From: a virus
Taxonomy: Duplodnaviria > Heunggongvirae > Uroviricota > Caudoviricetes
Strand: one strand, 5' to 3'
DNA: 10,281 nucleotides
Virus record (IMG/VR): IMGVR_UViG_2547132275_000009
Shown here: piece after piece, positions 1 through 10,281 of the stretch
Layout: every line of letters starts with the position of its first letter
Position numbering within the stretch: the first letter of the stretch is position 1
The notes under the pieces: generated by a model
What the model was told of the DNA's origin: nothing
The model's database searches: none
What the model saw: only the letters and a program-made list of their open reading frames with translations
Translations under genes and position numbers: made by a program

Positions 1-1150
1 AAGGTATATTTCTTTTTTTAAGCTCACTTTCCATAGCTTTAAAAACAAATCTATTTCTACCTATAACAACAATTTTAGAGCAATCAATATCGCCCTCAAT
101 TTCTGGATGTCTTTTTAAATTCAGTATATGTTGAATGCTATCACAAACCCATATAGCTTCAGATTCTTCATCTGGTAAAGCATTAAAAGATTTATAGCCA
201 TCAAGAGCAGCATTAACACCAACTTGGCTATTTGGTTTTAATTTATTAGCTAATTCAATCACTGCTTTCGAAGATCTATAGTTCTCGTTTAAACAATAAG
301 TTTTAGGAGTAAAATCTTTCACGAATGATTTAATAAAATAATCTGATGATGAACCATTAAAACCATAGATCATCTGGTCACTATCACCAACCATCATGAC
401 ATCTTTTATTTTATCACCGCAGAGAACCTTTATAAATTCGTACTGAGCTCTGTTTAAGTCTTGTGCTTCATCAACAAATAAAGCAACGTATTTTTTTTGA
501 TATATTCTTGCTACCGATTCTTGATTTAATAGGATTTTATGTGCATATAAAAGTATATCATCAAAATCCACACCACCACTTTCCAATAAAGCAGACTGAT
601 AATCTTGATAAATATTCCAAATACGCGGATTGGAGCTGAATTTTATCTTTACTTCATCTTCAGTTAAAAGCTCTCTTTTAATAATAGAGAATACATTAAG
701 ATATTGACTTATAACTTTTTCACGATTGCGCTTTTCTCTAACGTCCTCAACATCTAAGTACTCATCAATATTAACCCCCTGTTCTCTTAAGGAATGTAGG
801 AAAACCTCCATCCGATCTTGGTCACGTTCAAATATATGTAATTCTTTTGGTAACCCAATAGTATACCCATAACTTTCGAGTACCCTTTGTGCAACAGAAT
901 GAATTGTAGCAATCCAAATCCTATCACGATTTTCTGAGCCATCATCTAACCTTTCAAGCATTTCATCTGCTGCTTTATTTGTGAATGTTAAAGCAACCAC
1001 ACTTCCTCTAGCAGAGTTATTAAGAATGAACCTAACCCTCTCAGTAAGCACTCTTGTTTTACCAGACCCTGCAGATGCAAGAACTTGTATAGCCCCTCCC
1101 ATAGGAGCTCTAACAACTTCAATTTGAGATTGTGATAAATTATCAATCAT
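1..1150 (-). CDS. gajB: UvrD/PcrA/Rep-like SF1 helicase, GajB-like; partial, C-terminus beyond window start
   Basis: Hand translation of the minus strand from ATG at 1150-1148 gives MIDNLSQSQIEVVRAPMGGAIQVLASAGSGKTRVLTERV (helicase Q motif plus Walker A AGSGKT) and later FVDEAQD (SF1 motif II, DExQ). No stop before position 1, at least 383 codons. Start overlaps the upstream gene stop as ATGA (1147-1150). Confidence 0.8.
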   Translation of the reverse strand, partial: MIDNLSQSQIEVVRAPMGGAIQVLASAGSGKTRVLTERVRFILNNSARGSVVALTFTNKAADEMLERLDDGSENRDRIWIATIHSVAQRVLESYGYTIGLPKELHIFERDQDRMEVFLHSLREQGVNIDEYLDVEDVREKRNREKVISQYLNVFSIIKRELLTEDEVKIKFSSNPRIWNIYQDYQSALLESGGVDFDDILLYAHKILLNQESVARIYQKKYVALFVDEAQDLNRAQYEFIKVLCGDKIKDVMMVGDSDQMIYGFNGSSSDYFIKSFVKDFTPKTYCLNENYRSSKAVIELANKLKPNSQVGVNAALDGYKSFNALPDEESEAIWVCDSIQHILNLKRHPEIEGDIDCSKIVVIGRNRFVFKAMESELKKRNIP

Positions 1151-2922
1151 AGCTCAAGCCATCCCCTAACTTTATTAAATGCAATAATAACAGATTCCGG
1201 AAGTAACTCCTCAATTCTCTTTCCATTTGCATTCTGTGCTAGAATCACTCCTAAATACCCTGCATAACTAGCTTTTGAGTCACGCATTTTTTCAATTATA
1301 GCACTATCTTGTAAAGCCTCTATTTCTCTTTTCTTGGCTTCTCGATACCGTTCATTAGGACTAGCTTTGGTTTCACTTAACACTAATGATTCAATTATTT
1401 CTTCACGAATATTTAACTCGTTGTATAACTCAGCTTCAATATCATTTGTTTCTTTGAGGAACTCTAAAGAGAAACAATCAGGATTCAATACGAGGCCATC
1501 TTCACGAACTAAACGTGCTACCTGACGGTTTATCTCACCATGAGTATCACCATCATTATCACTAATAATACAGACAGGGATACCTAAATTACTTGCAAGT
1601 TTAATGAATGGTGGGTAATTTTTACCACTGACACTTACACAGTTAACTCCAACACTAAACATCGTCCTACCGAAATACAATTCAAACATGGATGGTATTA
1701 ATTGTTCTTCTGTAACACCCTCACATAAAATTAAGGCTCGAGAGAAAAGCAACTCACCACGGGTTAACATTATCTCCCTTTTTAATGCATTTTTTTCATC
1801 ATGTTCAATTCTTTTCTTCAAACAATTTACTGTTACTCCATCACCTTTCTTTATGAATGATCTTATATCTTCTATCTCAGCCATTGCGCTCAGGTATGGT
1901 GAATGAGTACTCAGTATAATTTGTCCCTGAGATGATGATAACTGTTTAAACAAGGTTCTTTGTGCATTGGGATGTAGATGCGCTTCTGGCTCTTCAGCTC
2001 CAACAATTGGATGTAGCGCCTTATTTTCGAGCTCATGCCGTTCATGCATAAAGCTTAAAAACGATTGAACTGTAAGCATTGAAGCCCAACTTCTCGTCCC
2101 AGTGCCATGATATTCCATTGAAAATGAATGGTTTTCTTCATCTCCGAAATGTACTGTAAATTGCTTTGATAGATCTCGGATTTTTTTAGGGAAAGGAGTT
2201 ATTTCTGTGTGGCTTGATCCTAGAAATGATTGGTTTAACCCTTGAAGTGAATTTTTTAAGCTTTGAAGCGGCTCACTTCTACTCACTGCGGTTTCATTTA
2301 TTGAACTTATCATTTCTTCAAGTGCAGTAACATCTTCATCTTCATATTTAATATATGATAAGACCTTCCCTATATATGAGCTTTTATCTTTAAGCTCATG
2401 ATGTATATCCCTCTGAGCCTCAATACAAATATAGGGGATTGCATCAACTTTTGTTCTTACCTTTCTTCTCTCGTTGACAACAATCTCTTTCCATCCCTCA
2501 AACTCCCCCCATTCATTCAAATAATAACGTTGTGTATTAAACCCACCTTTTATCTCATCTGGCTGAACTTTTGTACGAATAGCCACAAACTCATGTCCAT
2601 TTGCATCTACTGCAATATTATCACCGAAAACATCAATCCATTTTTCGTCAAACTCTTCTGTTTTATTATAATGTTCATCCGTAGGTATTATTTTTAAGTC
2701 AACGATAACTTCATTAACTTTTAACCCAGAACTATCTATATGAAGATCTTCATCACTAAAGTAACGTTGGTAATCACCTAAAGCTAGTTGCAACGATTTT
2801 AGGAAGGATGTTTTCCCCGCATTGTTTGTACCTAACAAAACGGCAATACGTCCTAGCTCAACCTCAATTTCCTTTATACCTCTAAAACCTGAAATCCTAA
2901 CAGAATTTATAAGAATTGACAT
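1147..2922 (-). CDS. gajA: OLD-family ABC-type ATPase fused to C-terminal Toprim nuclease domain, GajA-like
   Basis: 591-aa ORF. N-terminal Walker A GTNNAGKTS, Walker B-like EEPEAHLHP, LSTHSP (H-loop-like). C-terminal Toprim glutamate in LILCEGVTEE and DxD motif IISDNDGD. Strong SD (AAGGAGGG) 9 nt upstream of the ATG. Followed with 4-bp overlap by a UvrD-like helicase, the Gabija / class 2 OLD arrangement. Confidence 0.85.
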   Translation of the reverse strand: MSILINSVRISGFRGIKEIEVELGRIAVLLGTNNAGKTSFLKSLQLALGDYQRYFSDEDLHIDSSGLKVNEVIVDLKIIPTDEHYNKTEEFDEKWIDVFGDNIAVDANGHEFVAIRTKVQPDEIKGGFNTQRYYLNEWGEFEGWKEIVVNERRKVRTKVDAIPYICIEAQRDIHHELKDKSSYIGKVLSYIKYEDEDVTALEEMISSINETAVSRSEPLQSLKNSLQGLNQSFLGSSHTEITPFPKKIRDLSKQFTVHFGDEENHSFSMEYHGTGTRSWASMLTVQSFLSFMHERHELENKALHPIVGAEEPEAHLHPNAQRTLFKQLSSSQGQIILSTHSPYLSAMAEIEDIRSFIKKGDGVTVNCLKKRIEHDEKNALKREIMLTRGELLFSRALILCEGVTEEQLIPSMFELYFGRTMFSVGVNCVSVSGKNYPPFIKLASNLGIPVCIISDNDGDTHGEINRQVARLVREDGLVLNPDCFSLEFLKETNDIEAELYNELNIREEIIESLVLSETKASPNERYREAKKREIEALQDSAIIEKMRDSKASYAGYLGVILAQNANGKRIEELLPESVIIAFNKVRGWLEL

Positions 2923-3039
2923 ATATTCATTCCCTCCTTGATTTTATGACATATACATTCCGAATAAATGTAATAATTCTGTTATCCAGATTATCATTTG
3001 CGGAAAATAAAATATAGTATATCCCAACCCTGCAGCGCA

Positions 3040-3058
3040 ATGCTCTCCCCGCCACGCC
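3040..3058. other. cos-like cohesive-end site of the satellite (P2/186/P4 type)
   Basis: ATGCTCTCCCCGCCACGCC matches the reverse complement of the phage 186 cos 19-mer (GGCGTGGCGGGGAAAGCAT, from memory) at 18/19 and the P2/P4 cos at 16/19. Sits exactly at the AT-rich cargo to GC-rich core transition, downstream of psu. Confidence 0.55.
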
Positions 3059-3150
3059 TGCCCGCTTAAGAGGTCGCTTTTAATGCAGGTGCATGAACGG
3101 CCTCAGGCCGCACCGGTACTGGTGTTGCGTGGGATAAAAAATACGGGGAT

Positions 3151-3183
3151 TTGCATGCAAAGCCATGCACCTTATGGATGCAT
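3151..3183. terminator. GC-rich hairpin (AGCCATGCA ... TGCATGGCT) with T6 tail; possible terminator downstream of psu
   Basis: 9-bp inverted repeat with 9-nt loop followed by TTTTTT on the plus strand; on the minus strand (the psu operon strand) the T tract is weaker. Strand assignment ambiguous. Confidence 0.35.
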
Positions 3184-3231
3184 GGCTTTTTTCGGGAAAA
3201 ATAGCGGAATTTTCGGGGATTTTTTTGCGTG

Positions 3232-3798
3232 CTAGCGTGCGACCAGTTCTGCACGTCGGCGGGTGTAAATCAGGTTCTGTGCTGGGGTGAATTTCTCGCG
3301 ATTATCATCCCGCGAAGCCGCATCAGGCCTGAATCCGATGGCCGTTAAAATATCGCTGTCATGCGCGGAATAATTAATTTTTTCACCTGCGGCCAGCCAC
3401 ACCGACAGGGCTTCACGCAGATAATCAACCGAGTGCTGCATGGCGCTCTGCTTTACTGCGGGAAGCTGTTTGTGATATCCCATCAGCTCAGGTGCCAGCG
3501 TGGCGGCCAGCTCCGCGCCGTGCTGCTGCATAAAGTCATGGAGCCGGTTTCGGATACTGATGTGCTGCACCTCCTCATGTGAGCGGATATAGTGACCGGC
3601 GGCCTGATTAATTTCCCACTTTTTCACGTCGATATTGTCGCGCAAATCCTGCATTCTGCGCGGAATTTGTTCGTCACCGGCAAGGAGCTGTTCACGGTAT
3701 TCCCGTTCAAGGTCTGCCAGTTCGGCTTTACGTTTCAGCCAGGTGTTTTTGTTCGTCTGACAGGCCTCAAAGGCCTGCTGTATGGTCACAGTGGTCAC
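3232..3798 (-). CDS. psu: Psu (polarity suppression / capsid decoration protein), P4-like
   Basis: 188-aa ORF with recognisable similarity to P4 Psu (HISIRNRL, DSDILTAIGFRPD, REKFTPAQN). Last gene of the sid-delta-psu order. SD AGGAG 9 nt upstream; ATG 15 nt after the delta stop. Confidence 0.85.
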   Translation of the reverse strand: MTTVTIQQAFEACQTNKNTWLKRKAELADLEREYREQLLAGDEQIPRRMQDLRDNIDVKKWEINQAAGHYIRSHEEVQHISIRNRLHDFMQQHGAELAATLAPELMGYHKQLPAVKQSAMQHSVDYLREALSVWLAAGEKINYSAHDSDILTAIGFRPDAASRDDNREKFTPAQNLIYTRRRAELVAR

Positions 3799-3813
3799 GT
3801 GTCTCTCTCCTGA

Positions 3814-4053
3814 TTAATGCCGGAACGGCGAGCTGTAGCAGCCCTGTACTTTACGCGGCGGTGGTGGTGTCACCGGGGCGGGGTCGGTTTTCTCCGGTGC
3901 GGCACGTATCACACCGTCAACCGACTCGATGGTGCGGAAAGTGGCCGAACATTCGATATTGGTACACTGGTGATAACGCTGTTTGACGTTTTCCGACAGA
4001 TACCGGCTGGTACGGACGTGCGCGGTCTTTTTGCAGAACGGACAGTGAAACAT
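3814..4053 (-). CDS. delta: Ogr/Delta-family zinc-finger late transcription activator (single-domain, 79 aa)
   Basis: MFHCPFCKKTAHVRTSRY...RYHQCTNIECSATF carries the Cys-x2-Cys ... Cys-x4-Cys pattern and close similarity to P2 Ogr. Positioned between sid and psu as in P4. SD GAGGG upstream. Confidence 0.85.
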   Translation of the reverse strand: MFHCPFCKKTAHVRTSRYLSENVKQRYHQCTNIECSATFRTIESVDGVIRAAPEKTDPAPVTPPPPRKVQGCYSSPFRH

Positions 4054-4056
4054 AAT

Positions 4057-4800
4057 TCAGCCCTCTGCCTGTTCGTGGTCTTTTGCGGCCAGTTCAGCGG
4101 CAAGCTTCATCCGTCTGGCCGGGCTTCTTAACAGCGCCATATCAACCCCGGTTATGACCGGGCGATTCATGCCCGTTACGGACAGGACCGGCTCCTGCTC
4201 CATATCAAAATGATACAGGGCTGACTGCATATTCAGGGCATCACCCAGCTCACGGGTCACGGTCGCACGCGGCGAGGTTTCCCCGCTCATTTCCAGCGAC
4301 CGTATACGCAACAGAAAGGCACGTAACAGTGCGGGGCTGATACCGGTCAGCGCCTTCTTCCACTCGCTGTTGGCGTAAGTGGTGAACGCTTTTTCATGGG
4401 CGCTGATATAAGCAGTACCGGAGGAGCATGCGCCAAGCATGGCGTGGCTTTTGTCTTTCTCCAGCTCGGTAATCAGACCGGTGAACTCATCAGCCAGTTC
4501 GCGGCTGGCGATACGTTTACTGTGTTCAGCTTTCAGTTCAGGAGTGAGGTTGCCGCGCAGGGTTCGAAAGCGGCTGCGCCAGTCCTGTTCGGCCTGTGCA
4601 CTTTCACTGAGCGCGGTCTGTCGTTCCTGCTCACAACGCTGAATGGAAGCCTCAATGTCGCTGAGTTTACCCATGCTGGCCGTGTGTGCATCTTTTGCTT
4701 CGTTAAGTGCGGCCAGCGCACCGGCAATGCGTTGTTCCGCGCCTTCATCCTGTTTACTGATAACGGTCTGCATGGCTTTGATAATGAGTTCGGGTTTCAT
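4057..4800 (-). CDS. sid: Sid (capsid size determination, external scaffold), P4-like
   Basis: Position between the Delta box and delta, and Sid-like sequence. I place the start at ATG 4800-4798 (MKPELIIKAM, SD GGAGAG 8 nt upstream, 247 aa) rather than the track start at 4866, which would overlap the Delta-box promoter. Confidence 0.75.
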   Translation of the reverse strand: MKPELIIKAMQTVISKQDEGAEQRIAGALAALNEAKDAHTASMGKLSDIEASIQRCEQERQTALSESAQAEQDWRSRFRTLRGNLTPELKAEHSKRIASRELADEFTGLITELEKDKSHAMLGACSSGTAYISAHEKAFTTYANSEWKKALTGISPALLRAFLLRIRSLEMSGETSPRATVTRELGDALNMQSALYHFDMEQEPVLSVTGMNRPVITGVDMALLRSPARRMKLAAELAAKDHEQAEG

Positions 4801-4872
4801 GTTCAGGCTCTCCGTGTGTTCAACCTGAAATGATTCTGACGCCTCCTGCACAACAACACGATTCATTGCCGT

Positions 4873-4890
4873 TGTCAGAGTGCTGGCACA
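4873..4890 (-). promoter_or_regulatory. TGT-N12-ACA dyad (Ogr/Delta activator box) of a Psid-like late promoter
   Basis: TTGTCAGAGTGCTGGCACAA contains an exact TGT-N12-ACA. Its centre lies about 81 nt upstream of the proposed sid ATG, consistent with a box near -55 and a short leader. Confidence 0.55.
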
Positions 4891-4968
4891 AACAGACCTT
4901 AAAAACCGGCTGGCCAGAGGAAGGTCGCAGGAAAACCTTACTCACCGTTTGTTTTTTTACTTATAACT

Positions 4969-5071
4969 ATTCACCACTGTTCACCTTAAATAAAAAGATA
5001 AGTAATACAGTGAGTTAAGAGGTGAACAGTTGAAGATCTGACTGTTCACCGTCTGTTCACCACTGTTCACC
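4969..5071. repeat. Cluster of TGTTCACC iterons (ori-like, alpha-protein binding sites)
   Basis: Exact TGTTCACC at 4978-4985, 5043-5050, 5054-5061, 5064-5071 (last three phased 10-11 bp apart), inverted copy GGTGAACA at 5021-5028, partial ATTCACC at 4969-4975. Same octamer as in the crr-like region after alpha. Confidence 0.6.
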
Positions 5072-5170
5072 CTCCTGTTTTTTCAGCCAGTCAGTTACTT
5101 AGATTTTTTAGCGATTAAAAAGCATATATATATAAATAAAAGTAATCATCGCTTTGCCAAAGAATTATCA

Positions 5171-5210
5171 AGGATTGCCAACGATTGTCAGAGATTGCCA
5201 CTGTTTGCCA
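5171..5210. repeat. Four phased 10-bp repeats (AGGATTGCCA, ACGATTGTCA, GAGATTGCCA, CTGTTTGCCA); candidate regulator binding array
   Basis: Head-to-tail 10-bp periodicity, consensus nnGATTGCCA, plus an additional TTGCCA at 5154-5159, in the divergent promoter region upstream of the alpA/vis-like gene. Confidence 0.4.
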
Positions 5211-5349
5211 TTCACCTGTTAACGGTTTGTTGTGTGAGATTTCACTGCAAAATGACTTGTTGCCCTGAGGGAAAATATTCACAAAATAGAGAGCTACCCG
5301 AAGCCGGACGGACACGACCGGCACTGTATGGACTTTGTGAGGTAGCCCG

Positions 5350-5616
5350 ATGCACACCGCTTTTTCTTCCCCGTCTTCTGCTCCTGCCGCGCCGCTGATG
5401 CCGGTTTCTGATACCGTTCACGAACGCTTTATCCGTCTGCCCGAAGTGATGCATCTGTGCGGCCTGTCCCGCTCGACCATTTACGACCTCATCAGCCGGG
5501 AAGCCTTCCCGAAACAAATCTCCCTCGGCGGCAAAAACGTGGCGTGGGCGCAGTCTGAAATCACTGCATGGATGGCGGATCGCATTGCCGAACGTAACCG
5601 GGGCTATGACGCATGA
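5350..5616 (+). CDS. alpA: AlpA/Vis-family helix-turn-helix regulator (phage excisionase-like fold)
   Basis: [49 protein letters not shown] matches the AlpA/Vis family pattern. SD GAGG 6 nt upstream of the ATG at 5350; an alternative internal start at 5398 would give 72 aa. Confidence 0.7.
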
Positions 5617-5651
5617 TGATGACCGTTCGGCAAACAGCCCCTTTTTCTGGC

Positions 5652-5681
5652 TTGCTTCTTTTCGCCGTTTCCAGGTATAGT
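5652..5681 (+). promoter_or_regulatory. Candidate sigma70 promoter (TTGCTT -N18- TATAGT), PLE-like, driving the immunity leader and replication operon
   Basis: -10 is 5/6 to TATAAT, -35 is 3/6 to TTGACA, 18-bp spacer. Lies just downstream of the alpA stop and about 25 nt upstream of the seqA-like box. Confidence 0.3.
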
Positions 5682-5710
5682 TTTCCCGCTGTCGCAAAAT
5701 CGGCAGCCGG

Positions 5711-5960
5711 GCGTAGGAACCCGAGTTACTCAATGGCGACACCGGACGCGCCATGCGTCTTTTTTTACGTCGTTGCTCAGGCACACCCATTTTTCGGGCT
5801 GTGGTGTTTACACCTTAGCCCCTGTCAGATAATGGTGATCCGGGCGGGGCAGCCTTCGGGCTGGCCGGTATTCATTGAGGCCGGTATTCCTACCCCCGTT
5901 CGGGTCACCACCCATGAGCGTAGGAACTCCGGTGGTGGCAATAACCGCTACTCAATGGAG
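5711..5960 (+). ncRNA. Candidate P4 CI-RNA-type immunity region: seqA-like (5711-5738), seqB/cI-like core (5862-5895), seqC-like (5918-5960)
   Basis: Direct repeats GCGTAGGAAC ... TACTCAATGG at 5711-5736 and 5918-5958. Between them, TTCATTGAGG ... ATTCCTAC (5871-5893) carries CATTGAG and TTCCTAC, complementary in antiparallel bipartite fashion to CTCAATG and GTAGGAA of both flanking boxes. Also an 11-nt tandem repeat GGCCGGTATTC at 5863-5873 and 5879-5889. Confidence 0.45.
5745..5767 (+). terminator. Short GC hairpin (GACGC-GCCAT-GCGTC) followed by T7; candidate immunity/attenuation terminator in the leader
   Basis: 5-bp GC-rich stem, 5-nt loop, then TTTTTTT at 5760-5766. Overlaps an alternative pairing ATGGCG/CGCCAT that involves the 3' part of the seqA-like box. 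Confidence 0.4.
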
Positions 5961-5969
5961 GTTGCCACT

Positions 5970-6164
5970 ATGGCTACGACCCTCACCCCGTCACACCCGC
6001 AGTTTGTCTTTGTATTTGCCGCTGTTCGTCGCGCAGACCGTAAACCCCGTATTTGTATGCTTCGCACCGTTGCCGGTGATGAGCACGCCGCACGCCTTTC
6101 TCTTGTTCGCGATTACGTCCTCTCGTTCGCTGGCCGCCTGCCGGTTGCGGAGGTGCGCGCATGA
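5970..6164 (+). CDS. Hypothetical small protein (64 aa), first gene of the replication operon
   Basis: ATG at 5970 preceded by GGAGG 9 nt upstream; stop overlaps the next ATG as ATGA. This is an internal start of the 183-aa track ORF, whose upstream part covers the structured leader. Confidence 0.4.
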
Positions 6165-6388
6165 GACACACCACCATTACTGCCCGTGACCTCGAATGTC
6201 TGGAGCATATGCGCAATGTCGGCCAGCTCGTCGGCGACCTGATGCAGGTGCAGGACTGCGCCACCGTTCGTCGTGACCCGGCGCAGCAGTTACAGCTCAC
6301 CTCCGTGATTTACCTCATGACCGCCCAGCTCGACGGCGTGGTCGAACGCTGCAATCAGCAGTGGCTGACCGGGGAGGGTAACGTATGA
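6161..6388 (+). CDS. Hypothetical small protein (75 aa)
   Basis: Translationally coupled on both sides (ATGA overlaps at 6161-6164 and 6385-6388). Codon usage consistent with the neighbouring alpha gene. Confidence 0.5.
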
Positions 6389-6705
6389 AAAAGCCATTAC
6401 CACCCGTATTACGCGCCGCGCTGTATCGTCGCGCCGTGGCCTGTGCATGGCTGACCCTGTGCGAACGCCAGCACCGCTACCCGCACCTCACCCTCGACGC
6501 GCTGGAAAGCGCCATTGCCGCCGAGCTGGAGGGCTTCTACCTGCGCCAGCACGGCGAGGAAAAAGGCCGCCAGATTGCCTGTGCCCTGCTGGAAGATTTA
6601 ATGGAAGCCGGACCACTCAAAGCCGCCCCGTCGCTGTCCTTTCTCGGGCTGGCCGTGATGGATGAGCTTTGCGCCCGTCATATCACGTCGCCGGTACTGC
6701 ACTGA
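6385..6705 (+). CDS. Hypothetical protein (106 aa) immediately upstream of alpha; possible positional equivalent of P4 cnr (unverified)
   Basis: ATGA-coupled start; stop 14 nt before the alpha start. Size and position recall the P4 orf upstream of alpha, but I cannot confirm sequence similarity. Confidence 0.5.
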
Positions 6706-6719
6706 GGGAGAAAATAACG

Positions 6720-9053
6720 ATGAAAATGAACGTAACAGAAACCGTAAAACAGGCGTGCGGCCACTGGCCGCGCATTCTCCCTGCGCTGGGTGTGAAGGTG
6801 ATTAAAAACCGCCATCAGTCCTGCCCGGTATGCGGCGGCTCCGACCGCTTTCGCTTTGATGATAAAGAGGGGCGCGGGACGTGGTTCTGCAATCAGTGCG
6901 GCGCGGGTGACGGGCTTAAGCTGGTAGAAAAAGTGTTTGGCGTGACCCCGTCAGAGGCCGCCGGGAAGGTGAATGCCGTGACCGGCAACCTGCCGCCGGT
7001 TGCCCCGGAAGTGATTGCGGTCGCAGAGGCTGAAACTGAGGCCGACCGCAAAGCGGCCGCCACGATGGCCGTAAAGCTCATGGAGAAAGCCCGCCCGGCC
7101 ACCGGCAACGCCTACCTCACCCGCAAGGGGTTCCCCGCTCTGGAATGTCTGACGCTCACCGTCATGCATAAAACCGGCGGCGTGACGTTCCGCGCCGGGG
7201 ATGTGGTTGTCCCGCTGTATGATGATACCGGTGCACTGGTTAACCTTCAGCTTATCAATGCTGACGGTCTCAAACGAACCCTGAAAGGGGGGCAGGTCAA
7301 AGGGACATGTCATGTCATCGAAGGGAAAAAACAGGCCGGAAAACGCCTGTGGATTGCAGAGGGGTATGCGACCGCACTCACCGTGCATCACCTGACCGGG
7401 GAAACCGTCATGGTGGCGCTGTCCTCCGTGAACCTCCTTTCTCTGGCGAGCCTTGCCCGTCAGAAATATCCGACCTGTCAGATTGTCCTCGCCGCCGACC
7501 GTGACCTTAACGGCGACGGCCAGAGTAAAGCCGCTGCGGCCGCAGATGCCTGTGAGGGCATTGTTGCCCTGCCGCCGGTGTTCGGTGACTGGAATGATGC
7601 GTTTATGCAGAAAGGTGAAGAAGCCACCCGGAAAGCCATTTATGACGCTATCCGGCCACCGGCGCAAAGTCCGTTCGACACCATGAGCGAGGCGGAATTC
7701 ACCGCCATGAGCGCCAGCGACAAGGCTTTGCGGGTGCATGAGCACTACAGCGAAGCGCTGGCGGTGGATGCTAACGGCCAGCTCCTGTCCCGCTATGAAA
7801 ACGGCATCTGGAAAAATATCCCTGCCGCCACTTTTTCACGGAATGTGGCTGATTTATTCCAGCGCTTACGCGCCCCGTTCTCGTCAGGGAAAATTGCCTC
7901 GGTGGTGGAGACCCTGAAACTGATTATTCCGCAGCAGGATACACCGGCGCGCCGTCTGATTGGCTTTCGCAATGGGGTACTCGATACCCAAAGTGGCCTG
8001 TTCAGCCCGCACAGTAAATCGCACTGGCTGCGTACGTTGTGCGACGTGGATTTCACCCCGCCGGTGGAAGGGGAAACGCTGGAGACGCACGCGCCGAACT
8101 TCTGGCGCTGGCTCGACCGTGCGGCCGGTAAAAGTCCACAAAAACGCGACGTGATTCTGGCTGCGCTGTTTATGGTGCTGGCGAACCGTTACGACTGGCA
8201 GCTCTTTCTCGAAGTCACCGGTCCCGGCGGGAGTGGCAAAAGTATTCTGGCTGAAATCGCGACCCTGCTTGCCGGGGAAGATAATGCCACGTCAGCCGAT
8301 ATCGACACACTGGAAGACCCGCGCAAACGTGCATCCCTGATTGGCTTCTCGCTAATCCGTCTGCCAGACCAGGAAAAATGGAGCGGCGACGGCGCAGGGC
8401 TTAAGGCCATCACCGGCGGCGATGCGGTCTCAGTTGACCCGAAATACCAGAACCCGTACTCAACACATATTCCGGCAGTGATTCTGGCCGTGAACAACAA
8501 CCCGATGCGCTTCACCGACCGCAGCGGCGGTGTGTCACGTCGCCGGGTGATTATTCACTTCCCGGAACAGATTGCCCCGGAGGAACGCGACCCGCAGCTC
8601 AGGGATAAAATTGCGCGCGAGCTGGCCGTCATTGTGCGCCAGCTTATGCAGAAATTCAGCGACCCGATGACCGCCCGCGCACTGCTCCAGTCGCAGCAGA
8701 ATTCCGATGAGGCGCTCAACATCAAGCGCGATGCAGACCCGACATTTGATTTTTGCGGCTATCTGGAAATGCTTCCGCAGACCAACGGGATGTTTATGGG
8801 GAATGCCAGCATCATCCCGCGTAATTATCGTAAATATCTCTATCACGCGTATCTGGCCTATATGGAGGCTAACGGCTACAGGAACGTGCTCAGCCTGAAA
8901 ATGTTCGGGCTGGGGCTGCCCATGATGCTGAAAGAGTACGGCCTGAATTATGAGAAGCGGCACACCAAGCAGGGGATACAAACCAATCTGTCGCTGAAAG
9001 AGGAAAGTTACGGCGACTGGCTGCCAAAATGCGACGACCCCACTGCGACATAA
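6720..9053 (+). CDS. alpha: Alpha protein: bifunctional primase-helicase with origin-binding C-terminus (P4 alpha-like)
   Basis: 777 aa from ATG 6720 (SD GGGAG 9 nt upstream; track ORF begins at an upstream in-frame ATG at 6669). N-terminal Zn-binding CPVCGG...CNQCG, Toprim motifs LWIAEGYATAL and LAADRDLNGDG, helicase Walker A VTGPGGSGKSILAE. Followed by its cognate iterons. Confidence 0.9.
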   Translation: MKMNVTETVKQACGHWPRILPALGVKVIKNRHQSCPVCGGSDRFRFDDKEGRGTWFCNQCGAGDGLKLVEKVFGVTPSEAAGKVNAVTGNLPPVAPEVIAVAEAETEADRKAAATMAVKLMEKARPATGNAYLTRKGFPALECLTLTVMHKTGGVTFRAGDVVVPLYDDTGALVNLQLINADGLKRTLKGGQVKGTCHVIEGKKQAGKRLWIAEGYATALTVHHLTGETVMVALSSVNLLSLASLARQKYPTCQIVLAADRDLNGDGQSKAAAAADACEGIVALPPVFGDWNDAFMQKGEEATRKAIYDAIRPPAQSPFDTMSEAEFTAMSASDKALRVHEHYSEALAVDANGQLLSRYENGIWKNIPAATFSRNVADLFQRLRAPFSSGKIASVVETLKLIIPQQDTPARRLIGFRNGVLDTQSGLFSPHSKSHWLRTLCDVDFTPPVEGETLETHAPNFWRWLDRAAGKSPQKRDVILAALFMVLANRYDWQLFLEVTGPGGSGKSILAEIATLLAGEDNATSADIDTLEDPRKRASLIGFSLIRLPDQEKWSGDGAGLKAITGGDAVSVDPKYQNPYSTHIPAVILAVNNNPMRFTDRSGGVSRRRVIIHFPEQIAPEERDPQLRDKIARELAVIVRQLMQKFSDPMTARALLQSQQNSDEALNIKRDADPTFDFCGYLEMLPQTNGMFMGNASIIPRNYRKYLYHAYLAYMEANGYRNVLSLKMFGLGLPMMLKEYGLNYEKRHTKQGIQTNLSLKEESYGDWLPKCDDPTAT

Positions 9054-9061
9054 CCAACCTC

Positions 9062-9090
9062 AGACCGGCAACAGCCGGTCTTTTTCTTTC
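9062..9090 (+). terminator. Rho-independent terminator after alpha
   Basis: AGACCGGC-AACA-GCCGGTCT hairpin (8-bp stem) followed by TTTTTCTTTC, starting 9 nt after the alpha stop codon. Confidence 0.7.
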
Positions 9091-9104
9091 TGACCATTAT
9101 CACA

Positions 9105-9400
9105 GGGTGAACAATCCACTGTTCACCCTTCACCGTATATTCACCCTGTATCACCATGAAATTATTGATAAAAAACCAGAGGTGAACAGTGTGAACAGTA
9201 AAACCTGAAAAAACTTTTTATCCCTCCACCACATCGCCTGACCGGGCGCATCCAGAGCGAGAAAAAATCACAAAGGTGAAGAGTCGACTGTTCACTCTTC
9301 ACCAACTCATCACCATTTATCTTTATGATTTAAAATAGAAAATAAGCATGGTGAACAGTGTGAACAGTTAAATGCAAAAAAACTTTTTTTGAGTATGATG
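9105..9400. repeat. crr-like cis replication region: two ~120-bp direct repeats each containing TGTTCACC/GGTGAACA iterons
   Basis: Repeat 1 about 9105-9230, repeat 2 about 9273-9400. GGTGAACA at 9106, 9181, 9350; TGTTCACC at 9120; degenerate copies at 9190, 9289, 9359. Near-identical tail GGTGAACAGTGTGAACAGT(A/T)AA..AAAAAACTTTTT at 9181-9228 and 9350-9399. Confidence 0.65.
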
Positions 9401-9446
9401 TAGCTCTCCATACTTTATGGAAAGATCCAAGTTAGCTGAAAGCCTC

Positions 9447-9465
9447 ACCAAGACAGCACGTTAAT
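9447..9465. promoter_or_regulatory. Perfect 7-bp inverted repeat CACGTTA-ATTCG-TAACGTG, operator-like, 30 bp upstream of the 166-aa ORF
   Basis: Exact palindromic arms with 5-bp spacer located between the crr-like repeats and the ORF start; a second inverted repeat (GAGTATG ... CATACT) lies at 9401-9425. Confidence 0.25.
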
Positions 9466-9494
9466 TCGTAACGTGTTAAGCAAAAGGGAATTTT

Positions 9495-9995
9495 ATGGGG
9501 ACTACTTTGCTTCAAGAAAACCATGAAAAAATTTTAAACATACTAAATGAAGCTAAAGATGTGGCGCTAAGGTATTACAAATTAACCAATAAGCCTCTCG
9601 GAATCACTGGAGAAATAGCTGAACATGAAGCTGCAACTCTTCTCGGGTTGTCACTATGTTCAGCACGTCAGTCCGGATACGATGCGACTGAGATTTTGGA
9701 CGGGAAAGAATATAGAGTTCAAATCAAAGGTCGATATATGCCTGATCCTAAAAAAGTCTCTGCGAGAATTGGTGCTATTGATATATCTAAGCCATTTGAT
9801 TCTGTTCTTTTAGTTTTGCTTGATGAAAATTATGATGCTTTTGCCATGTATGAAGCATCACGAGATGTAGTAGTCGCAGCTCTTCAAGCTCCGGGGTCAA
9901 AGTCTAGAAATGAGCGAAATCAGCTAGGCATAGCAAAATTCAAGTCCATTAGCCGTCTCCGCTGGAGCAAGGTTGTTGAACCTGAGATCCTTTAA
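9495..9995 (+). CDS. Hypothetical protein (166 aa) in an AT-rich islet; function unassigned, possibly a PD-(D/E)xK-like fold
   Basis: Clean ORF with a GGGA-type SD 6 nt upstream, no competing ORF, composition clearly more AT-rich than the satellite core. Motif string EIAEHEAATLLG ... GYDATEILDGKEYRVQIKGR is compatible with a nuclease core (E ... D ... Q/E-x-K) but this is only pattern-level inference. Confidence 0.6.
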   Translation: MGTTLLQENHEKILNILNEAKDVALRYYKLTNKPLGITGEIAEHEAATLLGLSLCSARQSGYDATEILDGKEYRVQIKGRYMPDPKKVSARIGAIDISKPFDSVLLVLLDENYDAFAMYEASRDVVVAALQAPGSKSRNERNQLGIAKFKSISRLRWSKVVEPEIL

Positions 9996-10219
9996 TTGGT
10001 ACACGTTTAGGTACACACCTGAAAGTTGAATACGGAAAAATTCTTTATATTTAACGTGTTGATTAATTTATTCAGACTCCGCCAGCCCACCAATCATGAT
10101 TGGACGGTGTAAGGACAACACCAACAAAAACAGGAAGTTAGAAGTCTCAGCAAGACACCGACCAGACGGTGAGGAGACATAAAAGGATACGCAAAGGAGC
10201 CGCGGCTCCTGGTGATATG

Positions 10220-10246
10220 AAAGCCCACAGATGTGGGCTTTTTCGT
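10220..10246 (+). terminator. Rho-independent terminator (GCCCAC-AGAT-GTGGGC + TTTTT)
   Basis: 6-bp GC stem with 4-nt loop followed by TTTTTCG on the plus strand; preceded by AAA so it could function weakly on both strands. Confidence 0.5.
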
Positions 10247-10281
10247 TGATGGTCAGAACGACCAGTTCACACCAGCCACCG

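What the first reader, a model, noticed from the sequence alone, without database searches (positions are those of the whole stretch)
1..2922. Gabija-like two-gene anti-phage module (OLD-family ATPase-Toprim + UvrD-like helicase) as cargo of a P4-like satellite
The 591-aa protein combines an ABC/OLD-type ATPase (GTNNAGKTS, EEPEAHLHP, LSTHSP) with a C-terminal Toprim domain (CEGVTEE, SDNDGD). It is translationally coupled by an ATGA overlap to an SF1 helicase with AGSGKT and DEAQD motifs. That domain pair and gene order is the signature of Gabija (GajA-GajB) / class 2 OLD nuclease-helicase systems. The module is AT-rich against a GC-rich satellite core and lies immediately beyond the cos site, where P4-like elements are known to carry variable defence cargo. 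The helicase is truncated by the window edge, so further cargo genes may lie to the left.
Basis: partly seen in the sequence, partly recalled or inferred. Interest (0 to 1): 0.8.

Follow-up and report, generated by a model that had tools for sequence, protein, structure and literature searches.

The report
Gabija defence pair on P4-like satellite
The first 3 kb of the window carry a two-gene Gabija (class 2 OLD nuclease plus UvrD-like helicase) anti-phage module in the known defence-cargo slot of a P4-like phage satellite; the reading is correct, but this gene pair at this site is already catalogued in the literature.

Summary
On the minus strand, a 591-aa ORF (1147-2922) overlaps by ATGA a helicase ORF that runs off the left edge (1-1150), and every quoted motif is present.

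PADLOC assigns the two proteins to GajA (6.9e-246, full length) and GajB (3.8e-176). Pfam finds AAA_15, DUF2813 and OLD-like_TOPRIM in the first, and UvrD-helicase in the second. An AlphaFold model of the 591-aa protein matches Bacillus cereus GajA best.

The same 591-aa plus roughly 632-aa pair, with the same 4-bp overlap, recurs in Aeromonas, Mariprofundus and the archaeon Methanolobus, twice beside other defence systems.

The module is AT-rich (35% vs 56% GC). It starts about 10 bp beyond a P4-type cos site (3040-3058), next to psu-delta-sid. In a 99.5% identical E. coli locus, gajB is complete and is followed directly by the satellite integrase, so no further cargo is expected.

Rousset et al. 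2022 described this psu-int hotspot. They list Gabija among its cargo, and their Table S1A holds this very protein pair. The finding is therefore correct but known.

Open points: this subtype is only about 15-19% identical to the tested Gabija systems, and I found no test of it. A second rare cargo gene, a BisI-like endonuclease candidate, sits between alpha/crr and attR.

The parts
1..1150 (-). gajB, N-terminal 383 codons of a UvrD-like SF1 helicase. It is cut by the window edge; the full protein is 632 aa in the 99.5% identical E. coli MARGA_3 locus.
   Evidence: Translation. PADLOC GajB PDLC00132 3.8e-176. Pfam UvrD-helicase 3.2e-60. 381/383 residues identical to the L001 GajB, which scores 6.4e-272 over the full length.
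1147..2922 (-). gajA, a 591-aa OLD-family protein with an ABC-type ATPase (Walker A K37, Walker B E310/E311, H340) and a C-terminal Toprim nuclease (E401, D455, D457).
   Evidence: (these residues are invariant in 30 homologues).
1147..1150 (-). ATGA overlap of the gajA stop codon and the gajB start codon (translational coupling).
   Evidence: The same 4-bp overlap occurs in Methanolobus, Mariprofundus and Aeromonas loci.
2923..3030 (-). AT-rich leader of gajA with the ribosome-binding site AAGGAGGG. The promoter is presumed to lie here but was not identified.
   Evidence: Sequence. The consensus scan found no minus-strand promoter.
3031..3035 (.). Boundary between the variable cargo and the conserved satellite core.
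   Evidence: Matches of other E. coli P4-like satellites begin at 3031 or 3035. The alignment to P4 ends here.
3040..3058 (-). cos cohesive-end sequence GGCGTGGCGGGGAGAGCAT.
   Evidence: 16/19 identical to the P4 end GGCGAGGCGGGGAAAGCAC, within a 190-bp alignment to the P4 psu-cos junction.
3232..3798 (-). psu (polarity suppression / capsid decoration).
   Evidence: Pfam Psu 8.4e-87.
3814..4053 (-). delta-like Ogr/Delta zinc-finger activator.
   Evidence: Pfam Ogr_Delta 8.6e-21.
4057..4800 (-). sid-like capsid size determination gene.
   Evidence: Position and DNA similarity to P4 sid. Annotated as 'capsid protein' in L001.
5350..5616 (+). AlpA/Vis-like helix-turn-helix regulator.
   Evidence: Pfam Phage_AlpA 3e-20.
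6720..9053 (+). alpha primase-helicase (777 aa from the ATG that matches the annotated relatives).
   Evidence: Pfam Zn_Ribbon_Prim, Toprim_3, D5_N, DUF5906 and Pox_D5. Annotation of L001, L002 and P4.
9099..9388 (+). crr-like region: two direct repeats of about 115-120 bp (9099-9219 and 9273-9388) carrying TGTTCACC-type iterons.
   Evidence: Self-matches at 74-76% identity. P4 crr annotation. Sequence.
9391..9992 (+). Second cargo cassette, holding a 166-aa DUF6998 / PADLOC mREase_II gene (9495-9995).
   Evidence: It replaces 82 bp of L001. PADLOC 1.2e-100. Weak match to Eco15I.
10066..10083 (+). attR-like imperfect copy of the ssrA 3' end. It is preceded by an integrase arm-type site, ATTGGTACACGTTTAGGTACAC, at 9995-10016.
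   Evidence: Comparison by eye (ssrA 3' end and arm site in L002 against the window).

Best explanation
Window 1-3030 is the defence-cargo slot of a P4-like phage satellite integrated at ssrA. It holds a complete Gabija / class 2 OLD system: gajA (ABC ATPase plus Toprim nuclease) translationally coupled to gajB (UvrD-like SF1 helicase).

**Shown here.**
- Family assignment of both proteins.
- Conservation of all catalytic residues.
- The GajA-like fold.
- Conservation of the two-gene unit, with its 4-bp overlap, across bacteria and an archaeon.
- The position between cos/psu and the integrase.

**Inferred from published work on the Bacillus cereus system** (partly restated in the preprint read; the 4:4 GajA-GajB stoichiometry comes from the titles of PDB entries listed).
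- GajA and GajB form a complex.
- Normal cellular nucleotide levels keep the Toprim nuclease off through the ATPase domain.
- Phage replication lowers the nucleotide pool, which releases DNA binding and nicking by GajA.
- GajB is stimulated by the resulting DNA ends and hydrolyses more nucleotides.
- The infection is aborted or phage DNA is destroyed.

**Role for the satellite.** While it is a prophage, the module protects the host, and so the satellite itself, against unrelated phages.
For: - PADLOC GajA 6.9e-246 and GajB 3.8e-176 (6.4e-272 for the complete protein).
- Pfam AAA_15, DUF2813 and OLD-like_TOPRIM in one protein; UvrD-helicase and UvrD_C in the other.
- K37, E310/E311, H340, E401, D455 and D457 are invariant in 30 homologues at 51-83% identity.
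- The AF2 model (pLDDT 81.5) matches GajA structures 8u7i, 8x5i and 8sm3 first.
- A 591-aa OLD gene followed by a 631-638-aa UvrD-type gene with a 4-bp overlap occurs in Methanolobus (next to Wadjet-type genes), in Mariprofundus (between hsdS and hsdR of a type I R-M system) and in Aeromonas.
- GC is 0.35 in the module against 0.56 in the core.
- cos lies 10 bp from the cargo boundary.
- In NZ_CM170101, gajB is followed by the integrase.
- Rousset et al. 2022 (PMC9122126) define the psu-int hotspot. They label one of its systems Gabija, and their Table S1A lists WP_097433377 + WP_097433376, the proteins of that 99.5% identical locus.
Against: - I found no experimental test of this subtype.
- GajA is only 15-17% identical to B. 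cereus GajA (42 bits by sequence). It is 19% identical to the commoner E. coli P4-hotspot Gabija.
- GajB resembles UvrD/PcrA (204 bits) far more than B. cereus GajB (42 bits), and is 632 aa against 494 aa. Nucleotide sensing and the 4:4 complex are therefore extrapolated.
- No promoter was identified.
- The helicase is incomplete in the window itself.
Confidence: 0.88

Rival explanations
1. The module is mechanistically a distinct class 2 OLD helicase-nuclease machine. GajB acts as a true translocating UvrD-type helicase that feeds DNA to the Toprim nuclease. It is not a nucleotide-depletion sensor of the Bacillus Gabija type. It would still be anti-phage, but would work differently.
For: - GajB carries the complete UvrD-helicase and UvrD_C architecture and all SF1 motifs. 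It scores 204 bits to E. coli UvrD against 42 bits to B. cereus GajB.
- GajA is only 15-17% identical to B. cereus GajA.
- The subfamily is unusually conserved (52-57% identity from E. coli to Methanolobus and Mariprofundus), which suggests its own constraints.
Against: - The same domain pair, the same gene order and the same best structural match as Gabija.
- The ATPase-site residues used for nucleotide sensing in GajA are conserved.
- No data here distinguish the two mechanisms.
Confidence: 0.15
2. The pair serves competition between mobile elements or the satellite's own life cycle (for example acting on the helper P2-type phage or on plasmids). It is not general anti-phage defence.
For: - It is carried by a satellite that parasitises P2-like phages.
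- In the closest relative, a P2/186-like prophage lies directly next to the satellite.
- Rousset et al. frame the hotspot as inter-viral competition.
Against: - The same module occurs outside satellites, in chromosomal defence contexts of unrelated bacteria and an archaeon.
- It is present in only 5-6 of 5426 complete E. coli genomes, while the satellite core is widespread. It is therefore not needed for the satellite cycle.
Confidence: 0.08
3. The ATPase-Toprim protein is a class 1, P2 Old-like standalone nuclease (or a Septu, PARIS or retron-effector ATPase), and the helicase is an unrelated neighbour or a housekeeping UvrD/Rep copy.
For: There are weaker matches to PADLOC Old (1.6e-42) and AriA (1e-28), and to NCBIfam retron and MADS ATPases. 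The best sequence match in the PDB is the Thermus class 1 OLD.
Against: - The GajA model scores 815 bits against 144 for Old.
- The genes overlap by 4 bp, and the pairing is conserved across domains of life.
- All NCBIfam equivalog scores lie far below their cut-offs.
- There is no reverse transcriptase, DUF4435 or HNH partner gene nearby.
Confidence: 0.03

Closest known systems
Gabija (GajA-GajB) of Bacillus cereus VD045 (Doron et al. 2018; structures 8sm3, 8u7i, 8j4t, 8jqb)
   Same: - Two genes in the order OLD-type ATPase-Toprim nuclease, then UvrD-like helicase.
- The same catalytic residues.
- The predicted GajA fold matches these structures best.
- PADLOC files both proteins under GajA and GajB.
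   Different: - GajA is only 15-17% identical.
- GajB is 632 aa (494 aa in B. cereus) and is much closer in sequence to UvrD/PcrA.
- Complex formation and nucleotide sensing were not tested here.
[quoted passage not shown] 2019; Xanthomonas and Burkholderia C-terminal regions, 6njv and 6nk8)
   Same: An OLD gene in tandem with a UvrD/PcrA/Rep-like helicase. The Toprim region aligns with the Xanthomonas C-terminal region (43 bits over residues 378-469).
   Different: The sequence similarity is distant. Those proteins were studied biochemically, not as satellite cargo.
P4 psu-int defence hotspot (Rousset et al. 2022, PMC9122126)
   Same: The same position: next to cos, between psu and int. Table S1A lists WP_097433377 + WP_097433376 at this locus, and Table S1B labels system 6 as Gabija with 153 occurrences.
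   Different: - The representative of system 6 is another Gabija subtype, 19% identical in GajA and listed with the helicase first.
- The text of that paper does not name a Gabija among the systems it validated. I did not read its table of cloned systems in full.
- I did not find a separate Table S1B row for this arrangement down to rank 57.
Gabija of E. coli ECOR49 (Wu et al., bioRxiv 10.1101/2022.08.21.504612)
   Same: An E. coli Gabija with shown activity (10^5-fold against lambda). Activity was lost in ATPase, Toprim and helicase mutants.
   Different: The residue numbering (K35, H317) fits a different subtype from the window protein, whose Walker A lysine is K37. That paper describes plasmids carrying Gabija together with tmn, not satellites.
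P2 Old (class 1 OLD)
   Same: An ATPase plus Toprim exclusion nuclease carried next to cos on a P2-family element.
   Different: It is a single gene without a helicase partner. The PADLOC Old model scores 144 bits against 815 for GajA.

Membership tests
Gabija (GajA/GajB) | GajA has an N-terminal ABC-type ATPase and a C-terminal Toprim nuclease (OLD family). | tested here: met
   Pfam AAA_15 at 96.6 bits, OLD-like_TOPRIM at 67.2 bits and DUF2813 at 78.6 bits, all above their cut-offs. PADLOC GajA PDLC00067 6.9e-246, residues 1-590 on profile positions 1-601 of 604.
Gabija (GajA/GajB) | A UvrD-like SF1 helicase (GajB) is encoded directly next to gajA. | tested here: met
   4-bp ATGA overlap. 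PADLOC GajB PDLC00132 3.8e-176 for the fragment and 6.4e-272 for the complete relative. Pfam UvrD-helicase and UvrD_C.
Gabija (GajA/GajB) | Catalytic residues are intact: Walker A Lys, Walker B Glu, H-loop His, Toprim Glu and DxD; helicase motifs I and II. | tested here: met
   K37, E310/E311, H340, E401, D455 and D457 are invariant in alignment A1. E401 aligns with the Toprim Glu of B. cereus GajA. AGSGKT and DEAQD are present.
Gabija (GajA/GajB) | The GajA three-dimensional fold. | tested here: met
   AF2 model with pLDDT 81.5 and pTM 0.75. Foldseek top hits are 8u7i_A (2.7e-22), 8x5i and 8sm3_A, with TM 0.55-0.66. Residues 170-192 and 248-280 are of low confidence.
Gabija (GajA/GajB) | A GajA4:GajB4 supramolecular complex. 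| not testable with these tools
   No multimer prediction or biochemistry is available. GajB differs strongly from B. cereus GajB.
Gabija (GajA/GajB) | Nucleotide-inhibited DNA nicking and anti-phage activity. | not testable with these tools
   This needs plaque assays and nuclease assays.
Class 2 OLD nucleases | The OLD gene is in conserved tandem with a UvrD/PcrA/Rep-like helicase gene. | tested here: met
   5 of 5 loci of three distant homologues (53-57% identity) have a 631-638-aa UvrD-type gene that overlaps the OLD gene by 4 bp.
P4-like satellite, psu-int defence hotspot | Satellite core genes (psu, delta, sid, alpha) and a P2/P4-type cos. | tested here: met
   Pfam Psu, Ogr_Delta and the primase domains. 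DNA similarity to P4 sid, delta and psu. cos matches in 16/19 positions. Gene order equals the P4 map.
P4-like satellite, psu-int defence hotspot | The cargo lies between cos/psu and the integrase. | tested here: inconclusive
   The integrase lies outside the window. In NZ_CM170101, which is 99.5% identical over 1-3300, a 396-aa tyrosine integrase starts 37 bp beyond gajB.
Housekeeping UvrD/Rep/PcrA | The score reaches the NCBIfam equivalog cut-off. | tested here: not met
   PcrA 199 vs 911, UvrD 191 vs 1144, Rep 156 vs 951. These scores are for the 383-aa fragment; the gene lies in AT-rich mobile cargo.

The most novel reading that the evidence does not exclude
This 591-aa GajA / 632-aa GajB subtype is about 15-19% identical to the Gabija systems studied so far, and pairs the nuclease with a full-size UvrD-like helicase. 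It may work as a processive helicase-nuclease rather than as the nucleotide-depletion switch described for Bacillus. In addition, this satellite has two independently exchangeable defence slots: psu-int holding Gabija, and crr-attP holding a BisI-like modification-dependent endonuclease candidate. P4-like elements would then carry combinatorial arsenals.
Probability: 0.15. Interest if true: 0.45.

Novelty: already known. Interest (0 to 1): 0.2.

Why it matters
It is a clean example of a phage satellite that carries a host-protecting immune system in its exchangeable cargo slot. It adds nothing new in kind. Gabija is a well-studied system, the P4 psu-int hotspot was published in 2022, and this protein pair appears in that paper's locus table. 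What remains of value is practical. I found no experimental test of this subtype, it is rare in E. coli (5-6 of 5426 complete genomes), and it is strikingly conserved across bacteria and archaea. It would therefore be a reasonable second model for asking how general the Bacillus Gabija mechanism is.

Tried and rejected
- **tRNA/tmRNA scan of the window:** nothing found. The satellite's right end was located instead by comparing the window with the ssrA 3' end of L002.
- **Promoter/terminator scan of 2800-3300:** no minus-strand promoter and no terminator, so the gajAB promoter stays unassigned.
- **NCBIfam:** no model reached its cut-off for either protein. This argues only against housekeeping orthology.
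- **MAFFT alignment of the cos region in a script:** it gave an empty row. It was replaced by a local pairwise alignment.
- **Two scripts failed on file names**.
- **Search for a Table S1B row for this exact Pfam arrangement in Rousset et al.:** not found in ranks 1-57. The stored file is truncated, so I cannot say whether the authors merged it into their Gabija group.
- **Rejected readings:**
  - Class 1 OLD.
  - Septu, PARIS or retron effector ATPases (lower scores, no partner genes).
  - A DRT 'RTasHel' helicase (no reverse transcriptase present).
  - A housekeeping UvrD.
Full report
**1. The observation**

The ORF list shows a 591-aa ORF at 1147..2922 on the minus strand. Reading on from 1150, the minus strand stays open for 383 codons to the window edge. 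The junction reads GAGCTATGATTG, so the stop of the first gene and the ATG of the second overlap as ATGA.

- In the 591-aa protein: GTNNAGKTS (31-39), EEPEAHLHP (310-318), LSTHSP (337-342), CEGVTEE (400-406) and SDNDGD (454-459).
- In the helicase: AGSGKT (27-32) and DEAQD (227-231), plus TFTNKAA, GDSDQMIYGFNG and NYRS.

GC content is 0.346 for 1-3030 and 0.561 for 3031-9053.

**2. What the two proteins are**

PADLOC assigns the 591-aa protein to GajA model PDLC00067, with E 6.9e-246 and 815 bits, over residues 1-590 on profile positions 1-601 of 604. The Old model scores 144 bits and AriA 99 bits. The helicase fragment goes to GajB model PDLC00132, with E 3.8e-176 on profile positions 3-377 of 625.

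Pfam finds AAA_15, DUF2813, OLD-like_TOPRIM and AAA_21 in the first protein, and UvrD-helicase and AAA_19 in the second. NCBIfam has no model that reaches its cut-off. The PcrA, UvrD and Rep equivalogs score 199, 191 and 156 bits against cut-offs of 911, 1144 and 951, so this is not a housekeeping helicase.

A search of the large protein collection found 2178 relatives with E below 1e-10. Among them are full-length proteins of about 590 aa at 52-57% identity in Morganella, Aeromonas, Psychromonas, Mariprofundus and the archaeon Methanolobus. In an alignment of 30 of these, the following residues are invariant:
- the Walker A lysine K37;
- Q170;
- E310/E311;
- H340;
- the Toprim residues E401, D455 and D457.

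An AlphaFold2 model built on that alignment has mean pLDDT 81.5 and pTM 0.75. Residues 170-192 and 248-280 are poorly defined. Foldseek against the PDB ranks B. cereus GajA first (8u7i_A at 2.7e-22, then 8x5i and 8sm3_A), followed by the class 1 OLD of Thermus scotoductus and then retron Eco8 and PtuA ATPases.

**3. Is the pair a unit?**

I looked up the genomic places of three distant homologues. In each place a 591-aa OLD gene is followed by a UvrD-type gene of 631-638 aa that starts 4 bp before the OLD stop codon:
- Methanolobus vulcani, beside Wadjet-type genes.
- Mariprofundus ferrooxydans, wedged between hsdS and hsdR of a type I restriction system.
- Three Aeromonas contigs.

The two-gene unit is therefore conserved across domains of life and sits in defence neighbourhoods. 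That is the defining trait of class 2 OLD nucleases, which are the same thing as Gabija.

**4. The surroundings**

To the right of the module lie the following genes:

| Coordinates | Strand | Gene |
|---|---|---|
| 3232-3798 | - | psu |
| 3814-4053 | - | Ogr/Delta zinc-finger gene |
| 4057-4800 | - | sid-like gene |
| 5350-5616 | + | AlpA-like regulator |
| 5613-6164 | + | cI-region/Icd-like ORF |
| 6385-6705 | + | DUF5375 (P4 ORF106) |
| 6720-9053 | + | alpha primase-helicase |

This is the P4 gene order.

The stretch between psu and gajA aligns with the P4 psu-cos junction. It contains GGCGTGGCGGGGAGAGCAT at 3058..3040, which matches the P4 cohesive end at 16 of 19 positions. The alignment stops near 3031. 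Matches of other E. coli P4-like satellites to the window also begin at 3031 or 3035. The cargo therefore begins about 10 bp beyond cos.

Downstream of alpha there are two crr-type direct repeats (9099-9219 and 9273-9388). After them come an integrase arm-type site and an imperfect copy of the ssrA 3' end at 10066-10083. This marks the right end of a satellite integrated at ssrA, as in E. coli KMi029.

**5. What lies beyond the left edge**

E. coli MARGA_3 (NZ_CM170101) matches 1-3300 at 99.5% identity. There gajB is 632 aa and 381/383 identical to the window fragment. It scores PADLOC GajB 6.4e-272 and carries UvrD-helicase plus UvrD_C. A 396-aa tyrosine integrase with an arm-binding domain follows after 37 bp.

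**6. Comparison with what is known**

Rousset et al. 2022 (PMC9122126) showed that the psu-int locus next to cos is a hotspot of anti-phage systems in P4-like satellites. Their Table S1B lists a Gabija group with 153 occurrences. Their Table S1A lists WP_097433377 + WP_097433376, which are exactly the MARGA_3 proteins, as a hotspot cargo. It also lists a related pair, WP_001356949 + WP_001356948. PADLOC evidently holds a model built for this very subfamily. The system, the carrier, the site and this allele are therefore all on record.

**7. What is less ordinary**

This subtype is far from the Gabija systems that have been studied:
- GajA is 15-17% identical to B. cereus GajA.
- It is 19% identical to the representative of the common E. 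coli hotspot Gabija.
- The E. coli Gabija shown to be active (ECOR49) has residue numbering that fits that other subtype.
- GajB scores 204 bits to E. coli UvrD but 42 bits to B. cereus GajB, and is 632 aa rather than 494 aa.

Within complete E. coli genomes the subtype is rare: 5 genomes at 99% identity or more and 1 at 77%, out of 5426. I found no experimental test of it. The mechanism I give (nucleotide-gated nicking by GajA, end-stimulated nucleotide hydrolysis by GajB) is therefore an inference from the Bacillus system.

**8. Verdict**

This is a known kind of system in a known place. Its interest is low, apart from its possible use as a second, divergent Gabija model.

Noticed in passing
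window 9391-9992 (gene 9495-9995, + strand): There is a second AT-rich cargo cassette between the crr repeats and the attP arm site/attR. It holds a 166-aa DUF6998 protein.
- PADLOC calls the protein mREase_II (1.2e-100, full length).
- It has a weak match to the BisI-family m5C-dependent endonuclease Eco15I (8q5m, E 1.1e-4).
- The cassette replaces 82 bp in the MARGA_3 satellite.
- It occurs in only 1 of 5426 complete E. coli genomes.

This suggests a second, small variable slot in P4-like satellites.
   Followed up: partly
L001 (NZ_CM170101) 1-9669, left of the satellite integrase: In the closest relative, the early region of a P2/186-like prophage lies directly next to the satellite's integrase. 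Its genes include the replication endonuclease, Dam methylase, CII, CI, an integrase and an HNH endonuclease. The helper-type phage and the satellite appear to sit in tandem.
   Followed up: no
window 9099-9219 and 9273-9388: Two direct repeats of about 115-120 bp, 74-76% alike, carry GGTGAACAGTGTGAACAG-type iterons. This is the arrangement of the P4 crr region downstream of alpha.
   Followed up: partly
window 9995-10016 and 10066-10083: ATTGGTACACGTTTAGGTACAC recurs beside the integrase gene in L002 and is likely an arm-type site. ACTCCGCCAGCCCACCAA is an imperfect copy of the ssrA 3' end. Together they place the satellite's right boundary inside the window. Bases beyond about 10097 are host DNA next to ypjA.
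   Followed up: partly
window 6161-6388 (+ strand): This 75-aa ORF between the cI-region gene and DUF5375 has no Pfam family. It matches phrog_10110 over its full length (8e-47). It is 228 bp here and in KMi029, but the corresponding annotated gene is 126 bp in MARGA_3, so this is a small variable spot in the satellite core.
   Followed up: no
L004 (Mariprofundus ferrooxydans) 2031-11776: The homologous gajA-gajB pair is inserted between hsdS and hsdR of a type I restriction-modification operon. The gene ends overlap on both sides, giving a nested arrangement of two defence systems.
   Followed up: no

Follow-up and report, generated by a model that had tools for sequence, protein, structure and literature searches.

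A P2/186/P4-family cos site adjoining a predicted Gabija cargo in a P4-like satellite

The segment from 3033 to about 3190 of the window (the whole stretch of 10,281 nt analysed here) is very likely the cos packaging site of a P4-like satellite, with a defence cargo abutting it. This architecture was already published in 2022 for P4-like satellites, and the window represents one more instance of it, with a cargo that had been catalogued. The position of cos defines where the packaged satellite genome begins and ends, which is useful for annotation, and to judge from sequence Gabija would be here a mobile cargo that spreads with a phage satellite. The finding also touches the question of how cassettes are exchanged so precisely beside cos, which was left unresolved in a 2026 NAR study (PMC13586616).

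The satellite and its cargo

Most of an integrated P4-like satellite, of the Escherichia type, is contained in the window, together with 265 bp of host DNA. Pfam, BLASTP and Rfam indicate that the P4 gene order (psu, delta, sid, alpA, the epsilon/Ash region and the alpha primase) is kept, and the satellite gene set is complete except for int, which is located off the window. Among 5,426 complete E. coli genomes searched by megablast, that of strain MARGA_3 gave the best match (93% coverage, 95.8% identity). The features found on both sides of cos are the following:

1-1150, minus strand: gajB, UvrD-like helicase, N-terminal part of about 383 codons, cut by the window end (PADLOC GajB, 3.9e-176)
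1147-2922, minus strand: gajA, 591 aa, OLD-family ATPase with TOPRIM nuclease (PADLOC GajA, 6.9e-246)
2923-3032, minus strand: AT-rich gajA leader and promoter region, 110 bp, GC 0.29, the first cargo DNA past cos
3232-3798, minus strand: psu (Pfam Psu, 8.4e-87)
3814-4053, minus strand: delta/ogr-type zinc finger, 79 aa (Pfam Ogr_Delta, 8.6e-21)
4057-4866, minus strand: sid-like gene (BLASTP against P4 Sid, 31% identity, E = 5e-28)
3232-4866, minus strand: helper-exploitation operon made of psu, delta and the sid-like gene
5350-9053, plus strand: regulatory and replication module with alpA, Ash/Icd, the isrK and C4 RNAs, DUF5375 and the alpha primase-helicase (Pfam, Rfam)
9099-9219 and 9273-9388: two diverged direct repeats of about 116-120 nt, downstream of alpha
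9495-9995, plus strand: DUF6998 gene, 166 aa (PADLOC mREase_II, 1.2e-100)
9994-10016, plus strand: attR core AATTGGTACACGTTTAGGTACAC, right end of the integrated satellite, one copy of the exact 23-nt repeat that flanks the element in MARGA_3

The cargo genes gajA-gajB encode a predicted Gabija defence system. GajA has Pfam matches to AAA_15, DUF2813 and OLD-like_TOPRIM and is identical to WP_097433377 of MARGA_3 in 589 of 591 residues, and the gajB product matches the Pfam family UvrD-helicase (3.2e-60). The 4-nt overlap between gajA and gajB is taken from the MARGA_3 annotation, the complete gajB being known from MARGA_3 only. GajA also matches the PADLOC Old model (1.6e-42); P2 carries an OLD-family ATPase-nuclease gene, old, beside its own cos on the opposite side (P2 31620-33593), and the satellite has the OLD-family GajA beside its cos.

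In the regulatory and replication module, Pfam detected Phage_AlpA, Phage_ASH, DUF5375 and primase-helicase domains. Within the Ash/Icd-type ORF, Rfam detected isrK (70.9 bits) and a C4 antisense RNA (81.3 bits) at 5688-5915 on the plus strand; this is the P4 CI-type immunity RNA region, and the immunity module looks intact. Between the Ash/Icd gene and DUF5375 there is a 75-aa ORF (6161-6388, plus strand) that has no Pfam match. A 75-aa protein of unassigned function, without counterpart in P4, has been described in the epsilon-alpha region of 61% of P4-like elements (PMC8628076).

The direct repeats downstream of alpha contain repeated GGTGAACAGTGTGAACAG-type motifs, and their position is like that of the 120-bp crr repeats of P4. 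Between attR and these crr-like repeats lies the DUF6998 gene, the stop codon of which overlaps the att core. The mREase_II model that it matches corresponds to a type II methyl-directed restriction enzyme. The segment of about 600 bp that spans 9391-9995 is present in the window and missing from its closest relative MARGA_3, and in strain XH990 the DUF6998 slot contains an AbaSI-family restriction endonuclease. The location of the window gene corresponds to the minor hotspot between primase and att site described for 7% of P4 systems (PMC13586616).

The cohesive end, its core and the psu-side flank

The elements that make up the packaging site are listed here:

3033-3087, minus strand: P2/P4-family cos core, 55 bp
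3040-3058, minus strand: 19-nt cohesive-end sequence GGCGTGGCGGGGAGAGCAT
Between 3059 and 3058 on the minus strand and between 3039 and 3040 on the plus strand: predicted staggered nicks, placed according to the annotation of the 186 and P2 records
3033-3039, minus strand: cargo-side heptamer beside the nick, TGCGCTG in the window, with consensus TGCGCGC
3084-3087, 3090-3093, 3156-3159, 3166-3169 and 3179-3182: five TGCA boxes on the psu side, conserved at fixed offsets
3159-3189: inverted repeat, perfect over 11 bp (AAAGCCATGCA / TGCATGGCTTT), whose stem reaches 12-13 pairs on folding; a T6 run follows on the plus strand

The 19-mer ATGCTCTCCCCGCCACGCC was confirmed at 3040-3058, and its minus-strand reading is GGCGTGGCGGGGAGAGCAT. 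The initial annotation had described it as nearly identical to the P2/186-family cohesive end, and the alignment bears this out, with 18/19 positions identical to the cohesive end of 186 (GGCGTGGCGGGGAAAGCAT) and 16/19 to that of P2 and P4 (GGCGAGGCGGGGAAAGCAC). The cohesive ends of 186 and P2 are bases 1-19 in the GenBank annotation, and the first 19 bases of P4 are those of P2. Read from 3058 to 3040, GGCGTGGCGGGGAGAGCAT is a G+C-rich 19-nt sequence of the form GGCG(A/T)GGCGGGGA(A/G/T)AGCA(C/T), and it is the sole match in the window at up to 3 mismatches.

We have considered that the 19-mer could be a chance GC-rich match at a compositional boundary, unrelated to packaging. Short GC-rich strings do recur, and 2 of 200 shuffles gave one at up to 3 mismatches; however, only 0.01 matches were expected by chance, 36 further core positions and the five TGCA boxes are conserved with 186, P2 and P4, the position beside psu is the same as in P4, and 80 psu-linked IMG/VR contigs contain the identical 19-mer. 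The conservation of the flanks effectively refutes a chance match, to which we give a negligible probability.

That conservation was one of the points on which the initial annotation had made its cos assignment depend. The 55-bp block shares 47/55 positions with 186, 44/55 with P2 and 42/55 with P4. Beyond the 19-mer, conservation covers 29 nt towards psu (TGCATTAAAAGCGACCTCTTAAGCGGGCA) and, of the 7 nt towards the cargo, the first 5; the core departs from the family consensus only at its two outermost bases on the cargo side. The 29, 19 and 7 conserved positions add up to 55, which would place at 3033-3087 the "55-bp core" around the cohesive end that PMC5694545 and PMC9594776 cite from Ziermann and Calendar (1990). 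In a BLAST comparison with phage records, the last base of P4 (11624) aligns adjacent to window position 3059, and dozens of P2-like phages match the window at about 3010-3125. The 19-mer and its flanks together support the assignment of 3040-3058 to a cos site of the P2/186/P4 family. A structural-RNA or hairpin explanation of the cos core was dropped, its folding being unremarkable (z = +0.58).

The cohesive-end variant of the window is the majority type among psu-linked cos sites. An identical 19-mer was found in 21 of the 37 psu-linked loci of the species-genome set described below and in 97 classified IMG/VR contigs, 80 of them psu-linked and 17 portal-linked. The G at position 14 (window 3045) occurs in 23/37 psu-linked and in 0/31 portal-linked loci of the species-genome set. 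A satellite-specific G14 is nevertheless ruled out by the 17 portal-linked IMG/VR contigs with the identical variant; this end variant is enriched in satellites, not exclusive to them. These 17 contigs also mean that P2-like contigs with the same cos variant exist, and they are possible helpers.

The sequences that flank the two nicks are related to each other. The consensus heptamer is an inverted copy of GCGGGCA (3059-3065), located at the other nick, and the flank pair GCGGGCA / GCGCGCA (the latter as reverse complement) forms an imperfect inverted repeat in 72/84 loci. Imperfect inverted nick flanks are what a two-fold symmetric nicking enzyme would require. The window heptamer keeps 4/7 positions of this symmetry; on the plus strand the heptamer reads GCGCGCA in five relatives, CCGCGCA in MARGA_3 and CAGCGCA in the window. 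Since TGCGCGC is kept in 79/80 psu-linked IMG/VR loci, the efficiency of cutting at TGCGCTG could be reduced.

The packaging site exceeds the 19-mer, with about 125 nt more towards psu, up to about 3182. Counting from the first base of the 19-mer, TGCA is present at offsets -29, -35, -101, -111 and -124 in most psu-linked loci and in most of the other (P2-like or unclassified) loci, and the window has all five boxes. Per 111 nt there are 4.4 copies in psu-linked and 3.7 in other loci, compared with 0.42 in shuffles, i.e., an enrichment of about 10-fold, and with 0.27 on the cargo side. The sequence pattern makes the TGCA array a candidate for the terminase-recognition (cosB-like) part of the site. 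A literature search of limited reach found no earlier description of TGCA boxes at cos.

The inverted repeat at 3159-3189 overlaps three of these boxes, the one at 3156-3159 by a single base and those at 3166-3169 and 3179-3182 entirely. Its fold reaches z = -4.3 on the minus strand and -4.0 on the plus strand, and 0 of 200 shuffles were as stable. The hairpin probably ends transcription downstream of psu and insulates against transcripts that enter from the cargo. A scan of 2800-3400 for consensus terminators found nothing, and its 8-nt loop limit is one likely reason for missing the 3159-3189 hairpin.

The junction between core and cargo

The initial annotation had described an abrupt change from AT-rich cargo to GC-rich core at cos, and this change appears as a sharp step in the GC profile. 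The GC content is 0.348 in the cargo (1-2922), 0.291 in the leader (2923-3032), 0.523 in 3033-3231 and 0.562 in the satellite core (3232-9053), and in windows of 30 nt it passes from 0.33 at 3000-3029 to 0.70 at 3030-3059. The proposal that cos marks the exact junction has to be adjusted by a few bases: the boundary between core and cargo is indeed there, but the break lies 5-7 nt past the edge of the 19-mer, at 3033-3035.

Comparison of genomes by megablast placed the break in the same position. E. coli P4-like elements with other cargo match the window from 3035 rightward, and the match continues leftward in only a few Gabija carriers. A focused query with 2740-3340 matched 94 complete E. 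coli genomes, of which a spread sample of 60 rows was inspected; the match starts at 3035 in most of these rows, with 3031, 3024 or 3004 as the start in a few, and a match to the cargo side only was seen in none of them. The gajA leader, in particular, had no cargo-only match outside P4-like elements among the sampled rows, and no homology to P4-likes with other cargo. The divergence of other-cargo elements at 3035, together with the PADLOC hits of GajA and GajB, agrees with the earlier placement of the defence module in the cos-proximal variable region.

We have also aligned six loci at the junction. The 19-mer and the next 5-7 nt are common to all of them, and the sequences are unrelated beyond. 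The cargos of the five relatives are a 480-aa hypothetical protein; an AAA ATPase with an HNH protein; a HEPN protein; a DEAD-box helicase with hypothetical proteins; and an ATP-binding protein with a hypothetical protein. The offset of the junction past the 19-mer is 7 nt in the family, 5 nt in the window (TGCGC followed by TG) and 6 nt in MARGA_3. In this Gabija lineage the outermost one or two heptamer bases are replaced (TGCGCTG in the window, at 3033-3034; TGCGCGG in MARGA_3, at locus position 11033), and the replacement of the cargo may have reached into the cos core.

A scan of one genome per species with a 47-nt search pattern yielded 86 cos sites, 37 of them with psu upstream. Over the 86 loci the information content is about 1.4-1.9 bits from about -30 to +26 and then 0.27-0.33 bits, psu-linked and other loci behaving alike; in the 37 psu-linked sites it is 0.27 bits in the 10 nt past +26. 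Part of the conservation inside the 47-nt pattern results from its construction, and independent evidence comes only from its N positions and from positions that it does not cover; neither the heptamer nor the far upstream region nor the downstream collapse is due to the pattern. The GC content of the psu-linked loci is 0.32-0.38 downstream of cos vs. 0.53-0.56 upstream.

These data fit a model in which the satellite DNA, once excised at its att sites, would circularize and become a substrate for the terminase of a P2/186-like helper. The enzyme would nick both sides of the 19 bp at 3040-3058, generating the 5' cohesive ends GGCGTGGCGGGGAGAGCAT. Recognition appears to be asymmetric, with the 29-nt core and the TGCA boxes up to about -125 on the psu side and the 7-nt inverted TGCGCGC on the other. 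If only these 7 nt are needed on the cargo side, the DNA from +27 would be free to vary, and thus the defence locus can start a few bases from the nick; the one-sided location of the recognition elements would likewise explain that the hotspot of P2-like phages, on the other side, starts only about 150 bp away. Once linear and packaged, the genome would have gajA-gajB as its left-terminal block, with transcription directed away from cos, and Gabija would travel with the satellite whenever a helper mobilises it. The cleavage positions, the binding of terminase to TGCA and the mobilisation are predictions from sequence comparison.

An alternative to tolerated variation from +27 is that the cargo was captured at the DNA end made by the terminase, where the left cohesive end would have undergone end-joining or recombination. 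The breakpoints fall within 0-2 nt of the heptamer end across many independent cargo types, and 1-2 nt of the heptamer itself are replaced in the Gabija lineage, as such a capture would leave it. P2-like phages also keep a cos-side hotspot, but on the opposite side and further away (PMC9122126), and the mechanism of exchange has been stated to be unresolved (PMC13586616). However, the same pattern is to be expected if the 55-bp core is under purifying selection, whatever the mechanism of recombination, and neither microhomology nor duplicated ends were found at the six aligned junctions. We regard this capture as unlikely. A broader proposal, which we hold to be quite unlikely, makes the cos nick the entry point for new cargo, foreign defence cassettes joining the terminase-generated left end; it would explain why dozens of unrelated cassettes start 0-2 nt from the heptamer, as well as the 1-2-nt bite of the Gabija lineage. 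It has a related possibility, i.e., that the G14 variant and the erosion of the heptamer tune which helpers package the element. Tolerated variation beside a one-sided packaging site remains our preferred reading of the junction.

Ends of the element, state of the satellite and related systems

The attR core at 9994-10016 has one exact copy in the window, where 0 are expected by chance. In MARGA_3 the att repeats, at locus positions 5951 and 17356, have a spacing of 11,405 bp; between them lie int, gajB, gajA, cos, and psu through alpha, with int directly to the left of gajB. The integrase and attL of the present element lie off the window and are known only from MARGA_3, which is 96% identical. 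No tRNA was found at the att site in the window. The initial annotation had proposed that the defence module would be packaged together with the satellite, and the position of attR, with attL and attR enclosing both Gabija and cos in MARGA_3, agrees with a cargo inside the satellite unit: being within the att-bounded element, Gabija would be packaged with it. The size of the whole element, with its off-window left part estimated from MARGA_3, is about 12.0 kb vs. 11.6 kb for P4.

It could be argued that the site is a true cos by descent in a satellite that is no longer packageable, because its heptamer is eroded, its genome is too large or a compatible helper is missing, and that Gabija belongs to a fixed chromosomal island. 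The outer part of the heptamer departs from consensus by 2 nt in the window and by 1 nt in MARGA_3, the additional DUF6998 gene makes the element exceed P4 by about 0.4 kb, and decayed relatives exist, such as that of XH990, in which psu and int have internal stops and alpha is truncated. Against such a relic, no core ORF in the window is shortened and the Pfam matches are full length as well, the scores of the C4 and isrK RNAs lie well above threshold, attR is intact, and all positions of the 19-mer, the 29-nt psu-side core and the five TGCA boxes are kept; moreover, heptamer deviations also occur in a few of the other psu-linked loci. We therefore consider a relic very unlikely and maintain that the window contains the packaging site of a P4-like satellite.

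The closest known system is P4 itself, whose cos (X51522 / NC_001609; junction base 11624/base 1) is likewise found immediately downstream of psu. P4 and the window have in common the 55-bp core (42/55), the terminator hairpin and the TGCA boxes, with 42/50 identical positions in the hairpin stretch at -150 to -101. Across cos, P4 begins its non-essential/defence genes gop-beta-cII where the window has Gabija. The P4 19-mer, of the P2 type, is 3 positions off that of the window. The delta product is a single 79-aa zinc-finger unit in the window, compared with the 166-aa form of P4, and the att site differs from that of P4 both by its sequence and by the ssrA-neighbourhood context of the relatives.

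Phages 186 (NC_001317) and P2 (NC_001895) have inverted nick flanks and TGCA boxes in common with the window, and represent the type of helper whose terminase would cut the window site. They have the portal gene on the side where the satellite has its cargo, and the hotspot of P2 (old/tin) is located on the opposite side of cos, starting about 150 bp from the nick.

The lambda cos site offers a more distant comparison. It comprises the nicking site cosN and, on one side of it, the terminase-binding site cosB, and its overhang is 12 nt. The window site would resemble it in having staggered nicks within partly symmetric flanks, recognition on one side and a free other side, although there is no sequence relationship between both sites and the overhang is 12 nt in lambda vs. 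19 nt here.

With respect to the cargo, Rousset et al. (2022; PMC9122126) described the variable defence locus of P4-like elements between psu/cos and int, directly beside cos and in either orientation, and in P2-like phages a hotspot near cos that is on the opposite side and further off. Their Table S1A lists WP_097433377 and WP_097433376, the GajA and GajB of MARGA_3, and Table S1B labels them as Gabija; the comparison of the window with this pair refers to GajA, the window GajB being partial. Nothing substantive differs between the window and that hotspot, apart from the two non-consensus heptamer bases and the small extra att-proximal cargo gene. The description of the P4 hotspot has been repeated and extended by De Sousa and Rocha (PMC8628076) and by the 2026 NAR study (PMC13586616). 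The replacement of DNA beside cos by retrons in a 186-related prophage is attributed to Dodd and Egan (1996) where PMC5694545 cites them.

In MARGA_3, the end of a P2/186-like prophage (locus 1-5669) adjoins the attL of the satellite. This prophage end carries genes for a replication endonuclease, a Dam methylase, CII, Fil, a CI repressor, an integrase and an HNH protein. This strain thus has a potential helper in tandem with the satellite.

Follow-up and report, generated by a model that had tools for sequence, protein, structure and literature searches.

In the immI region of phages P1 and P7, c4 is found with icd-ant; in P1, a processed RNA uses two loop elements to pair with upstream and downstream targets, the downstream pairing covers the icd ribosome binding site, and the gene controlled is the antirepressor Ant. 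The anti-immunity RNA of N15 and phiKO2 also controls an antirepressor operon, in a linear plasmid-prophage context. In P4-like prophages, the IsrK-like RNA corresponds to seqA and the C4 RNA to the CI RNA (PMC3632133, PMC4825925), and pairing of CI RNA with seqA and seqC leads to premature termination (PMC4825925). The P4 eta and kil genes are nested, with eta holding an internal constitutive promoter together with the seqA and CI sites, and in the eta/kil/alpA coupling model it is translation, and not the product, that prevents termination (PMC10111431). In the Gifsy-1 IsrK-orf45-anrP locus of Salmonella, a leader of the same type is followed by a stable, processed RNA and a small ORF, and IsrK is reported as a trans activator of translation that feeds an antiterminator/antirepressor cascade (PMC4825925). 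The system is well known already, and the copy described here differs by its own recognition sequence.

We analysed a 10,281-nt stretch of viral DNA (the window) in which a first-pass annotation, made from the sequence alone, had proposed a P4 CI-RNA-type locus with seqA/seqB/seqC logic between alpA and the replication genes. Pfam gene calls and a gene order matching that of P4 bear out this placement. The locus is very probably the immunity region of a P4-like satellite prophage, most likely working as in P4, because two Rfam RNA families are matched here, the same two are matched in P4, and the RNA loops covary with their target boxes. The genes of the region are as follows.

5350-5616, + strand: alpA/vis homologue, 88 aa (Pfam Phage_AlpA, 72 bits)
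5613-6164, + strand: eta homologue, a 183-aa ORF spanning the candidate promoter, leader, C4 RNA, seqC and kil
5970-6164, + strand: kil homologue, 64 aa, Icd-like, nested in eta, with its ATG at 5970 in the eta frame and GGAGG at 5957-5961
6161-9053, + strand: downstream genes predicted to be under this control (75-aa ORF, DUF5375, alpha-type primase-helicase)

The surrounding genes are P4-like (psu, a delta-like regulator, an ORF in the sid position, alpA, DUF5375 and primase-helicase). The DUF5375 protein is a homologue of P4 orf106 (Pfam, 217 bits), the primase-helicase contains Zn_Ribbon_Prim, Toprim_3, D5_N and Pox_D5 domains (Pfam), and TGTTCACC iterons match the annotated ori repeats of P4. 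From alpA/orf88 through orf106 the window is ~80% identical to P4 at the DNA level, with the same order of parts and the same flanking genes, although P4 epsilon and orf151 are replaced in the window by the single 75-aa ORF. P4-like satellites were found in about one-third of the E. coli genomes examined (1842/5426). A tRNA scan for an attachment site found none in the window.

The gene context also bears on the alternative that the C4 RNA controls an antirepressor gene (ant) whose product inactivates a protein repressor, as in an anti-immunity module of P1/N15 type. The Rfam C4 family (RF01695) also serves P1 and P7, and the next gene here, kil, is likewise Icd-like; the C4-seqC part has 70-75% DNA matches beside ant genes in Stx phages, and the leader and C4 part matches phiKO2 (81% over parts of ~5674-5940, beside an annotated terminator). 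However, no ant gene follows the RNA in the window, the operon running instead into DUF5375 and the primase as in P4, and with no protein repressor gene in the window and a P4 architecture throughout the element (psu, delta, sid), this explanation is highly improbable.

To identify structured RNAs, the whole window was scanned against Rfam at gathering thresholds. This gave two matches, C4 and isrK, both within this region, both full length and both above their gathering scores. When the phage P4 immunity region was used as a positive control, it produced the same two matches at equivalent positions, the C4 score of the P4 cI region being 74.9. The RNA elements and their parts are listed below.

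5688-5767, + strand: IsrK-type leader (seqA) RNA; Rfam isrK RF01394, 70.9 bits against a threshold of 50, model positions 1-77 of 77 at 5688-5765
5688-5707, + strand: leader hairpin
5708-5723, + strand: leader hairpin with the a1 box (5713-5719) in its loop
5729-5736, + strand: b1 box of the leader, single-stranded
5744-5760 followed by T7, + strand: intrinsic terminator of the leader, a 7-bp GC-rich hairpin found by terminator scan
5798-5806 paired with 5811-5819, + strand: spacer hairpin predicted by RNAalifold on the alignment of homologous loci described below, with many compensatory pairs
5828-5915, + strand: C4/CI-type antisense RNA (seqB); Rfam C4 RF01695, 81.3 bits against a threshold of 45, model positions 1-87 of 87
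5833-5849 paired with 5894-5910, + strand: basal stem of the C4 RNA
5850-5863, + strand: C4 hairpin
5864-5885, + strand: second C4 hairpin, with the b' loop at 5872-5879
5887-5893, + strand: a' contact, in the internal loop of the C4 RNA
5904-5912 paired with 5931-5939, + strand: alternative hairpin presenting the a2 box (5920-5926) in its loop
5918-5961, + strand: seqC, with the a2 box (5918-5927) and the b2 box (5949-5958) as exact repeats of the seqA boxes

The direct repeats reported by the first-pass annotation were recovered at exactly the coordinates it had given, with GCGTAGGAAC confined to 5711 and 5918 and TACTCAATGG to 5727 and 5949. The segments that it had described as complementary to them, CATTGAG (5873) and TTCCTAC (5887), occur once each on the + strand and match the reverse complements of the half-box cores, in antiparallel order, and the GC hairpin with a T7 tail (5744-5767) that it had placed after the first box is the sole terminator-like site in a scan of 5300-6700. 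A duplex comparison against shuffled controls, which it had proposed, likewise came out in favor of pairing: among 500 dinucleotide shuffles, none equalled the predicted energy of seqB with seqA (-35.1 kcal/mol) and two equalled that of seqB with seqC (-32.3 kcal/mol). A lone 10-mer repeat in 10 kb is not significant; the ensemble of features is beyond chance, because the duplex energies beat the shuffles and the pairings covary across 76 homologous loci.

These loci were collected by a scan for primase relatives, which gave 80 loci from Enterobacter, Citrobacter, Klebsiella, Pantoea, Pectobacterium, Serratia, Yersinia and other genera; the whole 288-nt unit was contained in 77 of 83 loci, and 76 sequences were aligned (alignment A1). 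Seven a-box types and 16 b-box types occur among the 76 loci, in 35 combinations, and with few exceptions the two C4 loops of a locus match its upstream and its downstream box pair alike. The four contacts between loops and boxes are kept by changes on both sides of most pairs.

a1 with a': 99.8% of cells paired, 6 of 7 pairs changed on both sides
b1 with b': 99.2% of cells paired, 6 of 8 pairs changed on both sides
b' with b2: 99.3% of cells paired, 6 of 8 pairs changed on both sides
a' with a2: 100% of cells paired, 6 of 7 pairs changed on both sides

When the partners were slid by 1-3 columns, whole-structure pairing fell to 31-46%, and no shuffle reached the observed covariation. Phylogeny is left out of account in the shuffle controls for covariation; an artefact of phylogeny is, however, disfavored by the slid controls and by the number of independent box types. 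RNAalifold, given the alignment as its sole input, recovered the seqA-seqB helices, which it models in cis, and the covariation itself reads alike for pairing in cis and for pairing in trans of a processed CI RNA with another transcript. Wobble pairs in the 76 loci are G·U and almost never A·C, as expected for an RNA of the + strand. Apparent failures of b2 pairing in four loci were 1-nt alignment slips that disappeared in alignment A1.

The internal structures of the two RNAs are conserved in the same way. The isolated C4 RNA folds with an MFE of -49.3 kcal/mol (z = -4.6), and its stems covary. The leader helices covary as well, with a terminator pair occurring as GC:52/CG:22, and the T-run is invariant. 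The spacer hairpin is variable in sequence and kept in structure, and may be a processing signal. The alternative hairpin uses the 3' strand of the C4 basal stem and so competes with that stem; it is 98.8% paired over 75 distinct sequences, with 28 double-change cells compared with 6.5 in shuffles, and it is also predicted by RNAalifold. In all loci, the kil Shine-Dalgarno sequence GGAGG (5957-5961) begins with the last two G residues of the b2 box.

The full-length match of the leader to the isrK model (70.9 bits, with the same hairpins and terminator) raises the alternative that it acts like the Gifsy-1 IsrK, as a short RNA that opens the read-through mRNA in trans and activates translation of a downstream small ORF. 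The short IsrK RNA of Salmonella does activate orf45-anrP translation on a long transcript (PMC4825925), and the alternative helices that the alignment supports around the C4 stem would be able to switch conformation. Against this, the leader boxes are complementary to and covary with the C4 loops, which is the relation of seqA to CI and not that of one leader to another, so that the leader here is a C4 target; and what lies downstream is a set of genes for replication, as in P4, rather than an antirepressor. We regard an activator role as unlikely. It could coexist with P4-type immunity, the leader then serving, for instance, to titrate CI as a decoy.

The whole RNA region lies within the eta frame, and the first-pass annotation had considered the 183-aa ORF probably not coding. 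In the PGAP annotation the entire ORF is called a protein ("host cell division inhibitor Icd-like protein", 183 aa); the ORF matches Pfam Phage_ASH (PF10554) over residues 22-131 (103 bits) and NCBIfam phage_ICD_like over residues 131-178 only (75.7 bits). In 68 of 76 loci the frame runs through the whole leader and C4 region without a stop, the other two frames averaging 4.3 and 2.4 stops; reading on past the 1-nt indel of one clade brings the loci with an open frame to 75 of 76. The distance from the leader start to the kil ATG is 279, 282, 285, 288, 318 or 327 nt, all multiples of three; the exception is the Pectobacterium/Dickeya group, in which there is a 1-nt deletion beside the ATG and the upstream frame stays open for ~250 codons more. 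The alpA stop overlaps the eta start (ATGATGATGA, ATGA), and the overlap is conserved, as in P4 with orf88.

The open frame, the indels in multiples of three, the Phage_ASH score and the PGAP call are what would be expected if the conserved entity were a protein, an 'Ash'/Eta domain fused to Kil, with the RNA-like features incidental. Codon analysis of the homologous loci speaks against this. In kil, the variability of third codon positions is 2.25 times that of the other two, and pN/pS is 0.37, compared with ~1.3 out of frame; in alpA, the third-position excess is 1.55 and pN/pS is 0.60 in frame and 1.1 out of frame. Upstream of kil, however, the third-position excess is 0.74-1.03 and the in-frame pN/pS is 0.72-1.21, the same as in the other frames, so that despite the 103-bit HMM match the Phage_ASH codons are under no purifying selection on amino acids. 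Variation in this part is concentrated in the boxes, where it is compensatory as RNA and radical in amino acids, and it tolerates G·U but not A·C pairs. The open frame itself is accounted for by the P4 model, because in that model translation, rather than its product, blocks termination (PMC10111431). A fused Ash/Kil protein as the conserved entity is accordingly a very remote prospect: over 5688-5969, the conserved entity is the RNA.

Synonymous-site bias, which the first-pass annotation had named as a finding that would refute its RNA reading, is absent over the RNA part, and its doubt about the ORF holds as far as the upstream amino acids are concerned. The doubt does not hold for the 3' third, which is a real 64-aa Kil/Icd-like gene with its ATG and Shine-Dalgarno sequence conserved in 75 of 76 loci and a product 87% identical to P4 Kil, nor does it do justice to the frame as a whole, which is the counterpart of P4 eta and has stayed open in the homologues. 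Upstream of kil, the eta frame is probably translated, with its sequence set by the RNA. The annotated "Icd-like protein", or Pfam "Ash", is for the most part an RNA locus read in frame, and only the last 64 codons of the 183-aa ORF behave as a protein-coding gene.

Two further signals were considered in the same region.

5652-5681, + strand: candidate PLE-like constitutive promoter inside eta (TTGCTT, 18-nt spacer, TATAGT)
5950-6039, + strand: C-rich, G-poor stretch, a candidate Rho-loading region and putative counterpart of P4 timm

The promoter letters proposed by the first-pass annotation, TTGCTT at 5652 and TATAGT at 5676, are present and conserved in relatives, with the -10 TAYAGT invariant at 5/6 positions, the -35 TTGC 91-99% conserved and the spacer 18 nt long in 62 of 68 loci, and P4 record X02534 has an annotated "-10 consensus" at the aligned position. 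A strict sigma-70 consensus scan found no promoter at 5652-5681, because the -35 matches just 3/6 positions; we retain the candidate on two grounds, its conservation and its alignment to P4. An upstream late promoter was sought in the window and not located. A TGT-N12-ACA site at 4873-4890, the motif of the late-promoter activator, was rejected as a single, poorly placed match at a frequency no higher than chance. The C/G ratio at 5950-6039 is 1.8-2.1, a local maximum within 5680-6440 that lies below the window-wide 95th percentile of 2.8; the peak is consistent with a Rho-loading site and is not significant window-wide.

The P4-type scheme for this locus builds on the two RNA family memberships, the complementarity and covariation, the Shine-Dalgarno overlap, the coding signature of kil and the retention of an open eta frame across loci, all observed here. 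The candidate constitutive promoter (~5652-5681) would start a transcript at ~5688, and many transcripts would end at the leader terminator (5744-5767), giving a short IsrK/seqA-type RNA. Read-through transcripts would carry the C4/CI RNA (5828-5915), which by analogy with P4 would be processed to a stable small RNA, and its b' loop and a' internal loop would pair with the leader a1/b1 boxes and the downstream a2/b2 boxes, in trans and in cis. Pairing at b2 would cover the start of the kil Shine-Dalgarno sequence, leaving kil, the first gene translated from PLE transcripts, untranslated. Transcription would then end early, presumably via Rho at the C-rich start of kil, so that the primase and other replication genes would remain silent in the resident element and likewise in any same-type element that enters the cell. 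The steps modelled here on P4 are the processing of the RNA, the dependence on Rho and in vivo immunity. When the upstream late promoter fires, ribosomes would translate alpA and then, by stop/start coupling, eta through the RNA region; translation of eta would block pairing and termination and let late transcription escape control.

Judged by sequence, the locus appears to have every feature by which a P4 immunity system can be recognized, with the promoter a candidate that is conserved and has a -35 matching at 3/6 positions. As in P4, the CI loops are complementary to two boxes upstream and two downstream, and b2 lies on the kil Shine-Dalgarno sequence. The differences are that the window boxes are GTAGGAA/CTCAATGG, compared with GTGAGAA/TTCACAGG in P4, with the loops changed to match, and that the window spacer is 45 nt shorter. 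The window loop segment is predicted to pair with the P4 targets at -20.5 and -19.0 kcal/mol, within the shuffle range, and the P4 RNA shows the converse preference. Since predicted cross-pairing is at background level, the window element and P4 should be heteroimmune.

The window excludes the integrase and the element ends, and could come from a decaying prophage in which the immunity features are inherited and functionless. Yet the three sets of boxes remain a perfect match; none of kil, alpA, primase, psu, delta and sid is disrupted, and the candidate promoter, terminator and Shine-Dalgarno sequence match the family consensus. Relatives, moreover, switch specificity in an ongoing and coordinated manner, and continuing selection is therefore indicated. 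An inactive relic is thus very unlikely, and the window is better read as a P4-like satellite whose RNA immunity switch is intact, ordinary as an instance.

The diversity of types among the 76 loci suggests diversifying selection. It is possible, though we advance this tentatively, that P4-like immunity RNAs carry a combinatorial two-box address, with at least seven a types, 16 b types and 35 combinations in the 76 loci. The scale and modularity of such a two-box code, the speed of switching and the Ash family as an RNA-shaped frame may be the less well known aspects of the system. A large survey of P4-like satellites (PMC8628076) does not discuss the immunity RNA, and a 1996 paper on phiR73 immunity specificity is cited in PMC7567579. 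If the address is real and undescribed at this scale, it would show, in a compact natural case, how programmable RNA-RNA specificity evolves while a reading frame has to be maintained, and Pfam "Ash" would be a protein family shaped by RNA, since the same sequence must stay an open frame with its product unconstrained. The two boxes would also offer a simple sequence-based immunity typing of P4-like satellites, in which types predict mutual exclusion.

Switches of one box type are seen between close relatives. P4 and one aligned locus (L031) are 99.0% identical outside the boxes and have two nucleotide differences in each of a1, a' and a2, and the window and another locus (L006) are 94.7% identical outside the boxes and have a different b type at all three b sites. 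Because the six sites are interleaved along the DNA, this reassortment is not explicable by a single crossover.

RNAalifold was applied to A1, an alignment of 76 homologous P4-like loci from Enterobacterales. It proposed a helix between 5775-5787 and 5834-5845 (A1 columns 95-107 with 193-204), in which the spacer pairs with the 5' strand of the basal stem of the C4 RNA, the CI-type antisense RNA of the locus. Some double changes are found in this helix across A1, for example, CG in 34 sequences and UA in 28, and its pairs are broken in several sequences. Since the 3' strand of the same basal stem is shared with the a2 hairpin (5904-5912 paired with 5931-5939), the alignment-based model suggests a candidate fold in which the primary transcript of the immunity locus may swap the C4 basal stem for two flanking helices.

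Nine loci (L017, L018, L027, L034, L061, L066, L068, L073, and L079) have lost 1 nt from the internal loop of the C4 RNA (A1 column 245), and every one of them has also lost 2 nt approximately 25 nt downstream (A1 columns 273-276). Together, the two deletions restore the reading frame of eta, the 183-aa ORF that spans the leader, the C4 RNA, and the downstream boxes. All nine loci possess the a-type GTGAGAA, so the paired deletions may represent one single event.

The RNA locus is handled as a protein in public annotation. The full 183-aa ORF (5613-6164) is named "host cell division inhibitor Icd-like protein" by PGAP, the labels "cI gene product" and "put. ash gene" appear in older P4 records, and the Pfam entry is an "Ash protein family". 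A coding signature is found only in the last 64 codons of the ORF.

In genomes with several P4-like elements, including the three elements L005, L011, and L022 of Enterobacter chuandaensis 090028, co-resident elements never share both box types, in what is a small sample of few pairs. Some co-resident pairs have one box in common and differ in the other, e.g., TTTGCAG/CTTCAAGG in L005 versus TTGGCGT/CTTCAAGG in L011. The locus L058 of Mangrovibacter yixingensis (contig ctg003, 41-328) has leader boxes GTAGGAA/CTCAATGG that match neither its own C4 loops nor its own seqC boxes, GTGGAAA/TCTAACGG; they match L055, a co-resident locus in the same genome. Both loci start approximately 40 nt from a contig end, and the L058 leader could therefore stem either from genuine recombination or from misassembly at a repeat.

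The octamer TGTTCACC or its complement, marked (-), forms two clusters in the window, which also contains a further repeat set:
4978-5071, first octamer cluster: 4978, 5021(-), 5043, 5054, 5064
5154-5210, further set of ATTGCCA-like repeats
9106-9357, second octamer cluster: 9106(-), 9120, 9181(-), 9350(-)

The annotated "ori type 1 repeats" of phage P4 are made of the same octamer. The two clusters are probably the counterparts of ori and of the second cis replication region in P4.

Putative defence genes are found beside psu and 3' of the primase:
1-2922, minus strand, Gabija-like defence pair, GajA plus UvrD-type helicase ORF
1147-2922, minus strand, GajA (PADLOC GajA, 815 bits), OLD-type ATPase-TOPRIM
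start near 1149, running off the left end of the window, minus strand, UvrD-type helicase ORF with GSGKT motif, 383 aa visible
9495-9995, plus strand, 166-aa ORF, full-length match to the PADLOC Type II methyl-directed restriction enzyme model (332 bits), Pfam DUF6998

The partial helicase ORF after GajA is as would be expected of GajB. The pair adjoins psu, whereas the near-identical E. coli GF3-3 element encodes Drt3a/Drt3b at the same psu-side position, which looks like a swappable defence hotspot. The 166-aa ORF, located 3' of the primase, seems to be a second cargo gene for defence.

Follow-up and report, generated by a model that had tools for sequence, protein, structure and literature searches.

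Within the window analyzed here, a stretch of 10,281 nucleotides of viral DNA, the open reading frame downstream of the P4-type primase gene probably encodes a solitary modification-dependent (Type IIM or Type IV-like) restriction endonuclease of the Esp638I branch, carried as the second defence cargo of a P4-like satellite integrated at ssrA. On sequence grounds, the product of this frame is an orthologue of Esp638I in which the catalytic E...D-X12-QxK site is retained. The features on which this assignment rests are collected in Table 1.

The initial annotation had drawn attention to an AT-rich block with a well-formed reading frame, and both descriptions hold. The GC fraction is 0.34-0.41 across 9300-10050, against 0.55-0.63 in the satellite core, and the frame at 9495-9995 on the plus strand begins with ATG downstream of AAGGGA, a good ribosome-binding site, and encodes 166 amino acids. 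The ORF is real and intact; AAGGG is kept upstream of it in all seven loci compared, and it is under purifying selection, with a dN/dS of 0.115 against the gene of Esp638I, its closest characterized relative. A promoter scan of the plus strand found no sigma-70 consensus promoter upstream of the ORF; by eye, TTGAGT-N16-TACTTT at about 9388-9415 is a weak promoter-like match. The terminator-like hairpin after alpha, the primase gene, is the positional counterpart of t-alpha, which in P4 is annotated between alpha and the cis replication region, crr. This hairpin stands between alpha and the ORF and, like the lack of a consensus promoter, counts against the proposed reading where expression in the lysogen is concerned. 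A search of 9390-10093 for ORFs of at least 50 amino acids returned this ORF and one nested frame of 62 amino acids, and no partner gene; with no second gene beyond the nested frame, the adjacent cognate methyltransferase of a classical Type II restriction-modification system is missing from the locus.

Table 1. Features in the right-hand part of the window, with positions counted from its first nucleotide.
Feature	Position	Strand	Remarks
Terminator-like hairpin after alpha (primase)	9062..9081	+	8-bp stem, 6 GC pairs, T-run
crr (cis replication region)	9100..9389	.	Two ~114-nt direct repeats, 9106-9219 and 9275-9388
Variable cargo slot (minor 'primase-att' hotspot)	9390..9993	.	ORF and about 105 bp of upstream DNA
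Perfect 7-bp inverted repeat CACGTTA-N5-TAACGTG	9457..9475	.	Seen directly
Direct repeat TAACGTGTT	9469-9477 and 10052-10060		Two copies
Shine-Dalgarno-like AAGGGA	9484..9489	+	5 nt before ATG; read directly from sequence
Probable Esp638I-type modification-dependent restriction endonuclease gene	9495..9995	+	166 aa; DUF6998; PD-QxK
Putative integrase arm-type sites	9994..10021	.	Two tandem 12-bp repeats, GGTACACGTTTA and GGTACACACCTG
attR	10073..10093	.	Imperfect satellite-borne copy of ssrA 3' end; attB/attL/attR comparison
Host DNA	10094..10281	-	Native ssrA-ypjA spacer, terminator hairpin, 3' end of ypjA
Terminator hairpin in host DNA	10220-10241		
ypjA stop codon	10253-10255	-	

The surrounding element is a P4-like satellite by its gene content, with Pfam matches to Psu, Ogr_Delta, Phage_AlpA, Phage_ASH, DUF5375 and primase domains, scored on the collinear genes of copies of the same satellite (loci L091-L097). 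Its alpha is 85% identical to P4 alpha, and both C4 RNA and isrK were detected by Rfam; int lies outside the window and is present in locus L001. The main defence hotspot of P4 is psu-int (Rousset et al., 2022; PMC9122126), and in this satellite the main hotspot holds Gabija, with GajA at 1147-2922 and GajB running off the left end of the window. The exact ORF protein recurs in Gabija-carrying copies of this satellite, whose right flanks are of at least four kinds, and E. coli KMi029 has the same ORF at 99.7% DNA identity.

The right end of the satellite could be placed by comparison with the empty host site, as the initial annotation had advised. An empty ssrA-ypjA junction, in which ssrA is joined directly to the sequence that begins at window position 10094, occurs in 2528 of 5426 E. 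coli genomes, and the attR core CCACCAA (the 3' end of ssrA), common to the compared junctions, maps to 10087-10093. Copies of the satellite in different hosts are homologous up to this end and diverge between GCCAGC and CCA, and the ORF lies about 92 bp inside attR. ARAGORN found no tRNA or tmRNA gene within the window, and neither ARAGORN nor Rfam detected the attR copy of the ssrA end, which is too short and degenerate. The two tandem arm-type repeats between the ORF and attR (9998-10021) were invariant in all four satellites compared; as a tandem pair of 12-bp repeats in the same relative place of P4 is annotated as attP arms, those found here are putative integrase-binding sites. A 23-bp sequence, AATTGGTACACGTTTAGGTACAC (9994-10016), recurs upstream of int in locus L001, together with an inverted copy. 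It is not the att core: alignment with the empty site places the crossover at CCACCAA, some 70 bp to the right of it, and P4 has its own tandem arm repeats at the equivalent relative position.

Consideration of related satellites, another comparison that had been recommended, shows that the ORF occupies a slot of variable content between two conserved borders. The left border is crr, whose repeats contain GGTGAACAGT iterons and whose position is that of the P4 crr with its two 120-bp repeats; homology among satellites reaches approximately 9389. The arm-type repeats form the right border, such that alpha, which ends at 9053, is followed in order by crr, the ORF, the arm repeats and the attR core. 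Between these borders otherwise homologous satellites differ: at the same E. coli locus, MSB1_9D has about 95 bp of unrelated, gene-free DNA, strain Santai carries the gene of an AbaSI-family modification-dependent nuclease, and the present type carries the DUF6998 gene. In P4 itself the slot is 116 bp long and gene-free. The roughly 105 bp upstream of the ORF are homologous in the Esp638I loci and move with the ORF. The AbaSI/PvuRts1I-family gene of other E. coli ssrA satellites has the same slot, orientation and single-gene layout as the ORF and is also matched by PADLOC mREase_II (PDLC03210, E 4e-122), but its product, at 293 amino acids, is unrelated to the ORF protein. Enzymes of the AbaSI/PvuRts1I family target hydroxymethyl- or glucosyl-hydroxymethylcytosine and cut at a distance. 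In P4-like loci of other species (80 loci), 157 ORFs downstream of alpha fell into 127 clusters, a qualitative census, not bounded by att sites, in which host genes and six tandem integrases are counted as well; among the matches are retron RT-TIR, OLD-like ATPases, Mrr_cat, HNH, Fic and AbiEii. In the BLAST search for slot alleles in E. coli, most P4-like elements matched over alpha and part of crr only, and the gene itself is rare, present in one of 5426 complete E. coli genomes. The earlier guess that the ORF is a second cargo gene, possibly for defence, is borne out by its location inside attR, in a variable slot, in a satellite that occurs in at least four flanking contexts. The primase-att hotspot was already reported in 2026 and holds 7% of P4 defence systems, and only about 1% of the P4 elements that carry complete defence systems are reported to have them in two or more hotspots (PMC13586616), a minority to which this element would belong. 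Esp638I-type enzymes are not named as cargo in the papers on P4 hotspots (PMC13586616, PMC9122126).

No family could be named for the protein at first, and it now has one. It scores 29.8 bits against Pfam DUF6998 (PF22522) over residues 38-153, above the 27-bit gathering cut-off, and matches PADLOC mREase_II PDLC03209 over residues 1-166 of 166 (E 1.2e-100). With 89% identity to Esp638I (ABP61776.1) over 166 of 166 aligned residues, the similarity to the Esp638I branch of the BisI superfamily is full-length. NCBIfam gave no match for the protein and PHROGs only a weak one of unknown function, while in RefSeq the KMi029 copy is listed as a protein containing a DUF6998 domain. ABP61776 is the 166-residue Esp638I, a 5-methylcytosine-dependent enzyme in vitro that cuts GCS^SGC with at least four m5C; it cleaves unmodified pBR322 poorly and requires methylation by M.CviPI or M.SssI (PMC4926085). 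Mutagenesis of the homologue Pam7902I identified E39, D59, K74, D98 and D106 as essential and Q72 as partly dispensable (PMC8281217). Residues E43, D63, Q76, K78, D102 and D110 of the ORF protein have spacing identical to that of Pam7902I E39, D59, Q72, K74, D98 and D106 and are invariant in an alignment of 35 homologues; they comprise the Mrr-like E...D-X12-QxK motif and the two downstream aspartates required in Pam7902I, and are the predicted key residues of the protein. The initial impression of a small nuclease fold therefore proved apt, in that a PD-(D/E)XK-type E...D-X12-QxK site is present.

The remote-homology searches suggested at the outset led to Eco15I and NhoI, which were matched by sequence and profile among PDB proteins (E 7e-6 and E 1e-4, respectively). 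In the AlphaFold (AF2) model of the ORF protein (pLDDT 89), a helix at residues 2-31 is followed by an alpha-beta core, and the ten best Foldseek matches in the PDB are Eco15I-Ntd and NhoI chains (E 2e-6 to 3e-5), with PvuII next; PvuII is the closest canonical relative of the BisI-family structures, according to the structural paper. The TM-scores of the model to NhoI and Eco15I are only 0.45-0.5, which may be due to a different placement of the N-terminal helix in the monomer model. A BisI-family fold that includes a long N-terminal helix is predicted for the protein, which at 166 aa is within the 150-190 aa of small single-domain proteins of the NhoI/Eco15I type.

Esp638I, from Enterobacter sp. 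638, resembles the ORF protein in length (166 aa), active site and essential acidic residues, and has Pam7902I, Pfl8569I and PaePS50I as named homologues. The ORF protein and Esp638I differ at 18 of 166 residues, none of them at invariant positions. With these differences the site preference or modification requirement of the present allele could depart from that of Esp638I. The gene of Esp638I has the same genomic position, directly downstream of a P4-type primase and crr, and in five other loci the gene likewise directly follows a P4-type primase; the Esp638 satellite, unlike the one studied here, contains a further ORF of 181 aa, placed between alpha and crr. The BisI family proper (BisI, NhoI, Eco15I and EcoBLMcrX) also consists of small PD-QxK nucleases with no separate sensor domain, and its N-terminal dimerization helix is matched by the N-terminal helix of the ORF protein; however, identity to the ORF protein is only about 15-27%, and whereas the Esp638I branch cuts the 6-bp GCSSGC to blunt ends, the BisI family proper cuts the 5-bp GCNGC to leave a 1-nt overhang. 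The family proper has an (H/R)(V/I/T/M) motif for methyl sensing. Close homologues of the ORF protein are abundant in Pseudomonas and Burkholderiales, consistent with the reported occurrence of Esp638I homologues in many Pseudomonas strains (PMC8281217). Four papers that name Esp638I contain no report of phage restriction in vivo by Esp638I-type enzymes, which counts against the proposed role.

By analogy with these relatives, we propose that the enzyme would work as a homodimer, its N-terminal helix corresponding to the dimer contact of NhoI and Eco15I. It would bind the near-palindromic G(m5C)SSG(m5C), relaxed to RCNNGY, only where the two strands together bear about four or more 5-methyl- or 5-hydroxymethylcytosines; the modified cytosines would be read within the duplex without base flipping, and a Mg2+-dependent cut of both strands in the middle of the site would leave blunt ends. 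Host DNA, satellite DNA and an unmodified P2-type helper would be spared, Dcm (CCWGG) being expected to provide only two m5C per site and in a different pattern. Incoming DNA whose cytosines are densely modified would be destroyed, for example that of m5C or hm5C phages or that from hosts with GpC- or CpG-type methylases. Such an enzyme would need no methyltransferase partner, and the satellite would provide two independent defences, Gabija in the main hotspot and the modification-dependent enzyme.

Other readings of the ORF were weighed against this one. The initial annotation had left room for the start of flanking island DNA, and the low GC content of the block, unlike that of the satellite core, would agree with host or island sequence beyond an attR located between crr and the ORF, as would the att core of P4, which lies only about 190 bp beyond crr. 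We regard this as extremely unlikely, and the mapping of att refutes it: the attR core is at 10087-10093, downstream of the ORF and not between 9400 and 9495, the empty site in 2528 genomes joins ssrA to the window from 10094 onward, and the ORF is followed on its right by the conserved integrase arm repeats. Furthermore, the satellite occurs together with the ORF in several species, next to right-hand flanking DNA that differs; the ORF travels with the satellite and is not a conserved host housekeeping gene. A role in the life cycle of the satellite (interference with the helper, replication at crr, or excision and directionality at the att arm, with the inverted repeat as an operator) is suggested by the proximity of the ORF to crr and the Int arm sites, and by the resemblance of the inverted-repeat half-site (A)CACGTTA to the arm repeat ACACGTTTA. 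This too seems very unlikely, since the slot is gene-free in P4 (116 bp) and in sister satellites and holds unrelated genes in others, so that the satellite cycle does not require the gene; orthologous loci have not kept the inverted repeat, and close homologues are abundant in Pseudomonas and Burkholderiales.

A nuclease acting on unmodified DNA, either a conventional Type II endonuclease or a toxin-like enzyme with an unlinked methylase or antitoxin, or one causing abortive infection, would fit the PvuII-like fold, and two BisI homologues, Bce1273I and Bth171I, do cleave DNA that is unmodified (PMC4926085). We nevertheless consider it improbable: Esp638I, at 89% identity, has little activity on unmodified pBR322 and depends on methylation by M.CviPI or M.SssI, the slot holds neither a methylase nor a second gene, and the gene moves between species with the satellite, a transfer that an unprotected cutter would not tolerate. 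An equally small probability attaches to a gene for anti-defence or competition between elements, which would degrade the modified DNA of rival mobile elements instead of protecting against lytic phages. Modification-dependent enzymes also restrict methylated plasmids and foreign DNA, as discussed for EcoBLMcrX (PMC5487053), and P4 hotspots are involved in inter-viral competition (PMC9122126); this proposal differs from the preferred solitary modification-dependent endonuclease in emphasis but not in mechanism, and the molecular activity would be identical.

A broader proposal, which we offer tentatively and as plausible rather than probable, is that Esp638I-type enzymes, known so far solely as in-vitro reagents, are natural satellite-borne anti-phage genes, and that the crr-to-arm slot of ssrA-integrating P4-like satellites is an exchange point preferentially holding solitary modification-dependent nucleases. 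Esp638I-like alleles would act on m5C or hm5C DNA and AbaSI-like alleles on hmC or ghmC DNA; with Gabija they would form a layered defence that spares the unmodified P2 helper, and cassettes would be swapped by homologous recombination between crr and the Int arm sites, which are essential cis elements. With the enzyme family known biochemically since 2016 and the hotspot reported in 2026, the ORF is largely explained and its implied novelty is not supported. Current concepts are unchanged, and the value of the assignment lies in better annotation and in a candidate for satellite protection against phages whose cytosines are modified. A gap in annotation is closed: across Enterobacteriaceae the gene is labelled DUF6998 or hypothetical in RefSeq, and it can be named an Esp638I-type m5C/hm5C-dependent restriction endonuclease of predicted specificity. 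The locus is also a concrete example of the minor primase-att hotspot, delimited to the base by crr at its left end and by the integrase arm repeats at its right; the type enzyme Esp638I emerges as satellite cargo itself, and the present satellite would be one of the uncommon ones with defence genes in two hotspots.

Two repeats near the ORF had been singled out at the start. The upstream inverted repeat exists as described; however, the operator role given to it finds no support, as the repeat is not conserved and no regulator gene is present. It is found in this allele, unlike the Esp638I-type loci, five of which have alignable upstream regions with CGCATTA-ATTCA-TAACTTG in its place. When the 105-nt upstream region was shuffled, 5% of the resulting sequences had an inverted repeat of 7 bp or more with a spacer of 3-10 nt, and for 9400-10060 the figure was 28%; judged from these sequence comparisons, the repeat is probably not functional. 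The 9-bp direct repeat is likewise present, but not at 9459-9467 and 10050-10058, where it had been placed, and its significance is at the level of chance, with at least one repeated 9-mer in 63% of shuffles of 9400-10100. A transposon- or integron-like cassette with a target-site duplication was rejected, as the repeat does not coincide with the borders of the slot (9390 and 9993), and both E. coli KMi029 and the Esp638I-type loci lack its second copy. That second TAACGTGTT copy, in the att arm of the satellite backbone, is a chance match to the first, and the two belong to separately exchangeable modules, the cargo and the att arm.

The 166-aa ORF downstream of crr is intact, with an ATG start and AAGGGA 5 nt before it, and encodes an orthologue of the Esp638I endonuclease. 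Its product belongs to Pfam DUF6998, with a score slightly over the gathering threshold, and matches the PADLOC model mREase_II PDLC03209 from end to end (E 1.2e-100). A search of 5.8 billion proteins returned more than 2000 relatives, mostly of 150-180 aa, from Enterobacteriaceae, Pseudomonas, Burkholderiales and others. One of these (P0021, accession ABP61776.1), 89% identical to the ORF product, is Esp638I of Enterobacter sp. 638, a 166-aa distant BisI homologue that cleaves GCS^SGC (relaxed RCN^NGY) to leave blunt ends, and only if at least four cytosines are 5-methylated (Xu et al., 2016; PMC4926085). Comparison of the ORF with the Esp638I gene gives a dN/dS of 0.115 (dS 0.58), indicating purifying selection on the ORF.

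The catalytic motif of the family is present, and its fold is predicted for the ORF product. In Pam7902I, an Esp638I homologue, cleavage of hm5C-DNA is lost in the E39A, D59A, K74A, D98A and D106A mutants and weakened in Q72A (Xu et al., 2021; PMC8281217); the window protein has counterparts of all six residues, identically spaced (E43, D63, Q76, K78, D102 and D110), and none of them varies among 35 aligned homologues with identity down to 55%. Searching the PDB by sequence and by profile gave Eco15I and NhoI, the two solved BisI-family enzymes, as the only meaningful matches. In the AlphaFold model (pLDDT 89), a long helix at the N-terminus leads into an alpha-beta core; a Foldseek comparison of this model with the PDB ranks chains of Eco15I-Ntd and NhoI in the first ten places, ahead of PvuII. 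According to structural work on this family (PMC11347163), PvuII is its closest canonical relative, the N-terminal helix forms the dimer contact, and no base flipping is involved in sensing modified cytosines.

The window is a P4-like satellite, with the same crr arrangement as P4; G+C falls to 0.34-0.41 from about 9300 on, against 0.55-0.63 in the satellite core. The isrK and C4 RNAs upstream of alpha are typical of the P4 immunity region.

Features of the satellite and of the crr-att interval (window coordinates unless a database locus is named)
Feature	Position	Strand	Remarks
GajA	1147-2922	-	PADLOC PDLC00067, E 4e-245; main psu-int hotspot
GajB, UvrD-type helicase	starts about 1150	-	overlaps GajA stop, runs off left end of window
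isrK	5688-5765	+	Rfam 70.9 bits; region upstream of alpha
C4 antisense RNA (P4 CI immunity RNA family)	5828-5915	+	Rfam 81.3 bits; upstream of alpha
Alpha primase ORF	ATG 6720, end 9053		777 aa; 85% identity to P4 alpha
Terminator-like hairpin	9062-9081		after alpha
crr	9106-9219, 9275-9388		two ~114-nt direct repeats, rich in GGTGAACAGT iterons
Inverted repeat	9457-9475		CACGTTA-N5-TAACGTG
9-bp direct repeat	9469-9477, 10052-10060		TAACGTGTT
Esp638I-type ORF	9495-9995	+	166 aa
23-bp element	9994-10016		AATTGGTACACGTTTAGGTACAC; begins at ORF stop codon
Imperfect copy of ssrA end	10073-10086		satellite-borne, just before core
att core	10087-10093		CCACCAA, 7 bp, ssrA end
Extra alpha-crr ORF, Esp638-type satellites	L008 5016-5561; L004 and L007 5017-5520	-	167-181 aa

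The interval that holds the ORF is a variable cargo site. Homology to sister satellites spans crr up to about 9389 and picks up again at 9994; between these borders MSB1_9D carries no gene, just unrelated DNA of about 95 bp, E. coli KMi029 has the same DUF6998 gene as the window, and E. coli O157:H16 Santai (locus L003, 3420-4301) has a 293-aa AbaSI-family endonuclease (PADLOC mREase_II PDLC03210, E 4e-122), an allele shared with at least 15 further E. coli genomes. Thus the two alleles seen at this E. coli locus that contain a gene both encode modification-dependent nucleases. The ORF itself is rare in this species, occurring in 1 of 5426 complete genomes, against 1146 with a P4-type alpha of this kind. 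Esp638I and five further loci occupy the matching position behind a P4-type primase and crr, with different host neighbours. Diversity is extreme in 80 P4-like loci of other species: the 157 first ORFs downstream of alpha, a count that takes in tandem integrases and host genes as att was not delimited, fall into 127 clusters and include retron RT-TIR, OLD/AriA/PtuA-like ATPases, Mrr_cat, HNH (HNH_2), Fic, AbiEii and PIN proteins. In P4-like elements of Enterobacter and Citrobacter (L011 and L016, both 7947-9551), the gene that comes next after alpha encodes a 535-aa RT-TIR fusion (PADLOC RT-TIR_XII, E 8e-191).

On its right the slot is bounded by the 23-bp element, which contains two tandem 12-bp repeats. 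A second copy, accompanied by one in inverted orientation (TAAACGTGTACCAATT), lies just ahead of int, about 110 bp downstream of ssrA, in a compared locus (L001, 5196-5252). P4 is laid out in a parallel way, with a pair of tandem 12-bp repeats, annotated as attP arm repeats, in the equivalent place; 54 bp separate them from the P4 core and 116 bp from crr. The sequence differs, however (GGGGGCA in P4). On the basis of this recurrence near int and the matching position in P4, 9998-10021 are likely to be integrase arm-type sites.

Characterisation of the enzyme family dates from 2016 (PMC4926085), and its structural relatives were solved in 2024. The primase-att hotspot, in agreement with the variable slot described here, was reported in 2026 (PMC13586616). 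Modestly new are the allele itself, the base-precise borders of the slot, and the placement of Esp638I-type genes, the type enzyme included, as P4-like satellite cargo between crr and the arm sites; the portions of the literature naming Esp638I that we could consult hold no discussion of this context.

The inverted repeat and the 9-bp direct repeat are probably not meaningful. Shuffling the 105-nt upstream region yields a perfect inverted repeat (7 bp or longer, spacer 3-10 nt) in 5% of cases, and shuffling 9400-10060 yields one in 28%. The 105 bp align well in five loci with the 89%-identical Esp638I gene, where the repeat is degraded to CGCATTA-ATTCA-TAACTTG without compensating changes. The ORF scan revealed no regulator gene in the slot. 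The direct repeat, for which the initial annotation gave wrong coordinates, has a counterpart in 63% of shuffles of 9400-10100, scored as any repeated 9-mer. KMi029, 99.7% identical in DNA over the ORF and upstream region, has TTTAAAGCATTGAG in place of the second copy, which indicates that the two copies sit in separate modules, one in the cargo and the other in the att arm of this specific backbone.

The homologous element of KMi029 is flanked on one side by ssrA, with int following ssrA, and on the other by ypjA. A query that fused the 3' end of ssrA to the ypjA-proximal part of the window showed the ssrA-ypjA junction to be uninterrupted and unoccupied in 2528 of the 5426 complete E. coli genomes. 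The attB (...GCCAGCTCCACCAATCATGATTGG...), attL (...GCCAGCTCCACCAAATGATGATCC...) and attR (window; ...GCCAGCCCACCAATCATGATTGG...) junctions share the core CCACCAA. Independently of this comparison, the same satellite in other hosts is identical up to GCCAGC|CCA and then gives way to divergent host DNA. Together these place the ORF end about 92 bp inside the element, and the suggestion that the ORF is flanking or island DNA is refuted by this att mapping. Sister elements vary by small indels at attR: GCCAGCCCACCAA, GCCAGCCCCCAA and GCCAGCCAA (compare locus L010, 560-660).

By analogy with its characterised relatives, the ORF product would form a homodimer, bind G(m5C)SSG(m5C)-type sites and, with Mg2+, cut both strands only where several 5-methyl or 5-hydroxymethyl cytosines are present; a methyltransferase would not be needed. 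Host DNA should stay safe from it, since Dcm gives only two m5C in CCWGG, a differing pattern; the gene occurs naturally in E. coli, Salmonella, Klebsiella, Citrobacter and Enterobacter, which fits host DNA being spared. An unmodified P2-type helper would escape targeting. The promoter scan gave no consensus-level promoter upstream of the ORF. The behaviour of Esp638I, the lack of a partner gene and the free spread between species make it unlikely that the product is a toxin or cuts unmodified DNA. A function in the satellite life cycle is also unlikely, as the slot is empty in P4 and sister elements. A role chiefly in competition with modified mobile DNA would be a variant of the modification-dependent mechanism.

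The satellite also carries Gabija in the main psu-int hotspot, the only one described by Rousset et al. (2022). With the slot gene, it has defence genes in two hotspots and falls within a small minority, as only about 1% of the P4 elements that have complete defence systems carry them in more than one hotspot (PMC13586616).

Esp638-type satellites have an extra ORF between the alpha stop and crr, with no Pfam or PADLOC match, which may mark a third small variable slot; the window differs from them in having no ORF there, as its alpha stops at 9053 and its crr begins at about 9100. The longest ORF of the sid-like gene (window 4057-4866, minus strand) is 269 aa; the collinear gene is called at 247 aa in related copies (L091 4563-5306; L001 9020-9763), and translation probably does not start from the more upstream ATG, at 4866.
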